A stretch of 64,000 nucleotides of DNA. Source: an uncultured Chthonomonadaceae bacterium (GTDB lineage Bacteria; Armatimonadota; Chthonomonadetes; Chthonomonadales; Chthonomonadaceae). Shown here one piece after another: positions 1 to 64,000 of this stretch. A program made the translations under genes and the position numbers. Each line of letters opens with the position of its first letter. The first letter of the stretch is position 1. The stretch covers positions 352,001-416,000 of the forward strand of contig CAWIEK010000049.1 of the NCBI GenBank assembly GCA_963835065.1. The letters are read 5' to 3'. Under the pieces are notes generated by a model, which made no database searches, had not been told where the DNA came from, and worked only from the letters and a program-made list of their open reading frames with translations.

Positions 1-235
1 TTTAGTCTGTGCTAAACTGCCCCTGACTTCATACGTTGCTTGAACCGATGTTGCATATTTCTGACGCCACAGGTATACTACAACCAGAACATTGTGAAAT
101 CGTTCACGAACAATCCGCACCTTTCAGCAAGCGCGATACGTAAACTGAATAAATGCCACAGGAGCGTCGTTCCTGTATCTCTTTCAACTACGAACTCTCA
201 ACTATCAACTCCTTAACCGGCAGGAGGCTGTCATC

Positions 236-1441
236 ATGGCAATACAGGCAATTCAAGAGCAGGCACAACCCAATTTACTGCGCAGGCGCGTGGAACGCTA
301 CATCGGCGCGGACTTGATGGACATTTACGACAAGATCGCGGATGGGGAACGGCTGTCTTACGAAGATGGAGTCCGGCTGTACCATGCGCCCAGTTTGAGC
401 GCGGTGGGCTACCTTGCCAACATCGTCCGCGAACGACTGCACGGCGACCGGGCGTACTACGTCCGCAACCAGCACATCAACTACACCAACATCTGCAACA
501 AGTTCTGCAAGTTCTGCTCCTTTTACGCCAAAAAGGGCGGTCCCGCGCCCTACGAGATGAACATGGACATGGTGCGGCAAAAACTGCTGGCCCACATTGA
601 CGTGCCCATCACTGAAGTTCACATGGTCGGCGGCATTGACCCGCGCCTGCCCTACCAGTACTATCTCGACCTGCTGCATACCGTCAAGGAAGTCCGCCCT
701 AACGTCCATATCAAAGCGTTTACGATGGTGGAACTCGTGGAAATCCAGCGTCAGGCGAAGAAGCCCCTCGAAGACGTGCTGCGCGAATTGCAGGCGGCGG
801 GGCTGGACTCGCTCCCCGGCGGCGGCATCGAAATTCTGTCTGATCGCGTTCATCAGGAACTCTTTGACCGCAAATTGGACGGTGAGGGATGGATGGACGT
901 AGCCCGCTCCGCCGCCAGAGTGGGACTGACGCAGTACGCGACTATGCTTTACGGCCACATCGAAACGCTGGAAGAGCGTGCCGAGCATCTGGTGCGTATC
1001 CGCGCCCTGCAGGATGAGACAAAGCACTTCGTCACCATGACGCCGCTTTCCTTCCACCCCGAAGGCACGGAACTGGAACACATCCCCCACCCCACCGGCA
1101 CAGACGACCTGCGCAACATCGCCGTCTCGCGCCTGATGCTCGATAACTTCGCGCACATCAAATCCTTCTGGATTATGAACACGCCCCAGGTCACGCAGCT
1201 TGCCCTCTGGTACGGCGCGGACGATGTAGATGGAACCGTCCACGAGTACGAAATCACCTACAAGGACGGTGAACGGGGCAACAAATCGCAAGTTCTAACG
1301 CGCAAGCAGATGATCCGCATGATCGAAGAAGCCGGGCGCATCCCTATCGAGCGCGACAGCCTCTACCACGAGGTTCCCCCACAGCCCGAAGAAGCCACCC
1401 ACAAGGAACACACCCTCATTCCCCTGCCCGTTCTCGCCTGA
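236..1441 (+). CDS. mqnE: Radical SAM protein, aminofutalosine synthase MqnE-like (CofH/MqnC/MqnE family)
   Basis: CNKFCKFC radical-SAM motif within NYTNIC; HIKAFT, PGGGIEI, TMLYGHIE and GADDVDGT motifs; GGAGG RBS upstream. Confidence 0.75.
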   Translation: MAIQAIQEQAQPNLLRRRVERYIGADLMDIYDKIADGERLSYEDGVRLYHAPSLSAVGYLANIVRERLHGDRAYYVRNQHINYTNICNKFCKFCSFYAKKGGPAPYEMNMDMVRQKLLAHIDVPITEVHMVGGIDPRLPYQYYLDLLHTVKEVRPNVHIKAFTMVELVEIQRQAKKPLEDVLRELQAAGLDSLPGGGIEILSDRVHQELFDRKLDGEGWMDVARSAARVGLTQYATMLYGHIETLEERAEHLVRIRALQDETKHFVTMTPLSFHPEGTELEHIPHPTGTDDLRNIAVSRLMLDNFAHIKSFWIMNTPQVTQLALWYGADDVDGTVHEYEITYKDGERGNKSQVLTRKQMIRMIEEAGRIPIERDSLYHEVPPQPEEATHKEHTLIPLPVLA

Positions 1442-1453
1442 CCTCCGATAGAA

Positions 1454-1485
1454 AAACAGCACGGTTATTGATGACCGTGCTGTTT
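1454..1485 (+). terminator. Intrinsic terminator-like hairpin after mqnE
   Basis: AAACAGCACGGT-N8-ACCGTGCTGTTT perfect 12-bp stem. Confidence 0.7.
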
Positions 1486-1606
1486 AATATCGTCGCAGGC
1501 TGCTAAAATTACCGCTGATGTTCTCGCAACTCCCTCAAAGTACAGGGTATATGTTCGCCAAAGCGCGTTTGCAGCCGAACGTTGATTCGTTCTCCACTTT
1601 CCAGAT

Positions 1607-2416
1607 TTGCCAACTCTGCCATCAGTTTCGGGCTGCATACAAGGAAAGTTCATTATGAATTGTGTCAGAACTGAATCCAATACGCTGAGGCGACAACAGA
1701 GCCGTCAGGTTATCTTCTTTGCTTTGGTGATCTTCCGCCTTACGTGGGTAAACGCGCCTACCGCCAGCGGGATGCCTCAAGAAGCTATCGGCAAACAGCC
1801 TGCATCAGCGGATGCCCCGCAAGCAATCCTCATGGACTGCGCAAAGAAGGATGTCACTGTGTCTCTTGTCACTACGAACACGAGGAAGGCTCCAAGACCT
1901 CAGCACATCGAACTCACATACAAAGGCAAGGCGTATCCCGTACATTCCCTGGCTCAGATGAAAGGCTATGTGGATGTGAAAAACAGCAGTCAGGCACTAA
2001 GCCTTGTGCGGCTAAGAACTTGCTTAGCGCTAAGGCAGGCTTGGGCTGAGGCGGGACAGATGGTTGAAATCATCAAAACAAGCGAAATCACCACGCTGCC
2101 TGACTATCATTTGCCGGGATATGCTGAGTTTCTTCGGAATACGTTGCCACAGGAGATAAAATCCGGCAGTGTCGGGATACTCTCCTCCGAAGCGTACAAA
2201 GCGGGGAGATTTACCCCGGCCAGTGTACGGAAAGTAGAAAACGGCTTTTTGGTGACACGCTGGGTTTTGCTTCGCAACGATAGCGGGCATGATCTGCGGC
2301 TACAGAAGATTCAGGAACACGTAGGTGTGGACGGAACCTATAAAAGAAACGTGTTACTGCAGCAGCATCCGCCAAACTTGCCTGCGACCACATGGGTGAT
2401 GCCTGGCTTCCGGTAG
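1607..2416 (+). CDS. Hypothetical exported protein (possible orphan immunity-type gene); start uncertain
   Basis: 269-aa ORF with N-terminal hydrophobic stretch (VIFFALVIFRLTWV); no family recognised. Confidence 0.5.
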   Translation: MPTLPSVSGCIQGKFIMNCVRTESNTLRRQQSRQVIFFALVIFRLTWVNAPTASGMPQEAIGKQPASADAPQAILMDCAKKDVTVSLVTTNTRKAPRPQHIELTYKGKAYPVHSLAQMKGYVDVKNSSQALSLVRLRTCLALRQAWAEAGQMVEIIKTSEITTLPDYHLPGYAEFLRNTLPQEIKSGSVGILSSEAYKAGRFTPASVRKVENGFLVTRWVLLRNDSGHDLRLQKIQEHVGVDGTYKRNVLLQQHPPNLPATTWVMPGFR

Positions 2417-2490
2417 AATATTTAGCCATTCCTTGTTTATCATGCAGCGAGCGGGCACTTTTCAGCAGGTATTGTTAAGAGGATGTAGTT

Positions 2491-2733
2491 ATGCGAATAC
2501 TGGTAAAACTGCTCGTCTTATCGGCTCTATCTTACGGCTTAGGGACAGGAGCAGTGGCTATGCAGTCCCAAGCGTCTCATCTTGTCTATGCCAATTCTCT
2601 TGGCGCCTCTAACCACTTCAAATACTTTGTTGCTGTAAATTCGGATGGAACCTACCTTGCTTCGCGTGACGTCAATGATTCGACAATAATCATCTGGAAC
2701 TTAAGAAGTATGTTCTGCCTAATAACGCAGTAG
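2491..2733 (+). pseudogene. Truncated exported WD40-repeat protein
   Basis: Signal-peptide-like N-terminus followed by one WD40-like repeat (VAVNSDGTYLAS...TIIIWN) and an early stop. Confidence 0.45.
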
Positions 2734-2748
2734 GGGCAGTATTTATCC

Positions 2749-3588
2749 ATGAATTGGCACACTGTTGTGGAGTGGCGCATGAATATCCTAATACGCAAAA
2801 CACGTATCCGAGTTGCAACGACCTGGCAGCGTGCTGCATCGCCTACGCGGCAAAGCAGAAACGTTTTATCTAAGAATGCGCGCTTCGCACAGGTTGCCTT
2901 GTTGCTTCTGCTGATCGAAGCAATTATCTTGGCGCTTCCGGCGTCTACACAGCGGAAGGTGAAGGTAAGGCCTGCCGTGTTGCCCGCCACGCTGCTCCAA
3001 CTGGACAGCAAAGCGACTTTCATCGTCTTCAAGGCGCAAGGGCATCGCTGGAAGCGAGACGTGAGCCTGGCGGTCCTCCTCAAAGACGGAAAGCGTACGT
3101 CAGCCACGTCGTTCCATCCAGGTGAGCCAATCGTACTGCTTTCCACTTTTGACCATTTTGACCTCATTGACACAGTCGCCGACAGGTCCTCTTACGCCGC
3201 CTTTTGCCATGACCTGGCTTTTCAGGGCCTCGTGCAGAGTTGGCAGCCCGGTCACTCCTTGCTTCTCTCGGGTGCCAGCGTCTACAAGGGCCGGGAAGAA
3301 ATTCAAGCGGCTTCTCAACATACCGAATACCACGTTCAGATACGACCCGAAACGCAGTTCTGGTTGAATAAGGAAGTGAGAACTCATGCTTATGCCCGGA
3401 AGTTTCTGGCTGTCGGAACGAAGTTGTTTGTCGCTGTGCGTTGGAGGGACTACAAATATACCGATTTCCTTCCGGCCCACGCTGTCTTTGATGAGCGAAC
3501 CTGGCAGGCTTATGCGCGTTCAGAGCTGAGAACGGCAACAGACCTCTTCCTGCCGCGTACTCCGCAATCTAAAAGGACGAAAGATTAG
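2749..3588 (+). CDS. Hypothetical membrane-anchored protein
   Basis: 279-aa ORF with hydrophobic segment VALLLLLIEAIILAL; start uncertain. Confidence 0.5.
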   Translation: MNWHTVVEWRMNILIRKTRIRVATTWQRAASPTRQSRNVLSKNARFAQVALLLLLIEAIILALPASTQRKVKVRPAVLPATLLQLDSKATFIVFKAQGHRWKRDVSLAVLLKDGKRTSATSFHPGEPIVLLSTFDHFDLIDTVADRSSYAAFCHDLAFQGLVQSWQPGHSLLLSGASVYKGREEIQAASQHTEYHVQIRPETQFWLNKEVRTHAYARKFLAVGTKLFVAVRWRDYKYTDFLPAHAVFDERTWQAYARSELRTATDLFLPRTPQSKRTKD

Positions 3589-3612
3589 CCGCACGAGATA
3601 CGCTCTGATAAC

Positions 3613-3714
3613 GCCTGCAATAACGACGGGCTGAGACGCAGCGCGTTCAAGGCGGGCAGGGTTCTGGCGACATTTGTGTGGGATGGCGATGACTACCTGA
3701 TGGAGAAAAGCTGA
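3613..3714 (+). pseudogene. 3' remnant of an Rhs/YD-repeat body gene (…DGLRRSAFKAGRVLATFVWDGDDYLMEKS*)
   Basis: YD-repeat-like DGLR and WDG..L.E motifs, TGA at 3712-3714, 1 nt before the next ATG; near-copy at 6949-7041. Confidence 0.7.
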
Positions 3715-3715
3715 T

Positions 3716-4600
3716 ATGGGAACGGTCCGCTACACAGTTATAGACGGCGAAGTGATTGCCGAAAAGCGCAACGGCGTCAGAAAGCTGTACGTGCCCGACC
3801 CGCTCGGCTCGACGGTCGCGTTGCTGGACAACACGCAGGCGCAGACAGATACCTTCTCCTACTGGCCTTACGGCGAGGATGCGGGCAGAACCGGAACTAC
3901 GCCTACTCCCTTCCGGCACGTGGGAACACTCGGTTACTACTATGATAGCAGCACGAGAAGCTACGTGCGGGCCCGCGAAGTTGATAAGCAGAAGGGGCGA
4001 TGGCTGACACAAGACCCTATCGGGTTTAAAGGAGGGGACTGGAACATCTATCGCTATGCCAGGTTGATTCCAACAACTCTGATCGATCCTAGCGGATTAG
4101 ACGTTTTCATGTGTTGTGCCAAAGTTGCAGGAGTGAATGGACATTGCTTCATTTCCACAAACAAGTGTGGAGCTTACGGATTTCATCCAAATGGAGGTAA
4201 GAACTGCGGTGCTGTTGTTGGCCTTAGCGGTGGAATGGTCACTGCTGATGATAGTTATTTGCTATGGGATCCCAAGTATCCTGTCCCACCGAATCTGAAG
4301 TACTTAATAGATGATCCCAAATGGCATGGTCATTATTTGCCGGGGAAAGGGGATGAGGTGAGATGCACAAAATTGCCAAACATGGCACAACATGAGCAAG
4401 ATTTATGTTCATGTATGGAAAACTCTGCTAAGAACCCTCCAACCTTCAGTTGTTTCAACACCTGCCAAAATTGGGTCAAATCAATGCTAGATTGTGCCTG
4501 CTCAAAAAGCGGGTTTCAAATATACGAAGGAGCGGTTAGCGGCTGCTTTGACGGCACTCTTCTTTGGAAACGAGGCGGAGCACCTGACAACGTGTTCTAA
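3716..4600 (+). CDS. Short Rhs-core protein 1 with Cys-rich C-terminal domain (permuted papain-like amidase candidate)
   Basis: DPLGST, YWPYGE, GRWLTQDPIG, N.YRY and DPSG motifs; C-terminal domain has HCFI..YGF and a later NTCQNWV. Confidence 0.85.
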   Translation: MGTVRYTVIDGEVIAEKRNGVRKLYVPDPLGSTVALLDNTQAQTDTFSYWPYGEDAGRTGTTPTPFRHVGTLGYYYDSSTRSYVRAREVDKQKGRWLTQDPIGFKGGDWNIYRYARLIPTTLIDPSGLDVFMCCAKVAGVNGHCFISTNKCGAYGFHPNGGKNCGAVVGLSGGMVTADDSYLLWDPKYPVPPNLKYLIDDPKWHGHYLPGKGDEVRCTKLPNMAQHEQDLCSCMENSAKNPPTFSCFNTCQNWVKSMLDCACSKSGFQIYEGAVSGCFDGTLLWKRGGAPDNVF

Positions 4601-4627
4601 ACACGGCATTGGCATAAAATATATTAC

Positions 4628-4915
4628 ATGAATAATATAATAAAAAAATTAATATTTTTTTTAATTATAGCAATTTTATCTAGCGTTGTTATGTTGAGAT
4701 TAGCTTGTAAGTTCATTGTCACGTCGTTTTATCGCCCTATTGACGTAGAAGTTGCCATCCGAACCGGAAATATAACCTATCTACAGGACTATCTCTCGAT
4801 GGGTGGAAATCCAAATATTAAGACTGTAGGGGGGAATAGTCTTCTGCACTTAGCAAAACAATGTCACCAGATAAAAAGTGAGTACCTCCTCAAACAAGCA
4901 GGGGCACAAGAGTAA
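4628..4915 (+). CDS. Small membrane-anchored ankyrin-repeat protein, putative immunity
   Basis: N-terminal TM; GGNPNIKTVGGNSLLHLA ankyrin motif; directly follows Rhs gene 1. Confidence 0.7.
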   Translation: MNNIIKKLIFFLIIAILSSVVMLRLACKFIVTSFYRPIDVEVAIRTGNITYLQDYLSMGGNPNIKTVGGNSLLHLAKQCHQIKSEYLLKQAGAQE

Positions 4916-5309
4916 GCAATACCGTAGTTATGGCCTTGTGCTAGTGAGAACGCCGTCGAGATAGGATTTTCGATCCACAAATGCTTGTTTTTGCGAAACC
5001 GGCCTAAAATGATATAGGCATCCTAACTAGCACAAGGCTCTAAGTGGCCGGACGTAATCCACTCGTGGTTTTCCAATGTGTAGAATCTACGAGTGAACTC
5101 TGAGCACCCACTTAGTAGTCCGTCAAGGTAGGACGTAGAAATGGAAATCACGATACAGAACTGGCTCCAAGCCTCAATTCTATCCTTAGATTCTATCGTT
5201 TTGGAGTGCCAGCAGCACAATCATAATTCTAACAACAACTTTGCAGTATGTTATTTTAATATTATTCAATATATATTACTTGAATTTAATATAATGGAGC
5301 ATTGTAGAC

Positions 5310-6107
5310 ATGGCAATGAAAACGCGCTATACAGTCATAGACGGCGAAGTCATCGCAGAAAAACGTAACGGGGTACGACGGGAGTACGTCCCCGATCCAC
5401 TCGGCTCAACAGTAGCTCTGCTAGACAACACGCAGACACAGACCGACACATTCAGATACTGGCCCTATGGAGAGGTCGCCAGCAGAACCGGCACTACGCC
5501 CACGCCATTTCAGTTCGTGGGGACACTTGGTTATTATCGTGACAGTTCGAGCCGAACCTATATCCGTGCACGATATCTAACTCCCCAAACGGGAAGATGG
5601 TTGACGGAGGACCCTCTCTTCTTTGAAGGCGGTGACTACAACTGTTACAGATACGTCACCAACCAACCAACCTATCTAACGGATGCCACAGGCAAATACA
5701 TTACAATTGGTTGTAATGACCAACAAAGGAAACAGATTCGAAAGAACATGGATTACCTTTGTGAGCGTTTGAAGCATCTTTCATTGTTGCCTAGAAACTT
5801 CCCAGGTCTCGCCTGTCTAAAATCACGATGTGGCCTTGCTAGCGGAGGACACGGCGGAGTTATTAGATGTTTGAGGCGTGGTGACCCGGATTGCGGTCCT
5901 AATGATTGTGCGTTCACATGGGCACAAACACCTAAGCAAGGAATAAACCTTTGCGCGATAGCTTGGAACCCGCAACGGTGCGGATGCCTTGGTTCTACGA
6001 TTGTCCATGAATTTGTCCACTCATGTATTGGTGATCCCTCTGAGCAACACACTTATGAGTGTGAAGATATTCTCTACGGACCGAATAAACCTCCTTGTCC
6101 ATCTTAA
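5310..6107 (+). CDS. Short Rhs-core protein 2 with HExxH zinc-metallopeptidase-like C-terminal domain
   Basis: Rhs core motifs, DATG boundary, TIVHEFVH...E in the Cys-rich C-terminal domain. Confidence 0.85.
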   Translation: MAMKTRYTVIDGEVIAEKRNGVRREYVPDPLGSTVALLDNTQTQTDTFRYWPYGEVASRTGTTPTPFQFVGTLGYYRDSSSRTYIRARYLTPQTGRWLTEDPLFFEGGDYNCYRYVTNQPTYLTDATGKYITIGCNDQQRKQIRKNMDYLCERLKHLSLLPRNFPGLACLKSRCGLASGGHGGVIRCLRRGDPDCGPNDCAFTWAQTPKQGINLCAIAWNPQRCGCLGSTIVHEFVHSCIGDPSEQHTYECEDILYGPNKPPCPS

Positions 6108-6235
6108 TTAATGTACGCGACTAGCGAGAAGCGGACCTGATGCCAATGGGCTGGATAAAAAATGTAGAAAGGAAAATGCAGCCACTGCCTTCATCCAATC
6201 GGAAAACGAGGGTTTGTTGCTGCACCGAAATAGCC

Positions 6236-6736
6236 ATGAAAGCCATACGATTGATATGCCCATCATGCCTTCTAGTTGCAACTTTGTGCTGTAACTCACT
6301 TAGCCAGAACCATGGAACCCAAACACCCTCACTAACATCCATCCAAGACAATGTGCGAGAATGCGTATTCCGCTATCAAATCGCGAATTTCGGGATTTCA
6401 GATAGAGACTACAGTAAGCACTTTTTTGTGGGTAATGGTTTTGAGGCAAAGGATGATCCTTCGCCAGAAATAGTCTCGAATCTCCAGTCAAGCACCTACA
6501 GCGTTAAAGGAATTTCACAATGTAAAAGTTCGACAGGAGGCGTAATAGACGCGAAAACGAAAGAGAGAGGTCTGCTGTTTGTGGTGACGAAAATAAAATC
6601 CATTTCGGCTAAACAATTTCAGGTAAACGCACGTTTCTTTAAGAGCGGAAAGTCTGGTAACGCCGCACTTTATACTGTAAATAGCCTCAATGGTAGATGG
6701 AAGGTTGTAAAGTGCAAAATACTTGCTTTGTACTAA
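6236..6736 (+). CDS. Hypothetical exported protein, putative immunity to Rhs 2
   Basis: Signal-like N-terminus MKAIRLICPSCLLVATLCC; position after the toxin gene. Confidence 0.55.
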   Translation: MKAIRLICPSCLLVATLCCNSLSQNHGTQTPSLTSIQDNVRECVFRYQIANFGISDRDYSKHFFVGNGFEAKDDPSPEIVSNLQSSTYSVKGISQCKSSTGGVIDAKTKERGLLFVVTKIKSISAKQFQVNARFFKSGKSGNAALYTVNSLNGRWKVVKCKILALY

Positions 6737-6831
6737 TGCAACTACAATCCTGTGAAGATCAAGGCTTAGGCCATTTCGTAGGTAGGACTTGCCATGAATC
6801 AAACAGGCGTTAATTTCAATCGTATGTTTCT

Positions 6832-6954
6832 TTGCTACATTCTCCATGATGATGTTTTTATATTGCCACTTCTGCAGAATAGGTACTCTTCCAGAAAGCG
6901 GGCTAGGTGTTCGCCTTCATCAGCCGCGTTCCCTGGCACGACCAGCCCGGTGAC
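6832..6954 (+). pseudogene. Degenerate copy of the 5' end of the glycosyltransferase gene at 14850
   Basis: TGCTACATTCTCCATGATGAT (CYILHDD) and TGTTCGCCTTCATCAGCCGCGTTCCCTGGCACGACCAGCCCGGTGAC closely match 14868-14984. Confidence 0.8.
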
Positions 6955-7041
6955 GGGCTGAGACGCAGCGCGTTCGAGGCAGGCGGCGTGTTGACCACCA
7001 TGATTTGGGATGGCGACGACTATCTGATGGAGAAAAGCTGA
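6949..7041 (+). pseudogene. 3' remnant of an Rhs body gene (GDGLRRSAFEAGGVLTTMIWDGDDYLMEKS*)
   Basis: Homologous to 3613-3714; ends TGA-T-ATG. Confidence 0.75.
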
Positions 7042-7042
7042 T

Positions 7043-7939
7043 ATGGGAACGGTCCGCTACACAGTTATAGACGGCGAAGTGATTGCCGAAAAGCGCAACG
7101 GCGTCAGAAAGCTGTACGTGCCCGATCCGCTCGGCTCGACGGTGGCTCTGCTGGACAACACGCAGGCGCAAACCGACACGTTCAGCTACTGGCCGTATGG
7201 CGAAGATGCGGGCAGAACCGGAAGTACGCCCACGCCCTTCCAATACGTGGGCACGGCTGGATACTACCGAGACAGCAGCATCAGGGACTATGTACGAACC
7301 AGAACTTTAAGCACGCTACAGGGCAGATGGATCACCGAGGACCCCATTGGCTACATCGGTGGAGATTGGAACTTCTTTCGATACGTCATGGATAGTCCGA
7401 TGTCGGGAGCCGATGTGAGTGGTATGTCTAAGGATTACAAGCCGCCGTGGCTAAATCCGAGATCGCAAACCGGTCGTAAAACACGAGCCTGTCTGCACAA
7501 TGCAATATCCGAATTTTCTAAAAAATATCCCTCGTGCATGAAGGCATTCAACAGTAAATTTCCCAATCAATCTCTGTACAAGATGATGCTATGCATTATG
7601 GCCTGTGAGAACTCTGATCCTCCGAGTTCCACCAACCCCTTCAAGCCAGACCGGGGACATAAAATTGGAGACCCCGAAACGGGAATAGGTCCCTGCCGCC
7701 TAAATCCAGGGGACAAAAATAGGAATAAAAAGTACAATGACAGGGAGTATCCAAAATGGGACAAGAACTATTGTCAGAACATTCGAGCTGGCTTGGATCT
7801 GATGTGCAAGTGGGTGCAAGGAAAGCTGGATGAACCGCAAAAGGACGGCACAGTAATTATTATGCCGTCTCCATGGAACGTGATGACGGATGGTTATCCT
7901 TGCTACAGCCAGTGCATGGCCGACAAATCCGTATCGTGA
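7043..7939 (+). CDS. Short Rhs-core protein 3 with SLT/lysozyme-like C-terminal domain
   Basis: Rhs core motifs, DVSG boundary; C-terminal IMACENS, GIGPCRL and QNIRAGLDLM resemble SLT motifs I-III. Confidence 0.8.
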   Translation: MGTVRYTVIDGEVIAEKRNGVRKLYVPDPLGSTVALLDNTQAQTDTFSYWPYGEDAGRTGSTPTPFQYVGTAGYYRDSSIRDYVRTRTLSTLQGRWITEDPIGYIGGDWNFFRYVMDSPMSGADVSGMSKDYKPPWLNPRSQTGRKTRACLHNAISEFSKKYPSCMKAFNSKFPNQSLYKMMLCIMACENSDPPSSTNPFKPDRGHKIGDPETGIGPCRLNPGDKNRNKKYNDREYPKWDKNYCQNIRAGLDLMCKWVQGKLDEPQKDGTVIIMPSPWNVMTDGYPCYSQCMADKSVS

Positions 7940-8175
7940 AAAACGATTGTACCAAACAGTACAAATGTAATTTGTCGCTCAAGCTTGTTCGAGGATATTT
8001 CAAGATCTTGCGAAATAACAGGCTCTTGTGAAAGGTTTAACAGACGATTTTAGCATTTTGACAAAATTATCTTGGAGCACTTGCGTAACATGCTTGATTG
8101 CATAAGCGAGCGAGCTTAAGTAACAAGTTGGATGCACTAAAATTAGTACTCAATATCATTTGAAAGTATTCGACA

Positions 8176-9270
8176 TTGCTTATATGTAACCGGACATTAA
8201 AAAGACTGGGTATTGCTTTCACCGCTTGTATGATTACCGTATGTGCGATCCTTCCCCATGAAAAGTTATTGTTGCTCCAATCCCGCAAGATCGTTGCTGT
8301 ACCCGGCTGGGACGGTGCATATCGTCAATTGGCTTGGTCCTCTGACACCAACGTGTGGCTGGAGGGCAACGAGAACTTCTCTGGGGGAAACATTTCTCTA
8401 TTCGTCTATAACACGCGCACAGGTATTCAGAAGCCTCATGCAGTTTGGCAGAAACGCCTTCAGCAACGTCAGGATAAGTATAACACCTTCTGGATATCGC
8501 CCGATGGGGTTTGGCTGCTCTGCACCGATTACTACAAAGCTGCTATCAGCGCGACTACTGCCAGTGGCACTCCGTCGGTCTGCTGGCACAGCGCGTTGTG
8601 GGATAGCAAGAACAAAGGCCCACTCACCCGTTACCTCGGCTGGCACGGCATTCACTGGTTTCCCGATAGTCGGCACTGGGTGCAATCCGTGTTCAATCCC
8701 ACAAACGGCCAGGCAAGCTATCTTGCCGTTCGTGACGTAGGTTCACCGACTACTCTCTTGCATGTTCCTATTCCGGTCGCCTGTCAACCGCTCTTCACAG
8801 CAGAAGATTATGATACGGTGTACCTGTCATCCATGCTCCTTGTACAGGAGCAGTTCCCTTCTATTCTTTATCGTGATGCGTCTGTGCATGTAGTGACCGT
8901 GTATGAAGCTGACCTAGCCCTGGCGACGCCTCCTCGTAAGCATCGGATTACGCTTCCAGCAGAGTGGCAGGTGCAGCAGATACAACTCTCGCCGCAGGCA
9001 AGCCAACTTGCCTGGGTGGTACATACCCGGTGGGTGCTGCCGATTGTCCTCCTCATGCAGCGGATGCACATACCCGTGAATATTGCGTCCACCGAAGTAA
9101 CCTCGTTGTATATCAGTGACTTGGAGGGGCAGAATTTCCGAGAGATTGGTCATGTTCCTACGCCTCCCGAACCGAACCAGGATATAAAAGTGAAATGGAT
9201 GCCGGAGGGGAAGCAGATTAGTTTTGTGTACAAGAATGTATTGTACGCCTGCTTCGCGGGAAACCATTAA
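8176..9270 (+). CDS. Membrane-anchored TolB/WD40-like beta-propeller protein, putative immunity; paralogue of 12876-13922
   Basis: N-terminal TM; SPDG.WL, WFPDSRH, LSP, WMPEGKQISFVY motifs. Confidence 0.7.
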   Translation: MLICNRTLKRLGIAFTACMITVCAILPHEKLLLLQSRKIVAVPGWDGAYRQLAWSSDTNVWLEGNENFSGGNISLFVYNTRTGIQKPHAVWQKRLQQRQDKYNTFWISPDGVWLLCTDYYKAAISATTASGTPSVCWHSALWDSKNKGPLTRYLGWHGIHWFPDSRHWVQSVFNPTNGQASYLAVRDVGSPTTLLHVPIPVACQPLFTAEDYDTVYLSSMLLVQEQFPSILYRDASVHVVTVYEADLALATPPRKHRITLPAEWQVQQIQLSPQASQLAWVVHTRWVLPIVLLMQRMHIPVNIASTEVTSLYISDLEGQNFREIGHVPTPPEPNQDIKVKWMPEGKQISFVYKNVLYACFAGNH

Positions 9271-9354
9271 CATCATTTGTCTGACTATCCTTTCATAGAT
9301 GCGTTTAGCTAATACGTGGTCTAGCCAAGCATCTTCATTATAGGAACCTTAGTT

Positions 9355-10250
9355 ATGGGAACAGTCCGCTACACGGTCATAGATGGCGAAGTCATTGCCG
9401 AGAAGCGCAACGGCGTCAGGAAGCTCTACGTGCCCGACCCGCTTGGCTCCACGGTGGCTCTGCTGGACAACACGCAGGCGCAGACCGACACGTTCAGCTA
9501 CTGGCCTTACGGAGAGGACGCGGGCAGAACCGGAGCCACGCCAACGCCGTTCCGCTATGTGGGTCAGCTAGGCTACTATCAAGACGGTGCCAATAGAAGT
9601 TACGTACGATCACGCTATCTCAAACAGGGGACAGGCCTATGGTTGACTTAAGATCCTCTTGGATTAGGATCAGGAGACAGTAATTTCTATCGTTATATCT
9701 TCAACGATCCCATTAGCTCAACAGATCGAACGGGCTTAAGACCAGCACGTGAAGGCATTGACGTGTGTGGATCGGATCCCAAGCATAATGATCCAGGTAT
9801 CCGAAAGCCAATTGGTCCGTGTCGTGATGGCGGAACTGCTGTTTGTGTTACATGTTATGAGACAACTGCAAAAGGCGGAAATGGCATCGCACATCCGGAT
9901 GCTCCAGGCTGTGGTTGTCACCCTCGCACTCCGCGTCTAGGCGATTGCTCCATTACTCAACTCCTGGTCATCTTAAACAATGTAATCCAGGTAATGAGAT
10001 TATCTTTTCCGATTTGATGAATGGGAACTCTATGGGTGGAAAGTTACCCGGTGGAAGATGCAAAGCATGTGACGGCGGACAATATCATAGCGGCATTGAT
10101 GTGTTTGTAGGTGGGACAAAAGCACAGTGCGACAAAGCGTTCAAAAACCTTGGCTTTGCACACGGCACAAATTGGTACTGTGTCCAATGTATTGATGTAA
10201 AGTACATTGCCAATCCGCCACTTCAAACTCCACTGCCTCGAAGCACGTAA
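9355..10250 (+). pseudogene. Short Rhs-core protein 4 with 3D-domain-like C-terminus, disrupted
   Basis: In-frame TAA at 9649-9651 in WLT*DPLG (Q or E in paralogues) and a frameshift near 9955; C-terminal domain similar to that of Rhs 5. Confidence 0.8.
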
Positions 10251-10541
10251 TCTCTGTAGGGATTAGGTGGTTGTTGCTTAAAGTCATGCTTCCCCAATCT
10301 CATAGGAGTTTCTCTGCGATGGCAGGAACTGTGTCATCGAATTTTTTAATGGCAGAAAATTTGACATCTAAGGATTGCGAATGAGATTGAAGCATTATTG
10401 TGAGCAAACGCCGCGTAAGTCATAGCCTGTATATCAGAGAAGGAGTATCACTTTGGCGACATATTCTTTACATCCAATGGTTGTTTACTCTTCAATGACC
10501 GATGATGCTCTGAAATCGGGAGTGAGAAGTTCAAGGACAGT

Positions 10542-11516
10542 GTGTTGGTTTCTAAAAATTTAATCAAAATACTGCTTTATTCTTTGATGCTTGTAGCGTC
10601 TTTCGTATTGTATACAAGTGTCAAATTCAACCAGCAGAAACTCAACAACTCACTCATTGAGAGTATTAAACGCAATGATACTTCTAGGGCTATCGCCCTT
10701 CTCAACCAAGGAGCCGATGCAAATGCTCGTGCTGCCGTTCATCCACTTGGGCTAATCTGGTGCGATATCTTTGAAAGATTTTCCTTATGGGGGCGGGCTG
10801 AAGAGAAACCCCCTTCCGCTTTAGTCATTGCCCTCAACATAAAAGTTGGAACTCGAAAGCACGACGATGCCTATGCCGACCCAGATATGATAGTCCAAGC
10901 GCTACTGAACTCTGGAGCTGATGTTCATATTCGAACTGACGACGGAGAAACGCTTATACTACTTGCGGCAGAACATCATCAGTATAAAGTAATGAAGGAG
11001 ATACTACGACATACAAATTATGGGGTAAATCAGTATGATGAAGATCATTGGACGCCCCTGATGTACGCCAGTAGAGACCAGAACAACAGCATGGTGAATT
11101 TGTTACTGACGAGAGGGGCAAGTATCAATGCGAAGGACAAGCAGGGGGATACGGCTCTTATCATCGCTAGCGAACAGTCAAAAAATTCTACAGTTGTTAC
11201 TACTTTGACGCATGAAGGTGCTGATGTTAATGCCCGCAATATCTATGGAGAAACAGCTCTCATAAAAGCAGCATGGGAAGGTGACACAAATTCTATTAGC
11301 CTACTATTGAATGCTGGCGCGGACATCAATGCTGAAGCGACAGAGACCGGAGGTGAAACCGCTTTAACACAAGCGGTTCACATGGGCCATGCTTCCGCTG
11401 TAAAACTATTGATCACTAGAGGGGCGAGCATAAACCAAAGCGGCCTACTTTCCTATGCCAAGGCGAGCCATCAAGACGACATCTTTGATGCTCTTCAACG
11501 AGCAGGAGCAAGATGA
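10542..11516 (+). CDS. Membrane-anchored ankyrin-repeat protein, putative immunity
   Basis: N-terminal TM; repeated G.TALI.A…GADVNA ankyrin units. Confidence 0.9.
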   Translation: MLVSKNLIKILLYSLMLVASFVLYTSVKFNQQKLNNSLIESIKRNDTSRAIALLNQGADANARAAVHPLGLIWCDIFERFSLWGRAEEKPPSALVIALNIKVGTRKHDDAYADPDMIVQALLNSGADVHIRTDDGETLILLAAEHHQYKVMKEILRHTNYGVNQYDEDHWTPLMYASRDQNNSMVNLLLTRGASINAKDKQGDTALIIASEQSKNSTVVTTLTHEGADVNARNIYGETALIKAAWEGDTNSISLLLNAGADINAEATETGGETALTQAVHMGHASAVKLLITRGASINQSGLLSYAKASHQDDIFDALQRAGAR

Positions 11517-11854
11517 AACAACAGGAATGGCTCACTTAAACGAATGACGAAGGCGCATCGCACAATGGTTTTATCCCTTTCAAGGCCTACTGCACGATAT
11601 TGCTTCAACTTGCTATGCGCCATTTGTCGGGGTATCACGTCTTGTGCCGTGCATAGCAGTTCTTTGCGGTACAGTTTCAGGTGTCCAAACTACCTCTTAT
11701 CGAGAGGGTAAGCCGATAGATTGGTTCGTGGCTAAGTATTAGTCAGGTGACCACCCGATTGCTTTTGAAGAGTATGAGCCATGTCCATCCGAATTTGCGG
11801 AGCGCTTCACGGTTGGCATAAGACCTAGCATTACAATAGTGGAGAAAAGCTGAT

Positions 11855-12691
11855 ATGGGTACAGTCCGCTATACAGTCATAGACGGCGAAGTGATCGCCG
11901 AGAAGCGCAACGGCGTCAGGAAACTGTACGTGCCCGATCCGCTTGGTTCGACGGTGGCTCTGCTGGACAACACGCAGACGCAGACCGACACGTTCAGCGA
12001 CTGGCCCTATGGCGAAGACGCGGGCAGAACTGGAAATACGTCAACCCCCTTTAGGTATGTGGGCATGTGGGGCTACTATCAAGACAGCACAACCACCTAT
12101 GTGCGAGCTCGGTACCTTTACATGCAAAAGGGAAGGTGGTTGACGCAAGATCCACTCGGGATTGATGGTGGGGATTTAAGTTTATATAGATATGCCGAGA
12201 ACGATCCACAAAACACCGCAGACCCGAGTGGTTTTCAAACGAACTTAGACGATCCCACGAAGTTCAAGTGTCCAGCAGGATACAACCCCGTCTGGATTAC
12301 TGGATATGGTGCTAACACAGGTCCCGTTCATCCACCAGGTAAGCCAGAAAGGCAAGCTCAAAAATACGACTGTGCGGTTGCAGACCCAGACAATGCGGAA
12401 CCTGTATGCCCTCAGGGGAGCCTTGTCCACATACGTGATCGAACAGATGGAAAGCGTAAGGGAAAACCTCGCTATGGAAAGCCCATTGAACTCTGCCTAG
12501 TCTGTGACACTGGTCCTGATGTGGGGCATAACGGTAGTCACCAATTACCACAGATAGATATATATGTCGGAGGAAGTAACAAAATGACGGATAGACAGCA
12601 AGATAGACGTTTAGTAAGAAGAGGCTATAAGGATGGGGGATCTTGGTATTGCTACAAATGCCTACCTGGAAAAAATTCCAAACCCAAATAA
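11855..12691 (+). CDS. Short Rhs-core protein 5 with 3D (MltA-type) domain-like C-terminus
   Basis: Rhs core motifs, DPSG boundary; C-terminal VWITGY…CAVADP…PQGSLVHI…DTG…IDIYV. Confidence 0.85.
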   Translation: MGTVRYTVIDGEVIAEKRNGVRKLYVPDPLGSTVALLDNTQTQTDTFSDWPYGEDAGRTGNTSTPFRYVGMWGYYQDSTTTYVRARYLYMQKGRWLTQDPLGIDGGDLSLYRYAENDPQNTADPSGFQTNLDDPTKFKCPAGYNPVWITGYGANTGPVHPPGKPERQAQKYDCAVADPDNAEPVCPQGSLVHIRDRTDGKRKGKPRYGKPIELCLVCDTGPDVGHNGSHQLPQIDIYVGGSNKMTDRQQDRRLVRRGYKDGGSWYCYKCLPGKNSKPK

Positions 12692-12875
12692 CCATAGTTT
12701 CATATCGAATTTCTGTGTGGCATGTTTGATAGGTAACTCAAGGTGCATTGGTGCAAGCTGAAAGCAGATGCAGCGAGGGCTTGCGCATCTGACAGCCAGT
12801 TGACATTGCTTCTACCTTCTTGTAGCGATATATGCTTGACTGCTGCAAACCCCGACTGGAACGGCGATTGAAGCT

Positions 12876-13922
12876 ATGACCGATGAAGTGACAGAGGGTG
12901 AGGAGACCACGATGCAAGCAGGCAGGCGTAGATTGTATTGGACTTTTGCGGTGACGCTAATAGGAATGAGCCTTGTGGCGGCTCTATTGTTTCTATCTCA
13001 TCCCCATTCTCTTTTAGGGCATGCCACTAAAATCGCAGATGTACACACATGGCAGTGCCAATCTGATGCGGTTGAGTTCTACTGGCTCTCCGATTATCAA
13101 TTGCTCTATCAGTCCGCAAGTACAACAAGCAAGTCCGGAAGCACTATACATAGTGGTACCTATTTTCTATGGAACTTACGTACCAACCATCATACCCCGC
13201 TTCCGCTTCTGACCAAGCATGTCTTTACCGTCAGGCAAAGACAGGATGAAAGGCTCTACCCTTCACCGGATGGGCAGTGGATCTATATGCTTGCAGGGCA
13301 CCATTTGCTGATGCTTTGCCGTCTGGATGGTACACATTTTCGAGAGTGGAACGACGCGAATGGAGCAGACTGGTTGCCTGATAGCAGGCATTTGGTTGTC
13401 GGAAAATGGAGTGGCTCTGTCCAACATAGCGTTGATGAATCTGAGGCTGATATCTCCCTTACAACACGCCATATAGGTCATGAGCTATCTAGTGGAGATT
13501 TAATTAAAATGCATTGGAATTCCTCTGACCCTACCAAATTGCATGTTACACTCTATGATAAAGGGACTATACTCCAAAAGAAATGGCAGAAGGATTTAAC
13601 CTGGCCTGCGTCGAGTCGGTTGGAAGGCACGGAGCTTTCTTTGCAAGGAGATCAGATTGCTTGCCTGCTGTTAGTAACGTATACACAGTCATGGCTTCGA
13701 TGGGCGAATCGTATTCTTCCACAGATACCATTGCGTTCTTCTGCCCGTTATGAGTTATGGATATGTCGAATTGACGGAACACAACGTAAGATGCTCGGCT
13801 TCATACCCGCCAAGTCGGATACCGATGAAACGCGAGAAGCAAAGCAGATCGGTTGGCTGCCTGGTGGGAAGCATCTCAGTTTGATTTATCAAGACACACT
13901 CTACACCGTTCCTACCGACTAA
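12876..13922 (+). CDS. Membrane-anchored TolB/WD40-like beta-propeller protein, putative immunity
   Basis: N-terminal TM; SPDGQWI, WLPDSRH, WLPGGKHLSLIY; paralogue of 8176-9270. Confidence 0.7.
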   Translation: MTDEVTEGEETTMQAGRRRLYWTFAVTLIGMSLVAALLFLSHPHSLLGHATKIADVHTWQCQSDAVEFYWLSDYQLLYQSASTTSKSGSTIHSGTYFLWNLRTNHHTPLPLLTKHVFTVRQRQDERLYPSPDGQWIYMLAGHHLLMLCRLDGTHFREWNDANGADWLPDSRHLVVGKWSGSVQHSVDESEADISLTTRHIGHELSSGDLIKMHWNSSDPTKLHVTLYDKGTILQKKWQKDLTWPASSRLEGTELSLQGDQIACLLLVTYTQSWLRWANRILPQIPLRSSARYELWICRIDGTQRKMLGFIPAKSDTDETREAKQIGWLPGGKHLSLIYQDTLYTVPTD

Positions 13923-14062
13923 TGGCTACTCCAGCAATATATTATATCCTCTATAATGACGCATCCTATCTCGGGGTTTCCATACAGTTCTTTGCGGAAG
14001 CGAACGACGTATTCGTCCTCGTCAGCCGCGTTCCTGGGTATGACCAGTCGGACAACTGGTAG
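13922..14062 (+). pseudogene. Second degenerate copy of the glycosyltransferase 5' end
   Basis: MATPAIYYILYNDASYLGVSIQFF…VSRVPGYDQSDNW* versus MSLPWVCYILHDDASYLAASMQSF…ISRVPWHDQPGDW. Confidence 0.75.
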
Positions 14063-14188
14063 ATAGTGCAGGATGCGGGCGACAAAGTCGTGTTGGGCGC
14101 ATGACGTTGACGACTTCACTCCGGCGCAGGCAGAGGCTGCAAAAAATCCTTCGACATCGAACGCAACCCTTGAACACAGGACATCTCT

Positions 14189-14657
14189 ATGGACACCCAT
14201 CCGAATGACGATTCCCGCGCGTACTGCCACAAGGATGCCAACGCGCCGGAGGCAGGCAGTCCACAGGATGAGGCTGCAAACGCGCCGGAGAAGCAGGACC
14301 CTGCCAACCGTGCGGACGCTGCAAACGCTGTACAGGACGAGGCCGCGCCACTGCCCGTTCCGCCGCCCTACTCTACTACTTCCTACACCGACGGTTTTGC
14401 AATCACGGACGGCCACAACTTCGTCACCTACACTTATCGGTATGACGGCTCGCTCCTTCCCTCTCGGTTCACCTCACGCCCACAGGCATGTGGACATCGA
14501 GAAAGCGCCGGACGCAACGGCGGCAGAGGACACGCAGGCGGCGAATACACAAGCCGATGAGCCGGACATTGAGACCTGGCTTCGAGAGTGGGATCGCATC
14601 CAGAGCGAGGCTGCCGCGAACCTGCGCGCGCGGCAGCAAGACCCGCCCATGCAGTAG
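14189..14657 (+). CDS. Hypothetical acidic low-complexity protein, probably one gene frameshifted near 14490
   Basis: Protein-like A/D/E/P-rich frame 14189-14490 continues in the overlapping frame (HVDIEKAPDA…DPPMQ*). Confidence 0.35.
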
Positions 14658-14849
14658 GCAGAGCGCGACAGACAGAACAGAAGCCCTGCGCTGCGCGCGC
14701 CGTTGCGCAGGAACCAGCCGGACTCGTCCGAATACCCAATACCCAACACCGAACCCCGGCTTTTTCAGGACAGCGACGCTGCCGCAAACGCGCTATGCTG
14801 TTCTCGCCTACTTGTTCTCCCCTGCCGGGAGGAAAGGAAGGAACGTCCG

Positions 14850-15425
14850 ATGAGCCTGCCCTGGGTGTGCTACATTCTTCACGACGACGCTTCCTACCTT
14901 GCCGCTTCCATGCAGTCGTTTCAGTCGGCGGGCAAGATGTTCGCCTTCATCAGCCGCGTTCCCTGGCATGACCAGCCCGGCGACTGGCAAACGGCGGCGC
15001 AGATTGCCTCAGACGCGGGAGCCGAAGTCGTCTTGGCGAGTGGCGTTCCGAGTTGGAGCATCGGCAGTTCGCCTGTGCCACTCTGCGCGAGCGCGGCTGC
15101 ACCCATGCCCTCATCCCCGACGGCGACGAGATCATCGAACCCGAACTCCTCCACGCGCTGACGCAGATCGCGGCTTCGGAACTCGCCGAGCGGGTGTACG
15201 TGCAGTGGGACACCTACTGGAAAACGCCCGCCTACGTCATCCGCCCCCGCGAACCCTTCACGCCCTGCATGCTCCTCGACCTGCGCACGGCCCAACCCAC
15301 CGGCGGCAGGAACTTCGCGGGCGGCAGAAGCCTCCTCCTCGACGCGGCTTACGGGCTGGTGCATCACCTCTCCTACGTCGGCCCCGACCCTCGCATCCGC
15401 CGCAAGATCGTCACGTGGGTCCATC
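14850..15425 (+). pseudogene. GT2-like glycosyltransferase, frameshifted near 15035 and truncated near 15425
   Basis: ALIPDGDEII DxD motif and HHLSYV; one G appears missing at TTGGCGAG; protein-like sequence ends in an A-rich tract. Confidence 0.6.
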
Positions 15426-15457
15426 AGCAAAAAAGAGCCAAACAGCGCGAAACAAAC

Positions 15458-15486
15458 GAAACCTTTACCTCACTCATCCTGTCTAA
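15458..15486 (+). promoter_or_regulatory. Putative ECF-sigma promoter (AACCTTT…CCTGTCTAA), copy 1
   Basis: Same motif with identical spacing at 50728-50756. Confidence 0.5.
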
Positions 15487-15525
15487 ACATGCACACACGT
15501 CTACTATTCAAATGTTAGACACCGG

Positions 15526-15669
15526 AAGGGAGGTGCCAGTCCTATGTTTCCCCCCTCCCGTTCGCCCTGATGCTGCGGAGGCCACGACGCCTCTCTCCTA
15601 CAATCTGACACAACGAGACATCGGGCTGGAAGCGCTGCATTGCCAAGATTTCGACGATCTCTCTACATA
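15526..15669 (+). repeat. 144-bp conserved element, copy 1 (candidate sRNA or micro-ORF MFPPSRSP)
   Basis: 130/144 identical without gaps (manual count) to 50841-50984. Confidence 0.85.
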
Positions 15670-15792
15670 CCTTTTTTCTACCTATCCGTTTCCCAACGTT
15701 TGCAAAACTCCCCGTTGCAAAGGGCGGGCTTTTCGCTTGTTCAGAAAGGGTTAGATGTACAGGCCCTCAAGATTAGGCATGGTCTTCATCCT

Positions 15793-17211
15793 TCATCCTT
15801 CATCCTTCATCCTTCCAAAGAGCGCCATTCCCTGCGGCGGCAATGTCAGGCAGAGGCAGTTGGCTTCGGCTTGCAGTTCCGCGCCGCTGTCAAGCCACGA
15901 GTTCCACGCTTTGCCGCCCATCGCTTCCACGTCCAAGGTAATGCTTTGTTCCGCCCGACTGCGATTGACGGCGACCAGAACGCGCTCATTCTCATACGTG
16001 CGGATGTACGCGAAAATACCCCGGTCATTGTGAACCTGCACCGTCTGGAAATCGCCGCGCCGCAGGGCAATGTGATCCCGGCGCAGGGCCAGCAGATGCT
16101 TATAAAATTCGCGGATACTCTCGTCGCGCTTGTTTGGGTTCCACTCGAAGGCGCGGCGGCAGTCCGGGTCCTTGCCGCCTTCCAGCCCGATTTCATCCCC
16201 GTAATAAATGCACGGCGCTCCGGGGTACGTCAATTGCAGCAGAATACACTGCCGTTCGCGGTTCACATCCCCGCCGCACATCGTTCGCAGCCGTTCCGTG
16301 TCATGGCTGCCAAGCAGATTGAACATTCGATCCGTCGCCCATTGCGGATAATCCCGGCGGATTTGCGCCAGTTGATCGTCGCACTGGTGCGGCGAGATTT
16401 TGTCCAGCGCGAGGAAATCCAGCACCGCGTCCCGAAAGCGGTAGTTCATAACGGAATCAAACTCGTCGCCGCCAAGCCAGTCGCGGCCATTGTGCCAGAT
16501 TTCGCCCACGATATAAGCGTCCGGGTTGGCCGCGCGAACGACCTGCCGAAACTCTTTCCAGAATTGGTGCGGTATCTCGTTGGGAACGTCCAATCGCCAG
16601 CCGTCTATCCCCGCCGTCTTGATCCAGCGTTCGCCCACATCCAGGAGGTATTGCCGCGTTTCCGGGTTGTCCGTGTTCAGTTGGGGCAGGGACGCCACCC
16701 CGTACCACGTCCGGTAATTGGTGTTGCCCTGCTCCACGCGAATCGGGAAACTTTCGGGAAAATACCAGTTGCGAAAGCGCGACTGCTCCCCGTTTTCGCG
16801 TAAATCGCGGAATGGCTCGAAATCCACGCCGCTGTGGTTGAGTACCGCGTCCAAAATCACATGCCAGCCCCGCTCATGCGCCTTTTCCACCAGCGTCTTC
16901 AGCAAGTGCGGCGTTCCCAGGCGTGGGTCTATCAAATGATAGTCCGTTGTATCGTAGCCGTGATTGCTGCCGGACTCGAACACGGGGCTGAGATACAGCG
17001 CGTTTACGCCCAGGTCGCTCAAATAATCCAGGTTTGCAATCACGCCCGCCAGGTCGCCGCCCTGATAATCTTCTATAGTGGGAGGCGAACCCCAGGGTTG
17101 CGTGTTGGGCGGATCGTTGCCCGTATCGCCATTAGCAAAGCGGTCAAGAAAAATGTGATAGAATACAGCATCCCGCACCCAGTCGGGAGAGTGAGTTTCG
17201 TTGGTGTCCAT
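15793..17211 (-). CDS. GH13 neopullulanase/cyclomaltodextrinase-type alpha-glucosidase
   Basis: DAVLNH, GWRLDVPNE, GEIWH, GSHD, YYGDEIG, DPDCRRAF. Confidence 0.92.
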   Translation of the reverse strand: MDTNETHSPDWVRDAVFYHIFLDRFANGDTGNDPPNTQPWGSPPTIEDYQGGDLAGVIANLDYLSDLGVNALYLSPVFESGSNHGYDTTDYHLIDPRLGTPHLLKTLVEKAHERGWHVILDAVLNHSGVDFEPFRDLRENGEQSRFRNWYFPESFPIRVEQGNTNYRTWYGVASLPQLNTDNPETRQYLLDVGERWIKTAGIDGWRLDVPNEIPHQFWKEFRQVVRAANPDAYIVGEIWHNGRDWLGGDEFDSVMNYRFRDAVLDFLALDKISPHQCDDQLAQIRRDYPQWATDRMFNLLGSHDTERLRTMCGGDVNRERQCILLQLTYPGAPCIYYGDEIGLEGGKDPDCRRAFEWNPNKRDESIREFYKHLLALRRDHIALRRGDFQTVQVHNDRGIFAYIRTYENERVLVAVNRSRAEQSITLDVEAMGGKAWNSWLDSGAELQAEANCLCLTLPPQGMALFGRMKDEG

Positions 17212-17472
17212 TGGTTACAAATCTGCTCCGAAGTGTTTTGGGGCGCGTTTCCAGCACGCCTGCGCGGTTATAGCGCGTGTCGTGTCCGTATTGTAGCCGT
17301 GCCTTGACAATATTCGTATCCGCCCATATACCATTTTTTTGACCGCGGCGCGGCTTACCTACAAAATTTTGACTGGTCTTAAATTCATCAGGTTCCCGTG
17401 ATATGTAAAAAGTACAATACGGGTATACTGTTCAGGTTGACATACAGGTTGACGTAAAGGAACTTGTTCGCA

Positions 17473-18330
17473 ATGATCTTCTCCTGGTTTCGCGACATTC
17501 ACCGCCGCAGCATCCTGGCGCAGCCGTTTCCCGACGAATGGGAAGGCTATTTGCAGCGCCATTTTCCACACTTTGCCTTGCTCACGACCGAAGAACAGGC
17601 ACGGTTGCGGCAGGACATTCAGATTTTCCTTGCCGAAAAGTATTGGGAAGGCTGCGGCGGGCTGGAACTCACGCCGCAAATGCAGGTACTGATAGCCGCG
17701 CAAGCCTGCCTGCTGACGCTGAACCGCGAACATGAATTTTACCCGAATGTCGAATCGATTTTGATCTATCCCTCCGGCTACACCGTGCCGCAGAAAAGTA
17801 TGGAACCGGGCGGCATTGTGCAGGAAACCTTCAGCGCCCGCTTGGGCGAAGCCTGGGACAATGGCCCCGTTGTCCTGTCCTGGGCCGATGTGGACGCGGG
17901 CGGCGCAAACGACAGGGACGGCGAGAACGTCGTTTACCACGAGTTCGCGCACAAACTGGATATGGTTGACAGCAGCGCGGACGGCGTACCCCGGCTGGAA
18001 AATGACGCGGAATACGATGCCTGGGCCAAAGTGCTGAGCCGCGAATATCAGGAACTTGTCACTCTTACCGAACAGGGGCAGGCCACCCTCCTCGGCGATT
18101 ATGCCGCCACCAATGCCGCCGAATTCTTTGCCGTTGCAACCGAACGCTTCTTTGAAAAACCTGCGCAGATGCAGCAAAGCCATCCCGCCCTGTATACGGC
18201 GCTGCGCAATTTTTATCGGCAGGACCCCGCTGCGCGGATCGCTTCCCTGCCGACGCCGAACGCCAATTCTCAGCCGGGACAGGGGCAGGAGCATCACGTT
18301 CACGGCTCCAATCTGCACGGCCATTTGTAG
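17473..18330 (+). CDS. mtfA: Zinc-dependent peptidase M90 (MtfA/DgsA anti-repressor family)
   Basis: IAAQACL, GEAW..GPVVLSW, NVVYHEFAHKLD, YAATNAAEFFAVATE. Confidence 0.85.
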   Translation: MIFSWFRDIHRRSILAQPFPDEWEGYLQRHFPHFALLTTEEQARLRQDIQIFLAEKYWEGCGGLELTPQMQVLIAAQACLLTLNREHEFYPNVESILIYPSGYTVPQKSMEPGGIVQETFSARLGEAWDNGPVVLSWADVDAGGANDRDGENVVYHEFAHKLDMVDSSADGVPRLENDAEYDAWAKVLSREYQELVTLTEQGQATLLGDYAATNAAEFFAVATERFFEKPAQMQQSHPALYTALRNFYRQDPAARIASLPTPNANSQPGQGQEHHVHGSNLHGHL

Positions 18331-18611
18331 GCATTACAGGGCTATACGCAGGCAAATTACAGCCATTGGCAGCCAATTCCTGTGACAAACGCCAGTTTCT
18401 ATCTTACTACGGCGCAACTCAACGATGGCAGGGAACTATCCGCTCACTCGACGGCATAGTTCATTCGTTAGAAAGAAACCACATCTAATTTCCTATCATC
18501 AAATACTCCACGCTGCAGAGATAATTTTCGCTTGTCCATCGTCATAGCAGTTGATTTGCGCTTGCCTTAGCACAATTTTGCGCAAACGAACTATTTCGGC
18601 AACAGAAACCT

Positions 18612-19901
18612 ATGCCAGATCAATCTTCACATTCTCAGCAAACATCCAACAACTTAGCCCCGGATAACCAACAGGACTATTCGCCGTCAGATATTCAGTT
18701 CTCTCTTGATGGCAGCCTGCTTTCGGAACACGAAGCCTATCTGCAGCTTTCGATAAACCCCGATGAGCGCCTGCGCCTGATTGAAGAAAATGTCCGCGAC
18801 TTTGCCATTTTCGTTGTCGCTCCCGACGGACGCATCGCCAGTTGGAACGTGGGCGCGGAGCGCATCATCGGCTACACGGAAGCGGAAGCCATCGGCATGG
18901 ATTGCGCGCGCATTTTTGTGCCGGAGGATATAGCGCGCGGAGCGGTGGAGCATGAGCGGGTAACCGCGCGCGATACCGGACGCTGCGAGGATGAGCGCTG
19001 GCATTTGCGCAAGGACGGCACGCGCTTTTGGGGCAGCGGGATTATGACCGGCCTGCGGGATCAGAAGGAACAGTTCCGGGGATTTGTTAAAATCCTGCGC
19101 GATATGTCCGAGCGCAAGGTAGCCGAAATGCAGCGACAGGAACAGGCGCAGCGATTGGCCGAACAGAAACGCCAGGCGGCGATACTCGATGAGCGCAATC
19201 GCATTGCGCGCGAAATTCATGATACAATAGCGCAGGGCTTGACCGGTATCGCCATTCATATAGAAGCCGCTGAGGACGCTCTGCGCATGTCACCCGAACA
19301 AGCGGTTCCGCACATCACCCGTATCAAGCAACTGGCGCGTGAAAGCCTGTCGGAAGCGCGGCGTTCCCTGCGCGCCCTGCGTCCCAAAGCGCTTGACGAC
19401 AACGATTTACCGACCGCGCTTAACAACCTCGCGCGGCAAACCATGCAGGGCGCGGACTTGCAGGTTGACTTTGCCATACAGGGCACAGCCTACTCCTTGC
19501 TGCCCGAAGATGAAAACGATTTATTACGCATTGCGCAGGAAGCCCTGACCAACATTCTCAAACACGCGCAGGCAACTCATGCCGATTTAATTCTGTCTTT
19601 TCTGCCGATGCAGGTGCAGCTTTCTGTTACGGACAACGGACGCGGCTTTGACATTGAACAAAATATTACGAGTGGGTTCGGGTTGATTGGCATGAAAGAG
19701 CGAACGCAGCGCATGGGCGCTGAATTACAAATTTACAGCGTACCGGGTGTGGGAACACAAATACTCGTTACACTTCCTAACTCCAACGTTACCGGCGTTA
19801 CTCACACCGCAGATATATCGGAAACGCCAATTATATCTACCGATGATTCCTCAGCCGAGACGCCGGACGTTATATCAGAAAGAAACGGCGAGCAACTATG
19901 A
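18612..19901 (+). CDS. PAS-domain sensor histidine kinase (HisKA_3/NarX-like)
   Basis: PAS (WNVGAERI…RKDGTRFW); ERNRIAREIHDT; QEALTNILKH; DNGRGF; GFGLIGMKER. Confidence 0.93.
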   Translation: MPDQSSHSQQTSNNLAPDNQQDYSPSDIQFSLDGSLLSEHEAYLQLSINPDERLRLIEENVRDFAIFVVAPDGRIASWNVGAERIIGYTEAEAIGMDCARIFVPEDIARGAVEHERVTARDTGRCEDERWHLRKDGTRFWGSGIMTGLRDQKEQFRGFVKILRDMSERKVAEMQRQEQAQRLAEQKRQAAILDERNRIAREIHDTIAQGLTGIAIHIEAAEDALRMSPEQAVPHITRIKQLARESLSEARRSLRALRPKALDDNDLPTALNNLARQTMQGADLQVDFAIQGTAYSLLPEDENDLLRIAQEALTNILKHAQATHADLILSFLPMQVQLSVTDNGRGFDIEQNITSGFGLIGMKERTQRMGAELQIYSVPGVGTQILVTLPNSNVTGVTHTADISETPIISTDDSSAETPDVISERNGEQL

Positions 19902-20530
19902 AAACTTCTCAAGCCATTCGCGTGCTTATCACGGACGACCATCCCATCGTTCGGGAAGGATTGGCGGCAATCATTGACCGCCGTGAGGACATGACAACCG
20001 TTGCCCAGGCCGGCAACGGCCAGGAAGCTTTAGAAATGTATCGCCTGCATCATCCCGATGTGGTACTGATGGACTTGCGTATGCCCCGGATGGACGGCGT
20101 GACGGCCATTACGCAGATACGCCAGGAAGCCCCCGACGCGCGCATTATCGTTCTCACGACGTTCGACGGTGAGGAAGACATTTATCGCGGCCTGCAGGCC
20201 GGGGCCAAAGCCTACCTGCTCAAGGACGCGCCCCGCGAGGAACTTGTGGAAGCGGTTCGCGCCGTACATAGCGGCCAAACGCGCATCCCCTCCAACGTCG
20301 CCGTGAAACTCGCCACCCGCATCAGCCAATCCCCCCTGACGCCCCGCGAGGGAGAAGTTCTGCGCCTGATGGTGGCCGGCAACAGCAACCAGGAAATCGC
20401 CAACGCCCTCTTCATCGCGGAAGGAACCGTGAAAGCCCACGTCAACAGCATCCTCGAAAAAATGAAAGTCAGCGACCGCACCCAGGCCGTCACGGCAGCC
20501 CTGCGGCGCGGCTTAGTCCATCTTGACTAA
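19898..20530 (+). CDS. NarL/LuxR-family response regulator
   Basis: DDHPIVR, PDVVLMD, LTPREGEVL…TVKAHV; ATGA overlap with the kinase. Confidence 0.95.
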   Translation: MKTSQAIRVLITDDHPIVREGLAAIIDRREDMTTVAQAGNGQEALEMYRLHHPDVVLMDLRMPRMDGVTAITQIRQEAPDARIIVLTTFDGEEDIYRGLQAGAKAYLLKDAPREELVEAVRAVHSGQTRIPSNVAVKLATRISQSPLTPREGEVLRLMVAGNSNQEIANALFIAEGTVKAHVNSILEKMKVSDRTQAVTAALRRGLVHLD

Positions 20531-20640
20531 AGGAGGAAGGAGGAAGGAGGAAGGAGGAAAAGCATCGTTGCTAGCCTTTTTCTGCTATGAAGGTAAATGT
20601 TCAACCAGCAGGCATTGTTTTCATCCTTCATCCTTCCTCC
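20530..20640. repeat. Heptamer inverted repeat (AAGGAGG)4 … (TTCATCC)n between convergent genes
   Basis: Read directly from sequence. Confidence 0.7.
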
Positions 20641-21797
20641 TTTAGTGTAAATGCCTCTCTAAGATACGCCAAAAACACCCCATCCTCCGACATCAGTTTG
20701 CCGGGCGAGTCGCTGAGTTTGGCGACGGGACGATTGTTGCATTTCGTCATTTTAATCACGATTTGAAGCGCGGCAAAATCGAAGTCGTTGGTCAGGTTCG
20801 TGCCGATGCCGAAGTTGACGCGGATACGGCCTTGAAAATGGCGGGCGAGTTGAATGGCTTTCGACACGTCCAGTGAGTCGCTGAAGGTCATGGTTTTGGC
20901 GCGGGCGTCAATGCCCATTTTCGCGTAATGCGCCAGCAGTTTCTCGCCCCATTCTATCGGGTCGCCCAAATCTTGGCGGCAGCCGTCGTAGGCTTTGCTG
21001 AACAGCAGGTCGAAGTCGCGCAGAAAAGCGTCCATGCCGACCACATCGGAAAGCGCAATGCCCAAATCACCCCGGTACTCCTGCATCCAGGCTTCCAGCG
21101 CGGCCTTTTGAAAGTCCGGCAGCGCGGTAAACGCCTGAAATGCCTGCAAAAACTCGTGCGCCATCGTGCCGAACGGGGTAATGCCAAACTTTTGCGCCGC
21201 CGCCACATTGCTTGTTCCCACCAGCGCCTCGCCGATACGCTCCTTCAGGGTTCCGATTACGCTCTCCTGCCAATCATGGCTATAACGCCGCCGGGTTCCG
21301 AACTCGCAGATGCGCAGGGGAACATCCGACTCGTTTATCTGCCGACATTTCGCTTCCAGCCGCTCCACGCCGACAGGATTGTTTGCGGGCGCGTTCGGCT
21401 GTGTGTGCCGGAAGTACACTTCGTTGATGATGGCAAGAACAGGCACTTCAAACAAGATCGTCCGTGCCCAATGCCCGCGTATGGTCAGCCGAAACTCGTC
21501 CGTCGTTGTAATCTCCACATTGGAGGGGTTCAGGCGTACCTCGTAAAGCAAATCCACAAAGCTCGGCTTGAGGTAGCGAATGGTTTTCAAGTACGCCAGT
21601 TCGTCCCGCGTAAACGTCAGGCGGCAAAAAGCGTCAATCTCTTCGCGTATCTCGTCGGCATACGGGCGCAAATCCACGTTTTTGCTGCGGCAGCGAAAGG
21701 CGTATTCCACATCCACATGCGGAAACCGATGCCATACCACTTGCAGCATGGTAATTTTGTACAGGTCTGTATCGAGCAGGCTATTGATGATTGGCAT
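20628..21797 (-). CDS. pncB: Nicotinate phosphoribosyltransferase
   Basis: SLLDTDLYK, EFGTRRR, GTSNV, GTMAHE, FSDSL, FGIGTNLTND, KLSDSPGK. Confidence 0.95.
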   Translation of the reverse strand: MPIINSLLDTDLYKITMLQVVWHRFPHVDVEYAFRCRSKNVDLRPYADEIREEIDAFCRLTFTRDELAYLKTIRYLKPSFVDLLYEVRLNPSNVEITTTDEFRLTIRGHWARTILFEVPVLAIINEVYFRHTQPNAPANNPVGVERLEAKCRQINESDVPLRICEFGTRRRYSHDWQESVIGTLKERIGEALVGTSNVAAAQKFGITPFGTMAHEFLQAFQAFTALPDFQKAALEAWMQEYRGDLGIALSDVVGMDAFLRDFDLLFSKAYDGCRQDLGDPIEWGEKLLAHYAKMGIDARAKTMTFSDSLDVSKAIQLARHFQGRIRVNFGIGTNLTNDFDFAALQIVIKMTKCNNRPVAKLSDSPGKLMSEDGVFLAYLREAFTLKEEG

Positions 21798-24700
21798 TGT
21801 ATTCCTGTTCAGCGAATTTTATTTCACTCCGGTTCGGCGCAGGCGAGTTCCCTGTAATCGTCAGGCCGAACGCTCTTGCTTCCGTAAGGGTTTGTTCCAG
21901 TGTACGAGATTCTTCTTGTTGTTGCGCGGCTTGTTTACGCGCTTCTTCCACTGTAGTTCTAACGCCGTAAAGCAAGCGTTCTAATTCGCTTTGTTCTTTC
22001 AGATGCAGGGGTGATTTTATTTCTTGCCGCAGACGTTGCGCCCCTTCATAAAACTGTACCGCGAGTTCCGGTTCATTTGTGGACACGGCCATGCGCGCCC
22101 AAGATTCCAGCGCGTAGGCCAGATTGCGTCGGTCGCCTAACTGCGCAAACAATTCCGTCGCTTCCAAAAAATAAGCCGCCGCATTGCGTTGGTCGCCTTG
22201 TTCCCAGGCAATCAATCCTAATATGTTAAGCGTGATGCCCATATTGCGGCGGTCGCGCAGTTGGCGGCGCAGCATCAAGGCTTCGGTCAGCAAGTTGCGG
22301 GCGAGTTCGGGCTGCCGGTTTTTACGCGCAAGTTGTCCCAGGTTGTTCAGGGACGCGGCAATGCCCCAGGTGTCGTTCATTTCGCGGCGCAATCGCAGGC
22401 TTGCCTCATAGTATTGTTTTGCCTCCTCATAATACCCCTGATTGACCGCATTGATACCCAGGTAGCCTAATGTGCCCGCTTCGCCGGCCCGATCCCCTGC
22501 CGCCCGCGCGCCCTCAAGCGACTGTCTATACCATTGTTGCGCCCCTTCGTAATCCCCTTTATTGGCGGCAATTATGCCCCGTATTCCCAATGCTCCCGCC
22601 GCGCCATTGCCTGCACAGTTGATAGTTGATAGTTGATAGTTGATAGTGGCGCTGACATTATGAACCTTCAGCGGTTCACCGTTCAGCGCTTTCCAGATTT
22701 CCAATGCTTCGTCACACGCGGTTTCCGCTTCCGCCAACTCGCAGGCAAACACGCTCAACAACGCGAACCAGTTCCATCCATTGGCGCGGCAAGCATCGAA
22801 TTCTTGTGTTTCCGGCGCATCCAGCAGCCTGCGCAGGCGTTCCCGGCCCTCCGTAAAATACCCCCGTATCTGCCACCAGCGTCCAAGCGCGTTTGCCAGC
22901 AACAGCCCGCGCCGGCGACAATCCGCCTGCGTTTCCGCCCAATCCAGCGCATAGCGCAGGTTGCCGGTTTCCGCTTCCAGCCGTTCCAGCCACACGGATT
23001 GCCCCGGCCCGGTCAGTTCCCTTTCCGCCTGTTGCGCAACCTGCGTCATCCAATCCAGATGCCGAACGCGCATTGCCTCTTCTTCGCCCGCTTCCGCCAG
23101 CATTTCGCGCGCATACTCCCCTATCGTTTCCAGCATCCGATACCGCATCTGTCCGTTTGCCTCTTCCGCCACCACGAGAGATTTGGCGACGAGAGAACGC
23201 AGCAAACCGAATGATGAGTGATGAGTGATGAGTGATGAATGGGATTTCAATTCATCATTCATCATTCCTCGTTCATCATTGATTTGCTGCGCCGCTTCCA
23301 ACGTCCAGCCGCCTGTGAACACGCTCAGGCGGCGCAGGAGAGCGCGTTCCGGTTCCGTCAGCAAGTCTACGCTGGAAGCAATCACGGCGCGGAGGGATTG
23401 ATGGCGACGCGGGCGTGTGGAAGGCGTGTCGGTCAGCATGTCGAAACGTTGGTTCAGATGAGTGACAATCTCCTGTGGCGTCAGCATTTCGATCAGGGAC
23501 GCGGCGAGTTCCAGGGCGAGGGGCAGACCGTCCAGGCGACGGCAGATTTCTGCGACGGCAGAAACATTTTGGGGCGTCAGCGCAAAGTGATTGCTGACGG
23601 ATTGCGCCCGCGTTGTAAACAATTGCGCGGCGGGGCTGTTCGCGCTGGCGGCAAAATCAGCCGCAAAATCGGAACCGATCATTTCCGGGGAATCATCGGC
23701 GAGAACGGCCAACGGTTCCACTGCAAAAACGCTTTCGCTTATCAACCCAAGTCGCTGCCGACTGGTTGCCAGCAGATGCAGATACGGGCAAGCTCGCAGC
23801 AATTCCTGCGCTGTTGTGGCGCACTCTTGCAGGCAGGTCTCGCAATTATCCAGCACAAGCAGCATGCGCCGGGATTGCAGCGCCATGTTCAGGGCTTGTG
23901 CCAGGCTAATACCCGGTTCCGCCCGTATCTGGAAGAGGGCCGCGATGTGCTGCACAACTGGAGCCGAAGCCGTCACTGTGGACAAATCGGCAAACCAGAT
24001 GCCATCCTCAAAACTTTCCTGAAAATGCCGCTGTTGGGTGTTGGGCGTTGGGTGTTGGGTGTTGGGGCAATCCGGCAGGTTCATGCTTAAAGGCGCGGGA
24101 AGCGCAAGAGGGCTTTCCTGAAGTTCACGAGCCGCCTGTATCGCCAGGCGCGTTTTGCCCACGCCCCCCGTTCCCGCCAATGTTACCAGCCGATGCGTGA
24201 GCAGACGCGCTTTGACCTCGCGCAGCAAGTCGTCCCGTCCGATCAGGGAAGTCAGCGCGACAGGCATGTTTCCCATCGAAGCGAAGGGCAGCGCCTCGAA
24301 GGAAGACGGTGCAGAAGAATGAACGCCCTCTTTTGGCGCGAACGCGGCAGAAACATCCTGCGACTTTTCTATGCCGGATTTTGCCTGATTTTGCGCTTTA
24401 ATCGCTTGCTGACGAATGTGCCCATACGCGGCCTGCGTTGTGGCTTCCGGCGCAATGTTCCCTTCGTCAAGCAGGCGTTGCCGCAACCGGTGGTAGGTTT
24501 CCAAAGCCGCCTGCGGTTCACCCGCTTTTGCTAAGGCTTCCATGACATTGCGGGTTGCCGCTTCCCGGCACGGATCACAAGCAAGCGCGCGGCGCAAATA
24601 GGCGATTTCGCCCTGTAAATCTCCATCTACATGGGCATACGCCGCCAGCGTTTCCAATGCTTTGAGGTATGCCTGCCGCCGCGCTTCCCGCTCGCCCAAT

Positions 24701-25167
24701 ATCCAGACTTCCGAAGCGCCTTCCAGCAAATCGCCGCGATACCACGCCACCGCCTGCCGCAGCCCTTCAGCATCCCCGCGCTTGATCGCTTTATCAAAGG
24801 CAAGCGCATCTATTTCCGCGTTCTCACAATTTAAGCGCAGGGTAGATTTCGCGGGAGTTTCCAGCCGAACCGCCTGCGTTCCCATCTTCGCCCGCAAATC
24901 GGACAACGCCTGCCGCAGACTGTCCGAAGGCGCTTCGCTGTCCGGCCATAGATTTTCCGCAAGCCATTGCCGCGATACATCCTGTCCCGCCCGCAGCGCC
25001 AACAACGCCAGCAAATATTTTCCTTTCACGGTACGCAGCGCAGGCAATGGCTGCCCGTCCGCACGCGCCTCAAATGCTCCGAATAGGCGGAGGGAGAAGG
25101 GGGTGTTGGGCGTTAGGTGTTGGGTATTAGGTAGTCGGTAGTCGGTAGTTGGGTCGCCGTTTGCCAT
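21781..25167 (-). CDS. AfsR/SARP-type regulator: winged-HTH + BTAD + NB-ARC ATPase + TPR
   Basis: LAENLWPD, YRGDLLEG, GTGGVGKTRLA Walker A, LLVLDNCE Walker B, LDGLPLALELAA, TPR repeats; 3' end overlaps the pncB start. Confidence 0.9.
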   Translation of the reverse strand: MANGDPTTDYRLPNTQHLTPNTPFSLRLFGAFEARADGQPLPALRTVKGKYLLALLALRAGQDVSRQWLAENLWPDSEAPSDSLRQALSDLRAKMGTQAVRLETPAKSTLRLNCENAEIDALAFDKAIKRGDAEGLRQAVAWYRGDLLEGASEVWILGEREARRQAYLKALETLAAYAHVDGDLQGEIAYLRRALACDPCREAATRNVMEALAKAGEPQAALETYHRLRQRLLDEGNIAPEATTQAAYGHIRQQAIKAQNQAKSGIEKSQDVSAAFAPKEGVHSSAPSSFEALPFASMGNMPVALTSLIGRDDLLREVKARLLTHRLVTLAGTGGVGKTRLAIQAARELQESPLALPAPLSMNLPDCPNTQHPTPNTQQRHFQESFEDGIWFADLSTVTASAPVVQHIAALFQIRAEPGISLAQALNMALQSRRMLLVLDNCETCLQECATTAQELLRACPYLHLLATSRQRLGLISESVFAVEPLAVLADDSPEMIGSDFAADFAASANSPAAQLFTTRAQSVSNHFALTPQNVSAVAEICRRLDGLPLALELAASLIEMLTPQEIVTHLNQRFDMLTDTPSTRPRRHQSLRAVIASSVDLLTEPERALLRRLSVFTGGWTLEAAQQINDERGMMNDELKSHSSLITHHSSFGLLRSLVAKSLVVAEEANGQMRYRMLETIGEYAREMLAEAGEEEAMRVRHLDWMTQVAQQAERELTGPGQSVWLERLEAETGNLRYALDWAETQADCRRRGLLLANALGRWWQIRGYFTEGRERLRRLLDAPETQEFDACRANGWNWFALLSVFACELAEAETACDEALEIWKALNGEPLKVHNVSATINYQLSTINCAGNGAAGALGIRGIIAANKGDYEGAQQWYRQSLEGARAAGDRAGEAGTLGYLGINAVNQGYYEEAKQYYEASLRLRREMNDTWGIAASLNNLGQLARKNRQPELARNLLTEALMLRRQLRDRRNMGITLNILGLIAWEQGDQRNAAAYFLEATELFAQLGDRRNLAYALESWARMAVSTNEPELAVQFYEGAQRLRQEIKSPLHLKEQSELERLLYGVRTTVEEARKQAAQQQEESRTLEQTLTEARAFGLTITGNSPAPNRSEIKFAEQEYNANHQ

Positions 25168-25238
25168 GATATAAATTGTACCCGCTTCCTCCCCTCTTAT
25201 AACCAGTGCAGGTTCCTCCCCAACACCCTCCTCCCTGT

Positions 25239-25292
25239 TCACGCAAACAAACCCCTTCTGTCACGCTGTTGTCACACACGCTCCCTTATACT
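25239..25292 (+). promoter_or_regulatory. Phased TGTCAC direct repeats and -10 box upstream of the pncA operon
   Basis: TGTCAC at 25259 and 25270 (11-bp period), TCAC at 25239 (22 bp before the TCAC at 25261), TATACT at 25287. Confidence 0.5.
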
Positions 25293-25425
25293 GTTGCCAT
25301 AAGCCGATGGACAAGCGCAATACCCGTTCATTCAAGCAGGACTGCGCTGCGAACGGTACTGATGAGATTGACGATACGATGCAGTGGGATTATACTTCCA
25401 TTTGCAGATTTGACAGGAGACTTCA

Positions 25426-26229
25426 ATGGCAACAACAGTACATCTGGTCGTGATTGACCCGCAGGTGGATTTCTGCGATCCGCGCGGCGCGCTGTATGTG
25501 ACGGGCGCGGAATCGGACATGGCGCGGCTGGCGCGGATGGTCGGGCGGCTTTCCACCAAACTCGACGACATTCACGTCACGCTGGACTCGCACCGCCTGA
25601 TTGACGTGGCGCACCCTATCTTCTGGAAAAACTCGGCGGGACGGATGCCCGCGCCCTTTACCATCATTACGGCCAAAGACGTGGAAAATGGCCGGTGGAC
25701 GCCTGTGCTGCCGGGCATGATGCGGCGGATGCTGACATACGTGCAGACGCTGGAAGCCAACGGACGCTACCCGCTCTGCATCTGGCCGCCTCACTGCCTG
25801 ATTGGATCGCCGGGGCACTGCGTTGTTCCCGAACTGCACCAGGCGCTGCAATGCTGGGAACAGCAGCGCTTTGCGATGGTGGATTACGTGACCAAAGGCT
25901 CCAACCCGTGGACAGAACACTACAGCGCCATTGTCGCCGACGTGCCCGACCCGTCCGACCCCGGCACACAGATCAATACCGCGTTCATCAAGACGCTGAT
26001 GGAAGCCGATATTGTCGCCATTGCCGGCGAAGCGGGCAGCCATTGCCTGTCCAACACGGTGCGCGACGTCGCCAACAATTTCGGCGATGACAGTTATGTG
26101 AAACGCCTTGTCCTGCTCGAAGACGCCACCAGTCCCGTACCCGGCTTCGAGCCGTTCCAAACCGACTTCATTAAAGAGATGAAAGCGCGGGGGATGCAGA
26201 TTAGCAATACGCGAGATTTTCTGAGTTAG
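25426..26229 (+). CDS. pncA: Nicotinamidase (PncA-like, isochorismatase family)
   Basis: VIDPQVDFC..GAL, DSH metal ligands, WPPHC..GS.G, TKG, YSA, AGEAGSHC (Asp-Lys-Cys triad). Confidence 0.8.
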   Translation: MATTVHLVVIDPQVDFCDPRGALYVTGAESDMARLARMVGRLSTKLDDIHVTLDSHRLIDVAHPIFWKNSAGRMPAPFTIITAKDVENGRWTPVLPGMMRRMLTYVQTLEANGRYPLCIWPPHCLIGSPGHCVVPELHQALQCWEQQRFAMVDYVTKGSNPWTEHYSAIVADVPDPSDPGTQINTAFIKTLMEADIVAIAGEAGSHCLSNTVRDVANNFGDDSYVKRLVLLEDATSPVPGFEPFQTDFIKEMKARGMQISNTRDFLS

Positions 26230-26345
26230 GTTTCAGGTATCAGGTGTCAGGTGTCAGGCAATGCAATCTGCTTTGCTAAACTTTGCAAAGGCAATAGATG
26301 TGAACAGCATTACCCTGAAACCTGAAACCTGAAACCTGAAACCTG
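26229..26345. repeat. Heptamer inverted repeat (TCAGGTN)n … (CCTGAAA)4
   Basis: Read directly; lies between pncA and vWA genes. Confidence 0.8.
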
Positions 26346-26355
26346 GAGCCTACCA

Positions 26356-27099
26356 ATGCCTATCTTTACCGACGCCACCTTACAGCAGCACGCGCTGCCT
26401 TCCGGCCAATACGGCTTTTCCGCCACCCGGCTGGACGATCTCGGCGCAACCGAATACACGCTTGTCACCATTGTTTGCGACGCCTCTCCGAGCGTCGCCG
26501 GGTTTGTCAAGGAGATGGAAAACTGCCTTGTGGAAATCGTCAAGGCGTGTAAATTCTCACCCCGCGCCGACAACCTGATGATTCGGCTGGTCACGTTTGC
26601 GACTGGCATGACGGAAGCGCACGGCTTCAAATTGCTGGAACAGTGCAATCTCAACGACTACAAGAACATCATCAAAACCTATGGCGGCACGGCCCTCTAC
26701 GACGCGGCGGAAAACGCCATTTCCGCCGTTTCCACATACGGGAGGCAGTTGACGAACGCGGATTTCGCCACCAACGGCATCGTGTTCGTCATTACGGATG
26801 GCGAAGACAACGCTTCCAAACTGAGCGTTCGCAGTGTCCGGGACGCGCTGGCAAGCGCCACCCAAACCGAAGCGCTGGAATCACTGATTTCCATTCTGGT
26901 CGGCGTCAACGTGCAGGACCCGAACATCGGCGCGTACTTGCAGGACTTCAAAAACGAGGCCGGTTTCACGCAGTACGTGGAGCTGGGCCAGGCTGACGCC
27001 AAAGCCCTTGCGAAACTGGCCGACTTCGTTTCGCGCAGCATCTCCGCCCAGAGCAAGGCGCTGGGCAGCGGCGGCTCCTCGCAAATCCTGACATTCTAA
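26356..27099 (+). CDS. vWA-domain protein (TerY-like)
   Basis: MIDAS motifs DASPS, GGTALYDA, VITDGEDN. Confidence 0.85.
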   Translation: MPIFTDATLQQHALPSGQYGFSATRLDDLGATEYTLVTIVCDASPSVAGFVKEMENCLVEIVKACKFSPRADNLMIRLVTFATGMTEAHGFKLLEQCNLNDYKNIIKTYGGTALYDAAENAISAVSTYGRQLTNADFATNGIVFVITDGEDNASKLSVRSVRDALASATQTEALESLISILVGVNVQDPNIGAYLQDFKNEAGFTQYVELGQADAKALAKLADFVSRSISAQSKALGSGGSSQILTF

Positions 27100-27105
27100 A
27101 TGTAG

Positions 27106-27251
27106 TTTCACCACCAAGACGCCAAGAACACCAAGAAAGACAAAGAAAAGACAAAGAAAAGATCAAGAAGCGAAACGAAGACGAGTTAAAGCAACGCTTT
27201 TTCTGCTGTTCCTTGTCTTTTCTTGGTGTTCTTGGCGTCTTGGTGGTGAAA
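27106..27251. repeat. 33-bp perfect inverted repeat (REP/MITE-like); half copy at 51077-51107
   Basis: TTTCACCACCAAGACGCCAAGAACACCAAGAAA and its reverse complement. Confidence 0.85.
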
Positions 27252-27273
27252 TTCTCTTTTGTTGGAGGCTGAG

Positions 27274-28176
27274 ATGGTACACGCGGATGGCGCGTTTCGG
27301 ATGGGCAGGACGCATCTGGTTTGTCAGGACTATGTGGCAGTGGCGGCAGGAGAGTTTCCCTGCGTCCTGCTGGCGGATGGCTGCTCGTCGTCACCGGACA
27401 CGGACGTAGGGGCGCGGCTGTTAGCGCGGTCTGCGCTTTCCTACGCTGCGTGTTTGTCGGATGCAGTCTCGCGGCTTGATGCCTCCCCTTCTCTCATGCC
27501 TTTTTGGGAGCAGGGGCCGGGGGTTGAGGGCGACCTGCAAACAGCCTTACAGCAGTATCATCAGCAGGCGGTTTGTGACGCCGGAAGCTATGCCGCCGCC
27601 CTGCATCTTTCCGAGACGGCTCTGGATGCCACGCTGCTGACGCTGATGGTTTGCGGGCAGAAATGGTTTGCGTCCGTGTTTGGCGATGGCGTTGTGGCGG
27701 CGTTGAATTGCGCGGGCGAGTTGGAAGTAACGGTCGTGTCTTATCTTGGCGGCTACCCCTGCTACCCGAACTACCTTGCCGATGCCGAACGTCGCAATGC
27801 TTTTTTCAAGCAAAAGGACAATCTGCGGCAAATCGAAACCTTCCGCATCAATGCGCAGGGTTGTGTCTGCGACCGCCGACAGGAAACGTGTTCGCCGGAT
27901 ATGGCCTGCCCGTTTTTCATGGGAGATGTTGAAGATTACCATTGGGTCGCCGCGCTGTCCGATGGCGTTCACTCCTTCACGACAAGCAAACCGGGCAATT
28001 GCCGCGTGAATGTCCCTCTGCCCGTTGAAGAAGTGCTGCCGGAACTGCTGGCCTTCAAAACGTTCGGCGGTCAGTTCGCGCAGCGCCGGATGCAAAAGTT
28101 TCAGCAGCAGTGCGCCGCCCGCCACTGGCAGCACCATGATGATGTGGCGATGGGAGTTATTGTCAATGCTGAGTGA
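27274..28176 (+). CDS. PP2C-family protein phosphatase (TerY-P type)
   Basis: CQDY, LADGCSS, GDG, LSDGV, HDD; GGAGG RBS. Confidence 0.85.
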   Translation: MVHADGAFRMGRTHLVCQDYVAVAAGEFPCVLLADGCSSSPDTDVGARLLARSALSYAACLSDAVSRLDASPSLMPFWEQGPGVEGDLQTALQQYHQQAVCDAGSYAAALHLSETALDATLLTLMVCGQKWFASVFGDGVVAALNCAGELEVTVVSYLGGYPCYPNYLADAERRNAFFKQKDNLRQIETFRINAQGCVCDRRQETCSPDMACPFFMGDVEDYHWVAALSDGVHSFTTSKPGNCRVNVPLPVEEVLPELLAFKTFGGQFAQRRMQKFQQQCAARHWQHHDDVAMGVIVNAE

Positions 28177-28240
28177 GCTGAGTGCTGAATGATGAATTCA
28201 GAATTCGCATATTCATCATTCATCATTCAGCACTTCAGCA
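28168..28240. repeat. Heptamer inverted repeat (GCTGAGT/TGATGAA … TTCATCA/TCAGCAC)
   Basis: Read directly; between PP2C and kinase genes. Confidence 0.75.
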
Positions 28241-28256
28241 TTTCTGGAGCGCTGCT

Positions 28257-29930
28257 ATGGACATATTCATCAAAGGCAAAGGCAAAGTGTCGCTGGGGCA
28301 GGGAGATTTTGTGGCGCAGGGCGGGGAGGGAGCCGTTTACGCGAAGGGCGATACCGCTTACAAGATTTATGGCGATCCGGGCAAGATGATTGCGCCTGCG
28401 AAAATTCAGGAATTGTCCGCGCTGTCGCTGCCGACGATTATTCGTCCCTGCGATGTGCTGCTGGACAGGAGCAATATGCCGATTGGCTATTCCATGCCCC
28501 GCGTCAGGGATGCAGTTGCGCTGTGCCAGGCGTTTACCCGCGCGTTTCGGGAACGGAACAATCTGACACCTGACGCGATGCTGGCGCTGGTGCGCAAACT
28601 TCAGGAGGGCGTTCAGCATGTGCATGACAGGGGGATGCTGATCGTTGATTTGAACGAGATGAACTTTCTGCTGGACGCGAAACTGAGCGACGTGCTGTTT
28701 ATTGACGTGGACAGTTACCAGACGCCCGGCTTCAAGGCCACCGCGCTGATGGACAGCGTCCGCGACCGCCATTGCCACAACAACCAATTCACGCCGGATA
28801 CGGATTGGTTTTCGTTCGGCATCGTCAGCTTTCAAATGTTTATCGGCATCCATCCGTACAAGGGCAAGCATCCGAGCATTGCCGATATGGACGCGCGCAT
28901 GTTGCAGAACATCAGCGCGTTGAACAAAGCGGTAACTGTTCCCAAAGTGTGTTACGCTTTTGATGTGATTCCGCAGGCGTATCTTTGCTGGTACAGGGCC
29001 GTGTTCGAGGGGGGAAAGCGGTGCGCGCCGCCGTTCGATTTGAACGCGCCCGTGCTGCTGTCGCCCACCGTGCAGCGCGTGACCGGCAGCGACAAACTGC
29101 AAGTCCGGGCGCTCGGCGTGTTTCCCGCGCCGCTGATTCTGCCCATCCCGCAGGCAGGCCCGTTGTGCGGCGTGACCGCGCAGGGCGTCACTTTGCGCGG
29201 CAAGGTTCTGGTTCCCGACAGCAACGCCCGTATTATTTTCACGCCGCGCATGAACACGCTGCTTGCGGCCACACTGCAAAGTGGAAAAGTGCGCTTCTTC
29301 GACATCATGCAGAACAAAGCGCTTGCGGGGGAACTCGACGCGGAAGCCATGACCACGTATGGCAATCGGCTGACCCTCAAAAACGGCATGGGATTGTACG
29401 AAGTGGAGTTTCTGGAACTGACCAATGCGCCGCAACCGATGCTGAAAATGATTGCCAACGTTCTGCCCAACGCCACGCAGGTATTTGATGGCATGGCGGT
29501 ACAAAACCTGCTCGGCGCGGCCTATGTTTCGCTGTTTCCCCGCGCCGGCCATTGCCATTCGGTTCGCATCAAGGAGTTGGACGGGCATCGGATCGTAGAC
29601 GGCAAATTCGACAACAACGTCCTGATGCTTGTCGGGGAACGCAGCGGCGTGTATACAAAATATATCCTGCGCTTCGACACATCCTATGCCACTTACGACA
29701 TACGCATCATCAACGACATTGCATACGCAGGCTTGAACTTCGTCACGCTGGACAACGGCATCTGCCTGCATCTAAACGAGAACGAAGAACTGGAAATCTT
29801 TGCCAGCCGCATCCACGCGAACGGCCTGAACATCCTTGCCGACGCCACCTTGCAGGACGCACGCCTGTTCAAGCACGGCACACAAGCCCTGTTCAGCCGA
29901 AACGACACGCTTTACAGCATGAAAATGTAG
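28257..29930 (+). CDS. Ser/Thr protein kinase (TerY-P type) with beta-rich C-terminal region
   Basis: QGGEGAVY, AYKIY, IVDLNEMN, IDVDSYQ, DWFSFG…GIHPYKG. Confidence 0.88.
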   Translation: MDIFIKGKGKVSLGQGDFVAQGGEGAVYAKGDTAYKIYGDPGKMIAPAKIQELSALSLPTIIRPCDVLLDRSNMPIGYSMPRVRDAVALCQAFTRAFRERNNLTPDAMLALVRKLQEGVQHVHDRGMLIVDLNEMNFLLDAKLSDVLFIDVDSYQTPGFKATALMDSVRDRHCHNNQFTPDTDWFSFGIVSFQMFIGIHPYKGKHPSIADMDARMLQNISALNKAVTVPKVCYAFDVIPQAYLCWYRAVFEGGKRCAPPFDLNAPVLLSPTVQRVTGSDKLQVRALGVFPAPLILPIPQAGPLCGVTAQGVTLRGKVLVPDSNARIIFTPRMNTLLAATLQSGKVRFFDIMQNKALAGELDAEAMTTYGNRLTLKNGMGLYEVEFLELTNAPQPMLKMIANVLPNATQVFDGMAVQNLLGAAYVSLFPRAGHCHSVRIKELDGHRIVDGKFDNNVLMLVGERSGVYTKYILRFDTSYATYDIRIINDIAYAGLNFVTLDNGICLHLNENEELEIFASRIHANGLNILADATLQDARLFKHGTQALFSRNDTLYSMKM

Positions 29931-29968
29931 TAGTCGCCAATGTCTGCATAAGTACCGGAGGATTTACA

Positions 29969-31117
29969 ATGATTTTCATTCGTCCGCCCCTCTTGTGGGG
30001 CTTACTTATCATTTGCGTAGGCTCACTTAGTCAGACCAAATTGCCGTTTGCTTCGATGCGCGTTCATACCGGACATTCTGAGTCGTTGCCCGTTCGCACA
30101 GAGGCTGTACCTATGTACAAACTTGTCGAACTCGAAGTTTTGCCGAATTGTGAAAACAACCACCCCGCCGCTATAAACGCGCAGGGGCAGGTGACAGGCA
30201 TCTGTTACTGGGCAAATGACCGTAACCGCTCTTATGTATGGACAAAGGGAGCGCTGCGCGATCTTGGTTCTTTGGGAAACAAACAGTGTGACGCGCAATC
30301 CCTCAATGATGCAGGACAGATCGTAGGCATGTCACCTCTCAGCATTGGCGGCAGCCACGCCTTTCTATGGCAACGCGGACATATCACTGATCTTGGAACG
30401 CTAGGCGGACGCAATAGTTTTGCTTGCAGCATCAACAACAAAGGGCATATACTTGGTGATGCAGAAACAGCCAACGGCAAAGCACAGCCGGTTTTATGGG
30501 ATAAAAACGGCGTACATGATTTGAGCGCCCTTATTCCGTCCGGCAGCAGGCTTGTTGCCATCAATGATCAGGAACAAATCGTTGGCTGGACAAGAACAAG
30601 CACAGCAACGGTTGGTTTCCTGCTGGATCATGGCAAACTAACACGCATCGCTCCGATGAAAACTCGCTACTGTCTTGTCAATGGCATCAATGCGCAAGGT
30701 GACATAGTAGGATTGTATGAAGCAGGCTCCTATACGCGCGCTTTTCTCTGGCGGCATGGCAACACAACGGATTTGGGCATGCTGCACGGCGGCAATAGCA
30801 GTTCGGCGCGTGGCATCAATAATAAGGGGCAGATTGTCGGCATTGCGTTTACAAATAAAGACGTTGGACACGCTTTTCTCTGGCAAAACGGCAAAATGCT
30901 CGACCTCAATGAACATATCACGGAGGGCAGCGCATGGAGATTGGAATGTGCCGTCAGCATAAACGATACTGGTGAAATCGTGGGTATAGGCTGGCATAAG
31001 GATAAGCTGACCGGCTTTTTGCTTATCCCAACACGCGCCGAAAATCAACAACTCCCCATGTTCCCTACTTCTGCTTCACTTTGGAAATCCGTTTCGTGGG
31101 AGAGGATTGGGTTTTAG
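29969..31117 (+). CDS. Exported HAF-repeat (beta-propeller) protein
   Basis: Repeated HAFLW…DLGTLGG..S.A..IN..GQIVG; GGAGG RBS before ATG 29969. Confidence 0.9.
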   Translation: MIFIRPPLLWGLLIICVGSLSQTKLPFASMRVHTGHSESLPVRTEAVPMYKLVELEVLPNCENNHPAAINAQGQVTGICYWANDRNRSYVWTKGALRDLGSLGNKQCDAQSLNDAGQIVGMSPLSIGGSHAFLWQRGHITDLGTLGGRNSFACSINNKGHILGDAETANGKAQPVLWDKNGVHDLSALIPSGSRLVAINDQEQIVGWTRTSTATVGFLLDHGKLTRIAPMKTRYCLVNGINAQGDIVGLYEAGSYTRAFLWRHGNTTDLGMLHGGNSSSARGINNKGQIVGIAFTNKDVGHAFLWQNGKMLDLNEHITEGSAWRLECAVSINDTGEIVGIGWHKDKLTGFLLIPTRAENQQLPMFPTSASLWKSVSWERIGF

Positions 31118-31123
31118 TATTAG

Positions 31124-31166
31124 CCCCTCTCCCATGCTTTTTTGGGAGAGGGGTTGGGGTGAGGGC
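31124..31166. repeat. REP-like CCCTCTCCC…GGGAGAGGGG hairpin between convergent genes
   Basis: Read directly; related copy inside the PP2C gene at 27485-27531. Confidence 0.7.
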
Positions 31167-31167
31167 T

Positions 31168-32439
31168 TCACTTGCCTGCCGGGGAAAACTCTATTAAGAA
31201 CGTCGGATTGATTTGATTGGTGTTGTACACAATCATCTCGTTGTTAGCGACGCCGGATTTACCGCCGATGGCAAAGGTGCTGTCTGTGCCGGGTTTGGGC
31301 AAGGCTTGCGAGGGGCCGGGCGGCGTGTAGGAAACGCCCATTGCCACTTCGCACAGGAACATATAGCAGTTGTCCTGCCGCTTGCCGTCCCAAAATCCAA
31401 AGGCGTAATTGAGCGACTTGGTGGACTGGTCGCTGAAATAAGCGCCATTGCCAAACATTCTCCCGGTTACGAACGGCGCGTTGGTGGGCGGGATGTAAAA
31501 GCCGGTTTTCAGGATGGACAGCAGGTTGGAGGCTTTCGTGCCGTGCCATAGCTCCTGCACGTTGCCTACTTTGCAGCCTTCCACAAACGCGCGCTGCATG
31601 GCCGTGATTTCTACGGAAAACACGCGCTTCACGTCCAGATGGGCGCAGGCATGCATGGCTTGCAGCGTGGCGTGGTACCTGGCGCGGATGCGGGCGATCT
31701 GAGCGGCCTCATCCACCAGATTCAGCTTGGCCTCGAACAACTTGGGCAGGGGCGCTTGCGCTTCATTTTCGGGCGCGGAAAGCACGGTTTGCAGGCTGGC
31801 TTCCAGCCCGTCCAGAATGTTGTTTTGCGCCTGTACTGCTTCCAAATCCGGGTACAGGACTTTCGGGTCGGGCCGGCCCCTGCCGATATTTTGGGGCACG
31901 AGCATCAGGTAATCGTTGAGTTTGTGGAGGAAGCAGGTATTGCCGTAATCCTGCGCGTGAACGAAAGCGCTGATGTCGGTCAACAATTCCCGCGCTTCCT
32001 CAATCGCGTCCGCCGTCACGATGCCGAGCGGCGTGGAAAACGTTCCCCGGCTCGTATCGTACTGCATGGTCGTGGCCTGCAAAATGCTGTGGATGTTGGC
32101 TTTGGCGAGATACGTCACGAGCGCCAGCGTTTCAGGCGAGTTGGTCACAATCTGGCTTTTGGCGACATCGGCCAGCTTGTCGTTTTCCATCGTTTTGGAA
32201 GACGCGCCGTTGCCCAGTGTTTTCTGCGGCTTGTAGCCCTTGCCCTCTTTTTCACGGCACTTGCTGTTGAAGAATGTTTCGCTTGCGCCCGCGAACGACT
32301 TGCTTTGCCCATTCTCCCCTACCCGCCCCCACTGCGTTTCGCAAGTTTGATCGTCGAACAGGCGGATGTTCCAGAACTTGTTGTTGTTGTTTTCCAGACT
32401 GGTCAGAATGTAGCGGGCTTCCTTCACCATTGTTGACAT
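31168..32439 (-). CDS. Bacterial poly(ADP-ribose) polymerase: WGR + helical regulatory-like region + PARP catalytic domain
   Basis: NNNKFW…QWGRVG; LWHGT; GRMFGNGAYFSD..TKSLNY; LCEVAMG; NNEMIVY (H-Y-E triad); AAGGAGG RBS. Confidence 0.92.
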   Translation of the reverse strand: MSTMVKEARYILTSLENNNNKFWNIRLFDDQTCETQWGRVGENGQSKSFAGASETFFNSKCREKEGKGYKPQKTLGNGASSKTMENDKLADVAKSQIVTNSPETLALVTYLAKANIHSILQATTMQYDTSRGTFSTPLGIVTADAIEEARELLTDISAFVHAQDYGNTCFLHKLNDYLMLVPQNIGRGRPDPKVLYPDLEAVQAQNNILDGLEASLQTVLSAPENEAQAPLPKLFEAKLNLVDEAAQIARIRARYHATLQAMHACAHLDVKRVFSVEITAMQRAFVEGCKVGNVQELWHGTKASNLLSILKTGFYIPPTNAPFVTGRMFGNGAYFSDQSTKSLNYAFGFWDGKRQDNCYMFLCEVAMGVSYTPPGPSQALPKPGTDSTFAIGGKSGVANNEMIVYNTNQINPTFLIEFSPAGK

Positions 32440-32564
32440 TGTTTGTTACCTCCTTGCATTGGCTTGCAGCGAGTGAGAACAGCGTTGTTGAGATTATGCT
32501 GTTTCACTACTCGCGCCGCGCCGCAGGAGGAAAGCCCATGTCCACAATTTTGATTTTTTCTTAC

Positions 32565-32912
32565 TCAGTTCGATACGTTCAGCACATTTACCAGCAGTCG
32601 AACAACCTCATTTGTTTTATCAGCCTTCAGCCGTCCCAATCTGCGCTTGATGAAAGTTCCGTCCACAGCAAAGGTGTAGGTGGGTCGAATATAACACGTC
32701 GCGCTGAGTTTGCCTTCCGCCATATCATTCGGCTCCAACGGCATGATGTACGGGTCTTCTTCGTTTTGCGTCGTGACCAGACAAACCAGATAGTCTGTGC
32801 CATTAAAATACGGCCATGAAGCCAAAATGAGCGCAGGCCGTACCTTGTAATCAGCGTCACTGGAGAACGGAAACGGAACCCATACTAAATCTCCTCGGCT
32901 ATAGTCCGCCAC
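32565..32912 (-). CDS. PemK/MazF-family toxin
   Basis: RGDLVWVPFPFS….KVRPALIL…ITT-like segment, LGRL. Confidence 0.85.
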   Translation of the reverse strand: MADYSRGDLVWVPFPFSSDADYKVRPALILASWPYFNGTDYLVCLVTTQNEEDPYIMPLEPNDMAEGKLSATCYIRPTYTFAVDGTFIKRRLGRLKADKTNEVVRLLVNVLNVSN

Positions 32913-33151
32913 GCCTGATCCTCCTGCGCATTATCCCAAAACTTACGAAGCGTTGCTTCAGCGGCAAAGGCAGTCATTTTTGCCGGCTCAATGGGGGTAT
33001 CCGCAATCTCGAAAGTTTCACCTTCGGGTGTGGTAATGGTTACAGGTGAGCATGGTTTGAGCAACACTCGCCCATTACTACCCGTCTCCTCATCAACCTG
33101 CTTCGGCTGCCCGTTCTTAAACTCAGCCATATCTACTTTTGCAATAGTCAT
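32885..33151 (-). CDS. Putative antitoxin upstream of the MazF-like toxin
   Basis: Small acidic ORF overlapping the toxin start; C-terminal E..L.KFWD..QEDQAW motif. Confidence 0.65.
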   Translation of the reverse strand: MTIAKVDMAEFKNGQPKQVDEETGSNGRVLLKPCSPVTITTPEGETFEIADTPIEPAKMTAFAAEATLRKFWDNAQEDQAWRTIAEEI

Positions 33152-33272
33152 GTTGCTCTGCCTCTCCAAAATTAACCAACGCCTTTCCGCCTATCACCCT
33201 CCGACAGTCGGCGGAATGTCAAGACGCAAAGGCGTTGCAAAATATCGCTTACCAGTCTCAAATACAGCGATG

Positions 33273-34697
33273 TCAGGCGATTATTTTTGTGGCAACTTCC
33301 CCGGCTACGTCGGTGAGGCGGTAGTCGCGCCCGCCGTAGCGGTACGTTAGACGCTTGTGGTCTATGCCGAGCAGGTGCAGCATCGTGGCGTGAAGGTCGT
33401 GGATGTGCATTTTATCTTCCACCGCGTAATAGCCGTAATCGTCCGTTGCGCCGTAAACAAAGCCGGGTTTCACGCCGCCGCCCGCCATCCAGCAGCAGAA
33501 GCCGTGCGGGTTGTGGTCGCGCCCGTCGTTGCCCTGCGCAGTCGGCGTCCGTCCGAACTCCCCGCCCCACAAAACAAGCGTATCTTCCAGAAGGCCGCGC
33601 TGTTTCAAATCCTGCAGGAGCGCGGCAATGGGTTTGTCCACTTCCCGCGCGTTGTTGGTATGCCCGTTCTTCAAATCGCCGTGCTGATCCCATTTGTAGC
33701 TGTGGGTGCATTGCACGAAGCGAACGCCCTTTTCGCAGAACCGCCGCGCCAGCAGGCATTGCCGCCCGAAGTTGTCCGTTGGCCCCTGATTTATACCGTA
33801 CATATCCAGCGTAGCCTGCAATTCGTGGGAAATATCCATCAGGCTTGGCGCTTCCGTCTGCATACGGAAGGCCAGTTCAAACGATTGGATGCGCCCTTCC
33901 AATTGCGGGTCGCTGCCAAAGTGCTTCAGTTGATCCTCGTTCATACCCTTCAGCATGTCTAACTGCATCCGCTGCAAATCGCTCGTCACGTCGTTATTGC
34001 GGATGTAATTGATAGCGGCGGACTTCGCGGGAATACTGGCGTTGCCGATGGGAGTTCCCTGAAACGCGGCGGGCAAAAACGCGCTCGACCAGTTCTGTAC
34101 GCCGCCGTGTCCGAGCGTGGGGCAGATGGTAATAAAACCGGGCAAATTCTGGTTTTCGCTGCCCAATCCATACGTAATCCACGATCCCATGCTGGGGCGA
34201 ATAAACGTGTCGGAACCCGTGTGCATGGCAAGCAATGCGCCACCATGCGCCGGATTACTGCCATAAAGGGAACGAACCACGCATAAATCATCCACATGCT
34301 GCGCCACATTGGGAAACAAATCGGACACTTCGATGCCCGACTGCCCGTACTTCTTGAACTCCCAGGGCGAGCCGAGCAGATTGCCTGTCTGCGCAAACTG
34401 AACGCGCGGCTTTTCGCCTGGGAAGGGCTTGCCGCTGTCCCGCGTCAGCAAGGGTTTGGGATCAAACGTGTCCACCTGCGACGGCCCGCCGTGCATGAAC
34501 AAATAAATCACGCGCTTGGCGCGGGGCGCAAACATCGGCGCGTGGGGAGCCATCGGGTTCAGCGATTTGCCGGAAACAGCATTTGCGGCCTGTGATTGTT
34601 CGGCCATCAAGCCAAGCAAAGCCGTCAGGCCGAAGCCCGTGCCGCATTGTGCCAGCATTTCCCGGCGTGTTCGTGGCTGTCGTAGATAATGACTCAT
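33273..34697 (-). CDS. DUF1501 domain protein (sulfatase-like, Tat-type leader)
   Basis: RREML, AKRVIYLFMHGGPSQVDTFDPKP, RPSMGSW, WDQH, WGGEFGRTP, GRDHNP. Confidence 0.92.
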   Translation of the reverse strand: MSHYLRQPRTRREMLAQCGTGFGLTALLGLMAEQSQAANAVSGKSLNPMAPHAPMFAPRAKRVIYLFMHGGPSQVDTFDPKPLLTRDSGKPFPGEKPRVQFAQTGNLLGSPWEFKKYGQSGIEVSDLFPNVAQHVDDLCVVRSLYGSNPAHGGALLAMHTGSDTFIRPSMGSWITYGLGSENQNLPGFITICPTLGHGGVQNWSSAFLPAAFQGTPIGNASIPAKSAAINYIRNNDVTSDLQRMQLDMLKGMNEDQLKHFGSDPQLEGRIQSFELAFRMQTEAPSLMDISHELQATLDMYGINQGPTDNFGRQCLLARRFCEKGVRFVQCTHSYKWDQHGDLKNGHTNNAREVDKPIAALLQDLKQRGLLEDTLVLWGGEFGRTPTAQGNDGRDHNPHGFCCWMAGGGVKPGFVYGATDDYGYYAVEDKMHIHDLHATMLHLLGIDHKRLTYRYGGRDYRLTDVAGEVATKIIA

Positions 34698-34868
34698 ACC
34701 TGCCAATCCTTCCCCTCTGGTTTCGCCCTGCATCTCGCTGTTTGTGGTTAGTTTCCCTATGGTTGTATTATACAACGCGCAGGCCACAGGATGCCGCCGT
34801 ATTTGTCGGCTTTCTCCTTTTTTGGAGGCACAAAATCATCGGATGTTTCAGCTATTCTGCGTTTCCGC

Positions 34869-35276
34869 TTACAAATGCGCGTCCAGTTCGGCGTGAGCGG
34901 CAGCGACATTGGCCTGATGATGCGCCAGTCCGTCCCGTATCTGCTGAATCGCGATGGTTGGGTCTTCCACTTCGATGACCAGTTTCTTGTAGCGCTCGTC
35001 GTGCAGCGAAATGACAATCGCCTTTGCCTTGTCGCGCACATCCCAGAAGACCCATTCGCCTTCCTGATAGAACGTTCCCGCCCGGAACACGTTGGGAACG
35101 GCTGTGCCGCCCATTTTAAGTCCCTCAAACCAGCCCATCGGCGGGTTCGGTTCGGCCTGCGCGTCGGAAATGTGCGCCAGTGGTATTTCCAGCCGGCTCT
35201 TCAAAGCCCACAGTTTGTCCCATCCCTGTACTTCCAGATGCAGTTTGTCGCCTTCCACGCTGAGTAAAACCATCAT
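34869..35276 (-). CDS. Hypothetical protein
   Basis: Protein-like ORF (KLWALKSRLEIPL…GTFY…FWDV) within a minus-strand gene run. Confidence 0.65.
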   Translation of the reverse strand: MMVLLSVEGDKLHLEVQGWDKLWALKSRLEIPLAHISDAQAEPNPPMGWFEGLKMGGTAVPNVFRAGTFYQEGEWVFWDVRDKAKAIVISLHDERYKKLVIEVEDPTIAIQQIRDGLAHHQANVAAAHAELDAHL

Positions 35277-35327
35277 AGCCCTCCCGTTCTGATCCCTGTA
35301 GGAATATCCCTCCAAGCATTGACAGCC

Positions 35328-35903
35328 TCAACCCTCTTGTTGTTTCTTCTTCACGAAATCCAGCATCCAGAGACAGGCCAGTTTTGTCGCGCCCAATTCG
35401 TTGAAAATGTGGTTGCGTTGCTCGCTTGACTTCACCGCTGACAGATGCCTTGAATTCATGCCGATAGCGGCTGCGAACGCCTGCTGCGTAACTCCCTGCT
35501 TCTTCAGTTCTTGGAGCAGTTCGTCCAGCGTAACGCCTTCCAGATAAGCCGCCACATCGGGAGTATTCTTTACCTGTTCGCGCGTCCTGGTTTCAACCGC
35601 CACAAAGCTGTCCGGTTCGTTCAGAAACGTAATTGCTAAAGCATGGCAGTGGTAACAGTAGCCGCCCTTGCCGATGTAACAACTGCATGAGGACCGCAGC
35701 CCTCCATCAAGGGCTTCCAGCGTCACCGTATAGGTTCCGTGATTCCCCTCTACTTTCGCTGTGATGTTTTTGCCGCGTCGTTTCCGCTCCCGAAACTGGC
35801 CGACATAGCCCAAAGTTTTGCTGTCCGGCGGCTCCAGCCAACGCAGTTTCACACCTTGCGCCAATAGTTGTATATCTTCTTCCGGCATTGTTGTCCTCTT
35901 CAT
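35328..35903 (-). CDS. SWIM zinc-finger protein with C-terminal Xre-like HTH
   Basis: CSC-x7-CYH SWIM motif; GVTQQAFAAAIGMNSRHLS helix-turn-helix. Confidence 0.75.
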   Translation of the reverse strand: MKRTTMPEEDIQLLAQGVKLRWLEPPDSKTLGYVGQFRERKRRGKNITAKVEGNHGTYTVTLEALDGGLRSSCSCYIGKGGYCYHCHALAITFLNEPDSFVAVETRTREQVKNTPDVAAYLEGVTLDELLQELKKQGVTQQAFAAAIGMNSRHLSAVKSSEQRNHIFNELGATKLACLWMLDFVKKKQQEG

Positions 35904-36493
35904 GCGTCTGTCTCAGGGGCAGGAACAGGCGGAAATGTCACTTTGTCATAGATTTCAATCAAAGGTATGCGGCATTGAATGGCCGGCAGTTCCAGCGTAG
36001 CGTTCAATCCTCTATATTCCGTCAGCGTCCATTGCTCCCCCTGCCGCGCATAATGCTCCACCAGCGCCTGATGCTGCGCCACCATAATATACTCCTGAAG
36101 CGTTGGTATACGCCGGTAATGCGCGAATTTTCCGCCCCGGTCATAGGCTTCCGTCGTTGGCGAGAGAATTTCAAACAAAATGATGGGATTGAGAAGCGTG
36201 TCCGTATGCGAGTCGGCATACTGCGACGGCCCACAAACTACGCTGACATCCGGGTAAGCGTATTTGCCTGTGTCCTCTATTTGTACGCGCATATCACTCG
36301 TATGCGTTCTACAGGGACGCCCCTTGAGTTGAAAACGCAACTCTGCGCCGATATTTGACGCAATGGAGTCGTGTTCCTCACTTACGCCTGACATCGCGTA
36401 GATTTGCCCGTTGACGTACTCGCTTTTGGTTTCCGCCTTACGCTCCCATTCCAGGTACTGTTCCGGCGTGATGCCCGACAACACAGCAACCAT
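35900..36493 (-). CDS. Uma2-family (DUF820) endonuclease
   Basis: EYVNGQIYAMSG, YPDVSVVC, EILSPTTEAYDRGGKF..Y. Confidence 0.92.
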   Translation of the reverse strand: MVAVLSGITPEQYLEWERKAETKSEYVNGQIYAMSGVSEEHDSIASNIGAELRFQLKGRPCRTHTSDMRVQIEDTGKYAYPDVSVVCGPSQYADSHTDTLLNPIILFEILSPTTEAYDRGGKFAHYRRIPTLQEYIMVAQHQALVEHYARQGEQWTLTEYRGLNATLELPAIQCRIPLIEIYDKVTFPPVPAPETDA

Positions 36494-36580
36494 ACTCTAG
36501 CCTCCCTGCTTCTGTGTGCTAAGTTCCACTTTCTGTGAGACAAGTTCGACTCCACACCTTATTGTGTCCCAAATTGCCGC

Positions 36581-38293
36581 CTACTTTACAACGCATGAAA
36601 CGACGAGAGGCTGGATTGCCTCTTTCACCGTTACCTGAAATCTCTGACTTGCGGCGTTCGCAGGCCCCAAAACATGAAATTGTAAGCAGGCTGAGGTTTT
36701 AGGCGCATCCTCATTTCTATTCACAGCCTCCTGTTCCACTTTGAGGAAAAATTCTGATGGCGTTTGCTGAGATGCCTTCAAGACCCGACTGTCTGGAGCC
36801 AGGCGGCGCAGGGCCTCCATGAGGCCGGGACTGAACTGGCTTAACGGCAAACCCTCTCCCGCTATCGCTTGATGGTCGCCAACCGTTCCTGCCTTATACA
36901 ATTCCAGAAAGTCGGCAAAGGCGCTCTCGTCAACCTCAAATTCGGCGTCCGGCGCGGTTTGCTGCAGCAAAGTGAGTATCTGAGGGCGCGTGAGAGTTGC
37001 CAGAGCATTGAGCGTTTCCGTTCGCAGTTTCCCGGCGCGTACATCGCCTTCCAACTGCCGTCGTACAGGAAGAGGAGGCTCGCATTGACTCAGCATGTAC
37101 CAGAACTGCTGACGAATACAAATGGCTCCGCTTTGTTCCCACCAGACCCTTTGCCAACGCTTGCAGAGATCATCCAGAAACGTGGGGGCATCCGGCGCTT
37201 TAACTCCTCTGACTCGCCGCTCTGCTTTTTCCCGGTCTGAATCGGGAGGAGTGTAGTAGTCGGTGAATACATTTTTACTCAGGCTGCGCTGGAGAATAGA
37301 AACTATGTCTCCCCATTCCTCCGTTACCTGAACCTCGGCGGTTGTTTTTGATACGTCCGAGAAGGCCATGAAACCGGTGGATTGCCCTTGCGCGTCCTCT
37401 GCTTTTACAGGCGTCCGCCTGTTTCCGGCGGCAAAGGCGTAGGGGCTTACGCGCTGCGGAAAACGCGCCGTTTCGATTCCTAACACAGCCTTAACAGCAT
37501 CAACGCCCATAACGTTTGCTTCTACACGCCCACCCCAGGGAGTTGAACGCGCCCGCAAGACCACAGTGCTTTCTCGAACTTTTTCCGGCGTCAGCGTATC
37601 CAGTTTGGCTTTGTATTCAGGAAGTTCCAGAGCATGAGCCTTCAGACGCGCTTCTACAAAGTGAAACAAGGCGTCTTGCGCAGAAGCGTTTAGCTGCCCG
37701 ATTTTAGCAGCAAGATACCCCTGTTCCAATGCGCCCGCAATCTCAGGAGCGGTAAGCGTGGATAGGAACCGCTCTCCCAATGCGGTGCTGATCAGGAAAA
37801 GGGTATTGGGCGCTTCTTGAAGTTTAGCAAGTGTTGTGTCTGCCTTGCGCCGTAAACCCTCTGCCATTCGGTTGAAAGGCTCCATGCGAAGCTGTTCATC
37901 CAGTGCGCGGGTGCTGCGTTTCGTCTGCATCTGTCGGGCGTGTGGCGTGTGCGCGCTTCCAATTTCTACCCACGTAAACGCAAATAAAGCAGCCACTCCC
38001 TCCAGAAAGGCGCTTGCGCTCCCTCGAAAGGCGATGGCGACGCGCTCATTGGAAATATCCTGCGACACGCTCAACTTCCAAGGGGTGAGTGGACTGACAC
38101 GCGCGACGACTTCTCCTAGAGTTTGTCCATAAGCGCGTACTTCGATGAGAGCAGAAGCAACCGGTTCAGCCACATCCTGGGCCATCGTCTCTCCAATTGA
38201 ATCCAGGCAGAACAAGCCGGCAAATGTGGCTTGGAGCAGGCGCCGCCTTGTTTGCGGAGTATCAGAAAAACATGGCTGCTGTTTTCGTCTCAT
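36581..38293 (-). CDS. Hypothetical exported protein (Tat-like leader)
   Basis: 570-aa ORF; TRRRLL followed by a hydrophobic stretch; GGAGG RBS. Confidence 0.65.
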   Translation of the reverse strand: MRRKQQPCFSDTPQTRRRLLQATFAGLFCLDSIGETMAQDVAEPVASALIEVRAYGQTLGEVVARVSPLTPWKLSVSQDISNERVAIAFRGSASAFLEGVAALFAFTWVEIGSAHTPHARQMQTKRSTRALDEQLRMEPFNRMAEGLRRKADTTLAKLQEAPNTLFLISTALGERFLSTLTAPEIAGALEQGYLAAKIGQLNASAQDALFHFVEARLKAHALELPEYKAKLDTLTPEKVRESTVVLRARSTPWGGRVEANVMGVDAVKAVLGIETARFPQRVSPYAFAAGNRRTPVKAEDAQGQSTGFMAFSDVSKTTAEVQVTEEWGDIVSILQRSLSKNVFTDYYTPPDSDREKAERRVRGVKAPDAPTFLDDLCKRWQRVWWEQSGAICIRQQFWYMLSQCEPPLPVRRQLEGDVRAGKLRTETLNALATLTRPQILTLLQQTAPDAEFEVDESAFADFLELYKAGTVGDHQAIAGEGLPLSQFSPGLMEALRRLAPDSRVLKASQQTPSEFFLKVEQEAVNRNEDAPKTSACLQFHVLGPANAASQRFQVTVKEAIQPLVVSCVVK

Positions 38294-38329
38294 GCGGATT
38301 GCTCACCCTCCACACCTCGCCATCATAAT

Positions 38330-38710
38330 CTAGCCGTCCAGATGCTGTTTGCCAGGTTCCGTGTTTGACGAAACAAGTTCCACGCGATGCCCGTCCGGGT
38401 CTTCCACAACCGCCCGCCTGCCCCATTCCGAATCCGCAGGTTCCGTAACAATCTTTATGCCCGCAACCATTAATTCTCTTGCCAGGTTGTCAACATCTTT
38501 AACACGAAACCCTAGCCGTACAGAAGCCGTGCTGTCTTTATCACTTCGGCGCGGATATATCTCAAATACACAGCCGTTTGCTTCGCAGGCGTAATGTTCG
38601 GGGCCGTTGCCGTGACGGTGTTTCGTGAATGTCAGGCCGAGTGACCAGTAGAACTGTGCCGAGCGTTCCATATCGTCAGACCAGATTACGATGAGGTTCA
38701 ACTCTGGCAT
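38330..38710 (-). CDS. VOC/glyoxalase-family protein
   Basis: LNLIVI..DMERSAQFY, HGNGPEHY, LGFRV, WGRRAVVEDPDGHRVEL. Confidence 0.88.
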   Translation of the reverse strand: MPELNLIVIWSDDMERSAQFYWSLGLTFTKHRHGNGPEHYACEANGCVFEIYPRRSDKDSTASVRLGFRVKDVDNLARELMVAGIKIVTEPADSEWGRRAVVEDPDGHRVELVSSNTEPGKQHLDG

Positions 38711-38732
38711 TCCGTTAGTTTCTCGTTTCCAT

Positions 38733-39416
38733 CTACTTTGTACCCAGGCCATTCAGCAGTTGTTGCGCGCGGCTTTGAATATCAGCGTAAACGTCTCCAT
38801 AGGGTGTTGGTTGAGACAGGCTTGCCAGAACCGTCAGCGCTTCCCGGCTTGTCATTACAGTAGGGTTGGCAATCAACAAGTCGGCAGTCTGTGTTCCCTC
38901 CACGCGCTGCGCCACTTTAACCAGCGCTTCTATAGGAACGTCGGGATTGCCTGCAAGAGTGTTCAGATACTGAGAGTAGGAAAAGCCACTCGTTTTCTTT
39001 ATTTTGTCGAACACGCTATCTGCGTACAAACGGATGTCTGAGGCATCGAAGTGGTAACTGTCCTGTCCATACGGCGCCTTACCATAGCTGTAATCAGCAT
39101 TGAATTTCAGGAACCCGATCTTGCTGCCGTTGCGCACACCTGACAAGTAAGAATAGAAGCAGCCGCTCGGGCAATCCTGTCCCGGTCCGTAAGCAACCGT
39201 GAACAATTCGGCGGTTTGCCCGTCGCTCAGTTCTACAATGCGCAATTTCTGCATCTGCGGCAACTGCTGCCCGTTCACGTACCGCGTAATTTGACTCTGC
39301 ACAGAGTTGGGACTGTCGCCGCCCCCACAGCCTGCGAGACAAACAAGCAAAGCCAGGCTGCTGACAGTCATTTTCATGGATGTTGCATGAAATGTTGAAC
39401 GGCGAGATGTGAACAT
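38733..39416 (-). CDS. Putative lipoprotein
   Basis: LAGC lipobox after a hydrophobic stretch; DCPSGC motif. Confidence 0.7.
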   Translation of the reverse strand: MFTSRRSTFHATSMKMTVSSLALLVCLAGCGGGDSPNSVQSQITRYVNGQQLPQMQKLRIVELSDGQTAELFTVAYGPGQDCPSGCFYSYLSGVRNGSKIGFLKFNADYSYGKAPYGQDSYHFDASDIRLYADSVFDKIKKTSGFSYSQYLNTLAGNPDVPIEALVKVAQRVEGTQTADLLIANPTVMTSREALTVLASLSQPTPYGDVYADIQSRAQQLLNGLGTK

Positions 39417-39477
39417 AAACGATTCTCCCAGGGGGCTGTGAACTATTTGCGACCTATGGGGGTTGACGCCTGAAAGT

Positions 39478-40395
39478 CTAACGCAAGCGAGTGCAGCGCA
39501 AGCCTTCGGCATATCGGACGTGAAGCAGGCTGCCGTATTGTTCCGCGCTATGGGCAACAAAGCCTTCTATGCGCCGCAGTTTTTCGCCGCCGAATTGACT
39601 TTTGTGGAGGGCAAGCAGGTCGCGCTTGGACTGCCATTGATCGGTCACGTCAACAGCGAAGTTGGGGGCGATGGTGGAAAAGCGCAGCAGCCATTTCGCG
39701 CCGGGGGTTTGGCGAACGGCCTGTTCCGTCGCGTCACCCGCGTTGCGATGGTCGCGGTGGCTGAGGCGGGGCGGGTACTCGAAATCGAATGCAAGCACGT
39801 ATTCGGGCTGAACGCGCTGCATAACATTGGCGATACGTTGCACAACATCGGGATTGGCAAACAAGCGCCCATCCGGGTAGGAAAGAAATTCTACGGATTG
39901 CGCTTTCCACGCGGCTGCTGCGTCACGCTGCTCCTGCTGCCGAACCCGGCGGTTGCGCTGCCAGTCCTCAAACGGATAATAGCCCTTGTCGCCGTCCGTG
40001 CAGACAACAATCGTCATTTGCGCCCCGGACGCGGCCAATCGGGTCAGCAGGCCGCCGATATAAAATTCCGCGTCGTCCGGGTGCGCGGTGACAATCAGCA
40101 CCTTTGTACCCGGCTGAAACAGCTTTGCGCTGTCCGGGTCTGTCCAGGGGTTGTTTTGCGGCAATGTGCGGGGAATAAAATCATAGCGTTGTGGCTGATA
40201 CTGGTACAAGCCGACCAACACGCCGCTCAAAACCGCCAGCGTTCCCAGGCTCCAGCGCAGCAGGCGCGCGCCCCGTGAACGCGGCTTGCCGTTCGCGGGG
40301 CGGATATTCGACATTCCATCTGCGAGTTCGTTCCCTGCCCCACCAGCCTCTGGTTCCAAATCAACCCTCCTTACTACTCTATCAAGGCAGAACAC
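39478..40395 (-). CDS. PIG-L/LmbE-family deacetylase, membrane-anchored (start uncertain)
   Basis: AHPDDAE, TDGDKG, R..EQ..AA, YPDG.L, HRDH. Confidence 0.88.
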   Translation of the reverse strand: MFCLDRVVRRVDLEPEAGGAGNELADGMSNIRPANGKPRSRGARLLRWSLGTLAVLSGVLVGLYQYQPQRYDFIPRTLPQNNPWTDPDSAKLFQPGTKVLIVTAHPDDAEFYIGGLLTRLAASGAQMTIVVCTDGDKGYYPFEDWQRNRRVRQQEQRDAAAAWKAQSVEFLSYPDGRLFANPDVVQRIANVMQRVQPEYVLAFDFEYPPRLSHRDHRNAGDATEQAVRQTPGAKWLLRFSTIAPNFAVDVTDQWQSKRDLLALHKSQFGGEKLRRIEGFVAHSAEQYGSLLHVRYAEGLRCTRLR

Positions 40396-40585
40396 ATAAA
40401 GTCAAGGCAGGGGTTCTGCTTGCTGAACCCTCCTCAAATACGGGCGCAACAGGACTTAAATCAGGACGCTGCTTGCTGCGCCCCAAACTGCCTACTTTGC
40501 TACGTGGGTAGCTTGGGCTGGCACACTTTCGTCATTATCCTGTGGCGCAATAATCTCGTGGCGTTGAACAGACAGTCTTAGATCA

Positions 40586-40903
40586 TCAGCCGCGTCGGAT
40601 ACCATTGGATACGGGCTTGCGTCTTCCAGGTTCTCTTCTGGCCCCTAATGTCCATGTTATCAGAATAATTGCGCCATACAGGAGGCCAAGACCTATCTGG
40701 TTCCCGTCCCATAGATTGGCTTTAGCAACGGCAGCGCGGCCATAGATGCTTTGCAGATACATAAAGGCGCAAATGATGAGGGCGAGTGTGCCAATCAGAA
40801 ATGTAGCAAAAACAGATAGGAACGTGAGCGCGTTGCCACGCGCATTCTCCAGCTTGGGAGCAGACATACTCAATTTCTCATGATTGCTTGCCTGATTTAT
40901 CAT
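40586..40903 (-). CDS. Small hypothetical membrane protein
   Basis: Two hydrophobic segments; overlaps the upstream ORF. Confidence 0.55.
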   Translation of the reverse strand: MINQASNHEKLSMSAPKLENARGNALTFLSVFATFLIGTLALIICAFMYLQSIYGRAAVAKANLWDGNQIGLGLLYGAIILITWTLGARREPGRRKPVSNGIRRG

Positions 40904-41384
40904 GATCGTCTTCTTTCTTTCCCTTGCCTAAATAGGCCACTGCCGCGTCGCGCGCTTCGGGCGATACACTGGCGAGGCTCAATGCCGACATCACCAACCC
41001 CGGAATAATCCATGCCACGCCGCCTGTCACCGCGCCAAAAACAAGCAGCCCGATCCCTGTTGCCGTACCTACGCCTGACATTGCGGCTTTGAAAACGAAG
41101 GCGCGATTGGCTTCTCTATGTACCTGTTCCGTTGCTTCTTGTGCCTGTTGTTGCTCGGCAAGACTTTGGCGGAACTTCAACAACTCCTGCGGCGATAATT
41201 CCTCAAGCAGGCGTTGGTCTATCTGCGTGAGCAGCGTCTCCTCACGAGGCAGTGGTTCAAGCCTTTCAGCAGGGGCTACAGAAGTGGGTGGCTCCACGAC
41301 TTCAAGAGCATTGTTGCGCTCCTTTAATTGGGCGTTTTCTGCTGCCAGTTGGGCATTTTCTGATGTCAGCCTTGCAAGCTGCAT
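40878..41384 (-). CDS. Hypothetical coiled-coil plus two-TM protein
   Basis: ENAQL heptad repeat, Q-rich helix, Gly-rich TM hairpin. Confidence 0.6.
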   Translation of the reverse strand: MQLARLTSENAQLAAENAQLKERNNALEVVEPPTSVAPAERLEPLPREETLLTQIDQRLLEELSPQELLKFRQSLAEQQQAQEATEQVHREANRAFVFKAAMSGVGTATGIGLLVFGAVTGGVAWIIPGLVMSALSLASVSPEARDAAVAYLGKGKKEDDHDKSGKQS

Positions 41385-41509
41385 TTGAAGGGGTTGGGTA
41401 TCGTGTTCTTCTCCCTTCGAATCGTGTTTGCGTCATCAAATCAGTCCTTGCCGTTGCGGAACCCGGCGGCGTTGATCTTGCTCTACGAAATAAACTCCTT
41501 TATTTCTCC

Positions 41510-44500
41510 TCAATTCACATAAATGAACTCGTTCGCCGCCAGCAGCACCTGACACAGAGATTGCCACGCTTTTGTCTGACGCTTGGCGGCATCAGGCGTG
41601 GAAGCCGTCAGCGCATCAGCATACCGGCTCAGGAACGCGGTCGCATTGGCGATTTCGGCGGCGGTTGCCGAACGCGAATAGGCTTTGCGGTAAGCGTGAT
41701 TGATGCGCTCCCCATCCGTACTGCCGGATTTCAGCGCGTCCTGCGCGAACGCCATTGCCTGCTCCTGCACAAACGGGCTGTTCATCACGAACAGCGCTTG
41801 CGGCGACACCGTTGTTGTCGAGCGGCGGGCGTTCACCATCGAAGGATCGCCCATATCGAACGCCTGAAACATATCGAACAGGGCATTGCGGATTATCGGC
41901 AGATAAACGCTGCGGCGCGGCGCGTTGTACTGCGCGGCGTTGCCCGACTGGTCGTTGGTCACATAGTCGTTGTTGCGGGTTGTCAGCAGCGAACCGCCCG
42001 GTTTCAGGTCCAGCTTGCCCGCCACAAACAGCAGGCTGTCCCGGAACGGCTCGGCTTCCAGACGCCTGCGGGTGAAATGCGACAGCAGCTTGTTGTCCGG
42101 GTCGGCAAGCGCGGCTTTCGGGTCGGTATCGGTACTCATCTGGTATGCGCTCGACAGCATAATGATGCGGTGCATCTGCTTGATAGACCAGCCCTTTTCC
42201 ACAAACGTCGCCGCCAGCCAGTCCAGCAGTTCGGGATGCGTGGGCTTTTCGCTCAACAATCCGAAGTTTTCCGGGGTGCGAACGATGCCCTGCCCGAAAT
42301 GCTCCTGCCATACGCGGTTGATTTCCACGCGGCTAGTCAGGGGGTTGTCGGGGCGGGTAATCCATTGCGCCAGTTCCAATCTTCCGCTGCGCTTGTCGTC
42401 TACAATCTGCTTGTCGCCGTCTAATACCACGCTCAAAAAGTGGCGCGGAACCTCATCGCCCAGGGTTTGCGTGTTGCCGCGCAGATGAACCCGGCAGTTT
42501 TCGATTTTGCCTTCTTCCACCGCCAGCGCCTTCGGAACCTCCGTCATGGTCGCTTTCGCGTCGTCAACGGCCTTCTGCTTGTCGTTGAGGTTTTTGGCTA
42601 CGCTCGTGGGATGAAATGTATACGGGTTGGCGGGGATCGCCAGCAGGCCGTTTTTGGTTGTCAGCGCGGTATTCAGCGCGGCCAGTTGATTGCCGTTTGC
42701 TTTTTCCGCGCCCGCAAAAACTTCCTGATACTTCGCGGCTACCTGCTCCAAATTGGCGGGCGCGAATCCGGCGAACGCCTGTATGATCGCAGGGTCTGCG
42801 TGGGCATCCGCCAGTTGACCCGCAATCATGGGCGCGTTTTGGGCAAAGCGGTCAACAGGGATGTGGGCGTAGCGGACGAACGCGCCCAGTATCGGGTCAT
42901 TCTGCGCCACGCGCAGCCGCCCCGCCCACACCCGAACCAGAGCCGGGTTGAGATGGCCGGCCTGCGCGATCTGATCCAGACTGCGAACAGGTTTGCCACC
43001 CCGCCCATTTTCGGTTTCCGCCAGGACGAGCATCAGCTTGTCAATGTGGGGAATGTCGCCGTTGTTTTCGATGCGGATGGTGTTTTTGCCCGCCGCCAGC
43101 GAATACACGCCCTGCACTTCCCATTTCTGGCCGTCCGGGAACCAGCTTCCCGTCACGCTGCCTGCCGCGCGCTCATTGGCGACCTTGCCGTTCAGCAGCA
43201 GCTTGATGGGCCGCGACTGCATGGCCGCGTAGCGCATTTCTATCTGATAATTGCCGGCTTTTTTGACGTTGATGTCCCATTCGGCAAACGTCGGCACGAC
43301 AACCGTATGGATAATCGCCGATGCCCTTGCCATACCCGTCGAAATCGCGGTTGGCGTTGCCCCGGTCAAATTTTTCCGCTTCCACGAACAGCCGCGTATC
43401 GTTGGGCTGCGCGGGCAGTTCCGCCAGCGATTGGACACCGGGCTGCTGCGCCACTTCCCATCCCGCCAGCAGGTATTTGGCAAGATTGGCGCGCTGATCG
43501 GCAATCAAGTCCCGGTTCGCTTTCACGGTTTCGCGCTTCAGGTCGTCTTCCAGCGCCTTTACCTTGCGCTGCTGTTCTTCCGCCTGCGCTTTGGCAGCCT
43601 CGCTGACAAGAGGCCGCTCATTGCAGCGGGCAACCGTGTTCAGCGTTTCCATCGTGCGCGTACTCTTGAAAATACCGGCAAGCGCGTAATAATCTTTGGT
43701 GGGAATGGGATCGAATTTGTGGTCATGGCAGCGGGCGCAGGCAACCGTCAGGCCCAAAAACGCCTTGCTCGTGACTTCGATCTGCTCGTCCACGATGTCC
43801 ATGACCATTTTCGGCTTGTCGGGTTCGGCAAGCACTTTCGGGGCCGAGGGAGAGAAAGCCGGTCGCCGTCAAATGCTCGTTGCGCTCCTCGTCCGTGCTT
43901 GCGGGCAACAGGTCGCCGGCAAGCTGTTCGCGTATCAGTTGGTCATAAGGCTTGTCTTTGTTGAAGGCGTTGATGATGTAATCGCGGTAGCGAAAAGCAT
44001 TGCCGAAGGCGGTATTTTCGTCCAGCCCGTTGCTGTCGGCGTAGCGGGCCACGTCCAGCCAGTGCCGCCCCCACCGCTCGCCATACTGCGGACTCGCAAG
44101 CAGCCTGTCCACCACTTTGGCAAAAGCATTGGGCGATTTGTCGGCAAGAAAAGCGTCCACATCGGCGGGCGTCGGCGGCAGGCCGATAAGATCGAAATAA
44201 GCGCGGCGAATCAAGTCTTTTTTGGCAGCGGGAAGCGCAGGCTTCAGCCCCTTCGCTTCCATCCCGGCAAGAATAAACCTGTCAATCGGAGACTGACACC
44301 ACGCGCTGTTCTTCACGGCAGGCAACGCAGGCTTCCCAAACGGCTTGAAAGGCCACGTGTTCTTGTCCTTCGCCGAAACAATCTTCTCCGGCTTTCCACC
44401 AGTCACGCCACTGTTCCCTGTTCCCTGTTCCCTGTTCCCTTCCTTCGGCCAGGGTGCGCCCATCTTAACCCACGCGGTCAGGGCGGCGATTTCTTCCGCG

Positions 44501-44856
44501 CGCAATTTGCCCGCCGGGGGCATTTTCACTTTGCCGTCGTAGCTGAGAACATGCAGGAGGACGCTTTTTTCGGGGTCGCCGGGAACCAGCGCGGGGCCAT
44601 GCGCGTTGCCTTTGAGCAGGCCGTCCAGCGAGTCGAGGCTGAGGTCGGCGCGGGCTTTACTGCCGCTGTGGCAGCTATAGCAGTTGTTGACCAGAACCGG
44701 CCGCACCTTGCTTTCAAAGAACAACGCCTGCTGCGGCGTAATGGAAGTTGCCAGTGCCGGTTTTTCCTGCCGCGCCTGTACGCCCGTCACTCCCAACGCC
44801 ACCAACGCGCCCATGCTCCCGATGCCGATACCTGCCGTTCGTCGTATGCCTGTCAT
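41510..44856 (-). CDS. Planctomycete-type cytochrome c / DUF1549 / CBM-like / DUF1553 protein, two apparent +1 frameshifts (near 43845 and 43320)
   Basis: [59 protein letters not shown] spread over three overlapping ORFs. Confidence 0.88.
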
Positions 44857-44984
44857 GCCTTCTCCCGCCAACTGTAATCGCGCCCAAATCGTTGCTAATA
44901 CTATACCATGCGACACAATTTTACGCCGATTGTTACCGGAAAGATGAAGGAGGACAACCGCAAAACACGCAAAACAAACGAAAA
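44835..44984. repeat. About 150-bp direct repeat, copy 1 (copy 2 at 45827-45978), flanking a vapBC module
   Basis: CCGTTCGTCGTATGCCTGTCATGCCTTCTCCCGCCAACT…CAAAACAAACGAAAA in both copies. Confidence 0.85.
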
Positions 44985-45100
44985 GAAGACATCCACTCCC
45001 TTCGTTGTACTGGCAACAAACACCCCTCCAACAAGTTGGAGGGGTGTTTGGATGGGAAGATAAAGGACGTTTTCTTTCGTTCGGCAGAAGCGACTTGGCG

Positions 45101-45511
45101 TCAGGGAACGACTTCAAAAGCGCCGGTCAGATGGATACGATAGGCGCGGAAATGATGGTCTATCGTGAACACGCGCGACAGGTTCAGGCTCTCCGCAACG
45201 GCGACAAGCGAAGCATCCGCTAAATCCATCGGTGTATCCTGGTATTGCTGCATGAGTGCGTCCATACGGTCGGCTCCCGCACTGGTGAGTTCATGCACAA
45301 CAACAATTCCTTTGCGCCGCAGTTGCCAAAGCGATTCCTGGGCACGATAGCCACCTTCTCTGTGTAGTAGGTACATGGCTTCGGTAAAACAAGGCCAGGT
45401 GGTGAGCAGCGGCGACTTGGGCAGCGTTTTAGCGGCGGCAACACAGCGGAGATGGTCGGGGTCATTTTTATCCGCAATGGCAACGAGCGGGCCGGTGTCC
45501 GTCAGGTTCAC
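45101..45511 (-). CDS. vapC: PIN-domain (VapC) toxin
   Basis: LTDTGPLVA, TEAMYLL, MDLADASLVAVAE, TIDHHF. Confidence 0.9.
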   Translation of the reverse strand: MNLTDTGPLVAIADKNDPDHLRCVAAAKTLPKSPLLTTWPCFTEAMYLLHREGGYRAQESLWQLRRKGIVVVHELTSAGADRMDALMQQYQDTPMDLADASLVAVAESLNLSRVFTIDHHFRAYRIHLTGAFEVVP

Positions 45512-45777
45512 AAGGTTCCCTCACTGTGTTTCTTCACAACGTGTTCCGCGAAGAGTTCACTGACTCGCGCAGCATTGTTTGCGCCGCTGCCTTCCACACA
45601 GCCGACGTAATCCCCCAATAGATCGTAGAGCGATCCCGTTTCGAGCGCGTTGACATTCGGCTCGTTCTCTGTATCTGTTACAGGCAGGGGAATGAGCCGG
45701 AAACGCTCTGACGGAAACTGTTCGAGAAGACGTTTAAGTTCCTCGCCTGTTCCTTCTAATATCTGAGATTGTGCCAT
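45508..45777 (-). CDS. Putative antitoxin (VapB-like)
   Basis: Small ORF with GTGA overlap to vapC; GGAGG RBS. Confidence 0.7.
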   Translation of the reverse strand: MAQSQILEGTGEELKRLLEQFPSERFRLIPLPVTDTENEPNVNALETGSLYDLLGDYVGCVEGSGANNAARVSELFAEHVVKKHSEGTL

Positions 45778-45826
45778 TGTTGTCCTTACCTCCGGCTTTC
45801 CCATTCGCATACGCTACTTACGCGCA

Positions 45827-45978
45827 CCGTTCGTCGTATGCCTGTCATGCCTTCTCCCGCCAACTCGTAATCGCGCCCAATCGTTACTTACTACTATACC
45901 ATGCGACACAATTTCACGCCGATTGTTACCGCAAACATGAGGAATGCCAAACCGCAAAACACACAAAACAAACGAAAA
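45827..45978. repeat. About 150-bp direct repeat, copy 2
   Basis: Matches 44835-44984. Confidence 0.85.
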
Positions 45979-46009
45979 ATGACAGCAATCTGCTTCTTGC
46001 CAGTTCTTT

Positions 46010-46680
46010 CAACCTATTTCAACATAGTCTTTGAATTCCAATCGAGATTGGCAGGCATTGCACGTTCCAGAGCCGCCATACGCCTCCCGGTAAAATCGTC
46101 AACGTCCATATAGACGTCCTCACTGAGACAAAACGGACAATATGTTTTCAGGTAGGCATATGGTTCAGAAACACAATTCCAGGTAAAATCTCTCTCAACA
46201 AAACTCCTCTGTTCAATGCAAGAGAATGTATTTACCGCAGACTAATAGACCCGTTCATCCAGTTTCTGCACCACAGCCTCCAATTGCGCCGCGTCGCTCC
46301 AGGCGGCGTAGGCACAGCGTACGCCGCGCTGTAACTGTCATAGGCTTTGTATGTATCGTCCGCAAGGTTTCACCCACATGGTCAATTGCATCACATTGCC
46401 AGCCAAAGCGAATGGGCATTCTCTTACGAAACATATCAATAATCTGAGTAAGAACCTTCTCAGGATGGGTCGGCAGAAACGTAAACCACTCGTCACCCCC
46501 ATATCTTTCGACAAGTTCACTGTTGCCGATACATTGTCGCAATAAAGCATCGAACTCAGTAATTTCCTGATCTCCTCGCAGATGTCCAAGAAACACATTA
46601 CGCCGTTTCAAATCCGCCAGATCAAAGAAAGCGAGATAGCCCGGCATCAAAGATGCCCATTTCAGGATAGATAAAGACAT
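46010..46680 (-). pseudogene. Degenerate GGDEF-like protein with a downstream CPFC-containing fragment
   Basis: FFDLADLK..N..LGHLRGD…RYGGDEW; frame breaks near 46320. Confidence 0.5.
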
Positions 46681-46887
46681 TACCTTACCTTACCTCGAGA
46701 GAACAAGTGACGTGTTGTTCAATAACAACAATTCTGTTTTTACAATAATTTATTTAGCCAAAATTTTTTCTCAATGAATTGTATTAATACTATCCATTTT
46801 CGCGCTTCCTATTTGCTTACTCGAAGCGCTTTCTGACCGATGCTCTTTCCGCTTCTTCGTCGGTTGAGTATCGTTCTCGCCATAAAT

Positions 46888-47304
46888 CTACGAGATCAGG
46901 TAGACAAACGCTATCGCCATCAATACCTCCCGAATGTATAGACAGCAGGCGTAATCGTATAGCTGGAATGGACAGAATGACGTTGAGAGGCCAAACAAGG
47001 ATTCTGCCGACGATTTTTCAGAAATGTGTGTTCTGCTGCTTTTACGCCAGCCGGACAATCTTTGGTCAAAATCGTTCCGTCTTGTCGTCTGTAAAAGCGT
47101 ACACACATATGACCTTCATGCTCTTCAACTAGTTTTACGGCATCTCGTCGGCTCATCTCAGAAAGATTATAGACATTCAAATTGCATTTTCGGCAATGAT
47201 GTATGCGGTCACCTTCTACTTTTCGCATGTTATTCCATAACTCACGGCAGGGCTTCGCAGACACGGATACTATTGAGGTCCGTAAACTTAATATCTTCAG
47301 CCAT
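46888..47304 (-). pseudogene. Cys-motif hypothetical protein (PC..W..M.…HC..C…VYNLS…CVRFYRR.DG), frameshifted
   Basis: ATG at 47304 is out of frame with the conserved-looking part because of one extra base near 47260. Confidence 0.5.
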
Positions 47305-47571
47305 TTCCCTTTTCCTGTCTCCTATGCGAGAACGCACGTTCCATAACCTCTCCACACCATTTAAGTAAGATCAGAGTATGCGGGTAGGAAAGTTTCATAC
47401 GAGTCGTTCTTACGCCAGATGCGTTTTCACTGCCGTAGGAGGAGGCGTGGTCTGCGGCAATGCCGGCAGTTTCATGTAAAGACTGCTGCCCTCGTCGCGC
47501 AGATCATACCCTGCATCGAAGGGATCGCCCTCAATAGTATAGTCTCACATCACAACGCCATAGTTTCGGGT

Positions 47572-48790
47572 TCACAAAGTATGAACGTCCCATAATTCTA
47601 CAGCACAGAAATAGCAAACAGCTATTTTTCGGCCATCGGGCGTAAAACACATCTGCTTGGGACCGCAGAAACCCTCATTGCTTGTACGGGTTTCAGTCCG
47701 CCAACGAGCAATCTGCCTGCCCGAACTCACATCCCACAGACAAAGCAGAGTTTCCAATGGACTACCAAACAGATGGTTTTGCCACTCCACGCTCACCGTT
47801 CCAGAATGCGACTGTTCGGCGAGAAGGTGTAGCAGAAGTCACTTTTCGATGATTGGGACGGGGGTGTATAGTTCTATTTGCGCCTTTAACCGCCCAGAAG
47901 CCACATCCCACAGCCGCATCACATAGGTCTCCGATGTAGCAGGATCAAGAACATCATCCACCGTGATCAATGTCCGACTGTCTGGGGAAAAGGTAAGTTT
48001 TCTCAATAAACTCTGGTGTCCACCACACTGATGCTGCAAATTCCATACACACAGCCCGTTCTCTTCCTCCATTTCCCAGAGATGGACCTGAGTGCTGGCA
48101 GTCGCAAGCCACTTGCCATCCCCCGAAACCTCCAGATTCTCGATATACTCTTCTTTGGTGACTTCGGGTGGATTGCCGATAAACGTAGCCAGTTTAGCGC
48201 CTGTGCGCAGATTCCCAGATGTAAACCCGATCCCTTTCATCATACACATAACTGACACCGGCCAATCGTTGATCACCGGGCAGGAATTGAACGGAGAAAA
48301 CCTCACGAAAATGATGGCTTCTAATGCTACCATCTTCGTAACGGAATTCTTCCGCTTCATCATCTTTTCGCAACACTATCAAGGGTTACTCGGTTGCGAG
48401 ATCTACGACAACTCCAACGCCCCCATCAGAGCGGACTAACCGCTGACTGACGGCCAACCTCTTTCCCTGGGTATCGAATGCAAGTCCATAGTAATAGGGA
48501 GTGTTACCACCGGAAATGTTGTGTAGAAGTGTCTGCTTTCGTTCTCCCGTATAAGCGTCCCACAAACACACGTAATCTCCATGAGTTGTAGCAAGGGTCG
48601 GTTCTATTGGAGAGAAGGTAAAGTTATATAGGAAAGGTTCCTCAATCTGTACTTGTAGTTGACCGGTATCTGCATTCCAAGTCAGAAGTTGCTCTCCCTT
48701 GGTGGCAAGTAGACAACTATCAGCAGAGAAAGTCGCCTCAATGTATGTATTCGGATGAGGAAGTACAATCGGTTCAGGGAGGTTGTTCAT
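47572..48790 (-). pseudogene. Fragmented WD40-repeat protein
   Basis: WD40 units (FSPDSRTL, RLWDVASG, FTPDGRKIAV..VELWDV) split across four ORFs. Confidence 0.75.
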
Positions 48791-49077
48791 AGGTAGAGCC
48801 GGAGTGTCATTTCAGCGACATTTATAATCCATAAGGGGCGCAAGTTTATCTGGTTGCTGCGATTGCTGAACATTATACCTATCACGTCAGTACAAAATTC
48901 ACTATTGCCTGCTCGTCTCTTACTAAGACTGATGTAATGTTCGCCTGCCTTTAAGTTATTGAGAACGGCCATTCTCATAACCTGATTCATAAGAGTTGTA
49001 TCTGCATCTCTGCTCACTTCGACAAGAACTACTCTAGACAGGCCAGCAGATTTCAAGCGACTTTGCTCCTACAGCAG

Positions 49078-49296
49078 TTAGAAAGCATCTAATGTAGAAG
49101 GCGACACGGGTGGCTGTAATGCTATGAGTTTCATGTACAAACTGCTGCCCTCGTCACGTAGATCATCGTCTTCAGGATGATTGCGCAGGCAGTCCCTCAA
49201 CAACACATTCACGGTTTCACATTCCTTCAGTGTATGCGCTTCACATATCGCTTCGCTGACTTGATCTCGCGTCATGTTTCGAGCCTCCCGCGCCAC
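49078..49296 (-). CDS. Small hypothetical protein; 3' part duplicated at 47468-47507
   Basis: DLRDEGSSLYMKL encoded in both places with only synonymous differences. Confidence 0.55.
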   Translation of the reverse strand: MAREARNMTRDQVSEAICEAHTLKECETVNVLLRDCLRNHPEDDDLRDEGSSLYMKLIALQPPVSPSTLDAF

Positions 49297-49309
49297 ATTG
49301 CTTTTAGGG

Positions 49310-49663
49310 CTACAACGGCGAAGCAGGCTGTGCCGGTTTTCCCTGATGCTCCAAGCGGGCTACCGTCGCATCAAGTTCTGCAACCACCAGGAATTCGAGT
49401 TCCTGACGCTCCTGCTGAGTCAGTATTGCGCGGCGAACAAGCAATTCCTGCATACGATCCTGCTGCGCTTGCGAAAAGAAGGCGTCCGGGCCGAAACGCT
49501 GAATCAGGATGGCGGTTTCGCGCATTTCCTCGCCCCAATCTGCTGTCAAGGCGTCAAGCGCCTCTCCCATCGTACGCCCAACCGCCTCCTTCTCTCCCGC
49601 TGTGGCGCGGAAGCGAGGAACATCCAGCGGCAAACAATCGCGGCGAATGGATACAGCCGTCAT
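49310..49663 (-). CDS. Hypothetical protein
   Basis: Protein-like ORF (GRTMGEALDAL…PDAFFS..QQ.RMQEL…ELDATVAR). Confidence 0.6.
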   Translation of the reverse strand: MTAVSIRRDCLPLDVPRFRATAGEKEAVGRTMGEALDALTADWGEEMRETAILIQRFGPDAFFSQAQQDRMQELLVRRAILTQQERQELEFLVVAELDATVARLEHQGKPAQPASPL

Positions 49664-49849
49664 AATCTTTTTCTTTCTTCGATGGAGATGCATTTCTCAA
49701 GTTACGGAATCACAAATGTACCACCGGCATTATAGCAAAATTAAACGTATCGCGCAATAGTCAATGGACGAGCCTGTTTTGAATCGGAATAGTTTGGTAT
49801 ACTCTACATAGCGGTTCGGCAGCGTGTCGGCGCAGGCAAAGGAGGTTGC

Positions 49850-50101
49850 ATGAAAGTTCTCAAACGTCCGCATCGTTCCGGTTCTGTAAGAATAACTCCC
49901 AACAAGTCCTCCCCGGCGTCCGCTCCTCAATCGGAGGAAATCGCCGCAACTTTGCTGCCTCCTGCAAGTACGGCAAAGGCGACGAAATCGCACCCCTTAT
50001 CGGATGTCCTCGGAACGTTCGGGGGAGAAGCGTGGGAAGAACACCGCGCCATGCTCCTGAAACTGCGTCAGGCGGATGCGGAAGACGAAACCCTGGAATA
50101 A
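49850..50101 (+). CDS. Putative antitoxin
   Basis: AAGGAGG RBS; small ORF directly upstream of a PIN gene. Confidence 0.65.
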   Translation: MKVLKRPHRSGSVRITPNKSSPASAPQSEEIAATLLPPASTAKATKSHPLSDVLGTFGGEAWEEHRAMLLKLRQADAEDETLE

Positions 50102-50105
50102 CGGC

Positions 50106-50558
50106 ATGTATCTCCTGGACACAGACAGTGTGACGAACGGCTTCGATATACGACGCTCACAGCCTTACCTTCGAGCGCGGACCGAAGCCGAACCAATCAC
50201 AAATTTACATGTCAGCATGATAACGCTTGGAGAGATTTGTCGCGGTTGGCTGGCGCTGCTCAACGAAGCGCGTAAACACCCTCGTAAGGGCGCGAAAGTT
50301 GTCGAGTATTACACCCTGTTTCAGCGCGAGATCGAGAGTATACAGCGTTATCGCCTGCTCCCTTACAATGACGCGGCAGAGACTGCTTACAATGCTCTGC
50401 CTGCCGAAATCAGAAGACAGCACCCGCTTGATTGCCATATAGCCGCCATTGCATTGACAAATGACTTGATTGTTGTCACGGGCAACTTGCAGCACTTCCA
50501 AAAAATTCCCGGCCTCAAATGCGTAGATTGGACATTGGCTCCAAACATTTCTGAGTAG
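50106..50558 (+). CDS. vapC: PIN-domain (VapC) toxin
   Basis: MYLLDTD, ITLGEI, DCHIAAIAL…VVTGN..HF..IPGL..DW. Confidence 0.9.
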   Translation: MYLLDTDSVTNGFDIRRSQPYLRARTEAEPITNLHVSMITLGEICRGWLALLNEARKHPRKGAKVVEYYTLFQREIESIQRYRLLPYNDAAETAYNALPAEIRRQHPLDCHIAAIALTNDLIVVTGNLQHFQKIPGLKCVDWTLAPNISE

Positions 50559-50727
50559 ATTTGCAGAACACCTGTCAAGTATCGCAGGCATTACGCCAAT
50601 TGGTCCTCAGTTCTTCCATGCGTTGCTGCTGCATGATCGCGCAAATTCAAATTTTGAGTATCGCGCAAATAGTCAATGGACGGCCTATATGAAAGAAACA
50701 GAAAAAAGCAAAATAACGCCAAAACAG

Positions 50728-50756
50728 TGAACCTTTTGCCCCATTCCCCTGTCTAA
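50728..50756 (+). promoter_or_regulatory. Putative ECF-sigma promoter, copy 2
   Basis: TGAACCTTT…CCTGTCTAA, same spacing as 15458-15486. Confidence 0.5.
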
Positions 50757-50840
50757 ATAGTACAAGTGTCTACTATACAGACCGGAAGGTTGAACGCTGG
50801 CAGTTCCTCATCAACTATCAACTATCAACTATCAACTAAG

Positions 50841-50984
50841 AAGGGAGGTGCAAAGCCTATGTTTCACCCCTCTCGTTCGCCCTGACGCTTACGAGGTCAC
50901 GACGCCTCTCTCCTACAACTTGACACAATGAGACATCGGGCTGGAAGCGCTGTATTGCCAAGATTTCGACGATCTCTCTACATA
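50841..50984 (+). repeat. 144-bp conserved element, copy 2 (micro-ORF MFHPSRSP)
   Basis: Matches 15526-15669. Confidence 0.85.
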
Positions 50985-51275
50985 TCCTTTTTTCTTTCTC
51001 TGCCTATTTTCATCCTTCATCCTTCATCCTTTGCTTGCGAAGGAGGTTGTAGGAAAGTTCTCAGTTGCCTGTTTTCTCTTGGTGTTCCTGGCGTCTTGGT
51101 GGTGAAAAGTTACTCACATTCTATTCTGCCCGGTCTGCTTTCCGTATTCGGACACGCTGTTCCTGCCTGCGTGACACACATTCTCTCGTTTTGGGACACG
51201 CTTTCGGACACAAGCCCTGCCGTAAACTGGCTGTAGGTCTCGAAACCGCATTACGCTTTACGGGAGGTGTCCCTG

Positions 51276-53411
51276 ATGTTCCGATTGTTCCGCCGCGTGG
51301 CGCTTCTTTTGCTTTGTCTTATCGCCTTGTTCTGTGCGATGGACGCCCGAACGCAGGTGACGCTCAAACCCAACGGGCGCAATGCGGTTCCCCTGCGCGC
51401 CAAAGCGATACAGGCCAACATTGCCATTGAAGGCCAGTACGCCGTCAACAAACTCGCGCTCGTCTTCCAAAACGAAACGTCCGAGCGGATTGAGGCGGAT
51501 TTTATCTATACGCTGCCTCCCAACACGCTTGTTACCGCCTTCGCCTACTGGTACGGAAACGAAAAAGTCATTGCCCATGTGGTCGAGAAGCAGGAAGCGG
51601 CGGCGATCTACCGGCACATTACCACGCGGATGCGGGACCCCGCCCTTGTGGAAATGGTCGGCAAGAACTCGTTTCGCGCCCGCATTTTCCCGGTCATGCC
51701 CAACAGCGATTTGAAAGTGGAAATGACGCTGGTACAAACGCTGCCTTCCGACGCGCAGGGCGCGAGTTACACGTTTCCGCTGCAAACGCCGCGCGGGAGC
51801 GCTTTGGATTCGGTTGATGTGAATGTACACGTCACGTCCGGCGGAGAAATAACGCGCGTCACCAATGCCAACGGTCTGCCCGTTTCGCGCAGTTCGCGCG
51901 GCTACGACATTCGGCTGCATGGAACCAATTATCGCCCGCAGCAGGATTTACAAGTCCGCCTGCATCGTTCCCCGGCTGCCCTGCGCGCTGTCTTATACGC
52001 CGCCCCGTCCACGCGGGGCAAGGATGGCTTTTTCGCGCTCGCCCTGACCCCCAACCGCCCGCTTGCCAATCCTCGCGTCCGTATTCAGGGCGTCACCATT
52101 TATCAGGCCGTGCCGGACGACAAAGCCGCGATACAGGCCAATCAGGTTTACATGCTGACAGGGCGCTACAAGGGGAGTGGCAAAGCCAGAGTTATACTGA
52201 CCGGTACGACGGCAGCCGGCGAAGTCATGCTGACGCAAAAACTGCTTTTCCCCGCGCGCAACATTCCGAACAATCTTGCTACCAAACTGTGGGCAGCGGC
52301 TTACATGAACACCTTGAGCGCCGACAAGCGCAACCGCGCGACGGTTATCGCACTGAGCAAGCGTTTTGGGATGCCGAGCCGCTTCACGTCCTGGCTTGCC
52401 GTGCCAGCCATGGAAATGCAGCGTTACGAAAAAGAGATTTCAGAAGCGAAGCGCGAACCGATCACGCGCCGGCTTGCCGAAGAAGTCCTGAACAACCGGC
52501 CCGATAGCCCCACAGCGCGGAAACTGCGGGAGCAACTGCGCCTGCTGTGCCGCAAAGTCGGCCAGGACCCCGCTGCCGCACTGGACAACTACTTTGAATA
52601 CCGCTTCAACCACGTCGGCGAAACCCTGTCGGACCTGTACATCCGCCATGCCGAAAACACGTCCGAAGCGCGCAAACTGCGGCTGGAACTGGAGCGGATC
52701 GAGCAATACAAACACCATGACGGCGAATTTACCAATTTTGTCGCGTTCTGGGTGGTGAACCAGAAGCTGCAGGCGCTCGGCGAGGAAATCGCTTCGCGGG
52801 GAGAGGCCACTCCCGAAGCCACCCAAATCCATCAGGAAATGGAGCGCCTTGCCCGGCTGACCGGCCTGAACGCGCAGGATTACATCCATCCGGGAATGAG
52901 CGCGCGGCACGGCGACCCGCTTCTCAGCATCCAGGCGCCACAGGACGCGCAGCAGGTAATCGCCATTCTGCCCGGTGGAGAAATCAAGCGGCTGGCGTAC
53001 AATGCCGCGTCCCGCCACTGGGAAGCCCGTTTCGACATTCCCACGTATGCGGCGGAGGGCGCGTACAGCATCAAGATCGTGATTGTGCTTGCCGACGGGA
53101 CGCGCAAAATGCAGGTGTTCCATTATCGCGTGGATATTACGCCGCCTACGGGTTCCGGCCACGCGCAGGCCATTGTGTCCGCGCATCCGGCCCTGCGCCT
53201 TGAACTGGAAGCAAGCGCGGACACCGCCCGCGTCAAGGCGCTGCTTCCCTGGGGCGAACAGGTGAATTTGCAGCCCGGCGCGCAGCCCCACCACTTCTTC
53301 GCCCTCGTTCCCCTGCCATCTCATCTAATGGCTGCCAAAGGCGCTGTCACCTACATTCTCACGGACAGCGCCCACAACCGAACGACCTTTACAATAGATA
53401 TGGAGCAGTAA
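51276..53411 (+). CDS. Exported VIT (vault inter-alpha-trypsin) domain protein lacking a vWA domain
   Basis: Signal peptide; F.N….IEADF.Y.LP, A..IY…RDPAL.E, RIFP; KLWA, SRFTSWLA. Confidence 0.8.
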   Translation: MFRLFRRVALLLLCLIALFCAMDARTQVTLKPNGRNAVPLRAKAIQANIAIEGQYAVNKLALVFQNETSERIEADFIYTLPPNTLVTAFAYWYGNEKVIAHVVEKQEAAAIYRHITTRMRDPALVEMVGKNSFRARIFPVMPNSDLKVEMTLVQTLPSDAQGASYTFPLQTPRGSALDSVDVNVHVTSGGEITRVTNANGLPVSRSSRGYDIRLHGTNYRPQQDLQVRLHRSPAALRAVLYAAPSTRGKDGFFALALTPNRPLANPRVRIQGVTIYQAVPDDKAAIQANQVYMLTGRYKGSGKARVILTGTTAAGEVMLTQKLLFPARNIPNNLATKLWAAAYMNTLSADKRNRATVIALSKRFGMPSRFTSWLAVPAMEMQRYEKEISEAKREPITRRLAEEVLNNRPDSPTARKLREQLRLLCRKVGQDPAAALDNYFEYRFNHVGETLSDLYIRHAENTSEARKLRLELERIEQYKHHDGEFTNFVAFWVVNQKLQALGEEIASRGEATPEATQIHQEMERLARLTGLNAQDYIHPGMSARHGDPLLSIQAPQDAQQVIAILPGGEIKRLAYNAASRHWEARFDIPTYAAEGAYSIKIVIVLADGTRKMQVFHYRVDITPPTGSGHAQAIVSAHPALRLELEASADTARVKALLPWGEQVNLQPGAQPHHFFALVPLPSHLMAAKGAVTYILTDSAHNRTTFTIDMEQ

Positions 53412-53415
53412 GCCA

Positions 53416-55134
53416 ATGGGATTCCTGCGCCGTCTACTTCGCGCGGGCGCGCGGCGATGCGCTGAAGCGCTTCGCTGTATGGCCTGCGGCCCGGTGTCCT
53501 GCGGACACAATCTGCTGCGCAAAAATTCGCGTGGGCAGGCGTTAAAATCAGGAGTGACATTGTTCGTTTGCGCTTTGCTGCTTATTGGAGGCTGGCGGCA
53601 TTGGAACGCGCCGCGTCCTGCGTTGCCATCGGTCACGCCCGTTGCGGACGCCGTGTTCACCAGTACGCGCTACACGACCTGCCTGCTGCTGACGCCTGCC
53701 GGGGAGGTATGGGCGGGAACGCTTGGCGGCGTTTTGCGGCGGAATTCTGAGGGAACCTGGCAAAAATTCACGCGGCAGGATGGCTTGCCCTCGCAGGAAA
53801 CCCGACGTTTGGAATGGCGCAACGGCGCGGTCATCGCCACTTTCCCAACCGGCGCAATGGCATGGCAAAACGGCTGCTGGCAATCGGGAACACCGGAAAC
53901 AACACAAACTGAAACGCGGCAAGAAACAGGGCAAATCCTGCCTTTGCTTCCTGACCAGATTTGCGCTGCGACATGGCAGGGACGCCACTATGCGGCAGCG
54001 CTTGACGGCCTTTACACGCTGGAAAAAGGCAAATGGCAATCCCTGCCGCAGCCGCCGTCCAACGGTACGCACATCAGCGCATTGCTGTCCGAAGATGCCG
54101 CGCTGTTTGCCGCTGTGTTCGGGGACGGATTGTGGGCATGGAATAATCGGCAATGGGCGCGGGTCAACATAGATTTGCCGACTGAAGCGCGCGAAATTAC
54201 AACACTGGCGGGCAGTCTGGAGCATCTATGGCTTGGAACGCGGCGGGCAGGCGTTTGGGAGTATGCGGCAGGACGCTGGATAGCGCATCAACTGCCCCAC
54301 GAACCCATAAACCACAACTGTCAGGCATTGCGCATGGTGGGCGATTCGCTGTGGGTCAGTACACTCGAAGACGGTATGGCCGTTCGCGCGCCCACAGGCT
54401 GGGGTCATTACAATGCGGGCGCAATCTCCTCCAACGCGCCGCGCCAGATGGTGATGTTCGGCAGCGCCCTGTATTTACGGCACGGCAACGGCAAGGTGGA
54501 TCGGCTTCGAGGCGGCAAATGGGAGCGTAACGTTTGTGGCGCATTGCCGCGCCGGGAAGTGTCGGCGCTGGCCGCAGACGAACACCACTTATACGCGGCG
54601 CAATGGGGCGGTTGGAGCGAGTTCGACGGGCAGGCGTGGACGCATCATCTCGATCTGCCGGAGTTGCAGGGGCTTCCTATCACCGCCCTCTGCCCACAGT
54701 CCGACAAACTCTGGATCGGCACACAGGGGCGCGGACTGGCGGAATTTTCGCGCCCTTCCCACACCCTGCGCTGGCACGACGAGCGCAATGGACTGACCGA
54801 CGATTGGATCACAACCCTTGCCTGCGTCAACGGCAAAATCTACGCGGGAACCTTCGTCGGCGGGCTGTCTGAGTGGAACGGCGCAACGTGGACTTCCCCG
54901 ACAGCGTTAAAAGGCGAAAACATCACCGCGCTGGAACCCGACAACAGCGGCGGCCTTTATATCGCCACAAGGCATGATGTGTGGCGAGAAACACAGGACG
55001 GCTTACCGCATTCGCTTCGCCCTGCCTTCCCCGCGATATGTTCGGAAGCGCAGGCGCTTTGCCGCGTACCCGGCGGCTTGTGGATTGGAACCCGCACTGG
55101 ATTGGTATTTTGTACAGACGATACGTTACGTTGA
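53416..55134 (+). CDS. Membrane-anchored beta-propeller (two-component-regulator propeller repeat) protein
   Basis: Repeated LW.GT..GL and DGLP/NGL.DD.IT.L units. Confidence 0.8.
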   Translation: MGFLRRLLRAGARRCAEALRCMACGPVSCGHNLLRKNSRGQALKSGVTLFVCALLLIGGWRHWNAPRPALPSVTPVADAVFTSTRYTTCLLLTPAGEVWAGTLGGVLRRNSEGTWQKFTRQDGLPSQETRRLEWRNGAVIATFPTGAMAWQNGCWQSGTPETTQTETRQETGQILPLLPDQICAATWQGRHYAAALDGLYTLEKGKWQSLPQPPSNGTHISALLSEDAALFAAVFGDGLWAWNNRQWARVNIDLPTEAREITTLAGSLEHLWLGTRRAGVWEYAAGRWIAHQLPHEPINHNCQALRMVGDSLWVSTLEDGMAVRAPTGWGHYNAGAISSNAPRQMVMFGSALYLRHGNGKVDRLRGGKWERNVCGALPRREVSALAADEHHLYAAQWGGWSEFDGQAWTHHLDLPELQGLPITALCPQSDKLWIGTQGRGLAEFSRPSHTLRWHDERNGLTDDWITTLACVNGKIYAGTFVGGLSEWNGATWTSPTALKGENITALEPDNSGGLYIATRHDVWRETQDGLPHSLRPAFPAICSEAQALCRVPGGLWIGTRTGLVFCTDDTLR

Positions 55135-55135
55135 T

Positions 55136-55234
55136 TGTCTTGAACCATGATTTATGTGATTATTAGGATTAACATGATGAGACGTGCCACAATCATGGTA
55201 ATCATCTAAATCACATAAATCATGGTTCAAGACA
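55136..55234. repeat. Inverted repeat between convergent genes
   Basis: TGTCTTGAACCATGATTTATGTGATT … AATCACATAAATCATGGTTCAAGACA. Confidence 0.8.
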
Positions 55235-55236
55235 AA

Positions 55237-57905
55237 TCAATGCAGCACAATCGTCAGTTCCTGCCCCTCCATAATAACGGCGAGATTGCTGAAGCGTAGG
55301 CGCGTTCCTTCCGCGTCCGCTTCAAGGGAACATTCAATGTCGGAGCCGTTTATTTGTGCCGTCACGCTTGTCGCTCCTGTTGCCGGAAGCGTCAAAACAG
55401 CAAGTTGCATTGTGCCCCATGCGACATGCAATTGCGCCGTAAGCGTCTTTTCCGTTCGGGTCAGGGTTGCGGTTCCCCAGCCTGTCGCCGTGATGCAGAA
55501 CGCGCGAAACTCGCTGTCCATCAGGCGCGGCTTGATAGTTAATTCGTGTGTGGAAGCGTCGTATTGATAGCCACAGGCCGCGTCCAGCAAGGCCCAACTC
55601 GACAGGGCGCGAATATAATGGTCGCCGCACTCCACATCGTTCCACGGGCTGCGCCGCTGCGCCATTATAGCGCTGCCGGACGGCGCGTAAAATCGCCAAA
55701 CCTTCCGCTGTCATGCCTTCGTACAAGCACAGGGCGGCTACTTCGTATTCAATGCCCGTCCAGATTTCATCGGAGTACAGCGTCGGCACGGGCGGGCGTC
55801 CGCCATTGCGGCCACGAGCAGATTAACACGCCCGGTTCATCGTCGCAGGCGTACACGCGCGGTATCTGCTTATGTCCAACAAAATTCTGGCGGAAATTGT
55901 ACTTGACGATGCTTTGCGCGGCCTGCTTAACACGCTCAGGCGGCAGAACGTGTCCCAATCCCAACGTATGCGCCCACCATTGCCCGAACAAATGATCCGA
56001 ATGGCAGCCCGCGCCGTAGTTTTGTTCCGGGTTTGTTTCGGGGTCATAAATTTGTATCCAGTATTCCCCGTTCCAAAGCAGGTCATTGTATCCCATCCGG
56101 CCTTTTTCAAAGCGTTCGCGGTATGCCTGCGCCAGTTCGCTCTCACCCTGCAATTTCGCCATTTCTTCCGACGCGCGCAGCGCCGCGAGGTACAGCGTCC
56201 CGATAAACGTGTTCGGGCCGAAAATGGAAATATCGTAGGTGTTGGGCTGCTCGCCCCGAATAACGCCGTCTTGTTCCGCATCGTGGACGGTCATAACATG
56301 CCGCATGGCCTGTGTGATTTTGGGCCACGCGCTTTTCAGCCAGTCCGGGTCAGGATTGCGCCGATGTTCCCGGTAGGTTTTCAGAACCATGCTCAACAGG
56401 CCGTCAAGAGCAGGCTTTTCCGGCCCGCCAATCGCCCGTTCCCACGGACGCGGCAGGTACAGCGGCAGGGTGACGCGGTGTGGCAGATACCCGCTCGGAT
56501 GCAGTTGGTGAAACAATTCCGTTTCGCGCATGGCGCGTTCCAGATCGGGAAACAGCGCGGACAGGCTCATCTCGTACGCGAACACATGGGTACAATTCAT
56601 GGGACAGCAGCCGCCCGATGCTTGCCAGTTCGTGCTTGCCCCACAGCAGCCTTCAAACCCGAAAAAACGCCCGTCTTCCGTCCACAAACACGTCGGGGTA
56701 CGAATAATGGACATTTGCGAACCAACAACATCCAAAATTTCATACGGCAGGGTGCTGTCATAAAACGTGTCTCGGAATCGGCGCGTGACGGCATCCAGCC
56801 GTTCAAAGTTGTCGCGAATATGCTCCACAACGGCTGCCGCCCCGCCAAATCGCTTGTTGTACGCATTGCCCTGCCAGAACAGGCTTTTGCGGTCTTCCAC
56901 GCCGCTGAACCCCTGTCCCCAATCCACATAGCGATTGGGAAAATGCCAGGCAAGCGCGAACGTCACGGTTTTAGTTTCGCCCGGTTCCAGCCGGAGGGGA
57001 ACGGAAAGAGCGCCGTTCACGGTTCTGCCGTCAGGCGTTGGCGAGGGGGCAGGAACATTCGCCAGCGCGGGCGCATTGCGCGTAAAATCGTTCCAGAACG
57101 TAAGCGGGTCGCTCCACGCGGCGCAGGCGTTGGCGTTGTCACTCAGCGCGGCAAGGCACAGCGAACCGTTACGCGAATGATTGGCCGACAGCTTGACGTT
57201 TTCCATAACAACGGCTGTCAAGCCGCGCAGTTTAAGAATGTGGTTCAGATTGCCGCCGTACCCCGCACATTCTACGCCCGCAATGTTCTGTAGGCCGTCC
57301 CACCCGACAAAGTTTTGCAGCGTGGCCGCGAAATGAACGTTTGCAGGCCGTTGGGCAGGATTATGCGCCTTAAACTGAAACACGACGGCAGGCAGCCCCG
57401 ATGTTTCCGCATCAAGTGGGCAAAACGGCGAATACGCGGTCAGCGAAATGTCAATGGGCAGCGCCTCGTCAATATACGTCACTTCGGCAAGGGGATACTC
57501 GCCCACAAACTCCGTTGCCTGTACGCCGGGCAGGGCTTCCAGCAGTTTCCTGCACTCATCAGGAACCACGTAATCGTTAACAGAGGGTATCGGCGCGAAC
57601 TCCTCTTTGTAAAGCGCCCCGGATTGCAAAACGCGACTGACTGCCGCCTGCCCCTCCCGCTGCGCCCGGACGGCAAAAAAACTATGCGGCACAAACGCCA
57701 GATGGTTGACCGCATTGTTCAATTGCCACTGCCGCAAACTGCCATCCCCGCACAGGGCTATGCTGCCCGTTCCAATGCCGCCAAGTGGCATCGCCACCGC
57801 CCGCAATCGTTCCCCCGCATAGCGCGGCGCAGCCGTTTTCCTATTTACATTTGAATCATCCAATTTTCGCTCCCCTGCCCTAAAATCAAAACACGCCTTT
57901 TCCAC
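55237..57905 (-). CDS. GH116 (GBA2-like) beta-glucosidase, two apparent +1 frameshifts (near 55808 and 55657)
   Basis: AMPLGGIGTG, FFGFEG, NCTHVFAYE, NTYD, LWNGEY, SDEIWTGIEY, PWNDVECGDHY.RALSSW over three ORFs. Confidence 0.88.
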
Positions 57906-57953
57906 ACCAACAAGAAGGATACAGGCATCGGCCTGTCGAAAAATCGCTCAACT

Positions 57954-58850
57954 ATGACCAACGCTACTTTCAACACACTGGACAACACAATTACCACTGA
58001 GGAACGTACCGACGCATGGCTGACGGAGCGGGTGCGTCTTTTGCGCGAGAATCACTTTGCGGACGTGCCACAGGGCTACCCGATTGTGACGCGGTTTTCC
58101 ACGCGGGCCAAATACCGGCTTGGCTGCATCTGCGCCCGTAACAGCACCGCGCTGATTCAGGTGAACCGCCTGTACGCCGATCCGTTCGTGCCCGTGTATG
58201 TCGTGGATGGCACTCTGGCGCACGAGTTGGCGCACTACGCGCACGGCTTCGGGTCGGGACTGCCGCAAAAGTACAAACACGCGCACCGGGGCGGCGTTGT
58301 GGATAAGGAATTGCAGCAGCGCGGTTTGGGGGAGTTGTATACTCGTTCGGAGCAGTGGCGCAAGCTGCATTGGGATACTTTTTATCAATCCCGGTGCGGC
58401 GACCTGATTGCGAAGCAAAACGCGCAGCAGGGCGTGGAAACCGCCATTTGGGAATTGTTTCTGCGCGCGCCCAACCGCCGCACACAAGCGGAATTACAGG
58501 CGCGTTACGCCCGTATCGCCACCCGCCTCGCCCTGCACACGCCCCGCGTTCCCCTGTTCACCGTGGAATGGCTTCATGCCACATCCCGGCAAGCCTATCC
58601 CTCCTACTGGTACGCCCAAACCCGCGTTCTGCGCCTGCATGGCCTCTTGGCGGACAAGCGCGTTCCCGACAATGTGGTGGATTTTGAAATCACCTACTGG
58701 CTGGCGCGTCAAGCGGTCGGCGAAGCGTGGCCGCGCATCCATGCCCTGCTGTGCAGCGCTGGTCTTCAGGAGGAAGCCGCTGCCGCCCTCGACTGGCGCA
58801 AGAAGCGCTGGAAAGCGTTTTGCGGGAAGAATCATCCACTGTGGAGGTAG
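57954..58850 (+). CDS. Zinc metallopeptidase-like protein (SprT/YgjP-like) with a duplicated domain
   Basis: VP.YVVD..LAHELAHYAHG; second half has VPDNVVDFEITYW without HExxH. Confidence 0.7.
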   Translation: MTNATFNTLDNTITTEERTDAWLTERVRLLRENHFADVPQGYPIVTRFSTRAKYRLGCICARNSTALIQVNRLYADPFVPVYVVDGTLAHELAHYAHGFGSGLPQKYKHAHRGGVVDKELQQRGLGELYTRSEQWRKLHWDTFYQSRCGDLIAKQNAQQGVETAIWELFLRAPNRRTQAELQARYARIATRLALHTPRVPLFTVEWLHATSRQAYPSYWYAQTRVLRLHGLLADKRVPDNVVDFEITYWLARQAVGEAWPRIHALLCSAGLQEEAAAALDWRKKRWKAFCGKNHPLWR

Positions 58851-58962
58851 ACAGTAGACAGTAGTCAGTAGAAATGCTCACTTAACCAACGCTTTGCTGC
58901 ATAGTACGCAGTTTACAAGAGGAGGTTTTCTACTGACTACTGACTACTGTCTTCTGACTACT
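58846..58962. repeat. Heptamer inverted repeat (GTAGACA/GTAGTCA)n … (TGACTAC)n
   Basis: Read directly; between convergent genes. Confidence 0.75.
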
Positions 58963-60095
58963 TCCTCATACACCCCCAGCACTCCCCGCGCCATGGCTTC
59001 GGGAGTATACGCCCTTCCCGCCACTTGCCCGGCCTGCCCCCATGTTTGCCGCAGTTCTGGGTTCCGCATCAGTTCCTCGACGGCATCCGCGAACGCTTCC
59101 ACTTCAAAGGGAACCAGCCGGCCAGTGCGCCCGTTTTGAACCACTTCGGTCGGCCCGCCCCTGTTGACGGCGACGCACGGCAGTCCCGCCTGCATCGCTT
59201 CGACGAGCGCCAATCCTTGCGTTTCATGGGGCGAGGCGAGTATGAACACGTCGGAAGCGGCGTACCAGTCGGCGATTTCCTCATGCGGCAATCGTCCTGT
59301 AAACACCACTTGCTGCCGCAATCCCATTTCTTCCGCCTGCTGCTCCACGTCAGCGCGTATTTGCCCATCCCCCACAATCGCCAGGCGGAAATCGTTCAGG
59401 GGCGGCGGCAGGTTACGTTCGCGCAGGGCTACGCACACGCGCAGCAGCAGATCGAGCCGCTTTTCGGGCGCAACCCGGCCCAGATACAGCAGCATGGGCG
59501 TGTCTTCACCCATACCCAAACACTGCCGGATGCGGACACGTCCTCCCGGTGTCGGGTAGATGGGCGGAACGCCGGTGGGCACGGTGACAAAGCGGGCATT
59601 TACGCCGTCCGCGATTAACGATTGGCGCGTATGCTGCGTGGGCACGATCACGGCCTGCGCGCGGGCGCAAAACCGGCGCACAACCCCTCGCGCATACGGC
59701 TGCCCCACAGCCCGCACCACGCGCAATTTGGAATTGGAAGCCATCAGATCGTACAGGGAGTGCGCCGTATAGACCATCGGCAGGCCGTGCTTGCGGGCGG
59801 TTTCCGCGCCCAGCCGGCCGACCGTAAAGGGGTGCTGGCAATGCACAACGTCAATATCTAAGGATGCAAACTCGGCGGGCAGGCGGGGAAAGGGACGCGC
59901 AGGCTGAAAGGGATAGCGGGGAAACGGCAAATCGGGCAGGCGGAACACGTCTTCCTCGCCTGGCTGCGGCGTACCGGGCGCAAAAACGTACACGCGATGC
60001 CCCCATGCGCGCAGCGTGTCGCGCAAAGTGACAACGGACGTGACGACCCCATTGGTGACGGGAGTATAACATTCTGTAAAAACGGCAATTCGCAT
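58944..60095 (-). CDS. GT4 glycosyltransferase (diacylglycerol glucosyltransferase-like)
   Basis: MRIAVFTECY.P..NGVVTSV, GRVAPEK, ETQGLALVEAM. Confidence 0.92.
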   Translation of the reverse strand: MRIAVFTECYTPVTNGVVTSVVTLRDTLRAWGHRVYVFAPGTPQPGEEDVFRLPDLPFPRYPFQPARPFPRLPAEFASLDIDVVHCQHPFTVGRLGAETARKHGLPMVYTAHSLYDLMASNSKLRVVRAVGQPYARGVVRRFCARAQAVIVPTQHTRQSLIADGVNARFVTVPTGVPPIYPTPGGRVRIRQCLGMGEDTPMLLYLGRVAPEKRLDLLLRVCVALRERNLPPPLNDFRLAIVGDGQIRADVEQQAEEMGLRQQVVFTGRLPHEEIADWYAASDVFILASPHETQGLALVEAMQAGLPCVAVNRGGPTEVVQNGRTGRLVPFEVEAFADAVEELMRNPELRQTWGQAGQVAGRAYTPEAMARGVLGVYEEVVRRQ

Positions 60096-60270
60096 ACGCA
60101 GGGATGTTCCAAATCTATGCGGGCGCAGCCGTTTTCCTCGTAGCCAACGCGCCACAAGGAAACTGCCCCGCGCTTAGCCGCAAATCACAATGCGGTATCG
60201 AACATCCCATTATATATGCGGAAGCCGCCTGCTGTCAACTTTGCAGCAGTACCTTCTCTTTCAGCCCTGC

Positions 60271-61143
60271 TTACCGAACGGCAAAGCCGCAGCGCACAAT
60301 AGCCGTTTGTCCGGTTCCTTTATCCGTGCCGGAAGTCAGCGTATTGGAAGATGCTGAGGCCGGGGAAGTATTGAGCGCATCGGGCAGGCCGCAGTACGCG
60401 GTTTCCAGCGTGTTTACATCGCGGACGGAAAGCGAAGTCCGCGAGTACACTTGCGCTGTGCTGCTCATCACGTCATTGGGATCGCCGCTGTGCCCGCCAA
60501 TGCCAAGCGCATGGCCGAACTCGTGCGCGGCAACCGGCGTAATGTCGGCAACATCCGTCAGATACGTCATATTAAAGGTTATTGTGGCGTCCACCAGTTC
60601 ACTCTTGCTGTTGGCGTGGTACTCCGTCACCGCGCCGTAGTGCGTGTCGCCCCGCGTTTCGTACTGCACCACGATAGTGGCGGACGCGGCGGTTCCCACT
60701 TCCTGAAACCGTACCGCAGAATTGGTCGCCTGAACCCACCAGTTAAAACCGGCAAGCGCCTGCGCCTTCCGCTCTGGTGTTACAAACGCGCCGGGCACAA
60801 AGTAGACGCGGGTGGGAAACGCGGCCCAATGGCGCAGTTGGTTGGGCATTCCGGTCGAAGCGTCTACTTCAGTGGCGAAGTTAGGCACGAAACTTGTCGC
60901 GCTGCATCCCGTCGAAGCCGGCGACGACGCAGTAGTTGTCGTCGTGGCAACCGCCGAGGTTTGGGAACCCGCCGCCGCGCTTTGCAGGGCTTGAGAACTG
61001 CCGCCCCCACTCCCGCACCCGCTCAAACCGCTTCCCACAATAATACCCATCAGCAAGCGCCGCATGCGCCCACCCATCCGCCCCGCCCGTGCATATCGTG
61101 CCATTCCCATTCCTGCTCCCCTCCCCTGCATTGTCTGCGACAA
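60271..61143 (-). CDS. Matrixin (M10) metalloprotease lipoprotein; start probably near 61065
   Basis: LSGC lipobox; HEFGHALGIGGH; DVM Met-turn. Confidence 0.85.
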   Translation of the reverse strand: MSQTMQGRGAGMGMARYARAGRMGGRMRRLLMGIIVGSGLSGCGSGGGSSQALQSAAAGSQTSAVATTTTTASSPASTGCSATSFVPNFATEVDASTGMPNQLRHWAAFPTRVYFVPGAFVTPERKAQALAGFNWWVQATNSAVRFQEVGTAASATIVVQYETRGDTHYGAVTEYHANSKSELVDATITFNMTYLTDVADITPVAAHEFGHALGIGGHSGDPNDVMSSTAQVYSRTSLSVRDVNTLETAYCGLPDALNTSPASASSNTLTSGTDKGTGQTAIVRCGFAVR

Positions 61144-61270
61144 ACCGATGTTTTCTCCTGTTTATCATCGGCAAACGCCCGCAAAACTACAGAGGAAAGG
61201 CAGAAGAGGAGAGGGGGAGAAAAGAAGAAGAGAAGACAGAAGCCTAATACCTGAACACCTGAACACCTGC

Positions 61271-62260
61271 TCAATATGTCAGCGCCATTGCGCCGATAGA
61301 TAAGCCTGCGCCTGTGCCGGCGAGCAGGAGGTGGTGGCCGCGTTGGAGCCGGCCTGATTGTACGGCTTCCGCAAGCGCGAGGGGGATGGAAGCGGCGACG
61401 CAGTTGCCGCGTATGGGCAGATTGATGACGATTTGCTCCTTTGCAAACCCTAAACGCTCCCATAGCAGGCGCAGGCCGTAACTGCTGGCCTGATGCGGCA
61501 CAACGGCGTGAATGTCGGCTTTATCAAACGGCAACCGGGCGAAAAAAGCGTTGAAGAACGGCGGCAGGGCGCGGGCAGACATGCGGAATACCTGCGGGCC
61601 GCACATGGAAAACAGATTGTGCGCGGGCGTTGTAGCCGGGTCGTTGGGATGGTGCAGGCTGCCGCCGCCCAACACCTGCGTCAGTTCCGCGCCCCGGCTG
61701 TCGGTTTGAAACGCGGCATGCCACAAACACGATGGCTCACCGGCTTCGGCAGGCGTCAGCACCGCCGCCGCCGCCGCATCGCCGAACAAAACCATACTTT
61801 CCGGTTCGTGTGGATTGCGCGAGTACATGGAAATCTCGCTGCTGACGATCAGCACGCGCTTGTACGCGCCACCGGAAACCAGATGCGCTGCGGTATGTAG
61901 CGCAAACAGAAAACTCAGACACGTCGCGTCCACGTCGAAACAGGGACAGCCACTTGCGGCAAGGCCAAGTTCGCGCTGCAAAAACGCGGCGGTACAGGGT
62001 ACGGCCTGCTGCGGAGCGGCGGACGCGCTGATGATGCAGTCAATGTCGGTAAGATTTATTCCGGCGTTTTCAATTGCCTGCCGGGCCGCGTTCGCGCCCA
62101 TGCCGACCGTTGTTTCCGTCGTTACATAGCGCCGTTCCTGTATGCCCGTCACGCGCTCGATCCATCCCGAAGAAAGGTTCAGTTGCGCCTCTAAGTCCGC
62201 GTTCAACACGCGATGAACGGGCAGGCAGCATCCCAAACCCGCAATTCTGACTTTCAGCAT
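61271..62260 (-). CDS. 3-oxoacyl-ACP synthase III (FabH-like)
   Basis: TGIQERR, DATCLSF, LFGDAAAA, PHQAS, GNCVAASIP. Confidence 0.9.
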   Translation of the reverse strand: MLKVRIAGLGCCLPVHRVLNADLEAQLNLSSGWIERVTGIQERRYVTTETTVGMGANAARQAIENAGINLTDIDCIISASAAPQQAVPCTAAFLQRELGLAASGCPCFDVDATCLSFLFALHTAAHLVSGGAYKRVLIVSSEISMYSRNPHEPESMVLFGDAAAAAVLTPAEAGEPSCLWHAAFQTDSRGAELTQVLGGGSLHHPNDPATTPAHNLFSMCGPQVFRMSARALPPFFNAFFARLPFDKADIHAVVPHQASSYGLRLLWERLGFAKEQIVINLPIRGNCVAASIPLALAEAVQSGRLQRGHHLLLAGTGAGLSIGAMALTY

Positions 62261-62398
62261 TTTCCCGCTCCTTGAAGTTTATGAACGTTTATGGCATTGG
62301 CGACTTAAGTATCCCGGTCGCAGACCGGCTGGCGGAACGCCCTGTAGACAGGTCGTTCACGACTCGGCTCATGGAGCAGTTTGATCTTTGAGCGTTCC

Positions 62399-63862
62399 TT
62401 AAACGTACATCGTATTGCTTTTAGATAGATTGCGTACCCATTGCCGTTTGACGTTCGGCGGCTCCGGGTTCACGTCCCGCGCGATTTGCAGTTCCTCGCA
62501 CCGGCAGCCCAAATAGTTCATTTGGAATTCTATGGAAGCGCGAAGCCAGGCGGATGCCGCCACAAAACATTCAGGCGGAACGTCCAGGTGAATCCGCAAA
62601 TGCCCAACCCGTTCCTGAACCGCCCGGTAATTTTGGATGTGACGAGTCGCAGAAGCATCCGGCGGCACAGGCAATTCTATCAATGAGAAATCCGAAGCGA
62701 CAGCCGCCGTTTCAGGATAAACAAAGGCGTGTACCTGATCGGGAAAAACGGCTCGGCGGACGGACGGAGCCTCCAAAGAGGGGAAATAGAGAATATCCTC
62801 CACCCTTCCTAAAACGCGCTTGATAACGCGAAACGCCGACCCGCACGGACACGGCTTATTTTCCATAATCCAGATGTCGCCCAACGCATAACGGAGAATA
62901 GGCTGCGTTGCCCGCCACAAATCGGTGACAATGGGCGTTACATACCGGGGCTGCGCGGCGTCAAGAGGCGAAAACTGCACCCCGACCACATCCTCCTGAA
63001 CGTGCAGCGAACTGCAAGAGCAGGTTACGCCGATCAGCCCCTCCGTTGCCTGATAAATTTCGCCAACCGAACTTCCAAATTCCTCCTGAAACTGCCCGCG
63101 TTCCTCCACGCCCAACACTTCCGCAACGGCAATCACCATTTCAGGAGAAACGTTTCCCTTTCCTTCTGAAATGCCACCTACAGAAGTTCCGCCACTTGAA
63201 AGTTCACCGTTTGAAATGTCTCCGGTGTGACAATTTGCCAGTCGCGCTAAATGCGAGGGCGGCGCGACCAGAATATCCGGCTGGTAGGCCGCAAGCTGCG
63301 CCGCCGCTTCTGCTACGGGCTGCATCAAGTCGAAATAGCGAAATGTTATCAGCCTGCTGCCTACCTGCTCATACAGGTTGCTGTTGGAGCGCAGGAACAG
63401 GGCGACGCGCCACCCCTGCCGCCGAATACGGGGCAGAACCCGCGCCAGCAGCGTTCCCGCCCATGCCGCCTGCTCCTCTGCGCTGACCACGAACAGCCCG
63501 CGATGCCCCGACGTGCCCGAAGATAGCCCGACCGTATAGCCGTTTATGGTGGGCGCGAAATCCCGGCTTTGTTCCGCCCGCAGCGCCACCGCAAGCGCTT
63601 CCTCCCGCCCCACTCCAACCGTGTTGAATGTATCGAAATTCGCCATCATCAACGCTTTATTCACAAGCGGCAAATTCTGCCAATCATTGAGATCGCATCC
63701 CTGCCAATGTTCCCGGTAAAACGGAGAGCGCGACACCGCAACCTGAACCATCGCCCTTGCCCGCCGCGCCTGATACGCTTGCAGACGCGGCCCGCGCAAA
63801 TGCTGAAAATTCCATTTCGCCCGCGCGTAGTGCCGAACGATTTGCAGTTTTGCCACGCTCAC
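62399..63862 (-). CDS. F390-synthetase-related adenylate-forming enzyme
   Basis: GLSSGTSGHRG, LRSNSNLY, EIYQATEG, QPILRY.LGD, GR.ED. Confidence 0.88.
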   Translation of the reverse strand: MSVAKLQIVRHYARAKWNFQHLRGPRLQAYQARRARAMVQVAVSRSPFYREHWQGCDLNDWQNLPLVNKALMMANFDTFNTVGVGREEALAVALRAEQSRDFAPTINGYTVGLSSGTSGHRGLFVVSAEEQAAWAGTLLARVLPRIRRQGWRVALFLRSNSNLYEQVGSRLITFRYFDLMQPVAEAAAQLAAYQPDILVAPPSHLARLANCHTGDISNGELSSGGTSVGGISEGKGNVSPEMVIAVAEVLGVEERGQFQEEFGSSVGEIYQATEGLIGVTCSCSSLHVQEDVVGVQFSPLDAAQPRYVTPIVTDLWRATQPILRYALGDIWIMENKPCPCGSAFRVIKRVLGRVEDILYFPSLEAPSVRRAVFPDQVHAFVYPETAAVASDFSLIELPVPPDASATRHIQNYRAVQERVGHLRIHLDVPPECFVAASAWLRASIEFQMNYLGCRCEELQIARDVNPEPPNVKRQWVRNLSKSNTMYV

Positions 63863-63999
63863 AATTTGCCCCCAATAAACTCCCGGTACGTTTCCGGGCA
63901 GTGCGTGGGAACAATGATTACGTCAGGATTTTGCAGCGCGAACGCATGCAGCCGCGCAATCGTCGGCGCAATCTCTGCCGCCTGATCCGCAATCAACAC
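63859..63999 (-). CDS. 3' end of an upstream gene, probably an MBL-fold hydrolase (partial)
   Basis: …TIARLHAFALQNPDVIIVPTHCPE…GGKL*; TGA overlaps the next GTG; this gene order is common in such clusters. Confidence 0.55.
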   Translation of the reverse strand: MLIADQAAEIAPTIARLHAFALQNPDVIIVPTHCPETYREFIGGKL

Positions 64000-64000
64000 C

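Follow-up and report, generated by a model that had tools for sequence, protein, structure and literature searches.

The window analysed here, a 64,000-nt stretch of the genome of an uncultured Chthonomonadaceae bacterium, contains two copies of an element, 35 kb apart, that a first-pass annotation took for a stress-induced small RNA or peptide-coding RNA. What kind of unit is this, and what might it do for the cell that carries it? Our tentative answer, held at somewhat short of an even chance, is that each copy is an RNA gene with a translated frame: a ribosome pausing at its Pro-stop would let a 3′ domain fold and bind a host protein near the locus.

The two copies in the window

The two copies largely have the parts first attributed to them. 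Positions 15526–15669 and 50841–50984 are identical without gaps at 130/144 positions, AACCTTT begins at 15460 and 50730 with CCTGTCTAAA 18 nt further on in both, and GTCTACTAT, the Shine-Dalgarno (SD) sequence AAGGGAGGTG and a T-run are all found in both copies, as is the GAGACATCG/CGATCTCTC stem, which contains one C–C mismatch. The micro-ORFs also read as described (Table 1). The motif ACCGGAAGG, listed as shared, is not family-wide and varies between copies; in copy 2 it lies ~60 nt 5′ of the SD, ahead of a heptamer-repeat insert, and leader length across copies is 20–120 nt. Two features of copy 1 had been overlooked: the hairpin 7 nt past the stop and a degenerate ISAzo13-type end on its 3′ side. 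No transposon end was recognised beside copy 2.

Table 1. Features of the two element copies in the window
Feature	Position	Strand	Basis
Copy 1 A-rich tract, promoter-upstream	15429..15457	+	Sequence; common to most copies; UP-element role likely, inferred
Copy 1 ECF-type promoter motif GAAACCTT-N-TGTCTAAA	15458..15487	+	Conserved −35 and −10 columns, spacer free
Copy 1 second GTCTAC, repeat of −10 motif	15499..15504	+	Strict form in 129/143 promoter-bearing copies
Copy 1 strong SD GGAAGGGAGGTG	15524..15535	+	Conserved columns
Copy 1 micro-ORF MFPPSRSP-stop	15544..15570	+	Frame kept 154/159; Pro-stop 159/159
Copy 1 hairpin 1 (GAGGY/GCCTC), 7 nt past stop	15578..15593	+	Spacer constancy, paired change
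Copy 1 A/C-rich single-stranded linker	15594..15614	+	Unpaired in consensus folds; 1–2 nt length variation
Copy 1 long hairpin 2, internal loops	15615..15663	+	Compensatory pairs
Copy 1 near-invariant AGCGCTGYATTGCCA inside hairpin 2	15631..15645	+	Invariant columns, 27 diverse rows
Copy 1 conserved TACATA and pyrimidine/T tail, likely 3′ end	15664..15677	+	Geometry unlike canonical terminator
Copy 1 degenerate ISAzo13-type right end	15740..15767	+	By-eye comparison with full IS end; 8/28 positions differ
Copy 2 ECF-type promoter motif GAACCTTT-N-TGTCTAAA	50729..50757	+	As copy 1
Copy 2 second GTCTAC	50768..50773	+	Sequence
Copy 2 variable leader insert, ATCAACT heptamer repeats	50781..50838	+	Sequence
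Copy 2 SD AAGGGAGGTG	50841..50850	+	Sequence
Copy 2 micro-ORF MFHPSRSP-stop	50859..50885	+	Commonest peptide, 50/159
Copy 2 hairpin 1	50893..50908	+	Covariation, folding
Copy 2 long hairpin 2	50930..50978	+	Covariation, folding
Copy 2 TACATA and T tail	50979..50996	+	Sequence

Immediately 5′ of copy 1 is a frameshifted ORF (14850–15430) that has no match in Pfam or NCBIfam; partial copies of its N-terminal region occur at two places in the window, near 13920 and 6890. The possibility that copy 1 truncates a paralogue of the ORF at 7043–7939 was rejected.

Copy number and distribution

The element is not a two-copy unit. Its own genome (G000; 8.0 Mb in 71 contigs) has 162 blastn matches to the 108-nt core, each 90–110 nt and thus near full length, and a profile search to E 1 returns the same 162 copies with none scoring below 90 bits, so that no decayed cores are seen. 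The sole clear core-less remnant is a promoter and leader of the element lying beside other repeats (G000:C54:109078). Covariance models find 13 copies in G001 and about 47 (one truncated) in G002, two genomes of the same genus, the latter 80% complete. They return no copy from a further 39 genomes in the family (0/38 with a broader model) or from 150 genomes sampled across the phylum, in searches that scored only some first-look candidates and so may miss remote homologues. The element is known from a single uncultured genus, represented by three genomes. A pattern scan of species genomes gives at least 32 loci; among the matches listed, 31 are labelled Chthonomonadaceae and one actinobacterial. 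The actinobacterial record (L113:1400–1620) holds a 5′-truncated copy at the junction of two unrelated-looking genes; it is probably a chimeric contig and possibly a case of horizontal transfer. Pattern scans of metagenome and viral contigs gave no matches to the element, nor did blastn against plasmids and phages.

An Rfam scan of the window yields no match at gathering level and a scan of six loci yields four chance-level matches (E 0.57–3.6) and no convincing family, which upholds the earlier statement that this is no recognised RNA family. A literature search, mostly confined to papers outside subscription, returned nothing describing this element. The family is real, non-random and under constraint, it belongs to none of the families tested, and its members likely constitute an undescribed RNA gene family.

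Promoter and expression

An AAC…GTCTA motif is present in 143 of 159 parsed copies, spanning 25, 26 or 27 nt in 9, 103 and 31 copies respectively, and the two boxes are conserved across copies while the spacer between them varies. AAC in the −35 and CGT in the −10 region are described as the signature of ECF promoters (PMC3426412), and the element has AAC in the −35, CGT(C) in the −10 and fixed spacing; the ECF-type promoter proposed at first sight is therefore borne out and appears to be under selection. The strict motif is found at 107 sites that belong to copies and at 41 others (16 intergenic, 10 ahead of a gene); the regulon therefore probably has fewer host genes than there are copies. 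A second GTCTA follows 10–20 nt after the first in 129 of the 143 promoter-bearing copies (strict form) and is largely missing where another promoter type occurs; at a guess, it is possibly a sigma-dependent pause element. A different promoter-like motif precedes the same core in 11/42 G002 copies and 4–5 of 13 G001 copies. One G001 subfamily (L157–L162) has the other promoter, a longer leader with an additional hairpin, and 15-codon frames starting from GTG, TTG or CTG.

The cognate sigma gene was not found among 57 sigma-region-2 matches, one of which has a loose promoter motif 431 nt upstream. A link of copies to sigma genes was rejected, with 6/57 lying within 3 kb compared to 10.8% of all genes. 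Seven of the ten host genes sharing the promoter motif were examined with Pfam, giving one hydrolase, two sub-threshold matches and nothing decisive for a stress role. Six soil RNA runs from six studies contain a small share of the element's sequence words, and in three of the four runs compared a single contig covers the core (90–100% identity); having no strand or ends, and with multi-copy DNA contamination possible, these contigs are a hint of transcription only. One of them (524 nt) extends far upstream and has a stop context without Pro.

The micro-ORF

The parser covered 159 of the 162 copies, and the remaining three are in frame by eye. The start codon is nearly invariant (A in 162, T in 162 and G in 160 copies) and lies 9–10 nt from the SD in 146/159. 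The distance from ATG to stop is 24, 27, 30 or 33 nt in 154/159 copies, with five out of frame, and the last codon is Pro in all 159, followed by TGA in 153 and TAA in 6; these are counts over copies of shared ancestry and hence not over independent events. As a baseline, 473 of 5663 genes predicted by our own crude gene caller end in Pro. Pro-ending frames also occur in 38 of the 39 parsed G002 copies (of 42) and in all seven parsed G001 copies (of 13), one G001 copy having an early stop, and in these relatives each of the four Pro codons and each of the three stops is used, the peptides ranging from MLCLIPLPP to 15-mers that start at GTG, TTG or CTG. Peptides overall are 8–15 residues long and variable, ranging from MFHPSRSP to MLCLLPLPP. 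To judge from these sequences the micro-ORF looks translated, as had been suspected, and the pattern says that the frame and the last residue count, and not the peptide sequence.

In E. coli, trans-translation is more likely where Pro precedes the stop, and the strong pairs include Pro-Pro (PMC3985003). Ser-Pro, the commonest C-terminal pair of the element (114/154), is not on the list of strongest pairs as given in that source, which counts against the reading that we favour. The absence of tmRNA, suggested by an ARAGORN run that gave none, was rejected; tmRNA and SmpB are present in all three genomes of the genus, and the lineage thus does not lack what the element might have substituted for. 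The smpB match in G002 (G002:C3:669400–669765) has an internal TGA that may be a sequencing error.

Translation does not appear to continue past the stop. The distance from the stop to a conserved 15-mer is 63, 64, 65 or 66 nt in 8, 126, 11 and 14 copies, and because it varies by 1–2 nt (33/159) no frame is kept. Variation between TGC, TGA and TGT past the stop had suggested Cys/Sec. Neither a continuation of the ATG frame (Sec or readthrough) nor a +1 frame was accepted as coding past this point, given mostly invariant third positions and 1–2 nt indels, and no recoding signal (Sec, +1 frameshift or readthrough) is indicated, no post-stop frame being conserved and TGA, TAA and TAG all occurring.

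The same parts could instead form a brake acting in trans, in which a stress-induced short mRNA from 162 copies traps ribosomes and peptidyl-tRNA-Pro, growth is held back by slowed translation (dormancy) and the copies are kept for dose. The order of SD, AUG, mini-ORF and stem-loop is that of haloarchaeal CreT, in which, as here, it seems to be the RNA and not the peptide that counts (PMC8501985), the Pro-stop is universal (159/159), and there is a precedent in overexpressed TnaC, which inhibits growth via tRNA-Pro depletion (PMC11890864). CreT, however, is described as requiring two consecutive rare codons and a CRISPR-derived CreA antitoxin (PMC8501985), whereas the element has no rare-codon pair (CCC is used 21.9 times per 1000 codons in a codon census, and three tRNA-Pro types are encoded) and no CRISPR link, none of the 74 spacers in six arrays matching it (best 14 nt). 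It has instead the Pro-stop, a second long hairpin, a near-invariant tip and up to 162 copies. The tmRNA and SmpB present would rescue stalls, and a pure dose model leaves both the spacing of the copies and the near-invariant tip of hairpin 2 unexplained, so that we regard such a brake as rather unlikely.

RNA structure

A structural alignment of 27 diverse rows (2 from the window, 13 from G001 and 12 from G002) gives a fold consisting of hairpin 1, a linker and the long hairpin 2, with 18 pairs and 97.1% of 486 cells paired. The ~92 nt 3′ of the micro-ORF thus have no frame but do have compensatory pairing. Double changes occur in 3/18 pairs (13 cells), and the fold scores higher than each of 500 shuffles and every slid control, with the caveat that related rows can partly beat shuffles without structure; the proposal of a structured RNA is supported to this extent. 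Hairpin 1 has an A-U to U-A change in 5/27 rows and starts 7 nt past the stop in 155/159 copies, which is roughly the position of the mRNA entry of a stalled ribosome. The 15 nt at the tip of hairpin 2 are the most conserved and never covary; a search of the rest of the genome for an antisense target of this 15-mer gave five one-mismatch matches, none of them notable. Single-sequence folding energies do not surpass those of shuffles in 6/6 cases (z −1.4 to +0.8), and together with the small number of covarying pairs and the relatedness of the rows this weighs against the reading favoured here.

In the predicted full transcripts of 141 copies the SD is paired with a mean probability of 0.92 (0.52 with the ORF, 0.18 with the 3′ tail), in keeping with the SD pairing first suggested. 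The basal stem of hairpin 2 has a predicted probability of 0.20 in these transcripts and 0.60 when the 5′ part is removed (157 copies), in which case hairpin 1 forms at 0.81 by the same thermodynamic prediction. A folding switch between the 5′ part and the base of hairpin 2 is thus predicted.

Predicted SD sequestration and repeated loci are also seen in type I toxin–antitoxin systems (PMC2887945), and in the element a 3′ CAT could in addition pair with the ATG. A type I toxin mRNA with a folded-back SD, the likeness drawn in the first-pass annotation, is nonetheless highly improbable: such toxins are described as short and hydrophobic with a transmembrane region (PMC2887945), the peptides of the element are variable, of 8–15 residues and lack a transmembrane stretch, no second frame is conserved downstream, and, unlike those systems, the element has no known antisense RNA.

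Transposon shells

The copies are in part packaged in the ends of two unrelated transposons. At least one ISAs1-type end (a 19-bp inverted repeat) is present at 27 copies, and 15/162 have both ends, ~460 bp apart; the 10-bp target duplications of these 15 are perfect in five, have one mismatch in three and three mismatches in one, and are unrecognisable in six. The same 19-bp ends bound full IS elements in G002 with a transposase of the ISAs1 family, and neither the transposase nor a full ISAs1 was found in the G000 assembly. IS4 was considered as the shell of the subfamily with 10-bp duplications and rejected, the ends being those of ISAs1. A further 37 copies adjoin ends of an ISAzo13 element, of which full copies are present in G000; an ISAzo13 right end lies within 330 nt downstream of 35/162 copies compared to 1/1000 random windows, and 5/162 have both ends. 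Neither type of shell is present at 98/162 copies, whose cores are intact. The full ISAzo13 elements (L058 and L059; G000:C41:162051–163415 and C53:451922–453286) are 1365 bp with a split transposase frame, and there are at least 19 miniature ISAzo13 derivatives of 82–95 bp.

The first annotation had allowed that the element might be a known IS end or gene fragment. Although IS ends flank 64/162 copies, the core is neither; it is absent from both IS elements, and the interior is thus not a neutral IS remnant. Nor is this an ordinary sRNA with a second copy, but a 162-copy family travelling in transposon shells, and the ends and duplications indicate that it was amplified at least partly as cargo of ISAs1- and ISAzo13-derived miniature transposons. 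A search of paralogous DNA in the same genome gave no empty sites. Both window copies are followed by genes whose orthologues in G002 have no copy beside them; the upstream neighbours differ, so that these sites do not count as cleanly empty.

Among known miniature transposons (MITEs), those that carry a promoter or an ORF or give a structured transcript (Correia, QMITE, BOX and RPE; PMC10969869) come closest, being intergenic and non-autonomous like the element, which also resembles MITEs in its ~460-bp units with 19-bp terminal repeats and a 10-bp target duplication. Terminal inverted repeats and duplications are found at a minority of copies, which does not include the two in the window. 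The element differs from MITEs in that the cargo is not IS-derived, occupies two unrelated shells and outlasts them, that copies exclude each other, and that it bears signs of translation and selection.

Selection and concerted evolution

In the 15 copies with both ISAs1-type ends, private changes are found at 115/1920 positions upstream (6.0%), 24/570 in the terminal repeats (4.2%) and 11/1530 in the core (0.7%), such that the core changes ~8-fold more slowly than the shell. In the same copies the columns of the promoter boxes, SD and ATG deviate in 1/210 cases, compared to 54/210 in the promoter spacer. At 49 columns invariant in the G001 and G002 rows, the 162 copies deviate in 317/7938 cases, 290 of them in two columns.

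Part of this uniformity reflects exchange between copies. The best G000 match of the flank lies within 3 kb of a copy for 14/45 G002 loci (two of them duplicates) and 5/13 G001 loci, an excess over chance in G002 with P about 0.04, and five G000–G002 pairs align unbroken from the core into more than 1.4 kb of flank. The internal-loop allele AGA is carried by 151/162 copies in G000 and 3/42 in G002; in the five aligned pairs all five G000 copies have AGA and their G002 partners CTA or ATA, and at one shared locus even the promoter type differs between species. Since copies at shared loci carry the allele of their own species, they are old and have been overwritten within species, and on this sequence evidence the family undergoes concerted evolution by gene conversion between copies. 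Because conversion can purge private changes, the low divergence of the core overstates per-copy selection, but conversion alone would not spare functional columns while neighbouring columns vary. Multicopy sibling sRNAs and rRNA operons likewise have several copies under common control, and rRNA operons evolve concertedly; compared to sibling sRNAs the element has a far higher copy number, a translated micro-ORF, transposon shells and no seed target found.

Spacing and genomic context

Copies are seldom close together. Only 4/105 gaps are shorter than 10 kb, compared to 22.5 expected when equal numbers are scattered over random intergenic regions on these contigs; 0/2000 such simulations had so few, and a control repeat family with 142 sites has 29/96 such gaps. 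Direct and inverted close pairs are both scarce. Between ISAs1-shelled copies and others there is one close gap, a tandem duplication, compared to 6.5 expected (P 0.0055); because the exclusion holds across shell types it tracks the cargo and not the transposase. G002 has 0/36 gaps below 13 kb compared to 3.4 expected (P 0.02 at this post hoc threshold and 0.055 at 10 kb). G001 has only 13 copies, with gaps above 1 Mb, and other genera have none; no regular lattice is therefore required. Supercoil domains and Mu target immunity have a similar scale, about 10 kb.

The spacing bears on a purely selfish explanation, in which the element is transcribed, loads ribosomes and folds solely to spread itself or to overwrite other copies (for example by favoured transposase access or gene conversion), with an element-encoded exclusion and no benefit to the host. 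The restriction to one genus, the differing copy numbers (13, about 47 and 162), the two shells with target duplications and the overwriting of shared-locus copies by species alleles, promoter type included, all fit such a cargo, and an exclusion below ~10 kb resembles transposition target immunity. Against it, the 98 copies with neither shell end keep promoter and core, no decayed core and no element-linked protein were found, the exclusion operates between different shell families, and the ISAs1 transposase is absent from this assembly; spread by copying of RNA is countered by a promoter that lies upstream of the likely start. We consider selfish cargo a possibility of some weight, although an unlikely one. 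Two reverse transcriptases (L163 and L164) are encoded in the genome, and no copy adjoins the retron-like one. One lies beside a cas1-like frame and a CRISPR array and the other, retron-like, beside a SWIM/BRCT-like gene, as labelled by sequence reading; the most conserved part of the element is a hairpin tip, unlike in a retron msd.

A portable leader, acting as attenuator or arrest peptide on the next gene, is very unlikely. An upstream ORF with Pro-stop and hairpins is the anatomy of tnaC-type leaders, TnaC and PepNL are short ORFs likely pausing at termination, as the element's would, with TnaC also having a Pro-stop (PMC11890864), and 62 of 161 copies have a co-oriented downstream gene. 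However, by our own gene caller the next gene is on the opposite strand in the other 99, where neighbouring genes run in tandem 60 copies lie antisense to them and 26 sense, the G001 copies have no downstream gene in common, and copy 1 faces a convergent amylase gene. The element thus differs from TnaC and PepNL in having no regulated downstream gene and a peptide that is free except for the last Pro. There is no leading-strand bias among 127 copies (58 compared to 69 on the G-rich strand, and 68 compared to 59 on the majority gene strand), in contigs whose skew is weak.

Proposed role

In the translated RNA gene that we tentatively favour, an ECF-type sigma, presumably responding to stress, would transcribe ~190–270 nt from each copy as a stand-alone RNA gene. 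A ribosome would load at the strong SD, translate 8–11 codons and likely pause at the Pro-stop, and once parked there may let the two-hairpin 3′ domain fold and shield it. The 3′ domain would be the working part, probably binding a protein and acting near its own locus; that no partner protein has been identified counts against this. Shells would decay while every copy retains its promoter, SD, frame and fold, and insertions less than ~10 kb from an existing copy, being redundant or harmful, would be lost. A bolder and, in our estimate, improbable form is that a ribosome-loaded RNA is made in cis at ~160 sites, dispersed by MITEs and kept uniform by conversion, each marking a domain of at least ~10 kb, for example as a topological barrier, or as an anchor or loading site under stress.

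It is usual for a bacterial RNA gene to exist as one copy or a few, and for miniature transposons to decay. In this family the cargo outlives shells of two kinds, and nearly all 162 copies keep their expression signals, are homogenised like rRNA operons and lie mutually distant. If the translated RNA gene is real, transposons have a route by which to amplify a functional translated RNA, and Pro-stop pausing is used outside gene leaders; the spacing would provide a direct handle on what sets ~10-kb chromosomal domains.

Other features of the window

An array of paralogous ORFs at 3625–12691 contains RHS core domains (including an RHS match for 7043–7939) interspersed with ankyrin and unknown genes, and resembles an array of polymorphic-toxin cassettes used in competition between bacteria. 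A ~150-nt non-coding unit is duplicated either side of a PIN-domain gene pair (44835–44990 and 45827–45980) and has an A-rich end like the upstream tract of the element. Intergenic heptamer tandem repeats of several types are common (for example at 15785–15816, 50811–50838 and 24036–24066), and such repeats are also expanded in the leader and tail of the element. A 101-nt inverted-repeat element with 44-nt arms (55135–55235) has many copies in G000, G001 and G002 and is another miniature repeat family.
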